Positions 1 through 64,000 of a DNA stretch of 64,000 bases are shown piece after piece. The stretch's first letter is position 1. Every line of letters starts with the position of its first letter. Source of the DNA: a virus; the IMG/VR virus record IMGVR_UViG_3300037461_000951, positions 1 through 64,000 of that record; one strand, written 5' to 3'. The notes under the pieces were generated by a model. That model searched no databases, had not been told where the DNA came from, and saw nothing but the letters and a program-made list of their open reading frames with translations. A program made the translations under genes and the position numbers.

Positions 1-113
1 AGAACTGTAAGATTTAGACGGAGTTCTTTTCCTTTAGATCTTACTCCTTTAGATGCTGCACATAATTATTATGTCGGATCTATCAATTTAATCCAAATTT
101 AAAGAGAACTTTT

Positions 114-1100
114 ATGGCTATTGTCGGAACAGAACTCAAGTACTATCAATCAAAGGTAGTGAACGACACCACGTCCAATGGTGGGCGCATCAGCACCACC
201 TTGATCACTTCTGGACAGAGTAATACGTGGTGGCCGAATGTGACTGAGGCGCAACTCGCGTCTGGCGTCACCCAATATCGCAAAGGCTTTATGCGTGTCG
301 ATAACGCCAATGACGAGGTGGGCTATAACTGTCGCATTGGTTTGTGGAAGCCCACCCCCGGTAGTGATTCGCTCTATCTGATCAAAGGAACGCAAACCGA
401 TATTCAGAGTGGGGTGGGTACTGATTTGTACGGCGCAGGCACATTGGATTCCAGTGTCTTGACGGGCGTGAGTGAGATCGATGTGTTGGTGGAAGATGGC
501 ACTGTGACGATCTTTCGTGCCGGGGATTTGATTCGTATTTCTGATCAGACCACCGTGGGTGGCAGTGGCAATGCCGAAGTCAAGGAAATCGATACCGGAG
601 GCGTGTCGGTGGATGGTGATGTCGTCACTCTCACGCTGACCTCAGCCCTGGCGAACGACTACAGCGACACCAACACCTACGTCTGTTCGTTGATTGAGGA
701 AGCCACGGTCACGGGCACCACCACCGGAAAATTGGTGACGAGTGAGTCGGGAACCTTCGATGCCAATGAAATGACGGTTGGCAACCTGGGTTCGATCTAT
801 CAAGTCGTTAGATTCACCTTCACCAGTGCCTCGGCGTTCACTGTTACCAGTGATGAAGTCACCTTCTCACCGAATACAGGTTCAATTTCCGCGACCTATG
901 AACCGACGAATGTAGTGGCTGGAGCCAGTTATTTCGCAGTACCGCCCGCTTGTTGGGGTGGGACCTATGCCAATGGCGATACCGTGGATATTACCACGAT
1001 TCCGCCGTGTGTGCCGGTGTGGGAGAAGCGCGTGGTGCCAGTGGGTGCCACCGCGATTGCCTCGCAAACGCGCACCTTGATGACCTTTATCGAGTCTTGA
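114..1100 (+). CDS. virion tail/baseplate structural protein
   Basis: 328 aa, T/S/G/V-rich beta-type composition; N-terminus (ELKYYQS..DTTSNGGR) resembles conserved phage tail proteins; first of a co-oriented structural run. Confidence 0.6.
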   Translation: MAIVGTELKYYQSKVVNDTTSNGGRISTTLITSGQSNTWWPNVTEAQLASGVTQYRKGFMRVDNANDEVGYNCRIGLWKPTPGSDSLYLIKGTQTDIQSGVGTDLYGAGTLDSSVLTGVSEIDVLVEDGTVTIFRAGDLIRISDQTTVGGSGNAEVKEIDTGGVSVDGDVVTLTLTSALANDYSDTNTYVCSLIEEATVTGTTTGKLVTSESGTFDANEMTVGNLGSIYQVVRFTFTSASAFTVTSDEVTFSPNTGSISATYEPTNVVAGASYFAVPPACWGGTYANGDTVDITTIPPCVPVWEKRVVPVGATAIASQTRTLMTFIES

Positions 1101-1102
1101 TA

Positions 1103-2236
1103 ATGACCGAGATGCAGGTCGCCACCCTCAACGTCGCCTTCACGAAAGACGACGGTTTGGGGGATGACGCGGGCAAGAACCGAATCGTATTGCAGCAAGT
1201 GACCAAACGCATGGTCGATGGGATTCTCACGGCTCGTTGCTTTCCTTCGTCCGGTGTCCAGTTCAAAGCCTCGGTCGGTTCGATTGAACCCAAGGAAGTG
1301 CGATCGTGGTCGGCCTGGGAATCCATCAAGTTCTCCGACAGTAGTGAAGGTCAGTTAAAACTTCCGGGAGCGACCGATGTGGTTCTTAACACCAGTACGA
1401 TGGTGTTGATGAAGAAAGTGGTGAATCGTTATGGCGATACCACCATTCAGTCTGCACCGGAAGCTCGTGTGGTATGGGATGCCACCGATGAAAAAGTAAA
1501 GGTTCAAAATTCATTAGGAACACCGATCAAAGTGTATGGCGCATGTTTTGTGCAATACACGGCTTCCTATCGCATCTTGTATTATCAACCCAATGCCAAT
1601 GAAACGCCGATTGGAGGTGGAGCTTATTCGTTCGTGTACACTACCGGCACGATCTTTGGCTACAACAATTACACCGTTGAAACTCTGGAAATGGAGTTGG
1701 ACATCAAAGACGCTCCCGAATGGGTCGAATTTGGACGAGTCACCAGCAAGATTGTATTGGATGAACGCGGCGTTTGGGAATATCCCGAGAATTGGGAAAG
1801 CACCTATCAAGAGAACAAAGACAAGTTGCCCGATCGTAAGACAGATTTTGCGAATCCCGGCACTTTTAGTTACTTTACGAACAGTTACACCATCGATCCC
1901 GATCAGTCGTTTACCGATGAACGGGTGCATTGCATTATCAAAGTTAATACGACGGGGGCCATTCAGTACGAAGATTTCAATAACGGCGGCGATGGTTATA
2001 CATTATGGAACATGCCTTATTCTGGATTTAATGGTGATGGTTATCATCCACGCTATACCTGCAAATTCAGTGATCCCCCCGGAGGCAAGAAAGCCAGCAG
2101 TGCCGAAGATTTTCAGTACGATGTGAATAATCGTACTTGGAGGGATGTTTTTCTATCCGTGAACAAGGACAGTATCAAATCCAAACTCAGAAACGAGTAT
2201 CCAGATATTCGAAATGATGGTGGAACTGCTCTATGA
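1103..2236 (+). CDS. tail/baseplate protein, paralog of 8256-8792
   Basis: Start moved to ATG 1103, directly after the upstream stop; MTEMQVATLNVAF matches MAEVIVATLNVSF of 8256-8792. Confidence 0.6.
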   Translation: MTEMQVATLNVAFTKDDGLGDDAGKNRIVLQQVTKRMVDGILTARCFPSSGVQFKASVGSIEPKEVRSWSAWESIKFSDSSEGQLKLPGATDVVLNTSTMVLMKKVVNRYGDTTIQSAPEARVVWDATDEKVKVQNSLGTPIKVYGACFVQYTASYRILYYQPNANETPIGGGAYSFVYTTGTIFGYNNYTVETLEMELDIKDAPEWVEFGRVTSKIVLDERGVWEYPENWESTYQENKDKLPDRKTDFANPGTFSYFTNSYTIDPDQSFTDERVHCIIKVNTTGAIQYEDFNNGGDGYTLWNMPYSGFNGDGYHPRYTCKFSDPPGGKKASSAEDFQYDVNNRTWRDVFLSVNKDSIKSKLRNEYPDIRNDGGTAL

Positions 2237-5124
2237 GTGGACACGCTTTTCGCAAGATTACGGGAATGCGTTATACGATGGGTGGGTTGTGGTATCAATT
2301 TATCACCACAGGGGGACCTTTAACGACGGATGGCGATAGGTATTACCAAGGTTCGGCAGTAGCGGTTAAACTTCCTAAAATTCCAGAAACAGGAACCTTG
2401 TCTTTTGATGATCTGGAACCCATCGCTACGGGATCAACCATTGAGAATCTCCCAGATGGGACGACACCTGATGAATCGGTGATGTCTACGATTTCCAGAG
2501 TGAAATGTCCTATTCAAGTAGAACTCATCACAGAACCGTGTTGCTATATCTTTCAGTCTCTTGATAACTATAAAAAATATCAACAATTAATGTATTCTTG
2601 GTGTGGACGACCAGGACAGATTCAGAATGCGGGCGCTTTGTCGCCGACTCCCTGGTTTGGTTATCGTGATGTGGGTTATGATGCGCGGCCCACACCCATC
2701 AAGGGACGAAACAATACTTCTCGATCTCCCGATACAGACTGGCCGCACGACGCCATGCTCGTTAAGATCAATTCTGAAGAATTCGGTTCGAGATCTTTTA
2801 TTGTTATGGTGGATGCGAGTCAACGATTTTATTGTTGGCCGCACGTCTATGATCAAGATGATGAAGGATTATCGGTTAGTTATCCAGAGCAGGGACAAAC
2901 GGTCAATGTATCGTCAGATCAAGTGCAATCACTCATTCCTCCATTTCCAGAATGGGTTTATGTTCCTGTTGGACAAAGAAGAGACACGGATTGGCCTTCC
3001 ACCAATGATTCAGGCGAACCTCGTTATGTTTGGAGGTTTCATCCTCTTGGAACAAAGGTTGTGGGTTTAGTACTCCAGAGAGAACCTTTTTCTGGTGAAT
3101 TGTGGTCAACCAATGTTAATTACACGTCCGGCGATCCACATTATGAAAATACTTCGTCTGTGGTAGAAGATTGGGAGTTTTCAACAGAAACGATTCATGG
3201 CATTGATTATTCAGGTGTACCTCAGAATGATTCGCCAGGATACGTTGAATTTAGCGTTGATATTGCCATTACCGGCACACTCGATACTGATTTTACTTTT
3301 GGATTGACACTGATTGATCATCAACCGACCGATGAAGATCATTACATCGTCGCTGCTGATTATTTAAGTCCGATCATTAACGGATGGGATTCGTATTCAG
3401 TGGATGCGCAACCGGGCGATCTGATTGTCTTGGATTTGGAGGTCAGGATCGGCCCTCTGAATATGGAGTTATTAGAAAGCGAAGGATTCCTTGATACCCA
3501 CACGGAGTATTTTCGTCAGGTTTGGGCTAGTGTTATTCACAATGAAACCGGCACGGTGTTAAGAAAGTTTCTTCTGCTGGAGAAGCCCGACGACTATCTT
3601 TATACTGGAACTTATGTAGATTCACCAGAACAATATATTATATCAGGAGCTTTGTCGGGGATTGATTTATCAAAACTCTCTTTTTCCTATCAGGCGCGTA
3701 GACAAAAGTTTTTCATGGACGATGAGGATTATTATACTGAAAACTACGATACGTTCTTTGGTTATTGGTTTGGTGTCAGGCAGCGATGGATGCGAGAAGA
3801 AGCAGGGATTAGACTGTATGTCTTTAATCAGTTGGTGAAAGAGGTCCGTGGAGGGGAAAGTTACGACTTGTGGGATTCTGTAGATTCTACCAGTGTAGAT
3901 TCCACAAGCAGCAGATTAAGCCCTTTAGCGGTAGGCGAAAAACATATTAAGAACAGTCCTGGTAATATAGCTAATAATCTACGTGTTTATCTGTCACTCA
4001 TCCCTTTTGCTTATTATACAACTGAGGTCTTTATCGCGCCAAGCATATACACACTGACTGAATATCAACTACTCGACCCAGAAGACCCCGATGATGTCGA
4101 ATACGCAGTTTACAATGGTTTTTATAGTACGATAATTGGTAATGCTGATGGTACTAATGATAAAAACCTACAAAAGAGTGAGATTATTGAACAACTACAA
4201 TACATTGATGAAAAATTTGACGAAACTTATATAGAAGAACATATTTATCCGTATGTTAAATCGTATTTAGAGAGAGTGCTTGCGCAGATTGATCATATTG
4301 AAATTGTTGGAGACCCGGAGATTCCGGGTAGAATGATACCTTCTATTGTTTGGAATCCTGGATACGGAAGCGCGTCATGTATTATGGGTTTTACTGATCC
4401 TAATGATAGAAGTTTTTCGCATTTTACTAACTATTACTTTTTACATTATAGAGCCTACAAAAAATCATCTTATATTCAGGGTTTTTCATATACACTTCCT
4501 CCAGAACATCTATACGGCGTCCCTACTCTTCGGGATTATCCGGTGGGCAAAGACAGTTATCTGTTTGCTTGGTTTAATTCAATAAAATTATCCGTCAATG
4601 AAACCGTTTATGTTTCTCCAGAGGGTTTTTATGGAGCGACTCATGAGTTGTTTTATGCGGCAGAGGATTTGCCAGATGCTTCTATCTATACTGTAGGAGA
4701 ATTTACGGACGCCTTTATCAACGATCGTTATTTTGTGGACCGTGGATACGGACGATCACCTGATCCGGTAGCAATCATTAAGAATGCCAAGTATTTACAG
4801 GTTAATAAGCCTTCGTCAACTTGTTTATCTATCTTAAGGATGGATGTTTTGAGTCATATCAGTGGCGCACAGACGACGCATGAAGCACTGTATGAGTCTG
4901 CGTATCAACATTCATTGACTTATCCAACGGTTTACATTCGAGTCTTAGCCAACACATCTCCATTAAGTGAAATGCGATACATTTATAGTTATGAAATGCG
5001 GTATAGTGTGAATGGTAGCAATGCCTATGTCTGGGTAGAACCCACACTTCCAGAATTCCAAACTGAAGCGTTACGCTATTTCTATAAACCCGTTATTAAC
5101 GGTTCTGCCTTGTTCTCGAAGTAG
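2233..5124 (+). CDS. large virion protein (tail tip/receptor-binding candidate)
   Basis: 963 aa, ATGA-coupled to the previous gene, acidic and aromatic-rich, inside the tail operon; no family recognised. Confidence 0.5.
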   Translation: MSGHAFRKITGMRYTMGGLWYQFITTGGPLTTDGDRYYQGSAVAVKLPKIPETGTLSFDDLEPIATGSTIENLPDGTTPDESVMSTISRVKCPIQVELITEPCCYIFQSLDNYKKYQQLMYSWCGRPGQIQNAGALSPTPWFGYRDVGYDARPTPIKGRNNTSRSPDTDWPHDAMLVKINSEEFGSRSFIVMVDASQRFYCWPHVYDQDDEGLSVSYPEQGQTVNVSSDQVQSLIPPFPEWVYVPVGQRRDTDWPSTNDSGEPRYVWRFHPLGTKVVGLVLQREPFSGELWSTNVNYTSGDPHYENTSSVVEDWEFSTETIHGIDYSGVPQNDSPGYVEFSVDIAITGTLDTDFTFGLTLIDHQPTDEDHYIVAADYLSPIINGWDSYSVDAQPGDLIVLDLEVRIGPLNMELLESEGFLDTHTEYFRQVWASVIHNETGTVLRKFLLLEKPDDYLYTGTYVDSPEQYIISGALSGIDLSKLSFSYQARRQKFFMDDEDYYTENYDTFFGYWFGVRQRWMREEAGIRLYVFNQLVKEVRGGESYDLWDSVDSTSVDSTSSRLSPLAVGEKHIKNSPGNIANNLRVYLSLIPFAYYTTEVFIAPSIYTLTEYQLLDPEDPDDVEYAVYNGFYSTIIGNADGTNDKNLQKSEIIEQLQYIDEKFDETYIEEHIYPYVKSYLERVLAQIDHIEIVGDPEIPGRMIPSIVWNPGYGSASCIMGFTDPNDRSFSHFTNYYFLHYRAYKKSSYIQGFSYTLPPEHLYGVPTLRDYPVGKDSYLFAWFNSIKLSVNETVYVSPEGFYGATHELFYAAEDLPDASIYTVGEFTDAFINDRYFVDRGYGRSPDPVAIIKNAKYLQVNKPSSTCLSILRMDVLSHISGAQTTHEALYESAYQHSLTYPTVYIRVLANTSPLSEMRYIYSYEMRYSVNGSNAYVWVEPTLPEFQTEALRYFYKPVINGSALFSK

Positions 5125-5133
5125 GAAATTCCC

Positions 5134-6444
5134 ATGAAAGTATTGTACGCTAATAATGCTGAAGGTTTAACTGCTGCGGGTTCTAGTGGTCATAACTTGA
5201 TTCTAGCCACAGGTCAAGGCGCTCTTTTCCCTTCGATCCCGGAAGAAGGAGGTTATTTCTTCTATGTGCGGGTTGGAACGAATGAATCTAATACGGTCTA
5301 TACAGTTATCAATAGAGTGGATGATGAATTAACTACCGTAGAATATCTCGAAGAGTACGCAGCAGAAGTTCCTGTTAAACTAACTGTTTGTGCTGAACTG
5401 CTTGATCATTTCGCGCAAGAATATGATGGTGATGTCTTTGTTATTGATTCGGTTGAAGGCGATTTTTCGACATGGGGTTCCTTTGAATCGGTTTTGTCAG
5501 AATTGAATTTAATCGGAACTGTGGTTGCTGATTTAAGGGGTATTCATTCTATTATTCTTGATGATCGCGAGTTTAGGTCATCCGAAAAAATAAAGATTAG
5601 CGGTCATCGCGTCGATGTTACCATAGATAGTGTTCAATCTTCGTCGGGAAGTGCTGGAGATTACAGTGTCGTATTGAATGTCGAGTCCGTGACCGGATTA
5701 TTGGAAGGCCATGTTTTGCTTTGTTATCCTGGACTCCTGACTGGAGGCACGAATCCTAGCTATTTATCGGGCGCGCATCTTATTACGAATGTCGATGCAG
5801 TCAATGATCGCATTACCATCAATCTCCGGTCTTCTCTTGGAGTTCCGAGTGGTGCCGTATCGGGAGATGTCGTGGTCTTTACTACTGTAGTGGATCAAAT
5901 TATTTTAGCAGGAAAAGGATTTAACAGTATTGAGAATGTTGCGGTTGTCGCCAACGATGAAATCGGATTGCGAATTACAGATACCTTTACAGGTAATTTC
6001 TACGAAGGTGGAGAAATTGTTATTATTAACTCCACATCCAGTGGTGTTTATTTGGAAAATACCCGTGCTTATCTAAATATAGGGCTGACCATTACTGGAT
6101 GCTTGACAGGGATAAACTCCATTAATTCCATTCTTTATTGTAATCCAATCATTATAAATTGCGAGAATGCTTTTAATGTTTCTCAAGGAATATTGGACTG
6201 TTATGTTCTCTATATCATGGGTTGTACCGAAGGCATCCATGTCACACACGGGGCTTCGGCACGATTACAGGTAGGGGATGATTTTGGAGCAACGATTGAT
6301 CATGTCACCAATATTGCCATCAAGGCTTCACGGTACGGCTATATCGAAGTTGTCGATCCTGTGTTATCGAACAATGGAACCGATTACAGTCCTGCATTGA
6401 ATACACAAGGTAATAAGTACGGGTATATTGACGATGGTACTTAA
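5134..6444 (+). CDS. tail fiber/tailspike-like protein with beta-helix-like C-terminus
   Basis: N-terminal fiber-anchor-like region (ANNA..L...I.LATGQGALFP); C-terminal G-I-x-x repeats typical of right-handed beta helices. Confidence 0.55.
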   Translation: MKVLYANNAEGLTAAGSSGHNLILATGQGALFPSIPEEGGYFFYVRVGTNESNTVYTVINRVDDELTTVEYLEEYAAEVPVKLTVCAELLDHFAQEYDGDVFVIDSVEGDFSTWGSFESVLSELNLIGTVVADLRGIHSIILDDREFRSSEKIKISGHRVDVTIDSVQSSSGSAGDYSVVLNVESVTGLLEGHVLLCYPGLLTGGTNPSYLSGAHLITNVDAVNDRITINLRSSLGVPSGAVSGDVVVFTTVVDQIILAGKGFNSIENVAVVANDEIGLRITDTFTGNFYEGGEIVIINSTSSGVYLENTRAYLNIGLTITGCLTGINSINSILYCNPIIINCENAFNVSQGILDCYVLYIMGCTEGIHVTHGASARLQVGDDFGATIDHVTNIAIKASRYGYIEVVDPVLSNNGTDYSPALNTQGNKYGYIDDGT

Positions 6445-8263
6445 TACTTCGACGTTCAATACAGATATTCTTAATGGCTCCTCTACAGAAAGTGGTCCAT
6501 TAAGCCGTGCGACAGGTACGCATACATCGACGTATGGCACAACATTTTCCGTTTCGTTTGCGCATACCGCGATATATGGCACCACGGCTCTCGCTTCCAA
6601 TGTCACCCGTTACGAATCCGATGTTGATCGAGCCATCGGTGTTCATGAATCCCTCTATGGATTAACGGCTCAATACCTCCATACGATGACCTGGGCTTCC
6701 GATAGCCTTCTCAGTACCGTCGCCTCTCACGAATCGAGTTATCAATCGAGTGGTGGCTTCGCCACGATCGTCACGACCCACAACACCACTTGGGCGAGTG
6801 ATGTTGGTTACTTATCGGCCTTTGCGCTTCATGCAACAAATTGGGAATCATCGGGGAGTGTAGAGACCACTTTCGCATCTCACGAAACCACTTACGATTC
6901 TTTCATACGGATTCCCGGTTATGTGGTTCATGAGGTTTCATGGAGCAGTTCGGGTTCCAGTATCTATTCTACGGTAGCCACTCATGAAGTCGCATGGGCA
7001 TCGTTGCCAGCCGTTACGGCGAGTCACACTACTCGTTATCAATCGGTGGCGGAAGACTTTGCGATTCATACCCACACCTGGAAATCGTTTGTTCAGGAGA
7101 ACGTGGGAGTTCACGAAGCGCGATATCGTTCCTTTACCCTCAATGCGCAGTTTATTCTTGCCAATGCCTACATTGAGCCGGACATCCAGTTGTTGTCGGC
7201 CTCGGTGACGGCGGATGAAGATTCCCCGTATTATCAATGTGAAGTCGAGTTGCGGGATGCCAAAGACTATTCCACCTTCGTGCGCGATCAAGCATTTATT
7301 CTGCATCTGTTCGATGACGAGTATCATTTTGTGGTGGACAGCAAAGGCTTATCGCGCAGCATCGATGACGAGGGCAACTATCAGGAAAGCGTTACGCTTT
7401 CCGGGCTGTCGCCGTTGTGTTTAAAAGCCGCGCCGCGCTCCACGCCGATCACGAAGGTGTGGGTGACGCCCATCATGGCGTCCGATGTGGTGGAGGAACT
7501 GATCGGACTTGTAACCTGGAATTTGGTGGACTGGATGATTCCGGGGTATCGCTTGTCGGCGGACAATGCTGATCCTTTCGAGATCGCCCAGAACATCGTG
7601 AACGCTGCCGGGGGCTTGCTGGAGTCACAACCCAATGGGAGTGTAGTGGTGCGGCATCGCTGGCCGACGAGCATTGCCGCACTGGACACGGGGATTCCCT
7701 CCACGATCTTGTCCGAAACCATGATTTATTCAGCGCAGGAGCAACCGACGCAGGACGTGTTGATGAATCGCATTCGGATCACCGACTCCAATGCCGGGTA
7801 TCAGGATCGACTCGAGTACGAACCAAATCAGGTCTATGGCGAAGACGATCCGTGGAGCGGGATGCTCTATGCCTACTTGAGTCCGTGGCGAGATGGACTG
7901 CGCATCGTCACCACTCGGGGTTCAAAGATTCAACTCGGGACACAAAGCGAAAGCACCAAACGCATCTTTGATGCGGATGATGAGCAGACTGCTGAAGTCT
8001 TGACCTTTGAAGGCGGTCAAAGCTCGACGCGGTATCCCATCATGACACTGGATTCACTGGAATGGTGGGACGAAAATCTAGGTGGATTAACCTTTGTTCC
8101 GTATGCCACCACCGTCGAAGCCAGTGCGGAAGGCGCTTATTCAGGTTATTCACTCGCGCAAATCGAATACACGACTCGTCGTTTACAGGTGCCGGTGCGC
8201 TGCACTCCAGACGCCGAAGCGATCGAAGCACAATTTTTATTATTGGAGACGCAAAATGGCTGA
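6428..8263 (+). CDS. tail/baseplate hub-like protein with N-terminal H-x3-[WY]-x-S repeats
   Basis: 611 aa; about 13 repeats in the first ~240 aa; hub-like central region (VNAAGGLLESQPNGSVVVR). Confidence 0.6.
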   Translation: MTMVLNTSTFNTDILNGSSTESGPLSRATGTHTSTYGTTFSVSFAHTAIYGTTALASNVTRYESDVDRAIGVHESLYGLTAQYLHTMTWASDSLLSTVASHESSYQSSGGFATIVTTHNTTWASDVGYLSAFALHATNWESSGSVETTFASHETTYDSFIRIPGYVVHEVSWSSSGSSIYSTVATHEVAWASLPAVTASHTTRYQSVAEDFAIHTHTWKSFVQENVGVHEARYRSFTLNAQFILANAYIEPDIQLLSASVTADEDSPYYQCEVELRDAKDYSTFVRDQAFILHLFDDEYHFVVDSKGLSRSIDDEGNYQESVTLSGLSPLCLKAAPRSTPITKVWVTPIMASDVVEELIGLVTWNLVDWMIPGYRLSADNADPFEIAQNIVNAAGGLLESQPNGSVVVRHRWPTSIAALDTGIPSTILSETMIYSAQEQPTQDVLMNRIRITDSNAGYQDRLEYEPNQVYGEDDPWSGMLYAYLSPWRDGLRIVTTRGSKIQLGTQSESTKRIFDADDEQTAEVLTFEGGQSSTRYPIMTLDSLEWWDENLGGLTFVPYATTVEASAEGAYSGYSLAQIEYTTRRLQVPVRCTPDAEAIEAQFLLLETQNG

Positions 8264-8792
8264 GGTAATTGTTGCCACCCTGAATGTTTCATTTTCTGAG
8301 GATACGACAGAAGACACCACGCAAAGCGTGTTGAAACTGGAGATTGACGATCGCGAAGACGGATTAAATAATGGGGACACCTCGTTCAGTCCTGGAGACG
8401 ATGCCTATTATTTTCTGTTCAAAGATTCGAACGTGACGGTATTGGATCACGAAGTCACGGCGGGAGGAAAATCGTCGGAAGGCAGTGGCACCAAATCGAT
8501 CAATGAAAGCATCACCTTCTCCAACAGCGATACCGCTTCTTTGGGTTATCCGCCCGATGGTGCGGTCGCTTTGCAATGGTTGGGTCGATCGTTCGAGATT
8601 CGAGGAACCACCATTGTGCCCAACTCGACGTTGCCCGAGATCACTCGCAGCGAGTTGAAGATGCCCAATGGGAAAAAGGTGGCGGGTCTCTTGAACTGTG
8701 TCTACACCTCCACGGGCACCTTGTATAAACTCAGCAATGTACCCAAAGACTTTGAGGAAGTGCTGGTCTTTGCGATCGGCACGGTGTCCTGA
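8256..8792 (+). CDS. tail/baseplate protein
   Basis: ATG 8256 preceded by GGAG; paralogous to 1103-2236. Confidence 0.6.
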   Translation: MAEVIVATLNVSFSEDTTEDTTQSVLKLEIDDREDGLNNGDTSFSPGDDAYYFLFKDSNVTVLDHEVTAGGKSSEGSGTKSINESITFSNSDTASLGYPPDGAVALQWLGRSFEIRGTTIVPNSTLPEITRSELKMPNGKKVAGLLNCVYTSTGTLYKLSNVPKDFEEVLVFAIGTVS

Positions 8793-9100
8793 TGGACATT
8801 CTTTGCATTCGGGGTTCGGGGGATCGACCGGGCGATGACATCACCGATCCACTCTTAAGCACCGTGGAAGCCGGATTGTCGAGAGGCCGCGCTGAACTTG
8901 ATGAAGGCGCATTGAGCGATGAACAGCGTCTCGAAACAATTCTAATGGATTTACGATTGGGTCAACTGATCGAAGTGGACGATTCGACATTAGGTCGTTG
9001 GCGAGGTAAAGTCACGTCTTTATCCCATCAAGTACAAATTGATGACGAAGGTAATTTGTCGGGATCTAGTACTTTCTCTTTCCGCAAACCTCGTCAATAG
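8792..9100 (+). CDS. small tail/baseplate protein
   Basis: TGATG coupling; sequence resembles the C-terminal part of phage hub proteins (RGRAELD..LRLGQLIEV). Confidence 0.55.
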   Translation: MDILCIRGSGDRPGDDITDPLLSTVEAGLSRGRAELDEGALSDEQRLETILMDLRLGQLIEVDDSTLGRWRGKVTSLSHQVQIDDEGNLSGSSTFSFRKPRQ

Positions 9101-9369
9101 CACACTTGAAGTGAATTTGGTGGCAGATCGGCATATACCATCCAAGCGGTGCCGAGAGGTTGGACATGAGGATCAATGAAAACTTCACCGTCATAGTCCA
9201 CTTGAAAGATGATAGAATCTCCAAAAGCTTCTCCAAGGCGTTCTTGACAAGAACGAATGGCTTTAGCGTTGACCATAGAGTTAGTCAAATACACCACTGG
9301 ATTGCCAATCAATCCTTCACGTTCAATCCGTTTTTGTAAATAACTATTCGTTACGTGGTAATACCTCAT
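9094..9369 (-). CDS. small ADP-ribosyltransferase-fold (Tpt1/KptA C-domain-like) protein
   Basis: YYHVT...IEREGL...VYLT pattern; fills the gap between two + strand tail genes. Confidence 0.5.
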   Translation of the reverse strand: MRYYHVTNSYLQKRIEREGLIGNPVVYLTNSMVNAKAIRSCQERLGEAFGDSIIFQVDYDGEVFIDPHVQPLGTAWMVYADLPPNSLQVCY

Positions 9370-9595
9370 GCACCCTCTTAAACAATTACGAAAAATGATG
9401 CAAGAATCTTCACCGCAACAAGGTAAAGTGGTGAAAGTGAGCTCTGAATTGCGTGTGGCAACGTATCAAGGATCGATAGCGATCACACCTTCGGCAAATG
9501 ATGCGACGGTATATCGAGTGGGAGATTCTGTTATCCTTTCAAATGGAGTGATTGTGGGGCGACGGTTAAAGACTCCCACTACGTATGTAATCTAA
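9368..9595 (+). CDS. small tail protein, end of structural operon
   Basis: 75 aa, OB-fold-like GKVV...YRVGDSV. Confidence 0.5.
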   Translation: MHPLKQLRKMMQESSPQQGKVVKVSSELRVATYQGSIAITPSANDATVYRVGDSVILSNGVIVGRRLKTPTTYVI

Positions 9596-9984
9596 CTCAT
9601 CGAAAATTCTTCGAGAAGTTCCTCAATGAGGATGAATTCTCCTTGATAAATAAAACTCAGATAAAAACCTTCGCAGTCATAAGCAATATGACCATGATTG
9701 ATTTCCATATCAATCTCGTGTTGTCTGAGTATTTCACGAACACGAAGAACTCGATTCTGCTTTTCAAGTTCCATCCTATTTTTATATTCTTCTGTGTCCT
9801 CTATTCGATGAATAATAAACGAATGTATTTGTTTGCGGTTTAAGAAAATAGAGAAACAACCTGTCTCTCCAGAAGAGCGAATTTGATCTTCAATCTCTTG
9901 AATATTTTCTGCATCCAGTTTAAACCTTTTTGCAGAGTCAAACGAAAGATGATAAGACCAGTTATGCAAAATATCGTATTGCAT
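9592..9984 (-). CDS. hypothetical protein
   Basis: ORF in compact minus-strand run of small genes. Confidence 0.5.
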   Translation of the reverse strand: MQYDILHNWSYHLSFDSAKRFKLDAENIQEIEDQIRSSGETGCFSIFLNRKQIHSFIIHRIEDTEEYKNRMELEKQNRVLRVREILRQHEIDMEINHGHIAYDCEGFYLSFIYQGEFILIEELLEEFSMS

Positions 9985-10003
9985 GATGATTCTATTTTCT
10001 TGT

Positions 10004-10312
10004 TCAACCGTTAGGCCAGATACCAGTTCTTACAAATTTTAATAACTCTTCATCAGTTAAATACCCGAGTCGTTCTCGAAGTGCTGAAACATGATGGGGT
10101 TGCATTGGCTCATATCTATTTAAAAATAATGCTGCAAAAAACAATCTATTATAATTAATGTTACTCATTTCACCTGCTTTATAAGCAGTTTTTATGGCCG
10201 ATTCATCATACAAAGCTTTAGATTCTTTTGTATTAGGTCTTGATACAACTCTGGTAAAATCATCAGGATCGTACCAAGCTACGGGAACTAATTGATCAAT
10301 AAAATTTTTCAT
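10004..10312 (-). CDS. hypothetical protein
   Basis: ORF in compact minus-strand run. Confidence 0.5.
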   Translation of the reverse strand: MKNFIDQLVPVAWYDPDDFTRVVSRPNTKESKALYDESAIKTAYKAGEMSNINYNRLFFAALFLNRYEPMQPHHVSALRERLGYLTDEELLKFVRTGIWPNG

Positions 10313-10315
10313 TCA

Positions 10316-10534
10316 TTATTCCTTTTCATAATAAACACAATCTTCTTTCAATTCTTCTTTACGATTAATATAGCCACCACAAGCATAAGGTGTCTGTGAA
10401 AAAATCCAGTGCATACTAGCGGGTAGTGGTGGTATTTTATAAGGATAAGTGCAATGTCCATTCCCATTTGGATGGAGTTTTCCATTCTTTGTTTTATTCC
10501 ATTGAGCGTGTTGACATCCCATGCAACTTTTCAT
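10316..10534 (-). CDS. small Cys-rich protein
   Basis: CxxC plus three further Cys; coupled to upstream gene. Confidence 0.5.
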   Translation of the reverse strand: MKSCMGCQHAQWNKTKNGKLHPNGNGHCTYPYKIPPLPASMHWIFSQTPYACGGYINRKEELKEDCVYYEKE

Positions 10535-10812
10535 AAGTAACTCAAAGTATTTCGAATGTAATCTTCAATTTTCTTTTCTAAATATTTATTTGAGATTTGA
10601 CAATTATGCCAAAAGAGTAATGCAGTTCCTAGTTGATGAAAATCATGAATCCAAGATGTATCAAATTCAAGAACTTTATTCCAAAAATCATCATCTTCGA
10701 CATAAATTTCTATCAATCCATTATTTCCTCCTTCTCTAAATTTCCAACCAAACAGTTCAGTATGACCTGAAAGTTCATCGGTTTTTAATAATTCTTGACT
10801 GTTGTTTTCCAT
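10531..10812 (-). CDS. hypothetical protein
   Basis: First gene of the minus-strand unit; AGGTATA motif upstream. Confidence 0.5.
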   Translation of the reverse strand: MENNSQELLKTDELSGHTELFGWKFREGGNNGLIEIYVEDDDFWNKVLEFDTSWIHDFHQLGTALLFWHNCQISNKYLEKKIEDYIRNTLSYL

Positions 10813-10892
10813 GATGTTTCCATTGATTGGGTAATTAAAAATAATTATGTTGTATACTATTATATACCTTACATTAATTTATTATTTTACGT

Positions 10893-11414
10893 ATGTCTGA
10901 TCTCGGCCAATTACTAAAACGGATTATTAAAAAGAAAAAAGTTGAAATTTCTAAAAAAACGCTTACACTGATTCCTTATCAGCCTGAAACAGACACTGAA
11001 AAATTCAATCGATATTATGAAAAAACAGATTCATGTTGGAATTGGTTAGGTTCTTTAGATCGATACGGCTATGGTAAGTTTCGATTAGGTCATCGAACAT
11101 TTAAAGCTCATCGATACAGCTATCGACAGTATTACGGAGATTTTGATGAATCTTTTCACGTATTACACCACTGCGATAATCCACGTTGCGTTAATCCCCA
11201 TCACTTATTTTTGGGAACAAACCGGGATAATGTTGCAGATCGCACAGCGAAAAAAAGGCATGGTCAAACATCGAAACGCCTTACTGCGAATGAAAAGGCA
11301 GCAATTTTTACAGCCGCCCAACAAGGACAATCCCTCCAATCCTTAGCTGAGCTTTTTCAAGTTCATATCTCCACCATTCGACGTGTGTTAAAACGAACGG
11401 AAAAGCCCCATTGA
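10893..11414 (+). CDS. HNH homing endonuclease with C-terminal HTH
   Basis: CWNW.G...GYG...AHR...VLHHCDNPRCVNPHHLFLGT..DN..D motif. Confidence 0.9.
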   Translation: MSDLGQLLKRIIKKKKVEISKKTLTLIPYQPETDTEKFNRYYEKTDSCWNWLGSLDRYGYGKFRLGHRTFKAHRYSYRQYYGDFDESFHVLHHCDNPRCVNPHHLFLGTNRDNVADRTAKKRHGQTSKRLTANEKAAIFTAAQQGQSLQSLAELFQVHISTIRRVLKRTEKPH

Positions 11415-11740
11415 GCACATTGCAACTGACCCCGCTACCCCAACATTCATTTTTAATGAATGTGGCTAAAATCGCTGATTTAGTGGCTTTAAAGCCGATA
11501 TATTTGGGAGTGTTGCTGGAGTCCAGTGAGTATGATATTAAACTTTCACATAATGAATATTTTTCAATCACCGGAAATCTGACTGCTTGTTGTACAACTC
11601 TCAAACCTTATCATTTAAAAATCATCACCCATCACATTCACTTTCCACTTTACCAAGAATTGACTTTAATGGGTATTCACGACTTTCAAAAAATATCCTT
11701 TTTTATTATTCCCAACTTGTTCGAATTGTCTTGTCATTAA
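11411..11740 (+). CDS. hypothetical protein
   Basis: Overlaps the HNH stop; no motif recognised. Confidence 0.35.
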   Translation: MSTLQLTPLPQHSFLMNVAKIADLVALKPIYLGVLLESSEYDIKLSHNEYFSITGNLTACCTTLKPYHLKIITHHIHFPLYQELTLMGIHDFQKISFFIIPNLFELSCH

Positions 11741-11811
11741 CACCACGAGACGATACACTGTGTTAAGCATTAACTCTTAATGCCTAAATTTAACTTTGGA
11801 GACACACAAAA

Positions 11812-12240
11812 ATGTTGCAAGATCTCAAATCTGGAATCACTGTCAAGCCTTCATTAGTCCCTTTGCTGCGGACGGCGAACACGTATGAAGGTGTTGCTGT
11901 TAATCTTCGTAACTATCACAGTGCCACGGTTGTTTTTACTTTAGGTGCTGTAGCTACAGGTGGTACTGCCACTTTTAAAATTCAAGAATCCAGTAATGGA
12001 AGTTCCGGTTGGGGAGATATTGCTGCGGCTCGTCTAAACGGTACGATTGCTGTGATGGATACTGCGGATACAGTTCAGGTCATTGGCTTGACCGATGTGG
12101 GTGGCATTACCAAGAAGTACATTCGGGTGTATGCAACAGTCGCTACAAATAGCGTGACTTGTGCGGCTTTAGTCATTCGTGGCAATGCACAACATGCGCC
12201 TGCTTCCGATTCCAATGTCGGTGCTATTTTGATTTCTTAA
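11812..12240 (+). CDS. capsid cement/decoration-like jelly-roll protein
   Basis: FKIQES....WGDI...KKYIRV pattern of small head proteins normally found after the major capsid gene; GGAG RBS; own terminator. Confidence 0.6.
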   Translation: MLQDLKSGITVKPSLVPLLRTANTYEGVAVNLRNYHSATVVFTLGAVATGGTATFKIQESSNGSSGWGDIAAARLNGTIAVMDTADTVQVIGLTDVGGITKKYIRVYATVATNSVTCAALVIRGNAQHAPASDSNVGAILIS

Positions 12241-12257
12241 GTTCTTGTTTGATGGAT

Positions 12258-12283
12258 AAAAGCCCCATTTTTGGGGCTTTTTT
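12258..12283. terminator. bidirectional intrinsic terminator
   Basis: AAAAGCCCCA-TTTT-TGGGGCTTTT between convergent units. Confidence 0.8.
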
Positions 12284-12287
12284 ATTT

Positions 12288-12362
12288 TGGTGAACCGTAT
12301 GGGGATCGAACCCATCTGACTAGCGTGAAAGGCTAATGATCTCACCAGAAATCCAACGGTTC
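12288..12362 (-). tRNA. tRNA-Glu(UUC)
   Basis: Cloverleaf: acceptor GAACCGT/ACGGTTC, anticodon loop CT-TTC-AC, T loop TTCGATC, encoded ACCA. Confidence 0.9.
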
Positions 12363-12364
12363 GA

Positions 12365-13324
12365 TTAAGGCACACATTTAGGTAATGCAGGTGTTGGTAC
12401 TGAAATTTCTACAGGGACTGGAACAGGATTAGTACCACCAATAAAATTAATGGCAAATTCACGCCATTTGTTTTTGACTAATTCATGAGATGTTCCTAAC
12501 GTATTCGGTCCAGGAAAAGACCATGAAAAAGGAATCACTCCCACAATAGGAATTTGATAAGAATTAGTAATGGCAATGACATGATTATATAATTTTTCAA
12601 TCTTGTCTAAATGAAATCGTCCTGTTTCAGATAATGATCCATCTATTTCAGAATCTTTTCTATATTTTGACCACCCATCTCCAACAAGTACAAATTTTGG
12701 TTTGGGATTTTGTTTTGATGCAAAGTTTAATAAAAATTCATATCTAAAATCTGGTGCAAGATCACTCCATTCTGACGCATAACTGGGTGTAATACTAATC
12801 CAATCTATACCTTGTGTTAAAGAAAACTCTGCATTTGTGTATTCAGGAAATACATTATCATAATTAATCCATAAAGGAATTCCATCAAATGCTGGACGAG
12901 AGCGAATAGCATTAACTAGCTGTTGTAAAGCCACAGTTGTCAATGGATTGGTTTCTGGCTCATCGGCAATTAAAAAAGCGGCTAATCGATTTCGATAAGG
13001 TTTAATAACATGTTGTTCTACTGCATTAAGAATTTCATTAACACGATGAAGATTAAAAGTCATACACTTATTCCAATCACATTCGAATGTCATATCAAGA
13101 GCAGTAAATTGAAATAAGATTTTTGCAGTGGGATGTAAAGCAGCAATTTCTTCCAAAGGTTGTTCAGGATTAGCTGCTTGAATAAATACAACATTCGTAT
13201 GATCCATAGTTGCTCTAACACCCGCTGGTGACTGATGCCAATAACCAAAAAAAGGTTTAACTATATCAGCATAAACTGAAGTAGATAAAAACATTAGAAT
13301 AAAAACAACTATGAACTTTTTCAT
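12365..13324 (-). CDS. exported glycoside-hydrolase-like TIM-barrel protein
   Basis: Signal peptide MKKFIVVFILMFLSTSVYA; FLIADEP resembles the clan GH-A acid/base motif; Pro-rich tail. Confidence 0.5.
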   Translation of the reverse strand: MKKFIVVFILMFLSTSVYADIVKPFFGYWHQSPAGVRATMDHTNVVFIQAANPEQPLEEIAALHPTAKILFQFTALDMTFECDWNKCMTFNLHRVNEILNAVEQHVIKPYRNRLAAFLIADEPETNPLTTVALQQLVNAIRSRPAFDGIPLWINYDNVFPEYTNAEFSLTQGIDWISITPSYASEWSDLAPDFRYEFLLNFASKQNPKPKFVLVGDGWSKYRKDSEIDGSLSETGRFHLDKIEKLYNHVIAITNSYQIPIVGVIPFSWSFPGPNTLGTSHELVKNKWREFAINFIGGTNPVPVPVEISVPTPALPKCVP

Positions 13325-13350
13325 AAGCCACCATATCATAAATAAAATAA

Positions 13351-13427
13351 GGTGGACGGTGAGGGAATTGCACCCTCATCCAAGTAGAGTTACTACCCGC
13401 TGTTAGCCTTTCGCACAGTGACCGCCC
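13351..13427 (-). ncRNA. atypical tRNA-like cloverleaf with G3:U70 acceptor
   Basis: GGGCGGU/ACCGUCC acceptor, CUGU/ACAG D stem, GGGUA/UACUU stem, GAGGG-UGCAAUU-CCCUC T arm, 3' ACC. Confidence 0.6.
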
Positions 13428-13977
13428 GTTTCTTCAAGGATACCAGGCGTTTCAATAAAATGTAAATATTTTTTTTCAGTAAAATGACTTAAACAACAGG
13501 TTTGGTGTGCATTAAAACCTTTGTAAGGCGTGCTTTTTAAAAAAAGAGTGTAACGATAACACTTGTTTTTTAAATCACAACCTTCTAATGCTCTACAACC
13601 TGATAATTCCATTATTTGTCAGCCTCGTATGCAGCATCTACCAAACGAATTAAAATAATTAATCCAAAGATCATCCAAAATTCCCAACGGTATACAATTT
13701 CTCCATCTATACATGTTAAAACAAATGCAATCGTACTGTGTAAAATTAGTTGTGAAATATTTCTAATTAATTTAGTCATCTAAATTTTTTCATGCTTTGG
13801 ACGAATGTAAGTAATGGTGGCTTTAGTATCTTTACGAACTAATTCAAAAAATTGCCACCCTTCTGGACATGCAGCCAGCAAATATGTAGCACTCTTGAAT
13901 GGATCAATATCCCAAACTATTTGGGTGGATTCAAAACCTTTTGGAATTTTTCGTTTTCTCATCAATGTTTCTCTTGT

Positions 13978-14062
13978 TGGTGGAGCAAGAGGGACTCGAA
14001 CCCTCACGATATAAATCGTCAGATCTTAAATCTGATGCGGCTACCAATTACGCCATTGCTCC
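13978..14062 (-). tRNA. tRNA-Leu(UAA)
   Basis: Type II cloverleaf: D loop AATTGGTA, anticodon arm TCAGA-TT-TAA-GA-TCTGA, variable arm, TTCGAGT, ACCA. Confidence 0.92.
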
Positions 14063-14386
14063 AATTCATTAAAATAAATTAGAATTTCTACGTTCATTAA
14101 CAAGTTTAAACGCTTGTTCTTCTTTTATATCTTCCTCAACAAGTGTGACTATTTTACATAAACTTGCTGCAATTGATTGTAAGCTTTCCGCAATCAGTTC
14201 AATTGCGGCAATTTCACGGTATTCGCGAGGAATGAGATTCATGAAATACTCCAAGTTTAGTGAAAAAGACATAAGGTCCAATGATCATAAAACTAAAAAG
14301 AAACATGAACATTAAAATTATAATGAAAATTCCCATGAGTGGAAGAGTCACAATAATACTGGCTAGTTTTAAAAAATCTATCATAT

Positions 14387-14689
14387 TCATATTGAACAAT
14401 AAATATCAAATTCTAATTGAGTGGAAAAGTTAACATTGATACGAGTCACCACACCAAATAATCTAAGATTATTATTAAGCATATTAGAAATAATCCGATT
14501 TTTGGTTCGTGAAAGATAACCTAACATGGTTTCATGATAAAAAACTTTGACAGCGTATTCATCATGTTCATTTTCATCGTCAGGTATTAATTCTAATTTA
14601 TCATCTATTTGTATGTTTTTTATCACCTTCTTCAAATCATAATATTGTCCACCCGCTAAAACAAATGAATCTAAAAATACATCAGTCAT
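14387..14689 (-). CDS. HIRAN domain protein
   Basis: LAG..YY...L.LIPD..NEHDEYAVKV....LGYL motif. Confidence 0.85.
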   Translation of the reverse strand: MTDVFLDSFVLAGGQYYDLKKVIKNIQIDDKLELIPDDENEHDEYAVKVFYHETMLGYLSRTKNRIISNMLNNNLRLFGVVTRINVNFSTQLEFDIYCSI

Positions 14690-14856
14690 CGGGCATTTCC
14701 TGAATTTGTTTTTGAGCCTGCTGAAGTGTTTGAATAAAGTTGGACAATTCATCCCCTTTTAATCCGATTAGTACGGGTCGTATATCGGGGTGTTTATATT
14801 TTATATGAAGTACAACTCGTTTGTCAATAATTCCAATTTCCAAATCTATTTCTGTA

Positions 14857-15174
14857 TTACTCATCAGAGTCTCCTTCAAATTGAATACCGGCTTTTTCAG
14901 TAAAATTAACTACATAGCCCGCTTCTAATAACCACTGCCCCACACTCACGGCTTGAGACGCTGCTAAAGTCAGCATAAAAGATTGTTCTTCTACTGTAAT
15001 TGTTAGAATTATCAGATGATTGACTGGATCAATTTCTACTTCAAACAATTTGGCCCCATCCGTACTTTGTAATAACTGCACATCGAATGGATCTACATAA
15101 GTAGAATTCATGGGTTGTACTAAATTTTTTGTTTCTTTTAATTGAAGCATATTGATACCTTTAAAGTTATTCAT
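14857..15174 (-). CDS. hypothetical protein
   Basis: Coupled to the SNF2 gene. Confidence 0.5.
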   Translation of the reverse strand: MNNFKGINMLQLKETKNLVQPMNSTYVDPFDVQLLQSTDGAKLFEVEIDPVNHLIILTITVEEQSFMLTLAASQAVSVGQWLLEAGYVVNFTEKAGIQFEGDSDE

Positions 15175-16741
15175 CCATTAACAATTCTTTCAAATTCATT
15201 TTACCATCCACTACTGCCGAAAACAATGACTTACCTTCATTTAAAAATTCCATTATTTTTACTTCAACCGTATTTTTCATATACAGTTGGTACACATATA
15301 CCTTTTTCTGTTGCCCTGTTCTATGACATCTTTTTAATGCTTGACGAAAAACGTCGGGACGGTCGGTATTTTCGTATAGAATTACATAGTTGGCATTTTG
15401 TAAATTCAATCCTTCACCACCGGATGCAATATTCACCACTAAGATTTGCGTGTTTGTGTTCTGTTTAAATTTTTTATATTCATCAACCTTGTTCCCTTCC
15501 GCCGTGACATTCATGGCCGCATAGTTGTATTTCAACTTTTTCAATCGAGTAATAATATCTATACCTGATTGATTGAATACATGAAAAATAACGACCTTAC
15601 AATCATCAGGAACATCTTGTAAAATTTCTTCCAATGCATCTAACTTGGGATTGATAAACGTCAGTGCAACTCGTTCATCATCTACATCTTCATATAAGAA
15701 TCCACTGGCGACTTGACGAGTTTTCGAATAGTAATTCTTTCGTTGTTGTTTGGCATCTGCGGTATTCCCTTTCGCTTGTTCAATACTGTCCATAACCAGT
15801 TGACGATACACAGCTCTAGCATCCGGGGCCAAAACCAATGGCATTTTAATCATAGATAAAGATGGTAAATCGCTACATTCATGATCGGCATACCGAATAC
15901 TACGATGTCCCAACATGCTGTGTAAAACAGGTTTATTTTTTTCTGGAAAGATCCAATCCATTCCACCCCAATAATTAGCTTGAGGTTTAAACAAAGCTTG
16001 TAAAAAGATTGTTTTATTATTTCCTAAAGTTTCACCACGATCTATGACATGAAATTGTGCCCAAAAATTAGTAGGATCTCGACCTACTGGTGTCCCTGTC
16101 ATCCCCAAACGATATGGGATGAAATTCGCTAACTCATTACAGATTTGATATGTCAGAGTATTGGTGTGTTTGACATGATGAATTTCATCTAAAACCATCA
16201 TTTGAAAACGGGTAGCAAATGATCTTAATGCTTTTTTATTGAGTACTCTTTTACGGGTTGTTTTTCGACTAGAAACTTCTTTAAAGTCAGTCGTAAAGAT
16301 GGGTAAACCATCGTAATTCACGATATATAAAGATGCCTTTTGTTCCAGTAACGCTAAACGTTCCGCTTTTGTTCCAGTTAAACCTACTGCGGTTAAATGG
16401 GTAGCAACATGAATTTCTTCTAACCAAGATTCAACATTCACTAAATTAGGAACCACAATCAAAGTTCTTTTAACTTGTTTCAGTTTTTGCCGACTTTCAA
16501 TGGCTGTTAATGCGATTCTGCTCTTTCCGAGTCCCATATCGAGAAAATATAAAAATCCATCAAAACATAATCCCAGATATAAACTGGCAAGTTGATGAGT
16601 AAAGAGTTTAGTTTTCGTACTAAACTGTGGACAAATTTCTTTAATTGCGGCTTCTAATTCTTGACGAGAAGCTCGTTTAATCCAATCAAAAGAATCTCTT
16701 GGTTGATTAATAAACTCTTTTACCGCTTCTTTGCGAATCAT
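15167..16741 (-). CDS. SNF2-family helicase/ATPase
   Basis: DMGLGKS, LDEIH, MTGTP, GEGLNLQ, QALKRCHRTGQ motifs. Confidence 0.92.
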   Translation of the reverse strand: MIRKEAVKEFINQPRDSFDWIKRASRQELEAAIKEICPQFSTKTKLFTHQLASLYLGLCFDGFLYFLDMGLGKSRIALTAIESRQKLKQVKRTLIVVPNLVNVESWLEEIHVATHLTAVGLTGTKAERLALLEQKASLYIVNYDGLPIFTTDFKEVSSRKTTRKRVLNKKALRSFATRFQMMVLDEIHHVKHTNTLTYQICNELANFIPYRLGMTGTPVGRDPTNFWAQFHVIDRGETLGNNKTIFLQALFKPQANYWGGMDWIFPEKNKPVLHSMLGHRSIRYADHECSDLPSLSMIKMPLVLAPDARAVYRQLVMDSIEQAKGNTADAKQQRKNYYSKTRQVASGFLYEDVDDERVALTFINPKLDALEEILQDVPDDCKVVIFHVFNQSGIDIITRLKKLKYNYAAMNVTAEGNKVDEYKKFKQNTNTQILVVNIASGGEGLNLQNANYVILYENTDRPDVFRQALKRCHRTGQQKKVYVYQLYMKNTVEVKIMEFLNEGKSLFSAVVDGKMNLKELLMDE

Positions 16742-18213
16742 GAACTGTTCCTTGGCCGAAAGCGGGGTCGTTGTGTGGGTGTGGGTGTGCTGGTTTCTTC
16801 ACTGGGTTCTTCCAACATCGTCCAATAACGATCATTAATGCTGGTACTGTCCATACAAAACTGACCTAAACCATACGCTTGAGAAATAAGTACCATTTGA
16901 CCACTTTCTTGTCCCCGTGCTTTTGCAACAAATAATCGAGCTAATCCCAAATTCTTTTCTTGTGCCGTTTGACAGAATGCGATCACAGTATCTGCTGTTG
17001 CGGCTTTTGAATAATCTTCAGCCAAATGTTTGAGCGTAATCACACGAGCATCTTCTGCGGTTCGATTAGCTTGTGATGCTGTGACCATAGCAACATTACG
17101 TTCCACAGCAATTCTTCGTAATTCTTTATAAATTTCACCTGTACTGGTACGGAGATTTTTATAATCTAATTTCATGATATCTGCGTAGTCCAATAATATA
17201 ATATCTGGAACGTAATTGTATAATCTATCTAATGTATCTAGATAAACTTCAAGACCTTCAATGGACAATGAACTCATTGGAAAACCACGAATTTCCAATG
17301 ATTGTCTTCCTTTATACCGTTCCAGTTTTTTAGCTACAGCAGCTATGGTATTTTCATGTCGAATGGATGGTCTATTTAATTCTTCAACAGCTAAACTGGA
17401 AAGTCTTCCCAATCCATCATGATTAAAAGTACTGATTTGAATCTTTTGAATTTCTTGAGTGGCGTGAGCACTCAATGAATATATACATTGTAAATATCGT
17501 TGCAAAACCTGAGCTTCAGGCATTTCCAATGTGATATGAAGAACTTTTTTTCGATGTTGGAGACATTGTCGGCCAATATTGATGAGTGCCCAAGATTTAC
17601 CACGAGATACTGATGCTAAGAATACAAGTAATTCACCGGGCGCGGGTCCAATTTGTTGTTCTTCAAATTGTCGAATACCGTATGGATATGGCGGCAAAAT
17701 CTTTTCTTTTAAAACCTGTATAAGTTTTTTTGGATCGTTAAAAGATAAACCACGATCAAATACTTGGATTTGTCCTTTTAAACATTTATTGAGAGTGTTT
17801 TCAGCAATCACTAAAGATTCATTAGTTTCATCTTTAATAAGTAATGCGGCTTCAACAATCGCTCCTTTTAATCGTTGTCGTCTGACAAATTGATTAAGTT
17901 GATTGAGTACAAAATCTTCGTTAATAGAATCTTTAGTTTGAAATAAATTGGTCAGTAATTTGGTATACAGTTCACCACTTTTGGGATTTTTAGAATCTTG
18001 TATTTTAGATTCTAAAAGATCTGCAATATGTTCTTTTGGTGGCTGTTTGTACTGTTGATAATATGTAATGGCAACCCGGACAATTTCTTTATAAAAATCA
18101 CTTTCAAATAAACCAGGTTCAATGACACCAAAAATAATACTGGCAGCACGATCATTAAAAATTAAGAGTGATAAAAGATTTTCTTGCAAACTACCTGTTA
18201 TTTTTTCAGACAT
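16738..18213 (-). CDS. dnaB: DnaB-like replicative helicase
   Basis: Walker A (SRGKS), ITLEM, LDYAD, TASQANR, VAKAR motifs. Confidence 0.85.
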   Translation of the reverse strand: MSEKITGSLQENLLSLLIFNDRAASIIFGVIEPGLFESDFYKEIVRVAITYYQQYKQPPKEHIADLLESKIQDSKNPKSGELYTKLLTNLFQTKDSINEDFVLNQLNQFVRRQRLKGAIVEAALLIKDETNESLVIAENTLNKCLKGQIQVFDRGLSFNDPKKLIQVLKEKILPPYPYGIRQFEEQQIGPAPGELLVFLASVSRGKSWALINIGRQCLQHRKKVLHITLEMPEAQVLQRYLQCIYSLSAHATQEIQKIQISTFNHDGLGRLSSLAVEELNRPSIRHENTIAAVAKKLERYKGRQSLEIRGFPMSSLSIEGLEVYLDTLDRLYNYVPDIILLDYADIMKLDYKNLRTSTGEIYKELRRIAVERNVAMVTASQANRTAEDARVITLKHLAEDYSKAATADTVIAFCQTAQEKNLGLARLFVAKARGQESGQMVLISQAYGLGQFCMDSTSINDRYWTMLEEPSEETSTPTPTQRPRFRPRNSS

Positions 18214-19063
18214 ACAATTTATTCCTGGTAGAATATTTTGAAAAAGCTTCCATCATGACGGTACTGTAACGAATACCATACCGTTCAATATACCTCATTA
18301 GTTTCATTTCACTCATTTTTGGAGAATTCAATTCCGGTATTTCCACAGTCTTCCAATTAAATTTTGGATAAGGTAATTGGATAAGTCCATAATTACGTTC
18401 TAATAATTCTTTATGTTGTTGATAAACCGTTTCCAATTTATCCACATCGTTCATAATTTTTAATGCCGTCTTGATACCAATACGATCAATGCCTTTAACA
18501 GCATTGTGCGTTCCAGTCATGGCAGTGAGCATCACCCAATCTTTCGGTGTAATGGATGGAAATTCTTGATCAAAAGTTTCCCAAGTGTATTCACGATTTT
18601 TACGTAATAAGATTAAATTTTGTAAATGTAAAAATTGATTAAGATCATCATCATTGGATAATACGTAAATCTTTTTATAATGATCTGAACACTTTAAAAT
18701 GGTTTGGGCAATTAAATCATCCGCTTCTAATCCTGGAATTCCCCATACGGGAACATTGATATTTTCACAAAATTCTTCAGCCAGTTGAAAACTGGTTTTA
18801 ACAATTTGGGAAAAATCATCATTAGCCTCTAATTTTTTTCTATTTTGTTTATAATCTGGATAATGCTTTTTACGAAGATAGGGTGGACTATCTTTACATA
18901 CTAAAATATGCGTGGGATGGTATTTATTGAGTTGGTGGGCAAATTGATTAATAACACCAAACAAACCTCCAGTGGGGATACCATTGAATTCTAGTTGCGG
19001 ATGTACGTGAATACTCCGCATGAGTGTATTAGCAAAATCAATAATGAATAAACTATTCTCCAT
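18206..19063 (-). CDS. 5'-3' exonuclease/flap endonuclease (PolI N-terminal/RNase H type)
   Basis: IID..N, YKQNR, EADDLIA, SNDDDL, GIDRIGIKTA motifs. Confidence 0.9.
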   Translation of the reverse strand: MENSLFIIDFANTLMRSIHVHPQLEFNGIPTGGLFGVINQFAHQLNKYHPTHILVCKDSPPYLRKKHYPDYKQNRKKLEANDDFSQIVKTSFQLAEEFCENINVPVWGIPGLEADDLIAQTILKCSDHYKKIYVLSNDDDLNQFLHLQNLILLRKNREYTWETFDQEFPSITPKDWVMLTAMTGTHNAVKGIDRIGIKTALKIMNDVDKLETVYQQHKELLERNYGLIQLPYPKFNWKTVEIPELNSPKMSEMKLMRYIERYGIRYSTVMMEAFSKYSTRNKLYV

Positions 19064-19076
19064 TGGAAAATCCCAG

Positions 19077-20102
19077 TCACTTTTGTAATGTCGCGGTTAG
19101 TAAATCTTTTCCTAATTGAACGGTATATTCATCTAATTGTTCTTGCTGCGTATATTCTTCCAAAGCTGCAAACGGATCAATTCGACGAAACTTGGATGTT
19201 TTGACTTCCACTTCATTATCTGAACTTTGTTTTTCCAACACAACATCAAACAATTTTAGATTTTGTTGTTGGCACCATGCTTGAATACTTTGTTTTAAAT
19301 CAGACCATTGTGATAATTCTTTATTTGCTAGTTTAATTTTTAATTTTAAATGATCACCGGCTTGGACGTGATGCTGTTCGCATTGTTTTTTAAGATCAAG
19401 AAATGAAGTGACGGTTAAAGATAACCGTTGAATAGTATTCAGTGGAATTTCCACATGACCTGCATCAGTTAAATGCAACATTCGAGGTTGATAGTGATCA
19501 CCAAAAGCAACTGGATGAGGTGTACCAATATATGTTAATGTATCTATATCTTGTGGTACGTGAATATCACCCGAATAAATTTTTGCATTTGTGCGGGAAG
19601 TGAGCCACTTCAGATTTAGACCATGATTCATTTCAAACATGTTGCTGACTTGGCAACCAATGACACTCTGATGCATAAAGATATAATGAATATCTGAATA
19701 ATCTATATCTTTCCAGTCCACTTCTGGAGTCTTACTATGGGGCAACCACAATGTCAATTCGAGATTATTGGTAATAATCTGAGGTTTATCCACCCATGTA
19801 ATATGTTCAACATGATCTAAAAAATCTAAGTAAGGATGTTCGGGTTTTAAATAATCATGATTGCCTTTTAAGATAGTAACATGAACATAGCCAGCATCAG
19901 TACATCTGACTAATTCATTAATGAGTCGATTCACTAACTCTGCTGGATGTCGATCTTTTTTATCTAACAAATCTCCCAAAATAAATAAATTGGGAATTTT
20001 ATGTTCTTTAAGGTATTGTCGTACACTATTAAAAACCATCCAACGGTATTCTTCATGAATATTTTCCGTCAAATGTAAATCAGAAATGATCAAAGCATTC
20101 AT
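19077..20102 (-). CDS. Mre11/SbcD-like metallophosphoesterase nuclease
   Basis: SDLH, GDLLD, GNHD, GDIH motifs; no SbcC partner in window. Confidence 0.88.
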   Translation of the reverse strand: MNALIISDLHLTENIHEEYRWMVFNSVRQYLKEHKIPNLFILGDLLDKKDRHPAELVNRLINELVRCTDAGYVHVTILKGNHDYLKPEHPYLDFLDHVEHITWVDKPQIITNNLELTLWLPHSKTPEVDWKDIDYSDIHYIFMHQSVIGCQVSNMFEMNHGLNLKWLTSRTNAKIYSGDIHVPQDIDTLTYIGTPHPVAFGDHYQPRMLHLTDAGHVEIPLNTIQRLSLTVTSFLDLKKQCEQHHVQAGDHLKLKIKLANKELSQWSDLKQSIQAWCQQQNLKLFDVVLEKQSSDNEVEVKTSKFRRIDPFAALEEYTQQEQLDEYTVQLGKDLLTATLQK

Positions 20103-20192
20103 GAAAATAGCCGTTTTTGGGGTTCAATGATCGTACTACTACCCAAACATAGCTGAGTAGTGGTACGGGGCTAAAATCGCCGTTTTGACGGC

Positions 20193-21125
20193 TTAATGGT
20201 GGTATATTTCGGCGGTTTCCGTCACGATGTCGGAAATGTCATGATCCAAGTAAGTTTCTTGCATCACGGCACTGGCTTTATCCACTTGCGAATAAGGATC
20301 AGCTTCACGAATGGCGTTGATTAGCTTGTTCCCATAAAAAATAGAACTGATTTGCGTATCAAACAAGATCTTACTACGATCTGTTCGTGTGTCATGAGTA
20401 CTGCGCCGCGTCATGTGATTATACAAATCGTACATATTCATTGGGTAGAGTGTGGGTTCCAATACGGGTTCCACAAACTTACGCGGAAACGAGCGGGTTA
20501 ACACTTTTTCCGCTGCATTAAATGGCACTTCCACATCTAACCAACTTTGCCAAACATCGGTCACTTTATAACTGTTGTCAATCAATCGCCGCACCTTCGC
20601 AGCCAATGAACGAGTGGACCATCCATCCAACAACTCTCGTGCGTTCAATTTACCGATTTGATCTCCGATCATGGCTCCGTTCATACAGATCAAACGCATT
20701 ACTCCAGTACGTAGTTTTAATCCCAAACTACGATCATAAGAGTTGTATGCGTATAACTTCAAATTGGATTTATCCCCATTACCAATATCTAATTGGCGTT
20801 CTAGTGGAAGATCCATTTCAATTTGAATAGCGGCACCATCTTTCATGGAAATGATGTTCATTGTGCCTTCTTGATCATGATACAACTGATGATATGCATC
20901 ACTTAAAATATCCACTAATTCTGTATGGGGCACCACCACACTTTTCGCATTAAAAACTCCAAACAAACGATCATGATCTTTACTGAGTACGACTTTACGT
21001 TCACTGAATTCACGAAATTCAGTCACACTGGATTCTTTAAATTTTAAAAGATCTGGAAACGCTTGCAATAACGGCATGGTTTCAATGGGTTGTTTCCAGC
21101 TATCATCAATGTCAACAATATTCAT
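20193..21125 (-). CDS. DUF932/DUF945-like protein
   Basis: NSYD.S......G..RLICMNG motif. Confidence 0.7.
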   Translation of the reverse strand: MNIVDIDDSWKQPIETMPLLQAFPDLLKFKESSVTEFREFSERKVVLSKDHDRLFGVFNAKSVVVPHTELVDILSDAYHQLYHDQEGTMNIISMKDGAAIQIEMDLPLERQLDIGNGDKSNLKLYAYNSYDRSLGLKLRTGVMRLICMNGAMIGDQIGKLNARELLDGWSTRSLAAKVRRLIDNSYKVTDVWQSWLDVEVPFNAAEKVLTRSFPRKFVEPVLEPTLYPMNMYDLYNHMTRRSTHDTRTDRSKILFDTQISSIFYGNKLINAIREADPYSQVDKASAVMQETYLDHDISDIVTETAEIYHH

Positions 21126-21880
21126 GGGGACGACTCCAATTGTGGGGATAAAAAGTTTTCACATATTTATACCTTTTATAAAATGTTTTATGGCACCATA
21201 TATAAGATACTGCAACAATTTGGATATGCGGTTTGTTCAGCAAGGAGTTCAATCGTTTCTAATTCTCTTTCACCTCTAAATCCAATATTACGTTTTTCTA
21301 AACTGGTTCTCATCAATTGATATGCTTCTTCGGCATCGGTTGCTACGACATAACCAATACCATAAACAGGTTGATCTGCAACGGAATATTTCATTCCACG
21401 ACACGTTACTCGATATAATTTTTTATTCATAATCAAACCACATGAGTTCCATTAGTTCTTCAATTAAATGATAATATTCATTTCTATTTAATACTGTTTC
21501 AAAGGCACTATCACTCCCATCTTCAAAAATAAAATGCGTTTTTTCTGGATTAACAGTAATACTAAAAATTCGATTAAATCGATAAGTTTCAGAATCACTT
21601 TGATTGTGAAGTTTATAATCATTTTCATCTTTGATGAGCAAAGTCACAATTTCAATACCTCATTGATCAGCCATTAATATCCATAATGCAAAGTCTTTTG
21701 CATCTTTAGCAAATATTTCTACAACGGTTTCTTGATCATGCGCTAATAATGCAAAATCACCGTTTGAATCTCTTCGCATGATCAATTGACTATCATGAGA
21801 GGCTACCAAATGTGGTACATATCTTGGATACATACGATCAATGGCAGTAATGTCATATTTAGAAGTGTCCATATTAAATT

Positions 21881-22423
21881 CTAAGTTAATAATACATCAG
21901 GATCTGCATTTTGCAAAAACAACGAATACGCTAATAAAAACATAGATTTTTTACCTATCCTAAATACAGCATGAGGGTATGAATTCAATTTAAATAAATC
22001 AATACCGTCTTTACATAATCCCATCATGGGAGGTCGATTATTTTGTCGAAAAATGAGCATGGGGAGTTTTTGCGTGGCGTCACATTCTCCCAACAATTTA
22101 ATCCAATAAGAGATAACTCCACCTTTACTGGTGCCAAACACTAATCCGTTGATATTGATATTCACTTCATTCTGATGTTTCGCTTCAATGACAAAACGAT
22201 TGATTAAAACATAACCTGCATCTGTAGTAGCAATTAAATCACCGGCTATATGATCTGCTTGAATATTCTTTTGACGGGCGGTAGTGGCCTTACCTCCACT
22301 GGCTGGAGATCTTTCTAACACGTCATTATGCTCGCCATGAGTGAGCCATAAGCTTAACTCTTTAGCAAGCGTATTTTCTAAAGCATTACCTTTGGCTTTG
22401 GCTTTGGCTCCACCGGCTCTCAT
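21881..22423 (-). CDS. Holliday junction resolvase-like PD-(D/E)xK nuclease
   Basis: KG...E...A..LS, R.P.SGG, GDL, IEAK. Confidence 0.8.
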   Translation of the reverse strand: MRAGGAKAKAKGNALENTLAKELSLWLTHGEHNDVLERSPASGGKATTARQKNIQADHIAGDLIATTDAGYVLINRFVIEAKHQNEVNININGLVFGTSKGGVISYWIKLLGECDATQKLPMLIFRQNNRPPMMGLCKDGIDLFKLNSYPHAVFRIGKKSMFLLAYSLFLQNADPDVLLT

Positions 22424-23102
22424 TCGTCGTCCACCATGATGAATCATTTAAATCTAATTCTTCTTTAAAGAATTTTAATTGATCTAAATTAAATAATAGT
22501 GTGCCGTGTTCAGCCACACACGAGAGTTTTAACACATACCGGAGCAATGACAGCGTTTCTTCATACAACTGTCCGCTACGAAAAAATATCCGTAAGCCAG
22601 TATAACAAGTATTATCAGAGTTTTCAATGTATTGAAAAAACTTGGGAGCAGAACCCAATAATCCTTTTAAAAAACCTTTGATGACGGGAACACTCAATTC
22701 AGCGGGAAGCTGCTCATACGTATCAAAAATAAAACGTGGAATCTTTTCATAACCCGGTTTTAAATCTTGTTGTGGACATACCGCTAAAATAAACCGAGTA
22801 TTTTTATAACCACAAATTCTTGGAAATTTCTTTTTATTATTGCGAATGGGTCTTTCATTCCAGTATTGTGTGTAAATACTGCGTATCCGTTCAACCATTA
22901 AAGGAAAAAGATGACAATCTGCAAAATTGGTTTCGAATGTTTTAAAGGTGACAGTGCCGCATTGTACAATGTAACCAAACAGTTCTGCGATGTCGGGATT
23001 AAATTCCAATGGGTATTTAGGACGATGACGACGCGGAATTTTTTTGCGCGTCATCGCCATACTTTCGACATGATTAATGTAAGGTTGGGTAGTTAGATAC
23101 AT
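22386..23102 (-). CDS. degenerate LAGLIDADG-like protein
   Basis: Two helices IAELFGYIVQCG and FLKGLLGSAP and a KIP.FI motif; catalytic acidic residues missing. Confidence 0.55.
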   Translation of the reverse strand: MYLTTQPYINHVESMAMTRKKIPRRHRPKYPLEFNPDIAELFGYIVQCGTVTFKTFETNFADCHLFPLMVERIRSIYTQYWNERPIRNNKKKFPRICGYKNTRFILAVCPQQDLKPGYEKIPRFIFDTYEQLPAELSVPVIKGFLKGLLGSAPKFFQYIENSDNTCYTGLRIFFRSGQLYEETLSLLRYVLKLSCVAEHGTLLFNLDQLKFFKEELDLNDSSWWTTNESRWSQSQSQR

Positions 23103-24139
23103 TAATATTTACGAACAGTGGGTAAAAATCGAGTTTCAATTTCTTCCCAATTTTTAGCCACCACTTCACGAATTTGTTGCATGACTTTTTTATTAGTCTC
23201 TGAGTCTAACATTTTAATACTTTGTGCCAGTGTTGATTTTCCATCTTTGTATTCATTCCAAATGGAAATATCAAAGTCAATGGACTCTAACCAAGTCAGT
23301 AAGGCTTCGGCTTCATCCATGCCATAACCAAATAGTATTGGAAACTCTGCTTCACGAAATGGGAGTCCAATTTTATTCTTTTTACATTGTGCCTTTACTT
23401 GAATTCCGTACACCCGCTTTTGTTTACGTATGGTGCGATCCAATCTTTTTAATTGGGCCAACCATAAGATTTGGCTGGCATAAAAATCCATGGCACGACC
23501 ACCAGTACGACTCTTTGTCTCTCCAAAGCTTACACCAATGTTATCACGAATCTGTGAAATAATCATTAAATGAATTCTTGAACGTTCCATGTCTTTCACA
23601 CAACGACGAAACAACTGTCCAATAATCTTGGGTTTGTTCGCACCAAAAGTGCCTTTATCAATTTCACGATCTTTTTCAGCACGATCAGATAGTGCATCCA
23701 AAGAATCTACAATGTATAAACATGGATCTTGAGTTTTGACCATCGTTTCCAATGTTGCTTGAAGATGTTCAAACCAAGATTCTACTGTAAAATCAGGTAA
23801 TTTATCACCGGCAAATTCAATGGAACTGACCGGCATTCCCAAAGCTTCTGCATAATCTTCGTCAAATGCAGCTTCAGCCTCCAAATAAATAATTTTTCCT
23901 TTGGGAAATTTTTGGCGAAAATTAGCACACGCTTCAATAGCTAAGAGCGATTTGCCCGTACTTTTATCGCCAACGATATTACTCATTCGTCCCAAAGGCC
24001 AACCACCGCCAAGTACGCAATCTAGTAAAAAATTACCACTGGAAATGAATTCCAAGTTTTCTTTTTTGGTTCTAGCAAAATACAAACCTTGTTGTTCTTC
24101 TTCTATTTTGGGAGTCGCTTCTCGACGCTTGAGTTCCAT
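23102..24139 (-). CDS. recA: RecA/UvsX recombinase
   Basis: GG.P.GR, G..STGKS, VDSL, SQIRDNIG, GGRAMDFYAS, KNK motifs. Confidence 0.95.
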   Translation of the reverse strand: MELKRREATPKIEEEQQGLYFARTKKENLEFISSGNFLLDCVLGGGWPLGRMSNIVGDKSTGKSLLAIEACANFRQKFPKGKIIYLEAEAAFDEDYAEALGMPVSSIEFAGDKLPDFTVESWFEHLQATLETMVKTQDPCLYIVDSLDALSDRAEKDREIDKGTFGANKPKIIGQLFRRCVKDMERSRIHLMIISQIRDNIGVSFGETKSRTGGRAMDFYASQILWLAQLKRLDRTIRKQKRVYGIQVKAQCKKNKIGLPFREAEFPILFGYGMDEAEALLTWLESIDFDISIWNEYKDGKSTLAQSIKMLDSETNKKVMQQIREVVAKNWEEIETRFLPTVRKY

Positions 24140-24148
24140 ATCAGTACC

Positions 24149-24997
24149 TTATGCCAGTAATTTAGGACGAGTTAAAACAATGGGTTGCGGTACAATCCCT
24201 TTCATTGAGAAATCCGAAGCTTTAAATTTCGGACAGCCTAAAAGAGTTTCCTCACTAAATTGATATTCCAGTTCATGAGAAGGATTTTCAAATGGTTGAC
24301 AATGAATGATTTGTTTAGCCGTAGCAATATGCGATTGTTCGTCATATAAATGAAGATCACCAAATAACCACATTAAAGAACCTACTTCAAGATTTGAATG
24401 GGTAGCAAAATACAGTAATAATGCCCAATACTGTATCCAATTATGCGGTACACCTAATAATACATCTGCACTCCGTTGATAAACGGTCATGTGTACTTTA
24501 TGTTCACGAACGAAAAAATTAATTAATGTGCCATGACAGGTGGTAGGTGTTTGTGGATTATTGTTCATCTCAGTAATGTTTGCCATGTCATAAGGATTCC
24601 ATGTCGTGGCAACCAATCGTCGAGAATTTGGATTATTTTTAAGACCGTCTAAAATATATTTCACCTGATCAAATTGTAAATGATAAGTGTTCCCACTTTT
24701 TCTAAATTGATCTGAATACCCACCTCGATACATGTTTCCATAACCTAACTGTCCATCCCACCAATCCATGAGTTCTTCAGGACATTTAATATCTCCTGAC
24801 ATAAACCATTCCATTTCACGAATCGCTTTTTTCCATGCAGTTCTACGTACTGTCACTAATGGGGTGGTGTTTAAAGTAATTCGTGGATAATCGATGCAAG
24901 AAAAAGAATCAGAATTACGAGTATGGACACGTCGTCCTGCAACCATCAAATGCGCCAGCATTTTTTGATAAATAAAGTTGGATTGATTCGACATCAA
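24149..24997 (-). CDS. thyA: thymidylate synthase
   Basis: SRR, TCH (catalytic Cys), YQRSAD.LLGVPHN, DLHLY. Confidence 0.9.
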   Translation of the reverse strand: MMSNQSNFIYQKMLAHLMVAGRRVHTRNSDSFSCIDYPRITLNTTPLVTVRRTAWKKAIREMEWFMSGDIKCPEELMDWWDGQLGYGNMYRGGYSDQFRKSGNTYHLQFDQVKYILDGLKNNPNSRRLVATTWNPYDMANITEMNNNPQTPTTCHGTLINFFVREHKVHMTVYQRSADVLLGVPHNWIQYWALLLYFATHSNLEVGSLMWLFGDLHLYDEQSHIATAKQIIHCQPFENPSHELEYQFSEETLLGCPKFKASDFSMKGIVPQPIVLTRPKLLA

Positions 24998-25052
24998 AAA
25001 CTCCTAAAACAGTAAGTACGAAGAATCGTACTTACTGTTGACTCGCTAAGGA

Positions 25053-26117
25053 TTACTTATTACGATTACGTAAACTTGCTAATCTACTCTGTAAACCCGA
25101 TTTACTTGCAGGTTCTTCAACCACTGGTTCCTCTTCCTCTTCTTCAACTTCTTTGGGCGGCGGTTCTTTCTTAGCAAAAGTCTTACGAGTCGTCGGTTTT
25201 GGCTTTTCCAGTCCCAAAGCTTTCGCTACTAATTCTTGCAATTCTTCGACGGATTCAGCTTCGGAAACATCCACTTCCAAATCTAAATTTTCAATCAAAT
25301 CGAACAAAGCATCTTCGTCAAACAATGCCAACTCTGCGTATGTGGGAACTTCCACATCGGGAGTTTCCTCCACTACCTTTTTACTGGCTGTTTTAGCCGG
25401 TGCTTTGTCTGGAGCTTTTTCAGCGGGCTTAGATGCTTTTTTTCCACTGAAGACATTAGCAATGTGATCATACGAATGGAAAATCAAACAATTGGGTAGT
25501 GGATGATTTTCCAAAATATCCATTGCGGTATTATCTAATTCTACGGGACTGGAATTACGTGCAATCTTAACGGTGTATTTTGTTCGTGCGCCCGTTCCTT
25601 CACGGGTAATGTACAAATCGTATCCATCATCGGGATCATCTACATACAACAATTCACGAGTTCGTGAATCGGTAGATTGAGTAGCAATATCTTTATCTAC
25701 CGTCCATGGCATCGCCCACATTTGTACCCCTTCTTTGGGCTTGTCCCGGTCAATCAAATACACCAATACCCGCTTAACACTGCGCAATTCTTTGGCGTAC
25801 TCATCATCCCCTTCTGCCGTTGCTGCTTCACACGCTTCGGTAATGGGATCAGGTTCCCCTTTCATCCGCTTCAAATCTAAAAACGCAGAACTGTCCGGTC
25901 CCACATTGTAATGAACAAAAATATCTAAACCGAAATGTTCGGCATCATCCCATGTGGCTGGAAGAATACGGATACAATTTTCACCATCACTGGGTTTCCA
26001 CATACTGACGTGATCCGTTAGATACGAATCACGTAAGTTGCCCCATTGTTCGGAACGCTTTTTATTGGCTTCAAAAGAACGCTTTTTGAAGTTAAGTTTA
26101 CGATCAGTCTTTGGCAT
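25053..26117 (-). CDS. single-stranded DNA-binding protein (gp32-like)
   Basis: G.N.IRILP, D.DDGYDL.I.R.G.G..TKY core; long acidic/Lys-rich tail. Confidence 0.8.
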   Translation of the reverse strand: MPKTDRKLNFKKRSFEANKKRSEQWGNLRDSYLTDHVSMWKPSDGENCIRILPATWDDAEHFGLDIFVHYNVGPDSSAFLDLKRMKGEPDPITEACEAATAEGDDEYAKELRSVKRVLVYLIDRDKPKEGVQMWAMPWTVDKDIATQSTDSRTRELLYVDDPDDGYDLYITREGTGARTKYTVKIARNSSPVELDNTAMDILENHPLPNCLIFHSYDHIANVFSGKKASKPAEKAPDKAPAKTASKKVVEETPDVEVPTYAELALFDEDALFDLIENLDLEVDVSEAESVEELQELVAKALGLEKPKPTTRKTFAKKEPPPKEVEEEEEEPVVEEPASKSGLQSRLASLRNRNK

Positions 26118-26164
26118 TGCAGTATCTCTTTAAAATTGATGGGTTACTAAACAATTATACCTAT

Positions 26165-26701
26165 TTAAGTTCGCCGTTTTAACAAATCTTTAAACGGTTT
26201 ACGATTTTCAGCTAACTTAGCTCTTTGCATTTCATATTGAACATCTTCAGTTCCTCCTTTAATCGATTCCGTATTAAAATAATTGGCTTTCCATAATTCT
26301 GCCATTTCTTTAATCATATAACCTCGTGCGTTATAAGCATCTTTTAATGCTGCCCACACGTCGGTTTCCCATTTAGCACGAAGATATCGTTTAGAATCTT
26401 CTCGATAATCTTCATCTAACAATGTAAGTTGTTTTACTAAATCTTCAGTTAGTTTGCGACCTTCTTCAGTGGCTTGCTCACGAATCCGTAAACTGTTTCG
26501 AGCATAAGATTCTTCCATGCGTTTTTTTGCTTCATCTCGAATGGATGAATAGTGCGCTACTCTTTCACTGACATTAAAAAACAATTCCCCATGATGGAGT
26601 ATTGCAGTATCTAACTCATGTTTGTTAAATTTTAATCCTTCTTTGCATTGTTCATATAAATATTCATCTATTAAATCTTGTTGCGTTACCCATTGTTCCA
26701 T
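26165..26701 (-). CDS. UvsY-like recombination mediator
   Basis: Helical 178 aa with KLTE..V and A...R.YM pattern; next to SSB and RecA. Confidence 0.55.
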   Translation of the reverse strand: MEQWVTQQDLIDEYLYEQCKEGLKFNKHELDTAILHHGELFFNVSERVAHYSSIRDEAKKRMEESYARNSLRIREQATEEGRKLTEDLVKQLTLLDEDYREDSKRYLRAKWETDVWAALKDAYNARGYMIKEMAELWKANYFNTESIKGGTEDVQYEMQRAKLAENRKPFKDLLKRRT

Positions 26702-27648
26702 TATTCGTCTCCAAAAATGAGTTCACCCAATGAAAGTAATAAAGGTGCAAATTTTTCACTGGAATTGTAAGGACGACTAAAAGCATTCATTACATTTAAT
26801 ACTTTTAATGCATCACCATCAGATCGAGCATTCATTGCTACCTTTGCCATATAATTCATAATAATTAATCGAATCGATTCTGGATTTTGTGATTGTAAAG
26901 AGTTAACTATACGGATGGTGTTTTTCCAAGTGGGTCGAACTTTACCCACCAGCAAACGACACAATTCAATGACTTCACCTTCTTCATCAGGTTCTTCTAA
27001 AACACTCCGAACGTCTTCAATGGAAGAACAACCACGACATTTCGATAAATATGTGAGTGCGCGACGAGGACTGCCTTGAGCGGTTTGTGCAATAACACTT
27101 AAAGATTTTTCATTCAGTTTAATATTTTCAGCATCTGCCACAACGCTGACTAATTCCATTAGTGCATCAATGGACACATCACGAAGATGATAAGTGTGAC
27201 AACGAGTCTTAATGGTATCGGGAACTTTGTCCGCTTCTGTAGTACAGAATGCAAAATACACATGCTTTGGCGGCTCTTCAATGGTTTTTAAAAAAGCCTG
27301 CCATGCAGATTTTGTACACGCATGGGCTTCATCGATAATGATGTATTTTAAAGGATTTGTACCAAAAGTAGCATAATCTAAACGTGCTACTAATTCACGA
27401 ATATCTTCGACTTTACCAAAAGATGCCGCATCAATTTCTAAAATGTTTTCATAGTCGCACCCCAACATGGTTGCGACAATACGCGCACAAGTCGTTTTTC
27501 CGCACCCAGAGCTACCTGTAAATAAATATGCATGAGGATATGTTTTTTGTTCAAATAAAGATTTTAATGATTGAACAACATGATCCTGTCCAATCATTTC
27601 ATCGAATGTTTCGGGACGATATTTCACATGTAAATCTTGATTACTCAT
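26701..27648 (-). CDS. dnaX: clamp loader AAA+ subunit (DnaX/RFC-like)
   Basis: KYRP..FDE.IGQ, GCGKTT, IIDEAH, LKTIEEPP, TIKTRC, GSPR. Confidence 0.92.
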   Translation of the reverse strand: MSNQDLHVKYRPETFDEMIGQDHVVQSLKSLFEQKTYPHAYLFTGSSGCGKTTCARIVATMLGCDYENILEIDAASFGKVEDIRELVARLDYATFGTNPLKYIIIDEAHACTKSAWQAFLKTIEEPPKHVYFAFCTTEADKVPDTIKTRCHTYHLRDVSIDALMELVSVVADAENIKLNEKSLSVIAQTAQGSPRRALTYLSKCRGCSSIEDVRSVLEEPDEEGEVIELCRLLVGKVRPTWKNTIRIVNSLQSQNPESIRLIIMNYMAKVAMNARSDGDALKVLNVMNAFSRPYNSSEKFAPLLLSLGELIFGDE

Positions 27649-28293
27649 CGCTATCGTGCCTTAGTCTGCCTAAATTAGTGTCAAAAATATCTATTTTAGT
27701 AACCGTTGCATCACAATGATGGCGCAACCAATGATCAAAACTTTCGGTACAGTGATTGGGCGGATAATGATCAAGCATTTGTTTATATTCTATTTCAGGG
27801 TCTATCTCTTTTGGTATCATTAATGGAATACATCTTGAATTTGATCCATAAAAATCTGGATCGAAAACAATCAATAGTTTAGTATTACTCATGCTTAATT
27901 AGATCCTTGTAGTGAGTATTGGCACAATCTAAAAGTAATTGCATCGAATCATTAAAACTCTTATTACTTTTTACTTTGCTTAATGCCGCTAACACTGGGA
28001 TAACGGCATTAATATCTTGATCAAATGCCTGATATAAAATTGCCACGCATTCTTTGGCGGCTTTATTATTTATCGACATCTAAGATATACCAACTTACGA
28101 TATTAACAAAATCTGCTTGTACAGCATCTTCAATGAGAGCTTCAATTTCTTCTTCAGAAAGTTCTTCCAATTCACTTTCATCAATCGTCGTTTCATGAGG
28201 GCCGTTGTTAACATAACCATCATCGACTTTCCACGTCACTTTCATAAAACATCTCCAATAAGTTTTAACAAACAAGTAGATTTTAAAACATAC

Positions 28294-28659
28294 CTATTTA
28301 AAATTAGTGTTTTGACAATTATAGCAGTAATGATGAGTAATTTCTTTTTTTCTTTCCCAACAATTGAATGGTGTTGGTTCACTACACACGATTTCATTTT
28401 TATACAGTTGATAACGAGTGACGCCATCACATTCATGTAAAATAAGAATTGTTAAATGCTGTTCGTGTTTAAAATAATCAATTTCATTAAGAGCTTTATG
28501 AAAATCTTGTACCAAGTGATTCCAAGTTCCATAAAATTTTTGTTCAGATTTACTACTGGCACAACTATCAAAATTTACAGAATCTTTATATTTTTCTTTT
28601 AACCAATTCGGCCATTGAATACTATAATCATTGGTAACAAATGTGGATCTAAATCCCAT
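28294..28659 (-). CDS. hypothetical protein
   Basis: ATG (MGFRSTF) preceded by GAGG. Confidence 0.5.
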   Translation of the reverse strand: MGFRSTFVTNDYSIQWPNWLKEKYKDSVNFDSCASSKSEQKFYGTWNHLVQDFHKALNEIDYFKHEQHLTILILHECDGVTRYQLYKNEIVCSEPTPFNCWERKKEITHHYCYNCQNTNFK

Positions 28660-28726
28660 GGTACACCTCAGTTTGATCCGTAATGACTGCAACTCGGTGG
28701 AGTTGCAGTTTACCATGAATCACGTA

Positions 28727-30673
28727 TCAAGTAAAGTCATAAAGCTTCGTAAAGTCTTGTAATTCATTAGGAACATGATGAAATTCAGTAGATTTAAATG
28801 TACCGATTTCTTCTTGATCAAACCAATTTTTTCCACACGTCATTTCTACTGCAATGGGTACATTGATAAATGGAAATGGAACTTTACACATTTCTTCAGC
28901 AATGAGCGGAATCGCGTCTTCCAAATCATCATCATGCACATAAGATGTCACATCATCGTGAATAATCATCACTGTTTGAATGCCCAATCGATCTAAACGG
29001 CATAAAGCATCTAAACAAATATCAGATGCGAATCCTTGAATGGAAGCATTCAACACGGCATTCATTGTCATGGGAGCATGACGCCGTCTTCCAGTCAGCG
29101 TTTCCACATATCCCAATTTATCATACCTACTTAAAATCCATTTTTGCCAACGTTTGACACCCCGAAAGGTTCGCCAAAAATCACGAAAAATGTCTTGTAC
29201 GATATCTAATGGAACACCAATTCCTTTGGAAATAGAATTGGGACTGGCTCCATAAAAAGCGGGAAATACCCATAAGTTCTTCACTTTAGCTCTGAACTTT
29301 TTCATTGCCGCTTTATCATTCAGCTTGGATTGTCCACCTACTACTTTTGGATATTCTTCAGCAATGCGTTTGGCCCACTCCATGTGAACATCGTAATCTT
29401 CCCATAAAGCTTTACAAAATTCTTCATCTTGACTTGCCACACCAATAATTCGCGCTTCAATTTGTCCGTAATCTGAACACACCATCCAATGATCTTTTGG
29501 TACACCAATCATTCGACGTAATTCTTTTCCTGTTTTTGAAGGTACGTTTTGGAGATTAGGATCTGATGAACTCAATCGACCCGTACTGGTTTCATACAAA
29601 TTAAAATTGGTATGAATTCTATCATCCGCTAATACATACTGCGGATACGGTTCAATATATGTGGAAATTTTTTTACTGATTCCACGGTAATCTAATATTT
29701 TTTGAGCCAGTTCAACATCCGTCAGAGTGGATAGTACGGATTCATCGGTACTGTATTTACCTGTATCTTTTTGTAATTCATGATCCAATCCCATGATATT
29801 TTTTAAACATCTTAATACGTGATCAGGAGATCCTGGATTGAATGCCAATCCGAAACGTTCATGAAATTGTTTTACTTCTGGTAATTGTTGAATGCCATTT
29901 TCAATTTCTGCTAATTCATCTTTGAATTGTTTCGCTAATTCAGCATGATTGTTATAATCTAAAACCACACCTCGACACTGGGTAGCAGTTAAACTCGCAG
30001 CAGCCGTTAATAACATCTTATAAATTTTATATAATTTCGCTTCTGGCTTTATTAACTTATCTTGTTGATAAAATAATTGTAATGTCCATTTTGAATCTAA
30101 TCCATTGTACGGAAGTATTTTTTCCAATGGATAACTTTCCATACGAGCACGATCTAAATTAGACAATTCTTTTAACCAAAAACCAAAATAGACTCTTATT
30201 AATGAGTCTAAATTCAGCATACCACGACGTTCATCCAGTACATACGCTTGTGCTTGAGTATCTTCCCAAGGACCGTCATACAATAAATCTAAACCAAAAC
30301 GTTCGGCAGTCCACTCCATTTCAAACTTGACATTATGACAAATCTTTTTAACAGCACTTTTAAAGAAAGTTTTTAATGCTTTTTTCAATGTGGCTAGTTG
30401 TTCACTAGACCAAGCATTTTTATATTCAATCGGAAATGCACAAGATTTATGTTGATTGGCAATAGCAATGGTAAGTAGTCTGGAATCGACTTCAAAAGGT
30501 CGTAAACAATTGGTTTCATAGTCAAAGGCTACATACTCATTATTCGAAAATTCAGTGAGCCAATTTAAAACTTTTTTAAGTTCTTTATCTGATTTTAAAC
30601 CTTCACTCCATTGAACATGATCTAAAAACCCGGATTCGATCAGCGTCGGAGATGTGGTTAACAAATTCTTCAT
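28727..30673 (-). CDS. polA: family A DNA polymerase with 3'-5' exonuclease
   Basis: Exo motifs FDYET, HN.KFE, YNGLD; TGRLSS.DPNLQN, DYGQIEAR, FYG, IHDD. Confidence 0.95.
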   Translation of the reverse strand: MKNLLTTSPTLIESGFLDHVQWSEGLKSDKELKKVLNWLTEFSNNEYVAFDYETNCLRPFEVDSRLLTIAIANQHKSCAFPIEYKNAWSSEQLATLKKALKTFFKSAVKKICHNVKFEMEWTAERFGLDLLYDGPWEDTQAQAYVLDERRGMLNLDSLIRVYFGFWLKELSNLDRARMESYPLEKILPYNGLDSKWTLQLFYQQDKLIKPEAKLYKIYKMLLTAAASLTATQCRGVVLDYNNHAELAKQFKDELAEIENGIQQLPEVKQFHERFGLAFNPGSPDHVLRCLKNIMGLDHELQKDTGKYSTDESVLSTLTDVELAQKILDYRGISKKISTYIEPYPQYVLADDRIHTNFNLYETSTGRLSSSDPNLQNVPSKTGKELRRMIGVPKDHWMVCSDYGQIEARIIGVASQDEEFCKALWEDYDVHMEWAKRIAEEYPKVVGGQSKLNDKAAMKKFRAKVKNLWVFPAFYGASPNSISKGIGVPLDIVQDIFRDFWRTFRGVKRWQKWILSRYDKLGYVETLTGRRRHAPMTMNAVLNASIQGFASDICLDALCRLDRLGIQTVMIIHDDVTSYVHDDDLEDAIPLIAEEMCKVPFPFINVPIAVEMTCGKNWFDQEEIGTFKSTEFHHVPNELQDFTKLYDFT

Positions 30674-30688
30674 GATTAATCTCCGATA

Positions 30689-31315
30689 TTAAACTGATTC
30701 AAATAATGTTTTAAAATCAAAGACAAAAATGTGATCCCATTCAGTTTGAATAACATTGCCAGTAGAAGAAATTCGTTGTCTAAATGCTATATCTTTTGGA
30801 TGGTACATGGGATATAACCAACAAACATGTTGTCCAATCTTACCGGGTACAAAACGTCCACGCCATTTAGCAACATCTGATTGTTGTATTGTCCATTGTA
30901 GTGCAACCGTTCCCAATGGAATCACAATTGCAGGTTTTGCTTTTTCAATATCAGCAATGATAGAATTTCTACAACACTCAATTTCAACTTCATGAGGCTT
31001 TCGATTTGAAGGCGGGGCTGATCGAACAATTGTGTTAAATCGAACATGATCACGCCATTTAGCAGGAATTTGCTTTTTGATCATTTCTCCTAATTCACCA
31101 CTAAAGATTTGTTGATTTTTTTCATCTTCATAGTCGGGAGCATCCCCTAAAAAATAAAAAGCTGGATGCTCTGAACCGTTGGGTGGTAAATCGGGATGTT
31201 TTGCTTCCTTTTTTAAAGGACAAACTCGACAACCTAATTCACGAGCAGCATTGAGAGGGATCGTTTTCTTTTGTTTAGATTTACTTTCATTTGCTTCAGC
31301 AAAGAAAAAACCCAT
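30689..31315 (-). CDS. uracil-DNA glycosylase family 4-like protein (SPO1 polymerase N-terminal type)
   Basis: CRVCPL, GDAP, PP.NRKP...E...C, LG..A, YHP. Confidence 0.85.
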   Translation of the reverse strand: MGFFFAEANESKSKQKKTIPLNAARELGCRVCPLKKEAKHPDLPPNGSEHPAFYFLGDAPDYEDEKNQQIFSGELGEMIKKQIPAKWRDHVRFNTIVRSAPPSNRKPHEVEIECCRNSIIADIEKAKPAIVIPLGTVALQWTIQQSDVAKWRGRFVPGKIGQHVCWLYPMYHPKDIAFRQRISSTGNVIQTEWDHIFVFDFKTLFESV

Positions 31316-31325
31316 TGCTGGCCCC

Positions 31326-32393
31326 TTATAAAGGTTTTGGTGCAATTAAGTGAATGAAATTTTCTGCTTGTAAAATAATCACATGAGATTGAAAGGTAAT
31401 CTTTTTACAAATCTTAAATCCCCGTAATAAGTAATTAGGATCTACAGCAAAAGTAAATTGCCCTAAATCGGTGGGCAATTGAAAACTGTCATGACAAGTG
31501 CCCACTTGCGAAACTGTTTTGACATCCAATTCATCTCCATCTACGGTAAATGTGGTGGTGGTAATTCCAGATTGAGGATCTAAAAAGATCGTATGTCGAT
31601 TGACAATCGATTCCAATTCTAATGGTATATCCCATAAATCCAGTTCACTGACATTTGGACAAAACTTACTGACAGTCTCTTCGTACTTGGGGGCTTTACG
31701 ATCAATAACTCTAGTAAAAATCTGATTATCACTTAAATTCGCAATGGCCCATTGTTTGGAAAACTGCATGGGAACATTGGATTCTTTTCCTGCTAAAGGT
31801 GCATGTAATGCACTTAATTGAGTGCAAAAAAACGAAGGCAGAATCACTTGTACTTCTTCGGTGGGTTTAATTGGAAAGGTGTCATTTAATTTAAACTGAC
31901 TGATCGTATCCCCATCACTGGAATACAAACATAAAGAATCACTAGACATGATTAAATTGATCCCGTTAAATTCAGGTCTAGTTGGATTAGCCCCGACATT
32001 GGATAAACATTTTTTAATGCCTTCAATACAAACAGCCGGAAGTTCAATGGGAGCTTCTTTCAATTCTGGAAGTTTAAAAACAAACTCTTCCAAAGGCAAC
32101 ATGGGCAATTTCGTTTTATTGCGGCCACAAATCACATTGACATGTGAATCTGTCTTTGCTTTTTCAATTTCTACTTCTTCATTCTTTAATGTGTTTAATA
32201 AACGAATCAACAAATTACCTGGAATGGTACACTGCAATCCCGTTGTTAAAGATAATTTACACGCTGTAATATCGTTATATGCCGTGACGGTATCATTATC
32301 AAAAGCAAAATGTTGAAGTACTGCAATGAAATCTTGCGTAGCTAAGAAATTTTTAGCTTGATCTAAAGTAATTTTTAACGTATTTAAATTCAT
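31326..32393 (-). CDS. dnaN: DNA sliding clamp, beta (DnaN)-like
   Basis: 355 aa; IPG..L..LL, RP..NGI, SSDG, TRVID...P.YE match the beta-clamp pattern; clamp loader nearby. Confidence 0.8.
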   Translation of the reverse strand: MNLNTLKITLDQAKNFLATQDFIAVLQHFAFDNDTVTAYNDITACKLSLTTGLQCTIPGNLLIRLLNTLKNEEVEIEKAKTDSHVNVICGRNKTKLPMLPLEEFVFKLPELKEAPIELPAVCIEGIKKCLSNVGANPTRPEFNGINLIMSSDSLCLYSSDGDTISQFKLNDTFPIKPTEEVQVILPSFFCTQLSALHAPLAGKESNVPMQFSKQWAIANLSDNQIFTRVIDRKAPKYEETVSKFCPNVSELDLWDIPLELESIVNRHTIFLDPQSGITTTTFTVDGDELDVKTVSQVGTCHDSFQLPTDLGQFTFAVDPNYLLRGFKICKKITFQSHVIILQAENFIHLIAPKPL

Positions 32394-33892
32394 TAGAAGA
32401 ATCCATTTTTAGGTGGGAGTTTGGTGACGTTGTCCGCATATACCTGTTCATTTTTCAATCGAAGAACTGCTTTGATTTCAGGTTCTTGCGTCAAATACGG
32501 TTCGATGCGTTGTTGTGACAATTCTTTAACAATATTTTGAGCAACGGCTGTTAATGGCAATGCTCCATACTGAGAAACATCTACAGTATTTTTTACTGTG
32601 TAGGTTACTGTTAATTCTAGTTCAATTGGAGGTCGTTTGATGATTAACGGCTTACGCACCACTTTTGGTTTATCGACTGTATTTTTAACATACACGGTAG
32701 ATTTACGAACTTTACTGGCTTGCTTTTCATTCCAATGTTCTTTCCAACATTGTTGATTCAACCAAGCTTGAGTTAAAATACGCACATTTTCAGCATGTTG
32801 TGGATATACAGGTGTGACTAGCCAATTGATATTATCAATTTTAATATCATGCATCAAACGAATAAGCCGACTTCTGTTCGTTCCCGCACCAGATGCCGTT
32901 CCGGCAAAATAAATATTTCCACCTTCTTCATAATCAAAACGTTCTTTGTACCATTTTTTTGCATGAAGTTGGATGTTATTGAATAACCGAATATTCGCAA
33001 CATCTCGCCAATGATATGAATCTTTAATAGCATCTACATTGATGTTATTAATATCTAAATAATGTTGAACATAAAAACGGGCTGTTTCACCGAGATTGTC
33101 AATGTAGTGTGGTTCAACATCTCGGCGTCGAGTCACGGGAATGACTTTATACATATTTAGATAATCATAATCTACTAATTCCGTTCCATTTAAAATGGGT
33201 TTGGGAACTAAAAGACTCCCCACTCGCGCCATGTATGTCCAAGTACTTTGATCCGCTGAATACCACGGATACATCTTAATAATTTCTGGAGCACCCATAG
33301 CAAAACCATGAACCTTGCATTTTGGTTTTCCATGAGAATCACACACCACTTTAAAACATGCATCACCAAAAGGTTTAAATTTGGCTTTTACAATATCTTG
33401 TCCAAGACCTGAAATTCCAATGTAATCATATTTTTCAACCATGCGTTCTAACCAGTGAATATCTTCACCGTTATGAAACACGGGCATGGGCATTAAACCA
33501 CAACTTTCGATGTACTCAGTAATTTTCCAACTTTCTTCCGGGTTGTTAATAATATCTAACGTGACATAAAATTTATATAAATCTTTAAACTCATGACAAT
33601 GCGCAATATAGTTATCCAAAAACTTTTTAAATTCTTTAGTTTTGATGTAACTGTAATCTGCATTAATTCGTGCTTGACTGGAAATTTTATCGCCCACTAC
33701 GAAATGTTCTTTATATAAAGAGTGAGCACCACTATCGGTACTGACGACAAATTCTTTAAAAACAATGTCATCTTCAGGATATTGATAAAGTTCTTCGGCA
33801 TCAGTAAGTTCTTGCGAAAGATTTTTCCATTTTAAATTTTGAAGATTGGATTGCTTTCTTTTGTATTTTTCTAATTGAACATTAAAACTCAT
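32393..33892 (-). CDS. dpdA: DpdA-like (TGT-family) deazaguanine DNA transglycosylase
   Basis: DSGAHS, LDII, PVFH.GE, YIGISG, VHGF, PWYSAD.STW; FolE and QueD-like genes nearby. Confidence 0.75.
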   Translation of the reverse strand: MSFNVQLEKYKRKQSNLQNLKWKNLSQELTDAEELYQYPEDDIVFKEFVVSTDSGAHSLYKEHFVVGDKISSQARINADYSYIKTKEFKKFLDNYIAHCHEFKDLYKFYVTLDIINNPEESWKITEYIESCGLMPMPVFHNGEDIHWLERMVEKYDYIGISGLGQDIVKAKFKPFGDACFKVVCDSHGKPKCKVHGFAMGAPEIIKMYPWYSADQSTWTYMARVGSLLVPKPILNGTELVDYDYLNMYKVIPVTRRRDVEPHYIDNLGETARFYVQHYLDINNINVDAIKDSYHWRDVANIRLFNNIQLHAKKWYKERFDYEEGGNIYFAGTASGAGTNRSRLIRLMHDIKIDNINWLVTPVYPQHAENVRILTQAWLNQQCWKEHWNEKQASKVRKSTVYVKNTVDKPKVVRKPLIIKRPPIELELTVTYTVKNTVDVSQYGALPLTAVAQNIVKELSQQRIEPYLTQEPEIKAVLRLKNEQVYADNVTKLPPKNGFF

Positions 33893-34129
33893 GATGCATT
33901 TCCACTTAATCGGGAGTTGATTGATAAGACATTGTTGTCCAACGAGTGATGGACAACACGGTTAATTTATCATTTTGTTGATCTGAAGATAATTGAACTT
34001 GTCCACTGAGTTGGATACGTTCTCCATTTAAAAAGAATTTAATCAATTCTTTTTCAAGCTCACTGGATATACGAACAGCACCCACGACTTCATTGAGATT
34101 GAAGTCTCTGATTAATGGAACTGTTCTAT

Positions 34130-35107
34130 TCATAATACTTTTAACTTTAAAATTTCATTTAAGATATTTTGATGTAAATTATGTGGAGAGCGAGCATAAC
34201 ATGCTTGACAGGTCATTGGTAAGTCATGATCTTCACGATGTTTAATTCTAAATTCTTTTACTTTGTCGCTGTTCCAAATGTCCTTCAACGACTGTTCGTG
34301 CAAGTTGCCGTATACCATGTCCGGTTCATCATTAAACGCCATGCAGCACGGCACTACAGCCCCATTTGCTTTAATGCTGACGCTATACCATGGGTTAGTA
34401 CAAAGCTCCGTAAAACGGCGATTTAGGGTATTTGCTTGCGTATCTTTAACAGTCCGAATTCGCGTACTTTTTCGACTGAGATAAAATTCACCATTCGAAG
34501 ACATCCAGCCAAATTCTTTTGCTACTTTTTTGAAAGTATTAATTTGCTCTTCAAACCCATCAAACTCAATGAATTGAAAATCGATGACTGGAAAAAAAGA
34601 AATACCACGATAATCTAATACTAGATTAATGTTTAAAATTAATCGATCCCAATTACCCCCTAAACGATATTGTTCATACAATTCGGGAGTTCCAGCATCT
34701 ACTGAAATTGTCACATAATGGCTATTGAGTGCCGCATCTAATACGTGTTTTTGATGTAAAAGATTTCCATGCGTGGAAAATCCCACAAACACTTTCTTTT
34801 TTAAGAGTTGAACATATTCATTTAAACGTTTGTTGAGTGTGGGTTCACCACGAAATTGTAATTCGATAAATGAACTGCCATCTAAATCTCGTTCTACAAT
34901 CGTTTTAAATAATGCATCATCAATGTATGCATCACCCGAATAAGGGGTATCTCGTATACCAGTCTGACAAAATTGACATTTAAAATTACAACGAGACATC
35001 ACTTCAATTTGATAAATGGATGGCAATTCTGGAATCCAAGATTCCAATAATTTATCACTGTTAGCAATACGTTGTTTCGTATCTAACGAAATGGGAATTA
35101 TTTTCAT
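34130..35107 (-). CDS. radical SAM protein with SPASM/twitch domain
   Basis: CNFKCQFC; GEPTL; C..PW....I..NG.V.PCC...GNL....L.DIWN...C..C. Confidence 0.9.
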   Translation of the reverse strand: MKIIPISLDTKQRIANSDKLLESWIPELPSIYQIEVMSRCNFKCQFCQTGIRDTPYSGDAYIDDALFKTIVERDLDGSSFIELQFRGEPTLNKRLNEYVQLLKKKVFVGFSTHGNLLHQKHVLDAALNSHYVTISVDAGTPELYEQYRLGGNWDRLILNINLVLDYRGISFFPVIDFQFIEFDGFEEQINTFKKVAKEFGWMSSNGEFYLSRKSTRIRTVKDTQANTLNRRFTELCTNPWYSVSIKANGAVVPCCMAFNDEPDMVYGNLHEQSLKDIWNSDKVKEFRIKHREDHDLPMTCQACYARSPHNLHQNILNEILKLKVL

Positions 35108-35408
35108 GTTATTTGTATATGGGAAATGTGCTACTGATTTCCGCAATCACAGAATAATCTTTATTAGTTTCTAATAACATTTTTATGATGGGCTGTGTAC
35201 TGTTGAGTGCCAACGCTTTCATTTTAGCTTGCTTTACCGACGTGGCAAAGATATTTCCTATATAAATTTTATCAGATTGAGTTGTGATAAAAACATCGTA
35301 TTCTCGAATACTAGATTCCATTTGAAGTCCTTAAAAAGAATGTGTCGTGGATGGTCACACGACACATTAAAATGACAACACCTTGCGTGTTGTCGGGATC
35401 ATGACATA

Positions 35409-36515
35409 CTATTCAAAATCTCTTATAGATAATCCGACTGGAAAAATTGGAACACCATCTTCAGATTTTTCTTGAAAACGAACAGTTAACATTTGTCCCA
35501 CATATTCATTCAAATTATCCAAGTAATCTTTTCGTTCATCCCAAGTGCCTTTGGGTCGGACATTGAATGTAAGTCCAGATTTAGTTTTACATTCAAATAT
35601 CACGGTTCCCTCATCACGGCCTTGTGCTGAACGACCTCCAATAATTTCAAATTCTTCATCTAAAAAATCTTTATATTTTAATAAATCGTAACTTCTACGA
35701 TCTGGTTTATACATTCCATGACGAGATCGAATCATTGTTCCTTCGTACCCGTCAATTAAATTTCGTTGATGGTAGCGTTTTAATTGAACTTCAGATTCCA
35801 AAAGATAAGTGGGTACGATTTTAATATGATCTGTATCATTACGCTCTTTTAAAAATGCTAAACGTGCATCGTAACAAACTTTTGGAAGAACTACATCGTA
35901 AATCCAATATTGCAGTGGATTGTCTTCAATATTTGATCGTGAAGTTTTGACTCTTTTAACTCGACGAATTATTTCTTGAAATCCCAAGTCGGGGTTAAAT
36001 GCTTCACCGTCCAGTATTGTACCACTGGGAAAAAGATTTTTCAAGTCATCATCCCAATGACTGAATGTTTCGTAAGTTTTACCTTTTCTGGAAATATACA
36101 AAACTGTGTCGTTTTCAATGAATGCTAAACATCTTACGCCATTAAGTTTAGACTGTCCATAAGCAGGCCAAACGATTTTATGTTTGTGATCTACATACTT
36201 GTGCGCCAACATGGGTAACAATTGTTTATCATCATTCACATTCTGACGATAATTTTCTAACTGTTTTTTCTCCCATTTAGACTTAGCTTCGGACAATGCT
36301 TGTTCGTATGGAGTTGTTTGATTGCTTCGTCCGATATTTTTACCATGCAAAATCTTTAACATGGTCGTTTGTTTTTTACCATCTCCATAACCAAAAACCG
36401 TGACAATGGTGGGAATGTTATCGATCCATTGAACAGAAATAGACCATTCTATAATTTTTCGTACTTCTGTTTCATTGTACAGAGTAGGAAAAAAGTAAGG
36501 TTTATTTTCGTTCAT
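35409..36515 (-). CDS. ATP-dependent DNA ligase
   Basis: PMLA, KLNGVRC, SRKGK, LDGE, EG.MIR, LLKYK, FP.G...RD. Confidence 0.92.
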   Translation of the reverse strand: MNENKPYFFPTLYNETEVRKIIEWSISVQWIDNIPTIVTVFGYGDGKKQTTMLKILHGKNIGRSNQTTPYEQALSEAKSKWEKKQLENYRQNVNDDKQLLPMLAHKYVDHKHKIVWPAYGQSKLNGVRCLAFIENDTVLYISRKGKTYETFSHWDDDLKNLFPSGTILDGEAFNPDLGFQEIIRRVKRVKTSRSNIEDNPLQYWIYDVVLPKVCYDARLAFLKERNDTDHIKIVPTYLLESEVQLKRYHQRNLIDGYEGTMIRSRHGMYKPDRRSYDLLKYKDFLDEEFEIIGGRSAQGRDEGTVIFECKTKSGLTFNVRPKGTWDERKDYLDNLNEYVGQMLTVRFQEKSEDGVPIFPVGLSIRDFE

Positions 36516-36880
36516 TCATCATTCTCCACAATGGCTCCCATTTCACCATCTTCCAATACCTGAACCCAATAGCACTCATCGGGTTGATATTTTTGAAGTA
36601 ATAAATTAGCCAACATTTCACAAGAATAACTATTGATATTAGTGAGATGTGAATTGCTACACCGTACAAAATAGTTTTGTAAAAAATAATCTACTTTTTG
36701 TTTAAAGTCAATAAACTCAATATCTCGATCTGAATGGGATACACTAAATCTTAACTCAATATGAAAAAGATGTCTATGTGGATTTTTTAAATATTGAGAA
36801 GGATGATCTGATGGAATATTTTTCCAACTGTGGAGTGCTTCAAGTTGTGTTTTGACAATAATAGATTGTTTCATGTGCAA
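36512..36880 (-). CDS. queD: QueD/6-pyruvoyltetrahydropterin synthase-like T-fold protein
   Basis: H.W, HRHLFH, DIEF, SCEMLA, V.EDGE.GA. Confidence 0.7.
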   Translation of the reverse strand: MHMKQSIIVKTQLEALHSWKNIPSDHPSQYLKNPHRHLFHIELRFSVSHSDRDIEFIDFKQKVDYFLQNYFVRCSNSHLTNINSYSCEMLANLLLQKYQPDECYWVQVLEDGEMGAIVENDE

Positions 36881-36882
36881 CC

Positions 36883-37239
36883 TTAATGTAAGTGATTTTT
36901 TGCTTTAGAATCTTCAAAGACTTCATTTAACGTACTTTCCAATAAATTTTTAAGATTATTAGAAAGTTCCGACATCAACCGACTGTCTTTTGACAGTTCA
37001 TCAAGAAACTCCAATGTGTTATGTAATCGAATGAACCATTCTTTGGCAGGTTCTTCTTGATCTATTAGTAGTTTAATTTGTTCATCAGGTTCTTGATACT
37101 GAAGAACTGACCAGTTAGGAAATTTATTTAAATGAACCAATCCCTCTTTATGGGCAATGACCATGTAAATTCCTAAATCATGTGTATCACAAAAGTCTAC
37201 GCAAGTATCACAAAAAGTTTTTAATAATTCTTCATTCAT
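36883..37239 (-). CDS. hypothetical protein
   Basis: Between the glycosyltransferase and queD. Confidence 0.5.
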   Translation of the reverse strand: MNEELLKTFCDTCVDFCDTHDLGIYMVIAHKEGLVHLNKFPNWSVLQYQEPDEQIKLLIDQEEPAKEWFIRLHNTLEFLDELSKDSRLMSELSNNLKNLLESTLNEVFEDSKAKNHLH

Positions 37240-38311
37240 TACAAATCTCCACACAAATCTCCACACAAATCTTTAATATGTTAAAAATAGCTTGTTCGCC
37301 TTTCCATTGTACCTCACGCATAAAAAATTGTAATTTTTCTTGGTACATTTCGTAATTAGTTAAAACTTGTCGTAAAAGAATCGAAGCGTTGTACACTAAA
37401 TATTCAATTTTAGAATCTTCTTCAATACCGATTGGATATTTAAATTCTGCTGGATATAATTCTTTGTATGAAAGTTTATTGGGAACAATGGGAATGCAAC
37501 CACATAAAACAGATTCAAGCATTGAAATTCCGAACGTCTCTTGGTCAGCAAACGATACAGCAACTTTGGATCTATTTAATAAAGCATAGTACTCGGATTT
37601 AGTATGAGCGACTTCTTTTGTTTTAATAAAAGTCCAATCATAAAAATCTGTAGCACGACCTTTACACAACTCATCAAAATATTCTGGATTTTTTTCTTGA
37701 GCCAAGCGATGAGGAAATACAATGATGTTTTCTTTTTTTACAGGTTTTACAAAATCAGGATAAATCGGTAATCCGGTGACACGAATTTTATTTTTTAATA
37801 TATCTTTATTAGCCCATCTTTCAATACTTTTAATAATCAAGTCTTTATGAAATTGGGTTCCAACACAAATAGCGTCTAAGATTTTACACCAGGCCAATTC
37901 ACACGGTTGTCCCCATGAACGCATTCCTGCTTTCGTAATAAAATCGTATTGATCCCATGTACCGGCATGAAAAATGCCTACGATTTTAAAAGGAATGTGT
38001 AAAGCATCCCGTAAATATGCCAGCATTTCTAAACCCGGAAACCATGCATCAGCAATTAAAAATACAGTATCTTTTTTAATTTGTTGTTCACGAAATAATG
38101 AACAAATCCAACGAAGTTGCTCGCTTTTAAATTCTAATGTTCCAATGACATCTAAAAATTCACCTGTTTGAATTTTAGCGTCTATTCCACAAAGAGGTAA
38201 TACATGCAAGACATCAATTGCAAATTTCTTAAATTCAGCATCAAACCAGTGAAACCATTGCTTACTATACCGCTCTTCTAACAATTCAATGGGAACATGG
38301 ATTAAGTTCAT
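37232..38311 (-). CDS. GT4-type (GT-B) glycosyltransferase
   Basis: FPHR...EK, ETFGISMLE...GC.P.VP....Y.E. Confidence 0.85.
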   Translation of the reverse strand: MNLIHVPIELLEERYSKQWFHWFDAEFKKFAIDVLHVLPLCGIDAKIQTGEFLDVIGTLEFKSEQLRWICSLFREQQIKKDTVFLIADAWFPGLEMLAYLRDALHIPFKIVGIFHAGTWDQYDFITKAGMRSWGQPCELAWCKILDAICVGTQFHKDLIIKSIERWANKDILKNKIRVTGLPIYPDFVKPVKKENIIVFPHRLAQEKNPEYFDELCKGRATDFYDWTFIKTKEVAHTKSEYYALLNRSKVAVSFADQETFGISMLESVLCGCIPIVPNKLSYKELYPAEFKYPIGIEEDSKIEYLVYNASILLRQVLTNYEMYQEKLQFFMREVQWKGEQAIFNILKICVEICVEICNE

Positions 38312-38595
38312 AGTTTTCTTCTCCAAATAAAAAATCCACCACAAGAATTTGCCGATTTGCCGATTTGATATTTGGATGCAGGTGTCCATGGAGTTCCAAA
38401 AGCACCCAAGGTTTCGTCGCCTTCTTGTATTAATTCTTCGTTATTTAATCTTCGATAACCTTCTTCATCACCTAAAGATTTAAGTGAAATACATTCAGAA
38501 AAAACATCTGACATATTCTCAGGAATTCCTTCTATGAGTTGCATTCCATCCTTAATTCCTTTTGCCATTGCTTGAATAGCTAATTCTATATTCAT
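38308..38595 (-). CDS. hypothetical protein
   Basis: Coupled to the glycosyltransferase; AGGTATA motif upstream. Confidence 0.45.
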   Translation of the reverse strand: MNIELAIQAMAKGIKDGMQLIEGIPENMSDVFSECISLKSLGDEEGYRRLNNEELIQEGDETLGAFGTPWTPASKYQIGKSANSCGGFFIWRRKL

Positions 38596-38677
38596 ATCTA
38601 GTACTCTTTAAAAAAGTAGTATTATTTCTAATACTACTTTTAACACAACAATAGAGGAAATAGCTTTTATTTATACC

Positions 38678-39250
38678 TTACGGCATGTTTTCAAACTCCT
38701 GAATCAAACTGGATGTTTGATGGAACACGCCAGTAATCGAAGAAGTGGACATCCACGTATCGGCTTTTTTAATTCCACGAACAATCATGCAATGATGTCT
38801 TCCTTTGACTTGAGCAATGACTCCTTTGGGTTGGAGGGTTCGTTCCAAGTAATTGACAATATCCATGGTTAAATCTTCTTGCAGTACGGGTCGTTGTGCC
38901 AATAATTCCACGACTCGGGGAATTTTACTAGCTCCCAATACTTTTTCACCTGGAAGATATCCTACATTCACCACGTAATCTACTGGTAGAAAATGATGAG
39001 GGCATGTTCCCCACACCTGAATATTTTTAATCGCCACAATACCCGAATACACCGAGGGAAATGTTTTTGTGATATGATCTTCTAATTTATTCAGATCACC
39101 ATCTAACAATCCCGCAAAAATCTCAGTATACATTCGGGCAATACGTTCTGGTGTTTCGGTGAAGTTGGGATCGTTTTCATAATCGATTCCCAAAGCTTCT
39201 AAAACGAATTGCCACGCAGATACTAATTTAAATTTATCGAAGGTTTTCAT
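38678..39250 (-). CDS. folE: GTP cyclohydrolase I
   Basis: ETPERIARMY, CPHHFLP, G.SK..R, R..LQE, H.CM..RG. Confidence 0.95.
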   Translation of the reverse strand: MKTFDKFKLVSAWQFVLEALGIDYENDPNFTETPERIARMYTEIFAGLLDGDLNKLEDHITKTFPSVYSGIVAIKNIQVWGTCPHHFLPVDYVVNVGYLPGEKVLGASKIPRVVELLAQRPVLQEDLTMDIVNYLERTLQPKGVIAQVKGRHHCMIVRGIKKADTWMSTSSITGVFHQTSSLIQEFENMP

Positions 39251-40158
39251 TCAGCCGCCTCAAAAGCCGTTAACGGTTCAGTATTCTCTACGATGGGTTG
39301 TTTGAGAATTTCCAATTGTTTGATAGCGGCTTCACCCGTCCAACATTTCCATTCTTGTTCGGTCATGTAGTCAATAAAATCTTTCACCGTTTCCAATTTG
39401 TCCAATTCCACCAATACAAAATTTTGAGCTTTAAGATTTTGTGTGAGCTTGCGACGATGCCCTTTACTGGGGGTTGCTACCGTCACAATTTTACCGTTCA
39501 TTTCCTTACGAACGACTTTCTTCTCACTGTTGGGATCATCTTTAGCGACAACCTTCTCAATCTCAACCCGTAACTTTTCAACCGTCCAGTTTTTAGCAAC
39601 GGCATGTTTAGCCAATTCTGTTTGCTTCCCTTCTTCAGTAACCGCTAACAAAGCCGTGGCTTTTGAACGATCTAAAGCACCCGTTTGAATCAATGCCGTT
39701 ACATCTTTATTCAAGCGAGTTAAACGAACCACATTGGCAATGTAACTACGAGATTTACCTAACCGCTTCGCTACTTGATCTTGAGTTAAGGAAAAATGAT
39801 CCATCAATTGATTGAGTGCAATGGCTTCTTCCATTGGATTTAAATCTTGACGTTGCAAATTTTCCGTAATAGCGGCTTCTTGCGAAGCTTCATCTGTCAT
39901 TTCCTTGACTATGGCACGGATTTTATCTTTTCCTAAAATTTCTTTTGTTGCTCTCCATCGCCGTTCACCCGCAATCAATTCATACTCACAACCACTGGGT
40001 AAATCGGAAGCTTTTCTCACAGTAATGGGTTGAATCAACCCTTGATTTTCAATACTTTCAGCCAGTTCTTCTAGTTCTTTAACTTTGAATTCTTTACGTG
40101 GTTGATAACGATTTGGGGCAATCTTATCGCACGGCAAGTAAACCAATTGTTCAGTCAT
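39247..40158 (-). CDS. parB: ParB/Spo0J-family CTPase with HTH
   Basis: PN.YQPR..F, LIQPI.VR, IAGERRWRA, ENLQR.DL, HTH TQ..VA..LGKSRSYIAN. Confidence 0.92.
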   Translation of the reverse strand: MTEQLVYLPCDKIAPNRYQPRKEFKVKELEELAESIENQGLIQPITVRKASDLPSGCEYELIAGERRWRATKEILGKDKIRAIVKEMTDEASQEAAITENLQRQDLNPMEEAIALNQLMDHFSLTQDQVAKRLGKSRSYIANVVRLTRLNKDVTALIQTGALDRSKATALLAVTEEGKQTELAKHAVAKNWTVEKLRVEIEKVVAKDDPNSEKKVVRKEMNGKIVTVATPSKGHRRKLTQNLKAQNFVLVELDKLETVKDFIDYMTEQEWKCWTGEAAIKQLEILKQPIVENTEPLTAFEAAE

Positions 40159-40208
40159 TTTAAAGTACTCTTGTGTGGGACGTTATGGTAAAAGTATAGT
40201 TCGTGAAT

Positions 40209-40242
40209 TATTTTACATGAAACAAGTGTTTCACGTCAAGTT
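40209..40242. promoter_or_regulatory. two degenerate parS-like sites overlapping a putative parB promoter
   Basis: TATTTTACATGAAACA (13/16) and TGTTTCACGTCAAGTT (12/16) vs TGTTTCACGTGAAACA; minus strand reads TTGACG-18-TAAAAT. Confidence 0.5.
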
Positions 40243-40677
40243 TTATTTAACCCACAATACAAAATACTCTTCTAATACCCAACGTGGATAAGCTCTTGTT
40301 GGAAAACGATTCGCACCTAAATGATGAATGACTTTAATTCTAATTCTTTCAGTATGACATCTAGTGAGTATTTCACGTTCTGCTTGCACTAATAAATTTT
40401 TGGTAATGGGATACCGATGATAATTAACGAAATGTTGTATGGTTAAATACTCTTCCTCACTCATAAAAGTGAACCTTCTAAATTTTCTTTAAATTTAAAT
40501 TCCAATGAAGAATGAACGGTACTGATTAAATCAGAAGCTGAAATTAATGCCGCTTTATCGTTTTCATCAAAGTGTGGACTTGGAAGAATCCATTCATCTA
40601 AAATCTGCAACATTAACTGAAGTTGATGTTTCGTGGATAAAAATGACTCTAATTCATTTTTCATAATAAGCCCATGA

Positions 40678-40702
40678 AATAGCCCCCAAAAAGGGGGCTA
40701 TT
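40678..40702 (-). terminator. intrinsic terminator
   Basis: AATAGCCCCC-AAAAA-GGGGGCTATT hairpin after the 40716-41369 gene. Confidence 0.7.
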
Positions 40703-40715
40703 TATATTTACAAAC

Positions 40716-41369
40716 TTATGCGGTCGTCAATACCACAGTACCTGCATTCGAAACAGTTCCCATTTGAATAGCGACTTCAAATGCACGAACCGTATTCAGA
40801 TGCACGACTTGAGCACTAGAGCGCTGCATAACAACACCGCGCTCTTCCAACTTCACCATTAATTGATCCAATGAAGTACTCATATCTTCGCACATGATTT
40901 CACGCACGGCATTGGCGGCAATTGGACCTTTAGGTTCTTTGGGCGCTTTGGGTGGCTTGGGTTCAGAACTGGGCTTACGTCCCCGCTTTTTGGGTTCAGG
41001 CTTTTCTTCAGTTTCTTCCTCACCCTCTTCAGCTTCTTCAGTTTCTTCCTCACCTTCTTCAACTTCTATTTCAGCCTTTTTAACCGCTTTAGGCGGCTTA
41101 TGAGCCTTAGCCTTAACCTTTTTAACTTCAGACTTCTTGGTTTCAACAGACCCTGGAATATCCGTAAACTCCACTTCGCTTTCACTGTCCGTCAACATAT
41201 CGGCGGTTTTATTGTACCAATCTTGCAATTCTGTAGGAAGATCATTCCATCCCGATTCGGGCAAGTTTTGAATTTGAAAAGCGACGCGCTGCAAAAATAC
41301 ATCACGAGCTTCATCTTCTTCTTGAACGATTTCAAGAACTTCCGTTACATATTCAAATGCATTAGTCAT
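40716..41369 (-). CDS. acidic/Lys-rich protein, possibly DNA-binding
   Basis: EEGEEETEE duplicated, KKRGRKP AT-hook-like segment; own promoter and terminator. Confidence 0.6.
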   Translation of the reverse strand: MTNAFEYVTEVLEIVQEEDEARDVFLQRVAFQIQNLPESGWNDLPTELQDWYNKTADMLTDSESEVEFTDIPGSVETKKSEVKKVKAKAHKPPKAVKKAEIEVEEGEEETEEAEEGEEETEEKPEPKKRGRKPSSEPKPPKAPKEPKGPIAANAVREIMCEDMSTSLDQLMVKLEERGVVMQRSSAQVVHLNTVRAFEVAIQMGTVSNAGTVVLTTA

Positions 41370-41452
41370 TGTAGGACACCTTAATTAACGTCAATAAAAT
41401 TGTTGGGGTTGATAATTCAACCCATGTAAACATACCTGACTTCAACTCTAGT

Positions 41453-41998
41453 TTAGCACTCTATCCCCAAATGGTCAAGCGTTGTTCGAATTAAATTGAT
41501 GTTTTGTGGATTCTTGTTTAACAATCTACACAACATCACATTGCATAACTCAGGATTTTCATGAAAACTGTTTTGCAATAATATAACTAGATCATCCGGT
41601 GCATTCAGCAATATATGCAAAACTTGCCGAACATCGGGCGGGGCTTTTTGCAAAAGCAGTTGCACAATCCCATCATTATCTAAATCCGCAATTAAAGAAT
41701 CTAATTGCACATTTTGTTGTTCACTATTTTCAGTGGTATCAATAAACCGCTCTTTAGTAGCTTTATTGGCTAACGTAATAAAATGATTAGACCAACTGGT
41801 TTTAAACAGTGACATCAAATGTTTTTCATTCTCAATTTGACATTGACGCTTTTGCAATCTTCTAATAGTTCGAATGAATTGCAGTTGGGCCTCTGCTAAT
41901 GCATCTTCCCAATCCATATAAGATTGTAATTTCCAATAATGTTTTTTGAGGTGGTTAATCACATAAGGACGTACAATTTCAAAACTATACTCTTTCAC
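41453..41998 (-). CDS. sigma-70 region 2-like protein
   Basis: DWEDALAEAQLQF...F......N pattern resembles sigma region 2. Confidence 0.45.
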   Translation of the reverse strand: MKEYSFEIVRPYVINHLKKHYWKLQSYMDWEDALAEAQLQFIRTIRRLQKRQCQIENEKHLMSLFKTSWSNHFITLANKATKERFIDTTENSEQQNVQLDSLIADLDNDGIVQLLLQKAPPDVRQVLHILLNAPDDLVILLQNSFHENPELCNVMLCRLLNKNPQNINLIRTTLDHLGIEC

Positions 41999-42075
41999 GA
42001 GTATCGCTCCGTCATTTTTATGGGTCCAACATTATACAACATACATACTCATAAAACAATATGATCTTTAAATTA

Positions 42076-42099
42076 AAAAAGCCCCAAGTATGGGGCTTT
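42076..42099 (-). terminator. intrinsic terminator
   Basis: AAAAAGCCCCA-AGTA-TGGGGCTTT; U-tract on the minus strand. Confidence 0.75.
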
Positions 42100-42105
42100 A
42101 CTGAC

Positions 42106-42990
42106 TCACTTTCCGGCTAATCGTTCTTCAAGCCGGTCCCACAGTTCTTTCATTGACAATGAACTCATATTCTTAAAAACTTCCAATTGTCCCAAGCCAA
42201 ATGCGAACATGACTTCATCGACATTTTCTTCGAATGTTCCCTCTAACCATTCACGCACATTCTTACTATCCAGTGCGTCCATACAAACTTCTTTATTTAA
42301 ATTCATGGCACATGACCACACTTCATCATGCGCTTGTTCGGCCAATGCCCAAGCGGGTTTGGGTAAACGCCCTTTTTTCAACTCTTTGTCAATGACTTGT
42401 TCACGACCTTCAGTTTGAACTCGTTGTACGAGTTCCTTTTGTTTTTCAGTAGATCCTTTGGATTTTCTGACAATCGTGTTGGCATCTGAAGCGGAAATTA
42501 TTTTTTCCTCTACGGCCTTTTTCAGTGTTTCATCAGCCCTGAGTAATGCCAATTTGTCACTGACATGACTGACACTCTTGCCGACTCGTTGGGCGATTTG
42601 TTCATTATTCATTTTGAACTCATCACGCAACCGAGCGTACAAAGTGGCTTCTTCAAACGGTGCAAACGGTTCACTGTCATTGCTGACCATCATTTCAACG
42701 AGAACATCTGCTTCGTTTTTGTGATCAACTTTGACCGCAGGAATTTGTACAACTAATTCTTTAGTATCGTACAAATACTGACACGCCGCTAAGCGTCGAT
42801 GACCATCCACCAATTCATAACCTTCATCACCCATTTGAATTTTAATGGGATTACGCACACCATTTTCTTCAATAGACTCTGCTAACTGTTCAATATTGAG
42901 CAACGTCATTCGTGGATTACGACCTTCAACAACAACTACTTCATGAGGTTTTACTAATATAATTTCAAAATGGCTCATTGGATTCTCCAA
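42106..42990 (-). CDS. second ParB-like protein (ParB N-domain plus HTH)
   Basis: NPR, LAESI..NGV..PI, LVDGHRRL.A, IAQRVGKSVSHVS. Confidence 0.85.
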   Translation of the reverse strand: MENPMSHFEIILVKPHEVVVVEGRNPRMTLLNIEQLAESIEENGVRNPIKIQMGDEGYELVDGHRRLAACQYLYDTKELVVQIPAVKVDHKNEADVLVEMMVSNDSEPFAPFEEATLYARLRDEFKMNNEQIAQRVGKSVSHVSDKLALLRADETLKKAVEEKIISASDANTIVRKSKGSTEKQKELVQRVQTEGREQVIDKELKKGRLPKPAWALAEQAHDEVWSCAMNLNKEVCMDALDSKNVREWLEGTFEENVDEVMFAFGLGQLEVFKNMSSLSMKELWDRLEERLAGK

Positions 42991-43283
42991 ATAACAACGT
43001 GTGGGATAGTGTTTTAGCGAAAACGATTATACATTATATCAAATATAAATGCTACTATTATTTATGAAAGTGCACTTTCATGAAAAATCCAGTGTTCTAA
43101 AGCATGAACACGTTCATAAAACTCTTCAAATTTGAAGGTTGCTTCAATGTTGGCACCTGCTACATAACCTTCTTCTGCTCCAAAATATTCAAGAACAGCT
43201 TTAAGCTGTCCAATGGCTTCACGACACATGGCGCGTTGAATACAAACCCTTTCTCTATAAAACATGTAAACTCCTTAATTAAA

Positions 43284-43673
43284 TTAATGTTTTTCTTCCC
43301 GTTTAAATAATTGACTTAAATTCTTTTTAGCTTTTTGGATACATACTTTGTCTAATACTGAAATAAATTGGCCTGACAAATCTACACGATTATACCCTTT
43401 GGACATGTTTTTTAAATACTTTTTAGAATTGGTGTGTAAGTGCAATGCGCTGTTAATGACTCTTTTTGGGATGTCAGGAAATACCGTAGACAGTTCTTTA
43501 TCTACCCCAATCATTAAAGGTTGATTTTTTTGAAACACATTAAAGTGTTTTCGTAAATGAGTTAAAAATTCTTTAGCTCGTTGAATGTGGTTGGGCTTTG
43601 GAATCTTTTTAATTTCAACACTGACTTTATGAATAGTTTTATTTGAAGATTTTTTAATTTTTTTATACGGCAT
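43284..43673 (-). CDS. ProQ/FinO-family RNA chaperone
   Basis: PL.IG....L, AL..HT....YL.....G..RVDL.G signature. Confidence 0.85.
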   Translation of the reverse strand: MPYKKIKKSSNKTIHKVSVEIKKIPKPNHIQRAKEFLTHLRKHFNVFQKNQPLMIGVDKELSTVFPDIPKRVINSALHLHTNSKKYLKNMSKGYNRVDLSGQFISVLDKVCIQKAKKNLSQLFKREEKH

Positions 43674-43879
43674 TTTAAATCTCCACAAGCAGAGCCTGTT
43701 TTACTGTCTGGATGATACTAGAATCTGTTTTATACAACAGATACAATAACCAGCCACAAGCACCTAACCAAAGTGCAATAATAAATATCCGAAATTTAAA
43801 TTCCAGTGCGGGCAATTCATAAAACAGTACTGCGGTAATTAGCAGCAATGTTAAAGTATCTTTTAATGGTATCCACATT

Positions 43880-44365
43880 TTAAAACATGTCTTTGGTAGG
43901 TTGTTTTCTCAATCCTTTAATGAGTCGATTTTCCATGGTTGTTAATTTTGTACCTATTAAATAATGAAATCTAAATTGTTTTCGATAAATAATTAATTTA
44001 ACAGAATCACCATGCCAACCGGCTTGGATAGATTCAAATGTCGAAAACTCATCGGGATTCCATAACAGTTCAAGCTCATCTCCAAAAAACAATTGTCCAA
44101 CGATACTTTGCCAAACCCAATCTACACAACTATTGGCAATGGTAAGTTGACATTCCGCATTAGTCACAATTAAAGAATCGTCCAAAAACATAATGGCAGA
44201 TGCTACATAAATTTCCCACGTTTTAAATTCTTCTGGAGCAATTTGTTTGGCACATAAGATTCGTGCGATGTTTTGTTTACCGTGAATATACACCAAAGAA
44301 ATAACAATATGATCTGCTTGTTTTAATGCAATAATATCATTCTGTGTCAATGTTTTTAATGTCAT
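43880..44365 (-). CDS. hypothetical protein
   Basis: 161 aa in early-gene run. Confidence 0.5.
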   Translation of the reverse strand: MTLKTLTQNDIIALKQADHIVISLVYIHGKQNIARILCAKQIAPEEFKTWEIYVASAIMFLDDSLIVTNAECQLTIANSCVDWVWQSIVGQLFFGDELELLWNPDEFSTFESIQAGWHGDSVKLIIYRKQFRFHYLIGTKLTTMENRLIKGLRKQPTKDMF

Positions 44366-45106
44366 TGCTTAATTTCCAAATGTGATCAGAATATGTTAAA
44401 AGAGTATTCCAACACTCTTGATGTATAAAATATTTAACAATCTGTTGATTGAGTTCAATAGCTTTTTTTGGATCACGAAGCTCTATCACAAATTCGGGAA
44501 CATGTCTTAAATCTTCAAAGTAATATAAAGATTTACCGCAGCAAAAACAAAAAATAGGTCTTGTTGTTGTCGATAACATCACTAATCTCTCATAGGAAAT
44601 ATGTTAGCAGCAGCAAGATCACTCATTATACTGTTCAATTTTTCATGGTACGTAGATAATTTTTTATTATAAAAATCTAATTCATCTTTAGTAGCTGGTC
44701 GTATTTCTACAGTATGACCTTTATCTAAAGCAATTTGCACTTTTCCCCAATCACTTCTTTCACCATTTTCAGTATAAATACACGACATTTTTGTATTACT
44801 GTCTCTATAAAAATGATTGCCAATATAAACCAGTTTCATTTAACGTCTCCGAATCGTTTTAGGAATTTCAACAACATCTTGAACTGGATTAGTGGCTTTA
44901 TCAACAGCATCTTGAATTCTTTTTATTTTGTAATCTAAACAAATATGAACAGCTCTTAGTTTTTCTAAATTATTAGAAGTGTGCCAGTTTTCAATAATGA
45001 CTTCTAAGTGTTCGGTGGGAACATGCTTTAAAGGAATGTTAGAATATTTTCCTTGATCGAAATAATGTTGTCCATCATCGCTTTTATGAATCATGCGGAC
45101 TCTCCA

Positions 45107-45358
45107 TTATTCAATACTTTCTGGTTGTGGTGGTAATTCTGCCCAATGGGTGTCATCTCCTGTTAAATAGCCTCGCACTGGTAACGCAGCGTGTTTTCCA
45201 TCATCAACACACCATGATCCACCACCTTCCCAATTATCTATTATCCACATTACGGATTTCCATCCAATATGTTTAAAGTAAACAAGAATTTCACGCCCAT
45301 CTTTTGGTGCATTTTTAATTGACTGTATTTCTAGTTGAAAATTTTTGTTATGAATCAT
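45107..45358 (-). CDS. DUF551-like small protein
   Basis: I..APKDG..IL ... THW..LP..P. Confidence 0.65.
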   Translation of the reverse strand: MIHNKNFQLEIQSIKNAPKDGREILVYFKHIGWKSVMWIIDNWEGGGSWCVDDGKHAALPVRGYLTGDDTHWAELPPQPESIE

Positions 45359-45708
45359 GCAGACTCTCCAAGAAAATGGGTATAAACTCTTAATCCACGT
45401 TCTTTAGCGACGTTAATCATGTGTAAAGTTCCTCGACTCTCTCCATCCCATAAAGCAATTAAAGCATCTCCATAAGTTGCCATTTCTGAGTTACGTCTAA
45501 ATCCTGCGGACTTGCCAAACTTGTCCCAATTGGCTCGCATGATCGTTAATGGAATGTGGTGTTGTTGCGCATAAGTGATTGCCAGAGTATCAACTCCTTT
45601 TGCGCCACCGGATACAATTTCGGTAATGGGAATCTGACTCTCTGCAATGGCTTTTTCCAAGCATTGAAAATCAGTAATGGTTCTCGAACCGGCAATAATG
45701 GTTTTCAT
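45355..45708 (-). CDS. SLOG/YspA-like (DUF2493) nucleotide-binding protein
   Basis: IIAGSR, VSGGAKGVD, GKSAG..RN..M, WDG.SRGT..MI. Confidence 0.85.
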   Translation of the reverse strand: MKTIIAGSRTITDFQCLEKAIAESQIPITEIVSGGAKGVDTLAITYAQQHHIPLTIMRANWDKFGKSAGFRRNSEMATYGDALIALWDGESRGTLHMINVAKERGLRVYTHFLGESA

Positions 45709-46064
45709 AAATTAATTCTCATACGAGCTTCTCGCAATGCTTTTTGTTGTAAAATCTTTCGATTCCATTCTAATTGATCTTGTACGTTAGACGCATGAAT
45801 AATCATTTCATCAGCAGGTTTTTTGTGCTTTAATTCAAAAGATGTTTTGTTGGTCACTTTATACTGTAAATTTTCATAAACAACTAAACCTTTTTCTCTC
45901 AGCGCACGTAAAGCCGAAGCTAAAGAAGATTTTTTAACATCTTTTAAAATGTTTAAAATATCTTGAGCCGTTCCCGATTGGAGTTGTTTAACAGCGTGAT
46001 ATACCTTCAGTTGAAATTCAGATAATTTAACTAACGGTTGTTCATACACATTCGTTCGTGACAT
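45705..46064 (-). CDS. winged-helix DNA-binding protein
   Basis: LS..Q.KVY, T..DI, SS...AL..L.EKGLV. Confidence 0.6.
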   Translation of the reverse strand: MSRTNVYEQPLVKLSEFQLKVYHAVKQLQSGTAQDILNILKDVKKSSLASALRALREKGLVVYENLQYKVTNKTSFELKHKKPADEMIIHASNVQDQLEWNRKILQQKALREARMRINL

Positions 46065-46089
46065 GTTATTTTACACCTTTATAATAAAT

Positions 46090-46114
46090 AAAACCCAAAC
46101 ACTGTTTGGGTTTT
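46090..46114 (-). terminator. intrinsic terminator after Ro60
   Basis: AAAACCCAAAC-ACT-GTTTGGGTTTT. Confidence 0.7.
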
Positions 46115-46187
46115 AAATAATAACACACTGTCATGCTGGTGTCAATGTCGATCTTTCAATATCGATATAACCCACATGACATCTTTA

Positions 46188-47498
46188 TCAAGATAAAGAT
46201 TCTGATGCTTGAATCCACTGAACTAAAGCTTCAGAAAATCCCGTTAAGCGAATCCATGGGCCATAGCCCACACTGTTTTGGTATGACGCCACATTCACCA
46301 TGTAACCTAAATTTTTAGGTGAAGGAACGGGATCGTGTGATTCTTCATCAGTCATCACAATTAAACGATCATACGGTTCTTTATTCATTATTTGAACTGC
46401 ACGACCTAAAAGTGTATTACCATGATGAGTGGCACAAATGGCATCTCGTAATGCCATGCCTTGCCGTGGTGGCATTCGAATCACATCACTGGAAAATGTA
46501 AATACAGCACATTCTTCAGCAAGAGCATTGACTAAAATCGCTAATCCAGCCGCCGCATCCAAACGATCTAATTCTGATTTTTGGGAAATTTTAGTTCCCA
46601 CCATGGAGCCACTGACATCTACCAATACAATAGTTTTACCCGGTAATTTGGGTAACATACTGACGGACAATTGCATAGCTAAATCTAAAGTCTTTTCCAA
46701 TTCCACGGCATGTCGTGCCGCCGCAATGAATCGAAACGGTAAAGCTTTAGAGAATTTAGCACCTGACAACAAGACATCATGAATTAAATCAACATCCACT
46801 TGAGCTTGTAGCATGTTACGAAGATTTCGTAACAATGCCAAGTAACCCAATTTTTTCTCTTTCAGCAATCGAGTGAATGTTTCTTTTTTATCCACACCGG
46901 CAGATAATGCAACTTCCCATGTATCGGGAGTTTTCAGTTCCCCATCACGGAGACGTTTCCATAATGCAGATTGAATTTCATTGACGGGTTTGGGATGAAC
47001 CAGTCGCATCACATCTAACAGTTTAATACTTTTATCACGATTGTATTTTGCCAGAGCGTATTCATCAAACTTATGAAACGCTCGCTGTAAGCCGTACTTC
47101 ACCTGTTTAGATAAAGGTTGTTTTTTATCAGCCCAATACAGCGATAAAAATTCAGCCAATTCATCGGCACGTTGTACTGTGTTGAAGATAGTATCACCTA
47201 CCAAACGTCCAGATGCTTTGGGATGACGACACAGCTCTCGTGCTAACAACAATGAAGCGTGACGAATCCGGTACTGTGTTCTGGCTTCAATAGCTAAAGC
47301 AGCTACATCTTTCGGATCACACTTGACAACTAATTCTTTAATACGAGTTGCAATATCTTGACCGGATTCATAAAATTGATCTTCCCACAATAAACACGCC
47401 AATACAGCACGACGTAATTCTTTTATGGGAGTTAATGGAATAGCAGGAGCACCTTCATGAGTGAAGGTGGTGCATTTAGCTTTGGTATTGAGTTGCAT
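46188..47498 (-). CDS. rsr: Ro60/Rsr TROVE-vWA RNA-binding protein
   Basis: FYESG, FDEY.LAKY, TWE..LS, ALLRNLRN, LPFRF, vWA DVSGSM and TDE. Confidence 0.95.
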   Translation of the reverse strand: MQLNTKAKCTTFTHEGAPAIPLTPIKELRRAVLACLLWEDQFYESGQDIATRIKELVVKCDPKDVAALAIEARTQYRIRHASLLLARELCRHPKASGRLVGDTIFNTVQRADELAEFLSLYWADKKQPLSKQVKYGLQRAFHKFDEYALAKYNRDKSIKLLDVMRLVHPKPVNEIQSALWKRLRDGELKTPDTWEVALSAGVDKKETFTRLLKEKKLGYLALLRNLRNMLQAQVDVDLIHDVLLSGAKFSKALPFRFIAAARHAVELEKTLDLAMQLSVSMLPKLPGKTIVLVDVSGSMVGTKISQKSELDRLDAAAGLAILVNALAEECAVFTFSSDVIRMPPRQGMALRDAICATHHGNTLLGRAVQIMNKEPYDRLIVMTDEESHDPVPSPKNLGYMVNVASYQNSVGYGPWIRLTGFSEALVQWIQASESLS

Positions 47499-47545
47499 TA
47501 CAAGACCTCACATGAATCACAACATGTAAGGACAAACAGTGAAAG

Positions 47546-47675
47546 TTCGGGAAACAAGCGAAAACAGTAACGTAGGCGCTCTACCGACTGAGCTACATTC
47601 ACCGAAATGAATGACCAGACTCGAACTGGCGACATCCCGCTTAAATGGCGAAGTAACTGTTCTCTACACCACGAA
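47546..47675 (-). ncRNA. yrlA: Y RNA (YrlA-type) with permuted tRNA-like domain
   Basis: GUGGUGUAG..AACAGUUACUUC stem; T arm GCCAG-UUCGAGU-CUGGU; looped acceptor CAUUCA/UGAAUG; D arm GCUCAGUCGGUAGAGC; adjacent to Ro60. Confidence 0.88.
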
Positions 47676-47686
47676 AATCGTGTTTG

Positions 47687-47811
47687 TCCGGGAAACAAGC
47701 GTTAACGGTACAAAACTCGCGCTCTACCAACTGAGCTACACACTTTGCAGTGTGACCAGATTTGAACTGGTGACATCGAGTTCCAGAAGTAACCGTTAAC
47801 TACACCACAGA
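47687..47811 (-). ncRNA. yrlA: Y RNA (YrlA-type) with permuted tRNA-like domain
   Basis: Same stem; T arm ACCAG-UUCAAAU-CUGGU; acceptor CACACU/AGUGUG; D arm GCUCAGUUGGUAGAGC. Confidence 0.88.
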
Positions 47812-47818
47812 AAAACTA

Positions 47819-47895
47819 TTGGGGGAAAAGTTAATTACAGTGTAATCGAGGTCGCTTGCAAAGCAAATGAAGTAACTGTAATCTACACCACCCAA
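47819..47895 (-). ncRNA. short Y RNA carrying an anticodon-like hairpin
   Basis: Same GUGGUGUAG..ACAGUUACUUC stem with compensatory changes; apical UUGC-UUUGCAA-GCGA. Confidence 0.75.
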
Positions 47896-47905
47896 AATCA
47901 AATCG

Positions 47906-47965
47906 TCCGGGGAACTGGCGTTAACAGTATCTTTTAGCCGAAGTAACTGTTAACTACACCACGGA
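47906..47965 (-). ncRNA. minimal Y RNA (Ro-binding stem only)
   Basis: UCCGUGGUGUAGUUAACAGUUACUUC...UACUGUUAACGCCAGUUCCCCGGA. Confidence 0.75.
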
Positions 47966-48023
47966 TAAGCCAGTTTACTACTTATCAAGTACCCCGTCAA
48001 GTGTTTGTTGGGGTGCGTGTTGG

Positions 48024-48320
48024 TTATACCTTAGTAAATATTGCTGGTTTTTCAGCAGCACCTTGTTTACCTTCTGCTTGAATTCCAAAATTATAATTTG
48101 GACGTTCCATAACAGGCGTATCATCCAACACATTAATTCTGGACACATCAAACCACAGTTGTTCCAGTAGTTTGTTATCTTTATCGGTACCTGGATGGAC
48201 AAGAACTTGTATACATCCATAAAGATCAAAACAAATCGAAGTAACAATACCTTCAAAATTGGTTACTTTTTCAGTAACTCTTTTACCCAGTAAATCAAAA
48301 TGTTTTTGAATGTTAATCAT
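48024..48320 (-). CDS. conserved phage hypothetical protein
   Basis: LG..V...VT.FEG.VT.....LYGC.Q..V.P....WFD..R pattern seen in small phage proteins. Confidence 0.6.
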   Translation of the reverse strand: MINIQKHFDLLGKRVTEKVTNFEGIVTSICFDLYGCIQVLVHPGTDKDNKLLEQLWFDVSRINVLDDTPVMERPNYNFGIQAEGKQGAAEKPAIFTKV

Positions 48321-49652
48321 ATCAGCACATCTCCGTAATTAGTCACATGTGAATTTCTGTTTCAATTCATTGTTCGTTCATGGTTATACCTAACTATATT
48401 GTTCAAAAATTATTATATGATTTAAAGAATGAATATTGTTTGGGCTGTAAAGGTTGAACATAACCATATCATTTAGTTCTTTGAATCAATGCAAAATTAA
48501 AGATGTCCAAACAACTGGCTAAGTAATGGGCCAGTATAAAATCTGGAGTATTGCTCCGATTTTCTTCGGAATAAATATTAATTAGTTTGGTTAATTCTTT
48601 TTCAAAGGTTTCCATGAGTATTTTCCAATTGATCATTGTCAGTGCAAAGAACAAGTACTTGATATTTTATATTATCGTTATTAGTAACGAGTAGATCACA
48701 TAATTCATCTGTAAATTTCGGTGCTAAAATTTTATTCAAAGCTTCTAACAATTCAGTGAACGCTTTACGGTTGCCAACAATTTTAGCAATGTCATAAGGA
48801 TGTTGCTGTGGATAAAGCATTAAATAAGATTCTTTATCTCGTTTAAAGGTTTCCATTTTCAATCACCTTTAGTAAATTAAGAGCTGAACATTTTAATATT
48901 AAATGAAAATAACCATTCTTATTGACTTTTACAATTTCACAATCTAACCAACGAATATTTTCATTATTTGCTGAGTATTTGAATAATAGCTCATCATGGA
49001 GATGTCCGAATTTTCGAATATAATAATATTCCATGTGACCTACATACAAAACTAAATCCGGTTCTTGTTGTATTTTTTCAATATAACTTGCTTTTGTTTT
49101 TAAAATTTCATTTGCAAAATTATTAAGTATCTCAATATCTCGAGAACAATCACGTTTTTTCATGATTATTTCTCATATTGTTAGATGTATGAATAACAAC
49201 CATCCATGCGAACCATGCAGTCGTAAAAGCAAACCATACTGCCACCCAAGACCAATAAAAGTCTTTTTCATTAAAAGCGTTTAAAAAGATTAAAAACGCA
49301 ACAATAGTATGTACCCAAGCAATTAATTTATGTTTCATAACAAGTTTCCAATTATTTTGGAGGATTCCATTTACGAGGGGCTGGATTAAATGAAGGATGT
49401 TTTTGTATGATGACTCTTTCTTGATAAATGTAGTTTCGATAATGATCACGATAATTGTGTTTATCTTTATGATAATGAAATCTATCATACTCTTTATGAC
49501 ACGAATCTCTTTTACAATCTCTATCGGCATAAACACTATGGGACATTAAAAGAGTTAACAACAATAATAGTTTTGGGTATTTCATAGTTAAGTTTCCATA
49601 ATTTTTTCAATTTGAGAGTACAGTTTACGACATTATACCTTTTATTTTACAT

Positions 49653-51101
49653 TTAAAGTTCATCAACAACATCTTTCACAGTTCGATAATGACCGGATTC
49701 TTTACTTTTCATTTTAGTTTTTAATCTTTTTAAAGCTACGTTACGTTGCTCTTTTATTTTTTGTTCTAGTGTTTTTAATTTATGATTGGCTTCTTCCAAT
49801 AAAGTATCTTCAGCAGAAGAAAGTCTTTGTTTAGTTTTCAAATCTTCTTTAAACCAATCAAGATATAATATAAGAATTCTTTTTTGTTCCATAAATGGTA
49901 ATAAATTAAAAGATTCTTTAGCAATATCTTTAGTTAATAGAAGTTGTAATTCTGATACATTTGTAAATTCTTTTATTAAATCTTCAAAAATTTGTTCAAA
50001 TGTTTTTGTCAATTCTTCTTTATTTTTAATATGTCCATATATTATTAAATCTCTGTTATTTTCATCAATTGCATCTTCTTTACGTTTAAAATAAACAACA
50101 CAATCTTGTGCTGTTTTTGAATACAAAGATATATGTATCCCTTTTCCAGTGCTGTGTGTGCCAGTTTGACCTTCAGGCCAGTGTCCAAATAAACAATCTA
50201 ATTTTGTTTTAACAGCGGGATTTTTTATAAAATTAATATATTCTCGATATTGCTGATATGAAATTTTATCAGCTTCATTGGGTACAAAATCTTTTGGTAA
50301 CATTCCTTGACATTTTAACCAGTTAATACTCCAATCACAATATAATCCCGTATCAAAAAATAACGAATGTAAGCATTGATTGACTTCTTTTTGGGTTAAA
50401 ACAAATCTTATTATGTTTTGCAACCAAGGTTGATCTATTGTGATCAATTTTGATAACAATGGACTAAAGTTTAAAGTCATATCACGCTTCCACAATTCTA
50501 AGAAAGATATTTGAAAATGAACTTCAATTAAGTAATTTTTATGTTCTTCTCCATAAGATTTTACTTCATTAAAAACAGAAATTAATAAAGAATTCCATTC
50601 AGATGTAGAAGAAGCACCTTGAAATTTGTAATTGGGCTTCAATATAAAACTAGCATCACGCATTTCTCGAAGTTTATCCAGCAACCATTCTTTTGATTTA
50701 TGAACATCACCTAAATCATTTAAAAGGTTTGCTGGTGAAAAAACACAACTGCGATACTCAAGACCATCTACGATAGTAGTATGTGTTCCATATTTTTCTG
50801 GTTGGGCGAGTAAAAGATCAATAATATTTCGATGAAGTGGCGTTAAACAACCTTGTCGTAATATGGACGTGCCATATTTGTTCATACGAACAATTGGCCT
50901 TTTCGTGGTAGCATAATGCTTATCGTCCGTTTTATTTACATGCGTAAATAACGGAATTCGATTTAACAGCATAGTTGTGTGTGGTAAATTTTTATAACCC
51001 GTATTTGGAATAATAAATGTTTTCTTGTTAAGCGAAACGCTTTTTTTAATTGTTTTAAGATTTAAAGTGAGTCTTTCAAGTGGTAATGGGTGTCGTTTCA
51101 T
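49653..51101 (-). CDS. plasmid-type replication initiator (Rep)-like protein
   Basis: 482 aa, basic; G.LT..HR.I.D and winged-helix-like core; lies next to an iteron array. Confidence 0.55.
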   Translation of the reverse strand: MKRHPLPLERLTLNLKTIKKSVSLNKKTFIIPNTGYKNLPHTTMLLNRIPLFTHVNKTDDKHYATTKRPIVRMNKYGTSILRQGCLTPLHRNIIDLLLAQPEKYGTHTTIVDGLEYRSCVFSPANLLNDLGDVHKSKEWLLDKLREMRDASFILKPNYKFQGASSTSEWNSLLISVFNEVKSYGEEHKNYLIEVHFQISFLELWKRDMTLNFSPLLSKLITIDQPWLQNIIRFVLTQKEVNQCLHSLFFDTGLYCDWSINWLKCQGMLPKDFVPNEADKISYQQYREYINFIKNPAVKTKLDCLFGHWPEGQTGTHSTGKGIHISLYSKTAQDCVVYFKRKEDAIDENNRDLIIYGHIKNKEELTKTFEQIFEDLIKEFTNVSELQLLLTKDIAKESFNLLPFMEQKRILILYLDWFKEDLKTKQRLSSAEDTLLEEANHKLKTLEQKIKEQRNVALKRLKTKMKSKESGHYRTVKDVVDEL

Positions 51102-51158
51102 ACTATACTACTCCGAATGACTCATTATATGTTATCCCAAAATTTAAGGACTGTCAAC

Positions 51159-51377
51159 ATGGCAATGTTGTACGAACGCGAACGTCATCTACAAGTCATC
51201 GTAAAAAGTGAAACAAAAAAGATTTTAAAACAATTAGCAGATGAACATAGTTGCACACTTTCCAAATTTGCAAATCAAGTTTTGGAAGAATATATTAATA
51301 AAAATTATCCACAATTAATAAATAAGAAACAACAAATTCTTCGTAAACCATTACCAAAATGTTTTGAAAATCTTTAA
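51159..51377 (+). CDS. ribbon-helix-helix (CopG/Arc-like) regulator
   Basis: HLQVIV...TKK.LK.LA.....TLS......LEEY; divergent from rep; AAGGA RBS. Confidence 0.7.
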   Translation: MAMLYERERHLQVIVKSETKKILKQLADEHSCTLSKFANQVLEEYINKNYPQLINKKQQILRKPLPKCFENL

Positions 51378-51420
51378 ACTAATACTTGTGTTTGACAGAT
51401 TTTGATTAAATTTTGATGTG

Positions 51421-51689
51421 ATTATTCCCCCGATTGGTTGAGTAAGATATTAAATTATTCCCCCAATTGGTTGAGTGATTTTTTCGTTTTTAAACTGAAT
51501 TACAATCATTTAGCGAAAATTAAACCAATCGGGGGAATAATTGAAAAAAGTCAACCAATCGGGGGAATAATTTGAAGATTTTTTAATAAATTTCTTAAGC
51601 ATGACTCAACCAATCGGGGGAATAATGGTCAGATCTCTCAACCAATCGGGGGAATAATTTGCTAAAATTAAACCAATCGGGGGAATAAT
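51421..51689. repeat. iteron array / replication origin
   Basis: 19-bp AACCAATCGGGGGAATAAT at 51523, 51553, 51608, 51640, 51671; inverted copies at 51421 and 51454 (one mismatch); AT-rich flanks. Confidence 0.85.
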
Positions 51690-52173
51690 TTGGAGATTTT
51701 TGACCATTTTTGAAGAGTTTTTGTGGGTTTCCCAAGTGTTTATTCAAGTCGTAACACTCCCAAGTGTTACGACGACTTGAAGTTTCAAAAAACGAAATTA
51801 TTAAAAATCCATCATCAACAGTCTGTCCATCGGACAGACAGCTAATGAGGAGTCTGAACGAACACAATAACTCCCTTCTTCGAAGGTCGTATTGGTTCGT
51901 CCCGACCTCTGATTCTCATTAGCTGGCTACACTCTTTTGGTTGGACTTCGATATGGAAACTGATACTGCATACTGTGAAAAACATCTTATAAAAATCCCA
52001 TGTTTCGCATTTTTTAATATTGCGCCGCAACCCACTCATGTAATCCGTCTCACAACCCACCAAATAGTCGATTGTAGCCATTTAAATGTTTCGGGAATGA
52101 CAACGTAGCGGGTCGTTATCAAAGTGGCTAAAATTGCCATTTTGGTGGCTTCCCTTCGATGTCGAAGTTTCGG

Positions 52174-52202
52174 TTGACAACGGGAGTGGTGGCGAGTATA
52201 GT
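52174..52202 (+). promoter_or_regulatory. sigma70-type promoter
   Basis: TTGACA-17 nt-TATAGT. Confidence 0.75.
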
Positions 52203-52206
52203 GAGG

Positions 52207-52280
52207 ATGCTGTGGGGTAGTATTGCTTCACATCATGCTTAATTCTCCGTAAAGCCCGAATTGCAAGATTCGGGTTTTTT
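52207..52280 (+). ncRNA. putative ~70-nt small RNA
   Basis: Lies between the consensus promoter and terminator GCCCGAAT-TGCAAG-ATTCGGGT-TTTTT; internal hairpin TGTGGGGTA/TGCTTCACA; no ORF. Confidence 0.55.
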
Positions 52281-52421
52281 AATCTTGTTTAAAATGTTTC
52301 CATACATTTTTCCAAAAAAGATCTAAAGAGTTACAATGCGTCCAATAATCATCTTCGTAGCTCACATTCCAAAAAACCCAAAGCCAGTGAATGTAAAATT
52401 TCATAGTAAACTCTCCAACGG

Positions 52422-52459
52422 TTACTGGATAGTATAAATATATTTATACTATCCAGTAA
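52422..52459. repeat. perfect 38-bp palindrome
   Basis: TTACTGGATAGTATAAATA|TATTTATACTATCCAGTAA with no spacer. Confidence 0.9.
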
Positions 52460-52463
52460 AATT

Positions 52464-53045
52464 TTAAAATCTGGTTGTTAAAATATCTATCAACCAGTAT
52501 TTATCGATCTTACTGAGATCGATATAATGTATGGACTCTTTTAAAAAATCTTGTATGTTTTTGGGTTGAATACGGTAATATGCAACACGTGTTTCATCAT
52601 TACCCCCTTCTTTGGCAGCTTTTAAGAACTTTAAACGAATCCAGCGTTGAACAGTTCGGGGGTCTACATTTAAGATGTGTGCTAATCCCTCTGCGGTATA
52701 GCCCACAATCGTTTCATCGCGTTCCACTTTCATTCGCCAACCATCTCGAAAACGGAACCCATCAACGGCATCGGGTGTTCGACGGTATCCAGCTCTACGA
52801 AGAGCACGGCTGGCTTCTTCATGCGTTAGGTGGGGCATTTTACGTAGTAAAATAATTTCTGGTGCCGTCCATCGACGGACGGGGTTTTTATTGGAGATGG
52901 GTTTTAGACCCAGTTGTCTAGCTCTTTTTGTTAGTTTATCAGTTCTGCATTGCCAAATTTGGGCTTGTGTCGAGATGGCACCCAAGATATAAGGTGGGGT
53001 ATACAATTCCACAATGCGGGCATCCATCTCGGGAGTAAAATTCAT
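52464..53045 (-). CDS. HTH DNA-binding protein (excisionase/MerR-like C-terminal HTH)
   Basis: YT...LA..L.V..RTV.RWI....LKA; RWT..E Myb-like segment. Confidence 0.7.
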   Translation of the reverse strand: MNFTPEMDARIVELYTPPYILGAISTQAQIWQCRTDKLTKRARQLGLKPISNKNPVRRWTAPEIILLRKMPHLTHEEASRALRRAGYRRTPDAVDGFRFRDGWRMKVERDETIVGYTAEGLAHILNVDPRTVQRWIRLKFLKAAKEGGNDETRVAYYRIQPKNIQDFLKESIHYIDLSKIDKYWLIDILTTRF

Positions 53046-53061
53046 GGCGTGTTTCCAAGTT

Positions 53062-53077
53062 TGTTTGACATGAAACA
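53062..53077. promoter_or_regulatory. parS-like site
   Basis: TGTTTGACATGAAACA, 14/16 to TGTTTCACGTGAAACA; intergenic. Confidence 0.55.
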
Positions 53078-54868
53078 TCATTCGTGTTCCGTTAAATGGA
53101 CTCTTATTAAATTTCTGGCACTAGCGATAATCTTTTTAACGTTTTTCTCACCGATTACTCGTTGAATTTTATCGGGATTACGAATAACATCTTGCCATGT
53201 GGTGATTCCCATGGCGGCTAGTTTTTTAGCTCTGACACCACCAATGCCCGGAAGTTGGACTAAAGCACACAATTCGGCACTCACTCCATATCTTAAACGA
53301 ATGGGAAGTATTTTGAGCATGTCGGGAATGCCCATCTTTGCAATGCCCATAATCCATGAGATCGCACCGACAATTCTTTCAGCGTCACTTTGTAAAGGTC
53401 GGGATTGCGGAGTTGCTTTATCTCCGCATAATAAATCATGAACATCTCGACTGAGCGTGGATTGTTTTAAATACGGTCCATTTCTCCACACTTGACGAAG
53501 CGCATTGAAATATGTTTGGACGGTCGCTTCTTCACTGCGGGGAATATACGGGAGTTGCATGGAAGGTGCTGATAATCCATACGCGATGCAAAGATCGTTC
53601 TTCCATAAATTTTGGCGTTCAATATGCGAGAAACATTGCCACCAGTGGTGGACATCTTCGGGATGAAAATATAAAGTGGCGGCAACGGTTCCCAAAGCGG
53701 TAATGCTAAAGGTATTGTCGGGATTGATGACAATGGCTTTCCAGTTTTGGAGTGCGTTTAACACCTCATCAATGTGTTGCTTTTCCAGTGGACTTTGGAT
53801 ACTGGCTAAGGTACGGTGATACCATGTGTACATCGTATCATAATCTTTGATGACTTTATTTTTGATCTCCGCACACAAATGAAAAGCCAGTGCATACGTA
53901 TCCAATAAGGTGGAGGTGACATTGCGGGGATGGGCAACTTTTTCCTTCCATTCGGGAATATTGTCGCAAATTAAGAACACATTGCCATAAGGTGCTTTTC
54001 CAAATCTTCCAGCACGACCGGCTTCTTGAACAATGTCTAGTTCATCCACGGGTTGAATACCTCGTGCAACGCCTACTATAATTGCGTTCTGCGCAGAAGT
54101 GTTACATCCCCATGCGAGGGCTGAGGTGCTAATTAATGCGGCGATGCGATCATTATTTTCTGATTCAAATCTTTTTAATAAGTCATGACGAGTTTCAGTA
54201 TCTAAATCGGCATTATAAAATTCACAAGCAATACCTAAATCTTTTAAAATAGCATCAATTCTTCGTCCCGTGTTTTTATCGTGAACAAATACGAGTGTAG
54301 ATTCATTTTGATGCTCTTGCACAATTTCGATGGCTTTACGAATTTTATCATCTTGATTTTCCCAATATGAACCGAAGGCGTTATGGGGAATAAAATTCCA
54401 GCGAAGTTCAGTAGGTCGCCATGTGGAGTTAATAATTTCCGAAGGTTTTTTATTGAGGGTGGTGAGCCATTGTGCAAATTCTTCACAATTGGGCATGGTG
54501 GCGGACATGAACCACACTTTAGCTTGTGGTGCTATCTCACAAAAACGCATGATGGATGCTTCAATGACATGTCCTCGACCTTCCATGGTCACTCCGTGTG
54601 CTTCATCTACCACGAGTAATTGAACATGTTTGACCCATTGATAGTGTTCACTGTAATGATTACGAGTCACACTATCTAATAATTCCGCAGTCATGATGAG
54701 GATATCAGCCGTTTCCGCTTCCTTCATCATTTCCAAACGGATTTTTTGACTGGTCAGTGTATCTCCAGTCAGTTGTAAAATCTTTTTATCTGGAAAAAGC
54801 TTACTCCAATCTTCGTATTTTTCATTGGAGAGTGCTTTAAGCGGGGCTGAGAAAATAACCTTTGCCAT
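53078..54868 (-). CDS. Ski2/Hel308-like SF2 helicase, C-terminal fragment (motif Ia onward)
   Basis: APLKAL..EK, TGD, VDEAH, MSAT, RP..L, TS.LAWG.N, Q.AGRAGR, HhH LPGIG..RA; no Walker A. Confidence 0.9.
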   Translation of the reverse strand: MAKVIFSAPLKALSNEKYEDWSKLFPDKKILQLTGDTLTSQKIRLEMMKEAETADILIMTAELLDSVTRNHYSEHYQWVKHVQLLVVDEAHGVTMEGRGHVIEASIMRFCEIAPQAKVWFMSATMPNCEEFAQWLTTLNKKPSEIINSTWRPTELRWNFIPHNAFGSYWENQDDKIRKAIEIVQEHQNESTLVFVHDKNTGRRIDAILKDLGIACEFYNADLDTETRHDLLKRFESENNDRIAALISTSALAWGCNTSAQNAIIVGVARGIQPVDELDIVQEAGRAGRFGKAPYGNVFLICDNIPEWKEKVAHPRNVTSTLLDTYALAFHLCAEIKNKVIKDYDTMYTWYHRTLASIQSPLEKQHIDEVLNALQNWKAIVINPDNTFSITALGTVAATLYFHPEDVHHWWQCFSHIERQNLWKNDLCIAYGLSAPSMQLPYIPRSEEATVQTYFNALRQVWRNGPYLKQSTLSRDVHDLLCGDKATPQSRPLQSDAERIVGAISWIMGIAKMGIPDMLKILPIRLRYGVSAELCALVQLPGIGGVRAKKLAAMGITTWQDVIRNPDKIQRVIGEKNVKKIIASARNLIRVHLTEHE

Positions 54869-54870
54869 AA

Positions 54871-55785
54871 TCATTCACCTTTTTTGTCGATGTAGTACAT
54901 ATTGTTGATGATTTCTTTCAGCTCAAGATTTAAATCTTTTTTCCATTCTATTTGCATGTGACAACTTATGCAAAGAGTTACTAAGTTTTGTGGTTGATTT
55001 AAAACGTTTAAATCTTCACCACTTCGTATTGGAATTAAGTGGTGAACGTGTAAAATTTTTTCTGATTCTTGACACAGTAAACACTGATTGTTATCTCTTT
55101 CTTTTATTTCTTTACTTAATTCAGTCCAAAAAATACCTCTACTTCTTTTTATACTGTCATTCCATCGATAGTGTTCTTCTTTATGTTTTATCCAAGGTAA
55201 TTTTGTAAGATCGTTTCCGTAATTATTTTTGAGCGTTTGTAACGCTTTTTCAGATCTATTTTTTATAAAGATAGGATCTGCATATTTTGCAGACATTATT
55301 GCTGTGTATTTCTCTTTTACTTTTTGATCATGCATTGGATTATTTTCTCCAGTGCGACGTTCATAGTTACCACCAGGTAATCGTTGTGCTTCGTGTCCTT
55401 TTTCAAGGAATTCTTTAAAAAGTTCTGGATTTTTTTCCCACCGTTTTTTAGTTTGTAAGCCACCTAATCTACCGCAAGCAGCCATTTTAGCACGATGCTC
55501 GTCAGTATCTGGCCCCCAAGTAGGTCTGTTTTCTCTACGAGTTTGTACTGCTTTAGCTTTTAATTCTGGTACTTGACTAGCATTGGTAATATTCTCACCA
55601 TATTTACGTTGGAAAGTTAATTTACTCTTTTCAGTAGCTTGAGATCTATCTCGATTTCTTTGAAATTGTTTTAATTTCTCAGTACGCATGTGGTGTCCTC
55701 TTGCGTAAAGAGCATTTGGTTTTTTCACCAGTTGTAAACAACCACAGTGACAAAACGGAATCGATTTTCGAATGACCTTTGCCAT
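54871..55785 (-). CDS. HNH homing endonuclease
   Basis: C-terminal RD...C..C...LHVHH...N...NL.TLC.SCH; N-terminal C.CGC and basic repeats. Confidence 0.85.
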   Translation of the reverse strand: MAKVIRKSIPFCHCGCLQLVKKPNALYARGHHMRTEKLKQFQRNRDRSQATEKSKLTFQRKYGENITNASQVPELKAKAVQTRRENRPTWGPDTDEHRAKMAACGRLGGLQTKKRWEKNPELFKEFLEKGHEAQRLPGGNYERRTGENNPMHDQKVKEKYTAIMSAKYADPIFIKNRSEKALQTLKNNYGNDLTKLPWIKHKEEHYRWNDSIKRSRGIFWTELSKEIKERDNNQCLLCQESEKILHVHHLIPIRSGEDLNVLNQPQNLVTLCISCHMQIEWKKDLNLELKEIINNMYYIDKKGE

Positions 55786-55812
55786 GTTACGTTTCCATGT
55801 GGGTTTTCCAGT

Positions 55813-56139
55813 TTAACCACCAGGATATGGTGTGTGGTGATTAGTAAAATCTAAATATTGGTAGATATTTAACCATATTTTTTGAATATTTGTTGAACCG
55901 TCATATTGGTATGGAAAATAGATTGCTTGATCATCTTTTGCAATGAATCGGGGACACGAAGGACTACCAAAACCATCGTCAAATTCTTGATGAAGAATTG
56001 GATGGTTGTTGTTAATGATTTCCGCGTTTATTGGATCATACCATCCGGGCGCTTCATTCTTTTCAACAGCTTGAAAAATTATTACACCTGATGAAAAATC
56101 AAAGTCTAGTTCAGTAAGCCAGTCATAAATAGTAGCCAT
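55813..56139 (-). CDS. hypothetical protein
   Basis: FD.GFG...P.F.A....IYFP.QYDG pattern seen in small phage proteins. Confidence 0.55.
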   Translation of the reverse strand: MATIYDWLTELDFDFSSGVIIFQAVEKNEAPGWYDPINAEIINNNHPILHQEFDDGFGSPSCPRFIAKDDQAIYFPYQYDGSTNIQKIWLNIYQYLDFTNHHTPYPGG

Positions 56140-56142
56140 GTA

Positions 56143-56373
56143 TTAATCCTCATCATCTTCTTCAAATTGATCTTCTTCAAATTGATCTGCTGCCCAAATA
56201 TCTAACACTTCGTTGTTAAAAAATTCAGACATACATTCATATACTCCTGGGATGCTCATAAAACTGTAGTGATCATCTGTTAGATATTTATATACAAGAT
56301 CAGTTAAAATTTCATCAAACTCTTCATTTGTCATTTCACTGTAGTCTACACTATCAGTATCAATGGGTAACAT
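56143..56373 (-). CDS. small acidic protein
   Basis: Very D/E-rich 76 aa. Confidence 0.45.
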   Translation of the reverse strand: MLPIDTDSVDYSEMTNEEFDEILTDLVYKYLTDDHYSFMSIPGVYECMSEFFNNEVLDIWAADQFEEDQFEEDDED

Positions 56374-56656
56374 CTGTATGTATTCCAGTGGTTGTGGGTT
56401 GCTAAAGCATGGTCAGTTTAACATATATCAAAGTTATGGTCAAATCGTTTTATTCAGGTATGTGAATATAATAGCGATGACATATTATAGGTTCTGTAAT
56501 GAAAAAGTTTATGTTGATTTTGTTATATATCATGATTGTTTGTGTTCTTATATATGGGGCATATTGGTTGAATAAGAATGGATCTTATTTTTTATGGTAT
56601 GAGGATATGGTAAAAGACACCATTCGTGGAATGGTAAAAGCAGAGGCATTGAAAAA

Positions 56657-56685
56657 TTGATATGTGTTTTATTCAGGTATATCAT
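56657..56685 (+). promoter_or_regulatory. sigma70-type promoter
   Basis: TTGATA-17 nt-TATCAT upstream of the 56714 gene. Confidence 0.55.
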
Positions 56686-56713
56686 AGCTCAATCCATCGT
56701 TGGAGTTATCGTG

Positions 56714-57484
56714 ATGAAGATACTACATGAGTTGTTAGCGACTGAAAAGAACTTCACTTCGCAAGTGAACAAGTTGCAGTTGGAGACTTTGCAAAAGTTT
56801 GATAAAGATCATTATTTTAAGGGCTATATCAAAACTTTAAAAATGCTTAAAGATGCTCCGAATAACGAAGAATTGGAGCTTGCGGGGAGTGAAAAGAAAG
56901 AATTAGTAACGACGGTTAAGCAGACGTTAGAATATTTGCTGACGTTCTGGATCAATGCTGAAGATTTGCAAGCTACGAAGAATGTGACGAATCAACGAGC
57001 CGTGGCAAATGTGGAGATCAATGGAAAGACTTTGTTGACAAATCTTCCCGTGGATGAGTTGATGGGTTTGGAATCACGGTTGTTAGATTTGCGGAAAGTT
57101 TTTGAAAAAATGCCAACTTTAGATGCGTCAAAGACCTGGATTCCGTCCTCGGTCAGTGATGGGGCTTGGGAGGCGGCAACAGTCGATGTCACAGTTAAAA
57201 CTGAAAAGGTTTTGACTCCAGTAGTGTTGTATGAAGCCACCAAGGAACACCCGGCGCAGGTGAAAGAAGTTTCTAAAGATGAAGTGGTGGGAACGTTTAC
57301 CACGAAACATTTTTCAGGCGCTTCAACCTCGTTGCAAAAAGCGCAGTGTTTAGAGCGTTTGGACGTGTTGTTGGTGGAAATTAAAAGAGCTAGAATGCGG
57401 GCGAATACGGTAGCGATTCAATCCGTTTCTGTGGGTCAGTCGATTGTGGATTTTATTACGTCCGGCACGATAGCTCAGGTATAA
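56714..57484 (+). CDS. conserved uncharacterised helical protein adjacent to structured RNA
   Basis: GGAG RBS; motifs ATK..TNQ.A.A.V, P...L..LE..L, PTLD, EAT.EHPAQV, FSGA, AR.RAN of a family I recall from bacteria and phages (not verified). Confidence 0.85.
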   Translation: MKILHELLATEKNFTSQVNKLQLETLQKFDKDHYFKGYIKTLKMLKDAPNNEELELAGSEKKELVTTVKQTLEYLLTFWINAEDLQATKNVTNQRAVANVEINGKTLLTNLPVDELMGLESRLLDLRKVFEKMPTLDASKTWIPSSVSDGAWEAATVDVTVKTEKVLTPVVLYEATKEHPAQVKEVSKDEVVGTFTTKHFSGASTSLQKAQCLERLDVLLVEIKRARMRANTVAIQSVSVGQSIVDFITSGTIAQV

Positions 57485-57489
57485 TTTGA

Positions 57490-57699
57490 ATGTAGTGCAG
57501 TGTTATCGTTGTAGTGAGTGTTGAGCATCCACCACGGTATGGGTGGCGAAGGCTACATACTTGAAAGTTCGAATCTTTCCTCGCTCACTGAATGTTTGAA
57601 GCTTTCGAATATTCAGTGAGCGAGTGCCGGAATTGGTAGACGGGTGGAAACCGTGTTACGGAATGGATGTGTGTTGGTGGTTATCGTGTTTCACTACAT
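57490..57699 (+). ncRNA. permuted type II tRNA-like domain (Leu/Ser-like)
   Basis: Variable arm; T arm GAAAG-UUCGAAU-CUUUC; ~21-bp looped acceptor; D arm CCGGAAUUGGUAGACGG; outer stem GUAGUGA/UCACUAC. Confidence 0.75.
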
Positions 57700-57713
57700 G
57701 CGTTGTTTTAAAG

Positions 57714-57879
57714 ATGTATGAAAGAATCTTGGGTTATTGACTGTGAAAGAGTTGGTTCGACTCCAACACTCCTCGCCCAATGATACTGGGAGTTGAGTAT
57801 CATTCGGGAGGAGTGCGTATGCTGGTTGAGTACATCACAAATGTCGATATTGAAATAACAGCAAGTGAATTTCATGCAT
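57714..57879 (+). ncRNA. permuted type I tRNA-like domain
   Basis: T arm GUUGG-UUCGACU-CCAAC; acceptor ACUCCUC/GAGGAGU with extension; D-like GUAU..GG..GUAC; UGUGA/UCACA; outer AUGUAUGAAA/UUUCAUGCAU. Confidence 0.75.
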
Positions 57880-57901
57880 GTGACCAATAAGATCACAATG
57901 G

Positions 57902-57940
57902 GCCGTCAATATTTGGCTATAATGTTGACGGCTTTCTTCT
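57902..57940 (+). terminator. intrinsic terminator
   Basis: GCCGTCAATATT...AATGTTGACGGC followed by TTTCTTCT. Confidence 0.75.
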
Positions 57941-58005
57941 ATTGACAGTTGATCCTGTATGCGCTATGTTATTCATAAATGTCATACACACTTGAAGATT
58001 AAATC

Positions 58006-58212
58006 ATGACGAAAGATGAGTGGATTGCCAGGCGTCAAGAAAACTCTGAATTTACCTGGGATGAAATTTTAGCATCGGGTTATGATGCCATGCCTTGTTC
58101 TTGTCAATTGAAAGGTTGTTTAGGTTGGAAGTTGCTCAAAGTGCAAAATTCTTTTATTCCAGTCAAGAAAAAAGTGAGTTTGGTCAGTCAAACTCCACCA
58201 GAGGCGGCTTAG
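58006..58212 (+). CDS. small Cys-containing protein
   Basis: Downstream of TTGACA-17-TATGTT (57942); C.C....C.GW motif. Confidence 0.55.
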   Translation: MTKDEWIARRQENSEFTWDEILASGYDAMPCSCQLKGCLGWKLLKVQNSFIPVKKKVSLVSQTPPEAA

Positions 58213-58222
58213 GAGATTTTCA

Positions 58223-58501
58223 ATGTTGGTCAGATGTAAAAAATGTGGATGGATACACATGGGGTTATCGATAGGATCAGCCGAAGAATGCATTCGTGAA
58301 TTTAATTCGATGTACGTGCAATTGACCAATGAGCAGCAAGCGGATTATTATAATTCTAATCCTGCACGATTAAAAGATTATCAACACTGTCATCGGTGTA
58401 ATGAAAATTACAAACAGATGGAAGTGATTGCTTTTAATGATGTAAGAGCTGGTAAAATTAGTGGACGAACTTTGCAATCGGTGTTATTACCTAATGAGTG
58501 A
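58223..58501 (+). CDS. zinc-ribbon protein
   Basis: CKKCGWIH...HCHRC; GGAG RBS. Confidence 0.6.
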   Translation: MLVRCKKCGWIHMGLSIGSAEECIREFNSMYVQLTNEQQADYYNSNPARLKDYQHCHRCNENYKQMEVIAFNDVRAGKISGRTLQSVLLPNE

Positions 58502-58700
58502 CTTAGTTTTGATGCAGTGCATAGAGTGTGGTTGGTTGCATGAAGCGATTTACCCATCATTGGATTTTAAGGATGAGCATAAATATTTACACTGCCATAA
58601 TTGTTATGGGGATTATTTAAATTTTGAACCCGTAAAAGATTTAAGTTTAGTCAATTTGAAGCGGTATAAAGCGGGTGTTAAGATTTTGGTAGATTATTAG
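58494..58700 (+). CDS. zinc-ribbon protein, paralog of the previous gene
   Basis: CIECGWLH...HCHNC. Confidence 0.6.
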   Translation: MSDLVLMQCIECGWLHEAIYPSLDFKDEHKYLHCHNCYGDYLNFEPVKDLSLVNLKRYKAGVKILVDY

Positions 58701-58718
58701 CTGTTGGTATGGTAGAGT

Positions 58719-58745
58719 AAAAACCCGGATTAAACCGGGTTTTTT
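58719..58745. terminator. bidirectional terminator
   Basis: AAAAACCCGG-ATTAAA-CCGGGTTTTTT between convergent genes. Confidence 0.8.
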
Positions 58746-58747
58746 AA

Positions 58748-59500
58748 TTATGTATGTTTTTCTTCTTTTGTCATTAAAAAGATAGCTTTTGGATCGGAGT
58801 ATTTTTCTTTTAATTTTAGATTTTTTTCAGGTGAGAGTGTTTTTGTATCAAAGTAAATTTTCTTATCAAGATCAAAGCATTCATTATATATGAAATGGTC
58901 TATCCAATTATTGTAGTCTGTTTCAGAGAAAATGTTAACGTTGATCCGTTTATCGTAACCTACACTGGGAGGTTGGTATATAATGCTTTTTGTTTTAGGT
59001 TTAACGTGATTTCTAGCAAAATATAAATTATTAATTCTTCTACTTAAACTGGATAGAATACCTCCACTTTTAACGAGTTTTTTGTCTAGCATTATTTTTG
59101 TTATTAATGTATAAAAATCAATGATTTCACCGTTATCAATTTTTGTAGTGAGTGTTTTTAATCTTTCAACAATAGAAAAATAAGGTTCTTGATATTTTTC
59201 AAGATCTGTTTTGGGTGGTACTATGGGTTGTTGTGGATCTTCTTTTTTAATGGGAGGTGTGATGGCATGTGTTTCGTTTTTTAATTCTGTGTTGTTAAGG
59301 ATTCTGGTTTTTAGGGGTGTTCTAAATGGAATTCCAGTAGCTTTGAGAGCTTGTTCAAATTGCTCTTGAACATTATTTCGTAATTGAATTTTGTGGGTAT
59401 TCCAGTACACTGTATCGTTGATTGCTACAAATTTTAGATATTGTAAGTAATGAACGACGTGGTCTAATTTGAAATAAAAATCTTCGTTAAAGTCTTGCAT
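58748..59500 (-). CDS. hypothetical protein
   Basis: 250 aa, AGGTG RBS. Confidence 0.55.
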   Translation of the reverse strand: MQDFNEDFYFKLDHVVHYLQYLKFVAINDTVYWNTHKIQLRNNVQEQFEQALKATGIPFRTPLKTRILNNTELKNETHAITPPIKKEDPQQPIVPPKTDLEKYQEPYFSIVERLKTLTTKIDNGEIIDFYTLITKIMLDKKLVKSGGILSSLSRRINNLYFARNHVKPKTKSIIYQPPSVGYDKRINVNIFSETDYNNWIDHFIYNECFDLDKKIYFDTKTLSPEKNLKLKEKYSDPKAIFLMTKEEKHT

Positions 59501-59516
59501 GTGTCACCTTAATTTA

Positions 59517-59849
59517 TTACAGTTGTTTTAAAATGTAAGAGAGTGCTTCAAACTCTGGGTTAAAGAGTTTGGTGGGAATCACTGCACTGCTGATGAGTAC
59601 AAAAATGATAATGCCAATGATAAGAGTAATACATCCAATTCTTTTCATTTCTGCATCTGTATTTGCTAGTTCTTTATTTTTGGTATGAGGAATTAACTTG
59701 ATAGCGATTAAGATAAAAATAAAGTCAAGAATTAAAATAGTAATTCCTTCAATATAAGCTTGTTTGATAAGAGCAGCCCATAAATATTCTGTAGTGACAT
59801 TGAGTTTTTGGGCTAGTGCTTGTAGCAATTCTAAAGTTTTGTCATTCAT
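59517..59849 (-). CDS. membrane protein
   Basis: Two hydrophobic segments; LA.KL.VT.EYLW..L..QA N-terminus. Confidence 0.6.
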   Translation of the reverse strand: MNDKTLELLQALAQKLNVTTEYLWAALIKQAYIEGITILILDFIFILIAIKLIPHTKNKELANTDAEMKRIGCITLIIGIIIFVLISSAVIPTKLFNPEFEALSYILKQL

Positions 59850-60191
59850 TTAAAGTTCTCCAGAAGTTATTCCAAGATTCATTGAATCTGCTGATAAGCA
59901 AAGTGCTTTGTATTGATCATGTTTTTCTTTAGCGATTTTAATTTTATTTAAGTCTCCTGTTTTTTCTGCATTACTGAGTTCTTTAGCGAGTTTGATTAAA
60001 ACTCGAAAATTAGTCACAATTCTAATCATTAAAGTTCTTAAGTAGGTGTTTAAATAGGTTTATATTTTTCTACTTTGTCCACATTACAATGTGGACAATA
60101 ATAATGAATACCTTCGTTGGTTTCGATAAAGTATCTCCATTGATGCTTTCCTGATAATTTACAAAAAAGAATTTTGATGTAGTTATACACA

Positions 60192-61040
60192 TTAATCTCC
60201 ATAAAGAATTTTGGCGATAGCAAGTTCTGCACAGATTGTTTTTCCTGAACTGGTTGCGGTGCCTAAAATTAAATTACAATCTTTATTCCAAACATTGGAA
60301 TGATATACTGTGGTTTGCACATGATTAAATTCTTTAAATGGGTAGCGAATAAAAGGCCACTGTTCGGTGGGAACACACACTTGTTCGGTGTCGATGTCCC
60401 AATTTTTGAAGTTAGAGTTTTTTGGAAAAGTGGTATGAGATTTAATAGCTAATGTTTCAATTTTACGTTCAATCTCGGGTGGTACTGCCGACATTTGGTA
60501 GTTTTGATCTTTAAATGGATTCTCTTTTAATGGATAATTTCTAAAAGCGTTTTCCATTTTATTGAAACCGCTTTTACTGCATTGTCCAAAGATCGAACAA
60601 CCATAAAAAACGGCTCCATCAGATTGACGTGTGCGTTTTACCGTGTGTACCCGATTCTGAACACATTTACAAAAGCGATTTTGTTGTTGCATCAAATCTA
60701 CGACCTTGTTCATGTGATTCACTCGGTCGGTTAAACGCTCTTGTACGGTAGTATCACCTTCTACTCGTAAAATTTTACTTTCTTGATAACAAATTTTACC
60801 GGCAAAGCGATCCCATAAAATGATACGAATAGCATCTTCTCCAACACTTCGAGTGAGTCCTTCTCGTTCTTCAACGGTCGTATAAATATGACATTCTAAT
60901 CCATGGACCGGGTAACGATGGCAAATAACCAATTCTGTGCCACGGGTGGGCGTACTGATATGGTAGTCGTTGGGTCCGAAATAATGGTCAGCCCAAGCAG
61001 TAAAATCTTGTTTGGTTAAAGTAACGAATTCTTTGCTCAT
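60192..61040 (-). CDS. Ski2-like helicase N-terminal fragment (Q motif and Walker A) fused to an unknown domain and zinc ribbon
   Basis: Ends PFKEFNHVQ...NLILGTATSSGKTICAELAI; internal CKC...FYGCS....C. Confidence 0.85.
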   Translation of the reverse strand: MSKEFVTLTKQDFTAWADHYFGPNDYHISTPTRGTELVICHRYPVHGLECHIYTTVEEREGLTRSVGEDAIRIILWDRFAGKICYQESKILRVEGDTTVQERLTDRVNHMNKVVDLMQQQNRFCKCVQNRVHTVKRTRQSDGAVFYGCSIFGQCSKSGFNKMENAFRNYPLKENPFKDQNYQMSAVPPEIERKIETLAIKSHTTFPKNSNFKNWDIDTEQVCVPTEQWPFIRYPFKEFNHVQTTVYHSNVWNKDCNLILGTATSSGKTICAELAIAKILYGD

Positions 61041-61105
61041 GGTATGTTCATGTGGTGGTGTGGGTAAATGCAGTATAGCATATATTAATATGATAGTGCA
61101 AGTGT

Positions 61106-61627
61106 TTACTCTTTATTAACAAAGAATTTTTTATAAGCGGACAAGATGGCTGCTTTGGCAGCGTAATCTACTGGATCTCCAGATTTAACGGGCATTAAAC
61201 TGAGACTCGCTTTAAAATAACGAACTAGATGTTGCCAAATTTCATCGTTGTCATTAATAAATATCCATCGTTTGGATGCAACGAAGATGTGGTTATTTTT
61301 TGGATCTTTAATGTTAAAAAATCCCATGAAGCGACAGTCAAAGGTTCGACAAACGGTGGGGACACGATCATGGATGGAACAACCTTGTGGAACTAAATAA
61401 GTACACTCTCCATTGGGTTTGTGTTTTAAATGATATCTGTTTTCTGATTTTGAAAATTTGGTTTTAAAGTTGAGTTTGATTTCATGAGGATAGAGTTGTG
61501 CGTTGACAAATCCAGTACAACACGCATGACATTCTCCACATGGAACAGCAATTCCTTTTTCTTGGCCTTCTCCAGTATCTTTTACCCATTGAGATACATA
61601 AACATTGACTTTAGTTAATTCTTTCAT
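61106..61627 (-). CDS. YkgJ/UPF0153-like CxxCxxCC Zn/Fe-chelating protein
   Basis: CGECHACC...C.YL...GCSIH...P.VCR.FDC. Confidence 0.8.
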   Translation of the reverse strand: MKELTKVNVYVSQWVKDTGEGQEKGIAVPCGECHACCTGFVNAQLYPHEIKLNFKTKFSKSENRYHLKHKPNGECTYLVPQGCSIHDRVPTVCRTFDCRFMGFFNIKDPKNNHIFVASKRWIFINDNDEIWQHLVRYFKASLSLMPVKSGDPVDYAAKAAILSAYKKFFVNKE

Positions 61628-61686
61628 GGCGATGATTCACAAAAAGGTTTTAAGAATAAAGCCCGGAGAGTATCCGGGCTTGGTGA

Positions 61687-62013
61687 TTATTTCAGTTCCA
61701 GAATTAAATCTTCAGGTTGGATGACATAACCAAACTCGCTACGTTGTTCATATCGATGTTTTTTTACTGCGAAGTAATAAACACCTTGCGCATCATCCCC
61801 ATTGATGGCTGCACGAACCATGAGTTCATCTTCATCCAAAGTGGGATCATCTACATCGCGTTCCCAACACATCGTTTCAATGAGTTGACCTTTATTTTTT
61901 TTCAGCCAGTATAAATAATGAGCCTCTACACTGGTGGCTTTAGTGGGAAGTACAATAACATTAAGATCTTGTTCATATTGTTCAGGAAAAAAGTGTCGTT
62001 GATTGTCGTTCAT
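61687..62013 (-). CDS. hypothetical protein
   Basis: Coupled to upstream ORF; hairpin AAGCCCGGA/TCCGGGCTT downstream. Confidence 0.5.
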   Translation of the reverse strand: MNDNQRHFFPEQYEQDLNVIVLPTKATSVEAHYLYWLKKNKGQLIETMCWERDVDDPTLDEDELMVRAAINGDDAQGVYYFAVKKHRYEQRSEFGYVIQPEDLILELK

Positions 62014-62429
62014 GCCTGTAAAGAGACTGCTGATTTGGTGGAAGGTTTTAGCTCTTTGAGCTTTCGCTTACTACGGAAGGTGCGATTTCCCTTAGTGGTG
62101 GTGGTGATTAAATTGAATTGTTTGGGATTGAGCCATTTTTTTAAATCTTCAATTGAAAATTGGGCCAGTTCAATAAATTTTTCAACTCCAAGTTCTTGTA
62201 ATACTTTTTTATTGTCAGTCACGATGGTTTTTTCTGCGGGTGCTGTAATGAGCAATTCGAATTCTTTACCTGTTAAGTTTAAACTATCTTCTGGTAGATC
62301 TTTAATGATCGCTTCAATAATTTTTTTACAGCCGTCTTTAATTTTAGTTTGTTCCTTAATGATTTCGGAGCTACGACCGTATTGATCGATTTCAGACATG
62401 ATTGCGGGTTTGACTTGAACATTTTGCAT
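62010..62429 (-). CDS. hypothetical protein
   Basis: ATG after GGAG; helical, basic C-terminus. Confidence 0.55.
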   Translation of the reverse strand: MQNVQVKPAIMSEIDQYGRSSEIIKEQTKIKDGCKKIIEAIIKDLPEDSLNLTGKEFELLITAPAEKTIVTDNKKVLQELGVEKFIELAQFSIEDLKKWLNPKQFNLITTTTKGNRTFRSKRKLKELKPSTKSAVSLQA

Positions 62430-62597
62430 GTTAATTCTCCAGTGATTAAAGCACAACCCGGTTTTTGGGTTGACGTATTATATAGTGTATGACATGGAAT
62501 GTCAAATGTCGCTCTTTAAAAAGTATTTGACATTTAAGTTCAGGTATAGTAACATATTGAAAACATTTAATTTATTCACCTTTGAGAGGCTTTTGTC

Positions 62598-63176
62598 ATG
62601 TATCCTGCCACACACATTAGTATGCATTTTAATCAGTATTGGCGTTCAGGATTGATTGAAGTAAAACCGATTAGAGTTGTTGATTTTAAAGAACTAGCAT
62701 TATTATACGATTTAGAAGATTTTATAGAAGAAGTTGATTTACCATTACGAGCACAAAGAAATTCAGAATTTTTATTGGAAACAAGTTCATTAAAAGATGT
62801 TTTTTATTTTGCATTAATGACGGTGGTTCGACAACGAGGGGTAAATAGTAAAGATAGATGTTTTAAGAATCAAAAGTTTTTATCATTGCAGGAATTGAAA
62901 AGTAAGACGATTAGTGGACAGTTGGAAAAACGACATGTATTAGATTCATTGTATGATTTATTTATATTTGCATATCGACGATGTTCAGGTTATTTTAAAC
63001 AAGAATTGAGTTTTTTGGTGACGAATAAAGATCATTATTATTATTATCTGTGGTTGTTTAATCAAGTGTATGATCGAATTGTGTGTGGTAGGAAGCAGCT
63101 TCAAGGGGAGTTGCATACGAAGGCGTTATTGACTACTTTATTAAAGAAAGATGTTTTGCAAGCATTAAAAGAGTGA
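62598..63176 (+). CDS. hypothetical protein
   Basis: 192 aa after TTGACA-17-TAACAT; hairpin terminator downstream. Confidence 0.5.
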   Translation: MYPATHISMHFNQYWRSGLIEVKPIRVVDFKELALLYDLEDFIEEVDLPLRAQRNSEFLLETSSLKDVFYFALMTVVRQRGVNSKDRCFKNQKFLSLQELKSKTISGQLEKRHVLDSLYDLFIFAYRRCSGYFKQELSFLVTNKDHYYYYLWLFNQVYDRIVCGRKQLQGELHTKALLTTLLKKDVLQALKE

Positions 63177-63459
63177 TCAATAGTTACCCGGTGTCATTGC
63201 CGGGTTTATTTTTAAAATTATTTGTCCTATGGATTAAAATGTGCTATGGTGCTTTTTATATTATGAGGTATTGCTGTTGTGATTGATGGTAGATTACAAA
63301 AGAAGATCAGTGATGTGGTGTTAGCGTGTCGGACGTGTAAACATTTCCGAGATGATGATCTTGATTATTTTTATTGTGTTTTACAGAAAAAAGAATTTCC
63401 GGCGTTGTGTTCTGATTATGAATATGTTTTTAAATTACCAACATTTGGGGTGGATGTAG

Positions 63460-63900
63460 ATGTATAATCCACTAGATGATTTAGATGTCATGGCTTTGAC
63501 GGTGTGGGCAGAAGCACGTGGAGAAGGCATTAAAGGACAATCCGCAGTCGCTTGGGTGATTCGTAATCGGTGGGAACATCCTCGTTGGTGGAGTCGGCAT
63601 CGAGATGGAATTCCTGATGATACGATTGAAGCAGTGTGTAAAGATCCTTGGCAATTTTCTTGTTGGAATCCCAATGATCCCAATCGTAGATTGTTAGATG
63701 ATGCTAGAACATTGGAACATCCGAGCTTAAAGAATATTCGTTTAATTTGTGAGAAAGTGCTTTTGAGTGAGATTCTTGATCCAACAGATCGTGCTGATCA
63801 TTATTGTACGACTAAGATTATTAAATATACAGGTTGGGCACGTGGAAGGAAGCCGGTAGCGGTTATCGGTAATCATTCGTTTTTTAGGATTGAGCTATGA
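63460..63900 (+). CDS. SleB/Hydrolase_2 cell wall hydrolase
   Basis: LT.W.EARGE...G..AVA.VI.NR, QFSCWN, DPT..A.HY, IG.H.F. Confidence 0.92.
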   Translation: MYNPLDDLDVMALTVWAEARGEGIKGQSAVAWVIRNRWEHPRWWSRHRDGIPDDTIEAVCKDPWQFSCWNPNDPNRRLLDDARTLEHPSLKNIRLICEKVLLSEILDPTDRADHYCTTKIIKYTGWARGRKPVAVIGNHSFFRIEL

Positions 63901-64000
63901 AAATCATTCATCCGAATACGCAATCCACATTGATCATGAACGATCAATGCCCGTTCATTGCCGAGATCGAAACTCACGCTGGATCGGATGAAGTGTTTTA

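Follow-up and report, generated by a model that had tools for sequence, protein, structure and literature searches.

In Aeromonas phage Aeh1, nrdA is split by the HNH endonuclease gene mobE, and the insertion-derived tails of NrdA are essential (Crona et al. 2010, PMC3045599). A review covers comparable cases, namely genes 39/60 of the T4 topoisomerase with mobA, and gene 43, which is split in Aeromonas phages 25 and 44RR (PMC2988022). In a further class, fractured genes carry split inteins, and a free-standing homing endonuclease gene (HEG) lies between the pieces (Dassa et al. 2009, PMC2677866). On the enzyme side, the relevant proteins are the archaeal Hel308/Hjm enzymes and the lipothrixvirus 'Holliday junction branch migration helicase' (phrog_6819; PDB 2P6R, 2VA8, 2ZJ8, 9B15), all of which are single-chain.

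The window, the whole 64,000-nt stretch of viral DNA analysed here, encodes a protein that matches these enzymes in sequence from RecA1 to HhH as two open reading frames (ORFs). A preliminary description had placed a Ski2/Hel308-like helicase in two genes 5.3 kb apart, and both ORFs exist as described:

53078..54868, minus strand: C-half gene, 596 aa from ATG 54868 (alternative ATG 54874, giving ORF 53078-54874), with motor motifs Ia (APLKAL), DEAH, and SAT and Helicase_C with QEAGRAGR, followed after the motor core by a Hel308-like winged-helix (WH)/ratchet region and a C-terminal HhH domain
60192..61040, minus strand: N-half gene, 282 aa, ending GTATSSGKTICAELAIAKILYGD and then stop
N-half residues 1-120: α+β N-terminal domain
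N-half residues ~121-150: Topo-type C4 Zn ribbon
N-half residues 182-206: disordered linker
N-half residues ~230-282: Q motif, strand β1, Walker A (GTATSSGKT), and helix α1, then stop

In the C-half, the probable true start is ATG 54868, reading MAKVIFSAPLKAL, with a Shine-Dalgarno (SD)-like AAGGTGA 6 nt before it. Profile matches to the C-half begin late: Pfam DEAD is matched only from profile position 47 of 167, phrog_6819 only from profile position 62 of 645, and the alignment to Hel308 begins at residue 70. RecA2 and the winged-helix, ratchet, and C-terminal HhH domains that follow the core are present. Specifically, Pfam Helicase_C covers residues 177-292, with the arginine finger (QEAGRAGR, of the form QxxGRxGR) at residue 281; residues 197-581 align with Hel308 residues 281-676; and Pfam HHH_5 covers residues 538-587. 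In the N-half, the stop codon lies at 60192-60194, 12 residues after GKT, and a profile of the tail matches the Q-motif/Walker A/α1 segment of Brr2 (E 1.4e-15). The N-half as a whole was assigned to no family by Pfam or PHROGs. A Foldseek search of the N-half model against the PDB returned no significant match, and VIA-align returned weak, common α+β matches only (Z 5-6), to DR_1245, PsiB, YbjN, and type III secretion (T3SS) chaperone-like folds. Each gene had been credited with its own ribosome-binding site; this holds for the C-half, but a clear SD was not found upstream of the N-half start. An extended −10-like TGCTATACT lies ~35 nt upstream of the N-half.

The RecA1 motif set is complete only jointly, with the Q motif and Walker A on the N-half and Ia, DEAH, and SAT on the C-half; with the halves 5.3 kb apart and the C-half starting at 54868, the motor core lies on two polypeptides, not one. 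The Hel308 match of the C-half and the Brr2 match of the N-half meet at the same residue. As noticed earlier, the N-half ends with the Q motif and Walker A, and the C-half opens at motif Ia. In an alignment with one-ORF homologues of 852-941 aa, the N-half end and the C-half start abut within ~2 columns, with nothing missing or duplicated, in agreement with the gap-free joining proposed earlier, and the tails added at the break are only 2-9 residues. Each half is single-copy, and a fused paralogue is absent from the genome. An AlphaFold model of a fused homologue, L008 (pLDDT 87), superposes on Hel308/Hjm over whole chains; these are its top Foldseek matches (E 1e-34, target-normalised TM-score 0.63-0.67). 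The break maps in this model to a 2-residue loop between helix 244-259 and strand 262-267. Two elements are additional in the phage family compared with Hel308/Hjm: an N-terminal α+β domain and a Topo-type Zn ribbon, the latter carried by many members; in the window, both additions travel with the Walker A piece. The gene pair encodes a predicted Hel308-type SF2 helicase of a ~111-kb phage, with the cut falling after Walker A and before motif Ia. In the literature searched, no Hel308-type helicase of a phage was described as split, an absence that is in itself no proof.

About 10 genes separate the halves; the gap and its edges contain:

54871..55785, minus strand: free-standing homing-endonuclease gene of the HNH type (304 aa), immediately upstream of the C-half
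55771..55785, minus strand: 15-nt direct repeat, copy 1, ATGGCAAAGGTCATT, start of the HNH gene
54854..54868, minus strand: 15-nt direct repeat, copy 2, ATGGCAAAGGTTATT, start of the C-half
55813..56373, minus strand: gap genes on the helicase strand, two ORFs of 108 aa and 76 aa
55813-56139, minus strand: the 108-aa ORF, conserved in the close relative L003
56143-56373, minus strand: the acidic 76-aa ORF, variable
56657..58700, plus strand: opposite-strand module within the gap
56657-57484, plus strand: DUF7873 gene
57485-57935: conserved non-coding RNA region in the plus-strand module
58006-58700, plus strand: three small Zn-ribbon ORFs
58714..58750: bidirectional intrinsic terminator, near 58719-58744, between convergent genes (A-run, GC hairpin, U-run)
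58748..60202, minus strand: four-small-gene cassette downstream of the N-half (250 aa; 110-aa membrane protein, phrog_1486; 59 aa; ~50-aa Zn-ribbon ORF)

The TGA stop of the HNH gene overlaps the alternative ATG 54874 of the C-half. The HNH gene and the C-half do share the start MAKVI, as had been noticed, their repeat copies ATGGCAAAGGTCATT and ATGGCAAAGGTTATT matching at 14/15 positions; L003, which is without the HNH gene, has ATGGCAAAGATTTTG at the site of copy 2. The opposite-strand genes and bidirectional terminator reported between the halves are likewise present, and the plus-strand module 56657-58700 forms a conserved gap backbone in L003 and L034-L037. The ~50-aa Zn-ribbon ORF overlaps the N-half stop, and the cassette 58748-60202 is missing at this position in L003 and L034-L036. 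One cassette ORF has a distant homologue elsewhere in L003. The halves lie in different transcription units, and their upstream signals differ; a promoter scan performed no better than shuffles, and Rfam found no known RNA in the gap.

Relatives were found by a profile scan of viral contigs with the N-half, a single-sequence scan of the same kind having given no match. Both kinds of relative that the preliminary description had suggested looking for, fused and equally split, are represented: one-ORF forms occur in L008, L009, L012, L015, L017, L019, and P0032-P0036, and the layout of the window recurs in independent contigs L003/L004 and L037. Misassembly was rejected on this ground. Fused forms were seen only at ≤35% identity, and 31 standalone N-halves (25-94% identity) all stop 10-15 residues past GKT. 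Across 22 aligned standalone N-halves, neither the Q motif nor Walker A varies, and the last 48 residues hold 14 of the 27 invariant N-half columns in that alignment. Among 94 family representatives (clusters at 50% identity carrying the Q..α1 segment), 19 end ≤9 residues after α1, some of them as mini-pieces of 74-81 aa that consist of the Q motif, P-loop, and α1 alone. DExH, SAT, and QxxGRAGR are present in all split C-halves. Both halves lie within ~6 kb in every contig with enough flank. The gap differs greatly in size (0.7-1 kb or 5 kb), and gene order is permuted in some contigs, with C-then-N order in L005, L006, L039, and L041. Between the window and L003, dN/dS is 0.09 (N-half) and 0.06 (C-half), similar to neighbouring genes, so that neither the relaxed selection raised earlier as a possible objection nor pseudogene decay is in evidence; the latter was rejected on dN/dS and motif conservation. 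Because of these ratios, and because the 31 N-halves and all C-halves examined have kept their length and motifs, both fragments appear to be maintained as functional genes.

The arrangement resembles that of Aeh1 nrdA/mobE. In each case, the gene is contiguous in relatives and is cut inside its catalytic domain, by a free-standing HNH-type HEG in Aeh1 and most likely so in the window; each piece is an intact ORF that has a stop and a start of its own, and no intron or intein is present. In L010/L022 and L016, an HEG alone separates the halves, with stops and starts overlapping, and the order N, HEG, C in L010 and L016 is exactly the Aeh1 arrangement of NrdA-a, MobE, and NrdA-b. The uninterrupted L012 is 72-74% identical to the split L010, and the break maps between L012 residues 306 and 309. 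The HNH gene of the window is homologous to the HEGs of L010/L022 and L016 (E 2e-31 and 2e-7). There are also differences. The window enzyme is of another class, an SF2 Hel308-type helicase cut within RecA1; its tails are 2-9 residues long, in contrast to the insertion-derived, essential tails of Aeh1 NrdA; the 5.3 kb that separate its halves contain ~10 genes and an opposite-strand module, and in some relatives C precedes N; and about a fifth of family clusters are split at this site, with more than one origin. Function as separate polypeptides was shown for Aeh1 NrdA and would hold likewise for the window helicase.

A single clade of all split forms was rejected (AU p 2e-10), and parsimony requires 3 changes for the distribution of split and fused forms. 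The split is ancient, had more than one origin, and is present in about a fifth of family clusters. Fragmentation was most likely caused by a homing endonuclease, and we infer that an HEG was the original cause in the window lineage. The HEG now in the window may instead have arrived after the site was split, since 4.4 kb separate it from the N-half and L003 lacks it. In the proposed sequence of events, a free-standing HEG would have cut the helicase gene in the loop between α1 (after Walker A) and β2 (motif Ia), the two pieces would have become separate genes, and later gene gain and rearrangement would have pushed them 5.3 kb apart. On the best reading, the gap grew and was reshuffled after fragmentation.

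It is highly improbable that the halves are rejoined before use, whether by a split intein, RNA splicing or trans-splicing, ribosomal bypass, or excision of a 5.3-kb element. Programmed excision of intervening DNA occurs in the skin and nifD elements. Rejoining devices also occur in relatives: L007 has a full LAGLIDADG intein, and at another site, near C-half residue 255, L006 and L007 carry split inteins that flank an HEG, in the arrangement of PMC2677866 and with a ROS_MUCR/NUMOD3/DUF559-type endonuclease gene. Like the genes of that report, the window helicase belongs to phage DNA metabolism and is encoded in two pieces with an HEG lying between them. Unlike those genes, however, neither the window nor any relative examined has intein halves at the Walker A/Ia break, and re-forming a peptide bond there is not possible. 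There is no room for intein halves, because the N-half stops 12 residues past GKT and the C-half begins at motif Ia; consistent with the reported lack of intein motifs, Pfam found no Intein_splicing domain in either half, and the junction has no residues to spare. Also against rejoining are the genes on the opposite strand and the bidirectional terminator inside the gap. Cis-splicing had been judged unlikely, and an Rfam search of 52000-62000 (E≤1) found no intron. The C-before-N order in L005, L006, L039, and L041 can be repaired by neither excision nor cis-splicing, which excludes rejoining in cis. Excision or inversion repair was rejected on this permuted order and on the lack of a recombinase domain among the gap ORFs searched; no direct repeats bracketing the whole gap or pairing the two junctions were found.

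It is unlikely that the pieces are no longer a helicase, either as decaying remnants or, counted jointly with these, as products put to independent uses, with the N-half a Zn-ribbon/N-domain DNA binder and the C-half an ATP-independent DNA-binding or scaffold protein. The first ~150 N-half residues do occur as standalone ORFs in many other phages, so this domain can act alone, and the genes belong to separate transcription units. Against this stand the dN/dS of 0.06-0.09 for both halves, the helicase tail as the most conserved part of the N-half, the intact Walker B, SAT, and arginine-finger motifs of all split C-halves, and the co-occurrence of the halves in every contig with enough flank; the 74-81 aa mini N-pieces are hard to give any role but completing RecA1. 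An adaptive split, in which assembly is gated by time or condition (an AND gate) or in which destruction of the HEG target confers immunity to renewed cleavage, is quite unlikely. The separate transcription units and differing upstream signals would fit it, as would persistence over deep divergence even without an HEG (L003, L041). However, there is no sign of differential regulation, the split is expected to persist in any case, since only a precise deletion or recombination with an intact allele could re-fuse the halves, and the variable gap size and gene order fit neutral drift better than a tuned circuit. It is doubtful that the α1 loop is a 'universal split site' of the P-loop motor and that the split forms a two-component switch timing assembly or giving immunity to the endonuclease behind the cut; as part of this proposal, a ~74-residue piece (Q motif, β1, P-loop, and α1) may dock non-covalently into a RecA1 without its central strand. 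No AND gate is needed to account for the data; a neutral split, caused by a selfish element and tolerated, is enough.

We consider it likely that the locus encodes an HEG-fragmented Hel308-type helicase that acts as a heterodimer, like Aeh1 NrdA-a/NrdA-b, with the gap widened later. Judged from comparative data, the helicase very probably still works as a two-chain enzyme. In particular, the N subunit would bring the N-terminal domain, Zn ribbon, Q motif, β1, P-loop, and α1, and the C subunit would bring the rest of RecA1 (Ia, DEAH, SAT), RecA2 with the arginine finger, WH, ratchet, and HhH. The subunits would co-fold by fragment complementation, giving one ATP site from both chains. Weighing against this reading, β1 is a central strand of the RecA fold, so that assembly would need co-folding; the added tails are short beside the essential ones of Aeh1 NrdA; and the N-half has no obvious SD. 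We infer physical assembly, ATPase activity, and unwinding activity of the two-chain helicase. The preliminary description had likewise proposed an ATPase site in trans, as in Aeh1 nrdA, and this part gains strong comparative support, because the split is conserved and recurrent, selection is purifying, the motifs are retained, an HEG alone lies at the break in simpler relatives, and gene order is permuted in some relatives; its addition of an AND gate is unsupported.

To our knowledge, few phage enzymes survive HEG fragmentation without splicing, namely NrdA, T4 topoisomerase, and gp43. The window would add an SF2 helicase cut within its ATP-binding domain, in which one chain would hold the Walker A lysine and the other the Walker B and arginine-finger residues, and in which the split outlasts halves drifting kilobases apart or swapping order. 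It would provide a natural test of how much fragmentation a RecA-fold motor tolerates and a ready-made split site for engineered two-part helicases. In annotation, the labels pseudogene and 'truncated helicase' should be avoided for both halves. For the family, it is a clear case of selfish elements (HEGs, inteins, and split inteins) reshaping one gene family.

The window covers the initial 64 kb of a virus record that consists of a single 111,066-bp contig (CheckV completeness estimate, 75%) and in which a Ski2/Hel308-like helicase is encoded by two separate genes, with a homing-endonuclease-type HNH gene beside one of them:

60192-61040, minus strand: N-half, 282 aa, C-terminal end ...GTATSSGKTICAELAIAKILYGD followed by the stop
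53078-54874, minus strand: C-half, the remainder of the helicase
54871-55785, minus strand: HNH gene adjoining the C-half, its TGA stop overlapping the alternative C-half ATG at 54874

The likely start of the C-half is ATG 54868 (protein beginning MAKVIFSAPLKAL...), because it lies 6 nt after a Shine-Dalgarno (SD)-like AAGGTGA. No clear SD was found upstream of the N-half gene, so the earlier claim that each half has its own ribosome-binding site holds for the C-half only. The Pfam DEAD match to the C-half begins at profile position 47 of 167 and is followed by Helicase_C and HHH_5; the match to phrog_6819 ('Holliday junction branch migration helicase') begins at position 62 of 645; and, among solved structures, the alignment with Hel308 starts at residue 70 and extends across the HhH domain (E 1.7e-31). 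For the N-half, a profile built from its homologues hits the Q-motif/Walker A/alpha1 segment of Brr2 (E 1.4e-15). Judged from these match extents, the halves are complementary, non-overlapping portions of one Hel308-type motor, as the preliminary description had proposed. The genome has one copy of each half, and no fused paralogue was found in it.

Homologues encoded in one ORF include a 675-aa protein in an uncultured 595-kb phage (L001) and proteins of 852-941 aa that include the N-terminal domain (loci L008, L009, L012, L015, L017 and L019; database proteins P0032-P0036). In a joint alignment with one-ORF homologues, the N-half end and the C-half start are ~2 columns apart at most, bearing out the idea that the joined halves form a gap-free domain. 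As a proxy for the complete enzyme, we folded the natural fused homologue L008. The best Foldseek matches of the model (mean pLDDT 87) are whole Hel308/Hjm chains (E 1e-34), and the break falls in a short predicted loop from helix 244-259, which follows GKT (243-245), to strand 262-267 (motif Ia). With the break thus mapped to the alpha1/motif Ia loop, the N-half would supply the Q motif, beta1 (internal to the RecA sheet), the P-loop and alpha1, and the C-half all remaining parts.

Residues 1 to ~150 of the N-half form an alpha+beta domain with a conserved GEDAIR motif. In many other viral and metagenomic contigs (L023-L031, L051-L066, L069-L070) this domain is an ORF by itself, 146-196 codons long, which argues that it is a separate module. 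Structure searches with it yielded nothing better than weak matches (Z 5-6) to YbjN / type III secretion chaperone-like folds.

We rejected misassembly, since the layout (N-half, a 4.8-kb gap, C-half) recurs in an independent IMG/VR contig (L003/L004) and in activated-sludge contig L037, and the region is collinear between the window and L003. Gene decay was likewise rejected: when the window is compared with L003, the N-half has a dN/dS of 0.093 and the C-half one of 0.062 (dS about 0.9-1.3), against 0.056-0.21 for flanking genes; DExH, SAT and QxxGRAGR are intact in all split C-halves examined; and the N-half end point is conserved. In particular, all 31 standalone N-half clusters (270-297 aa, 25-94% identity) stop 10-15 residues past GKT, F..N..Q and TSSGKT are invariant in 22/22 aligned N-halves, and, by our own count on these 22, 14 of the 27 invariant columns lie within the last 48 residues. 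Relatives of both kinds, fused and equally split, were found; fused forms were seen only at <=35% identity, and both halves lie within ~6 kb in every sufficiently flanked contig. Among the top matches of a profile search over 1.84 billion representatives, on which the counts rest, 94 have the Q..alpha1 segment and 19 of these end <=9 residues after alpha1; the 19 span several subfamilies, including mini-proteins of 74-81 aa with little beyond Q..alpha1. Three such proteins (P0096, P0143 and P0146; 74-81 aa) start with M, contain the Q motif, Walker A and alpha1 alone, terminate at the same site as the N-half, and look like mini N-subunits of helicases without the N-terminal domain.

Nor was a device for rejoining the halves found. 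Neither half has an intein signature, and the junction has no spare residues; no Rfam intron was found in 52000-62000 (E<=1), no recombinase domain in the gap ORFs searched, and no repeats pairing the two junctions. In the gap lie a plus-strand module (56657-58700) and, near 58719-58744, a bidirectional terminator. L005, L006, L039 and L041 have both genes on one strand in the reverse order, with the C-half gene 0.5-0.9 kb upstream of the N-half gene, so neither cis-splicing nor excision can be the general mechanism. The preliminary description, which had noted the lack of intein motifs and had considered cis-splicing unlikely given the opposite-strand genes and the terminator, was correct on these points.

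The split probably arose through a free-standing homing endonuclease gene (HEG) at the break. In L010/L022 and L016, a HEG is the sole insert between the halves, with overlapping stop/start codons (L010, DUF7487-like region and DUF559 nuclease; L016, three NUMOD3 and HNH). The window HNH protein is homologous to both (E 2e-31 over 209 residues, and 2e-7), and these are its only homologues among all fetched loci. The proteins of L010:10789-11754 and window 54871-55785 have ~200 N-terminal residues in common (33% identity) and differ in their C-terminal nuclease domains (DUF559/Vsr-like and HNH, respectively), as if nuclease domains had been exchanged behind a shared DNA-binding part. Locus L012, 72-74% identical to L010, is uninterrupted, the break falling between its residues 306 and 309; this presence/absence pattern matches expectation for a mobile endonuclease gene. 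In the helicase-core tree, the window groups with L003 and L006, with full support, in a split clade whose sister is fused L008/L007/P0032, and L010 and L016 fall in a distant clade with fused L012. Forcing every split form into one group lowers the log-likelihood by 134 units (AU p 2e-10), and parsimony requires three changes; hence either the same site was hit more than once or a HEG was lost by conversion to an intact allele. The first 15 nt of the window HNH gene and the C-half match at 14/15 positions, confirming the resemblance noted earlier and fitting a junction duplication at HEG entry. L003 lacks a window-type HEG, and there the start of the C-half diverges after ATGGCAAAG, so in the window lineage the HEG may have come later, to a site that was split before.

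Other interruptions occur in the family. A complete LAGLIDADG intein lies near C-half residue 66 in L007. Near residue 255 (between ...WG and CNT...), both L006 and L007 contain a split intein whose two parts are separated by a HEG of the ROS_MUCR/NUMOD3/DUF559 type, which corresponds to the 'fractured gene' of Dassa et al. (PMC2677866):

L006:36-3082: split intein and HEG
L007:9998-15156: split intein and HEG, also LAGLIDADG intein

L041, close to L006, lacks the split intein. Further breaks without intein lie near residues 265-295 (L018, L013, L042-L044). The only host-linked relatives found, in genome assemblies of Pseudoalteromonas umbrosa (L067) and P. peptidolytica (L068), presumably in prophages, are distant (26-30% identity in the N part) and fused at the Walker A/Ia site; L068 is a single ORF, and L067 is broken near C-half residue 290.

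The gap is plastic. Its backbone in window-clade relatives comprises three small Zn-ribbon ORFs, a conserved non-coding region, a DUF7873 gene and a 108-aa ORF; a 1.5-kb four-gene block adjoining the N-half and the HNH gene are found in the window only, L003 has a different HNH gene on the opposite strand, and in L045 (50% identity) just ~1 kb separates the halves. Small paralogous CxxC...HCxxC Zn-ribbon ORFs (window 58006-58700, plus strand; L045:392-598; L038:4566-4817) adjoin the N-half gene at its 3′ end throughout the split clade, in one orientation or the other, and are possibly linked to the split helicase.

Between the window and L003, the non-coding stretch at 57485-57935 (plus strand), 3′ of the DUF7873 gene, shows conservation far exceeding that of synonymous sites. 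Two tandem units lie in it, with the order T-arm, 7-nt acceptor-like strand, hairpin (with a compensatory change), complementary strand and D-arm, which we take to be the permuted tRNA-like topology of bacterial Y RNA-like YrlA. Rfam and ARAGORN gave no match to this stretch. The same genome encodes a Ro60/Rsr orthologue (46188-47498, minus strand; 436 aa; TROVE and vWA_Ro60), and the two may be a phage Ro60/Y-RNA pair.

No published split Hel308-type phage helicase was found in the literature searchable here, and the 'AND gate' idea is speculative and not needed for explaining the data. In phage Aeh1, nrdA is split by the HNH gene mobE, and the two NrdA polypeptides reassemble into an active reductase, aided by tails derived from the insertion (PMC3045599); comparable cases include T4 genes 39/60, with mobA, and split gene 43 (PMC2988022, PMC2677866). 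Aeh1 nrdA is the closest precedent, and the comparison made earlier stands as to the kind of event but not as to the particulars. Here the break lies within the P-loop domain of an SF2 helicase and recurs across the family, the halves are dispersed or permuted, and the added tails, at just 2-9 residues, are very short.
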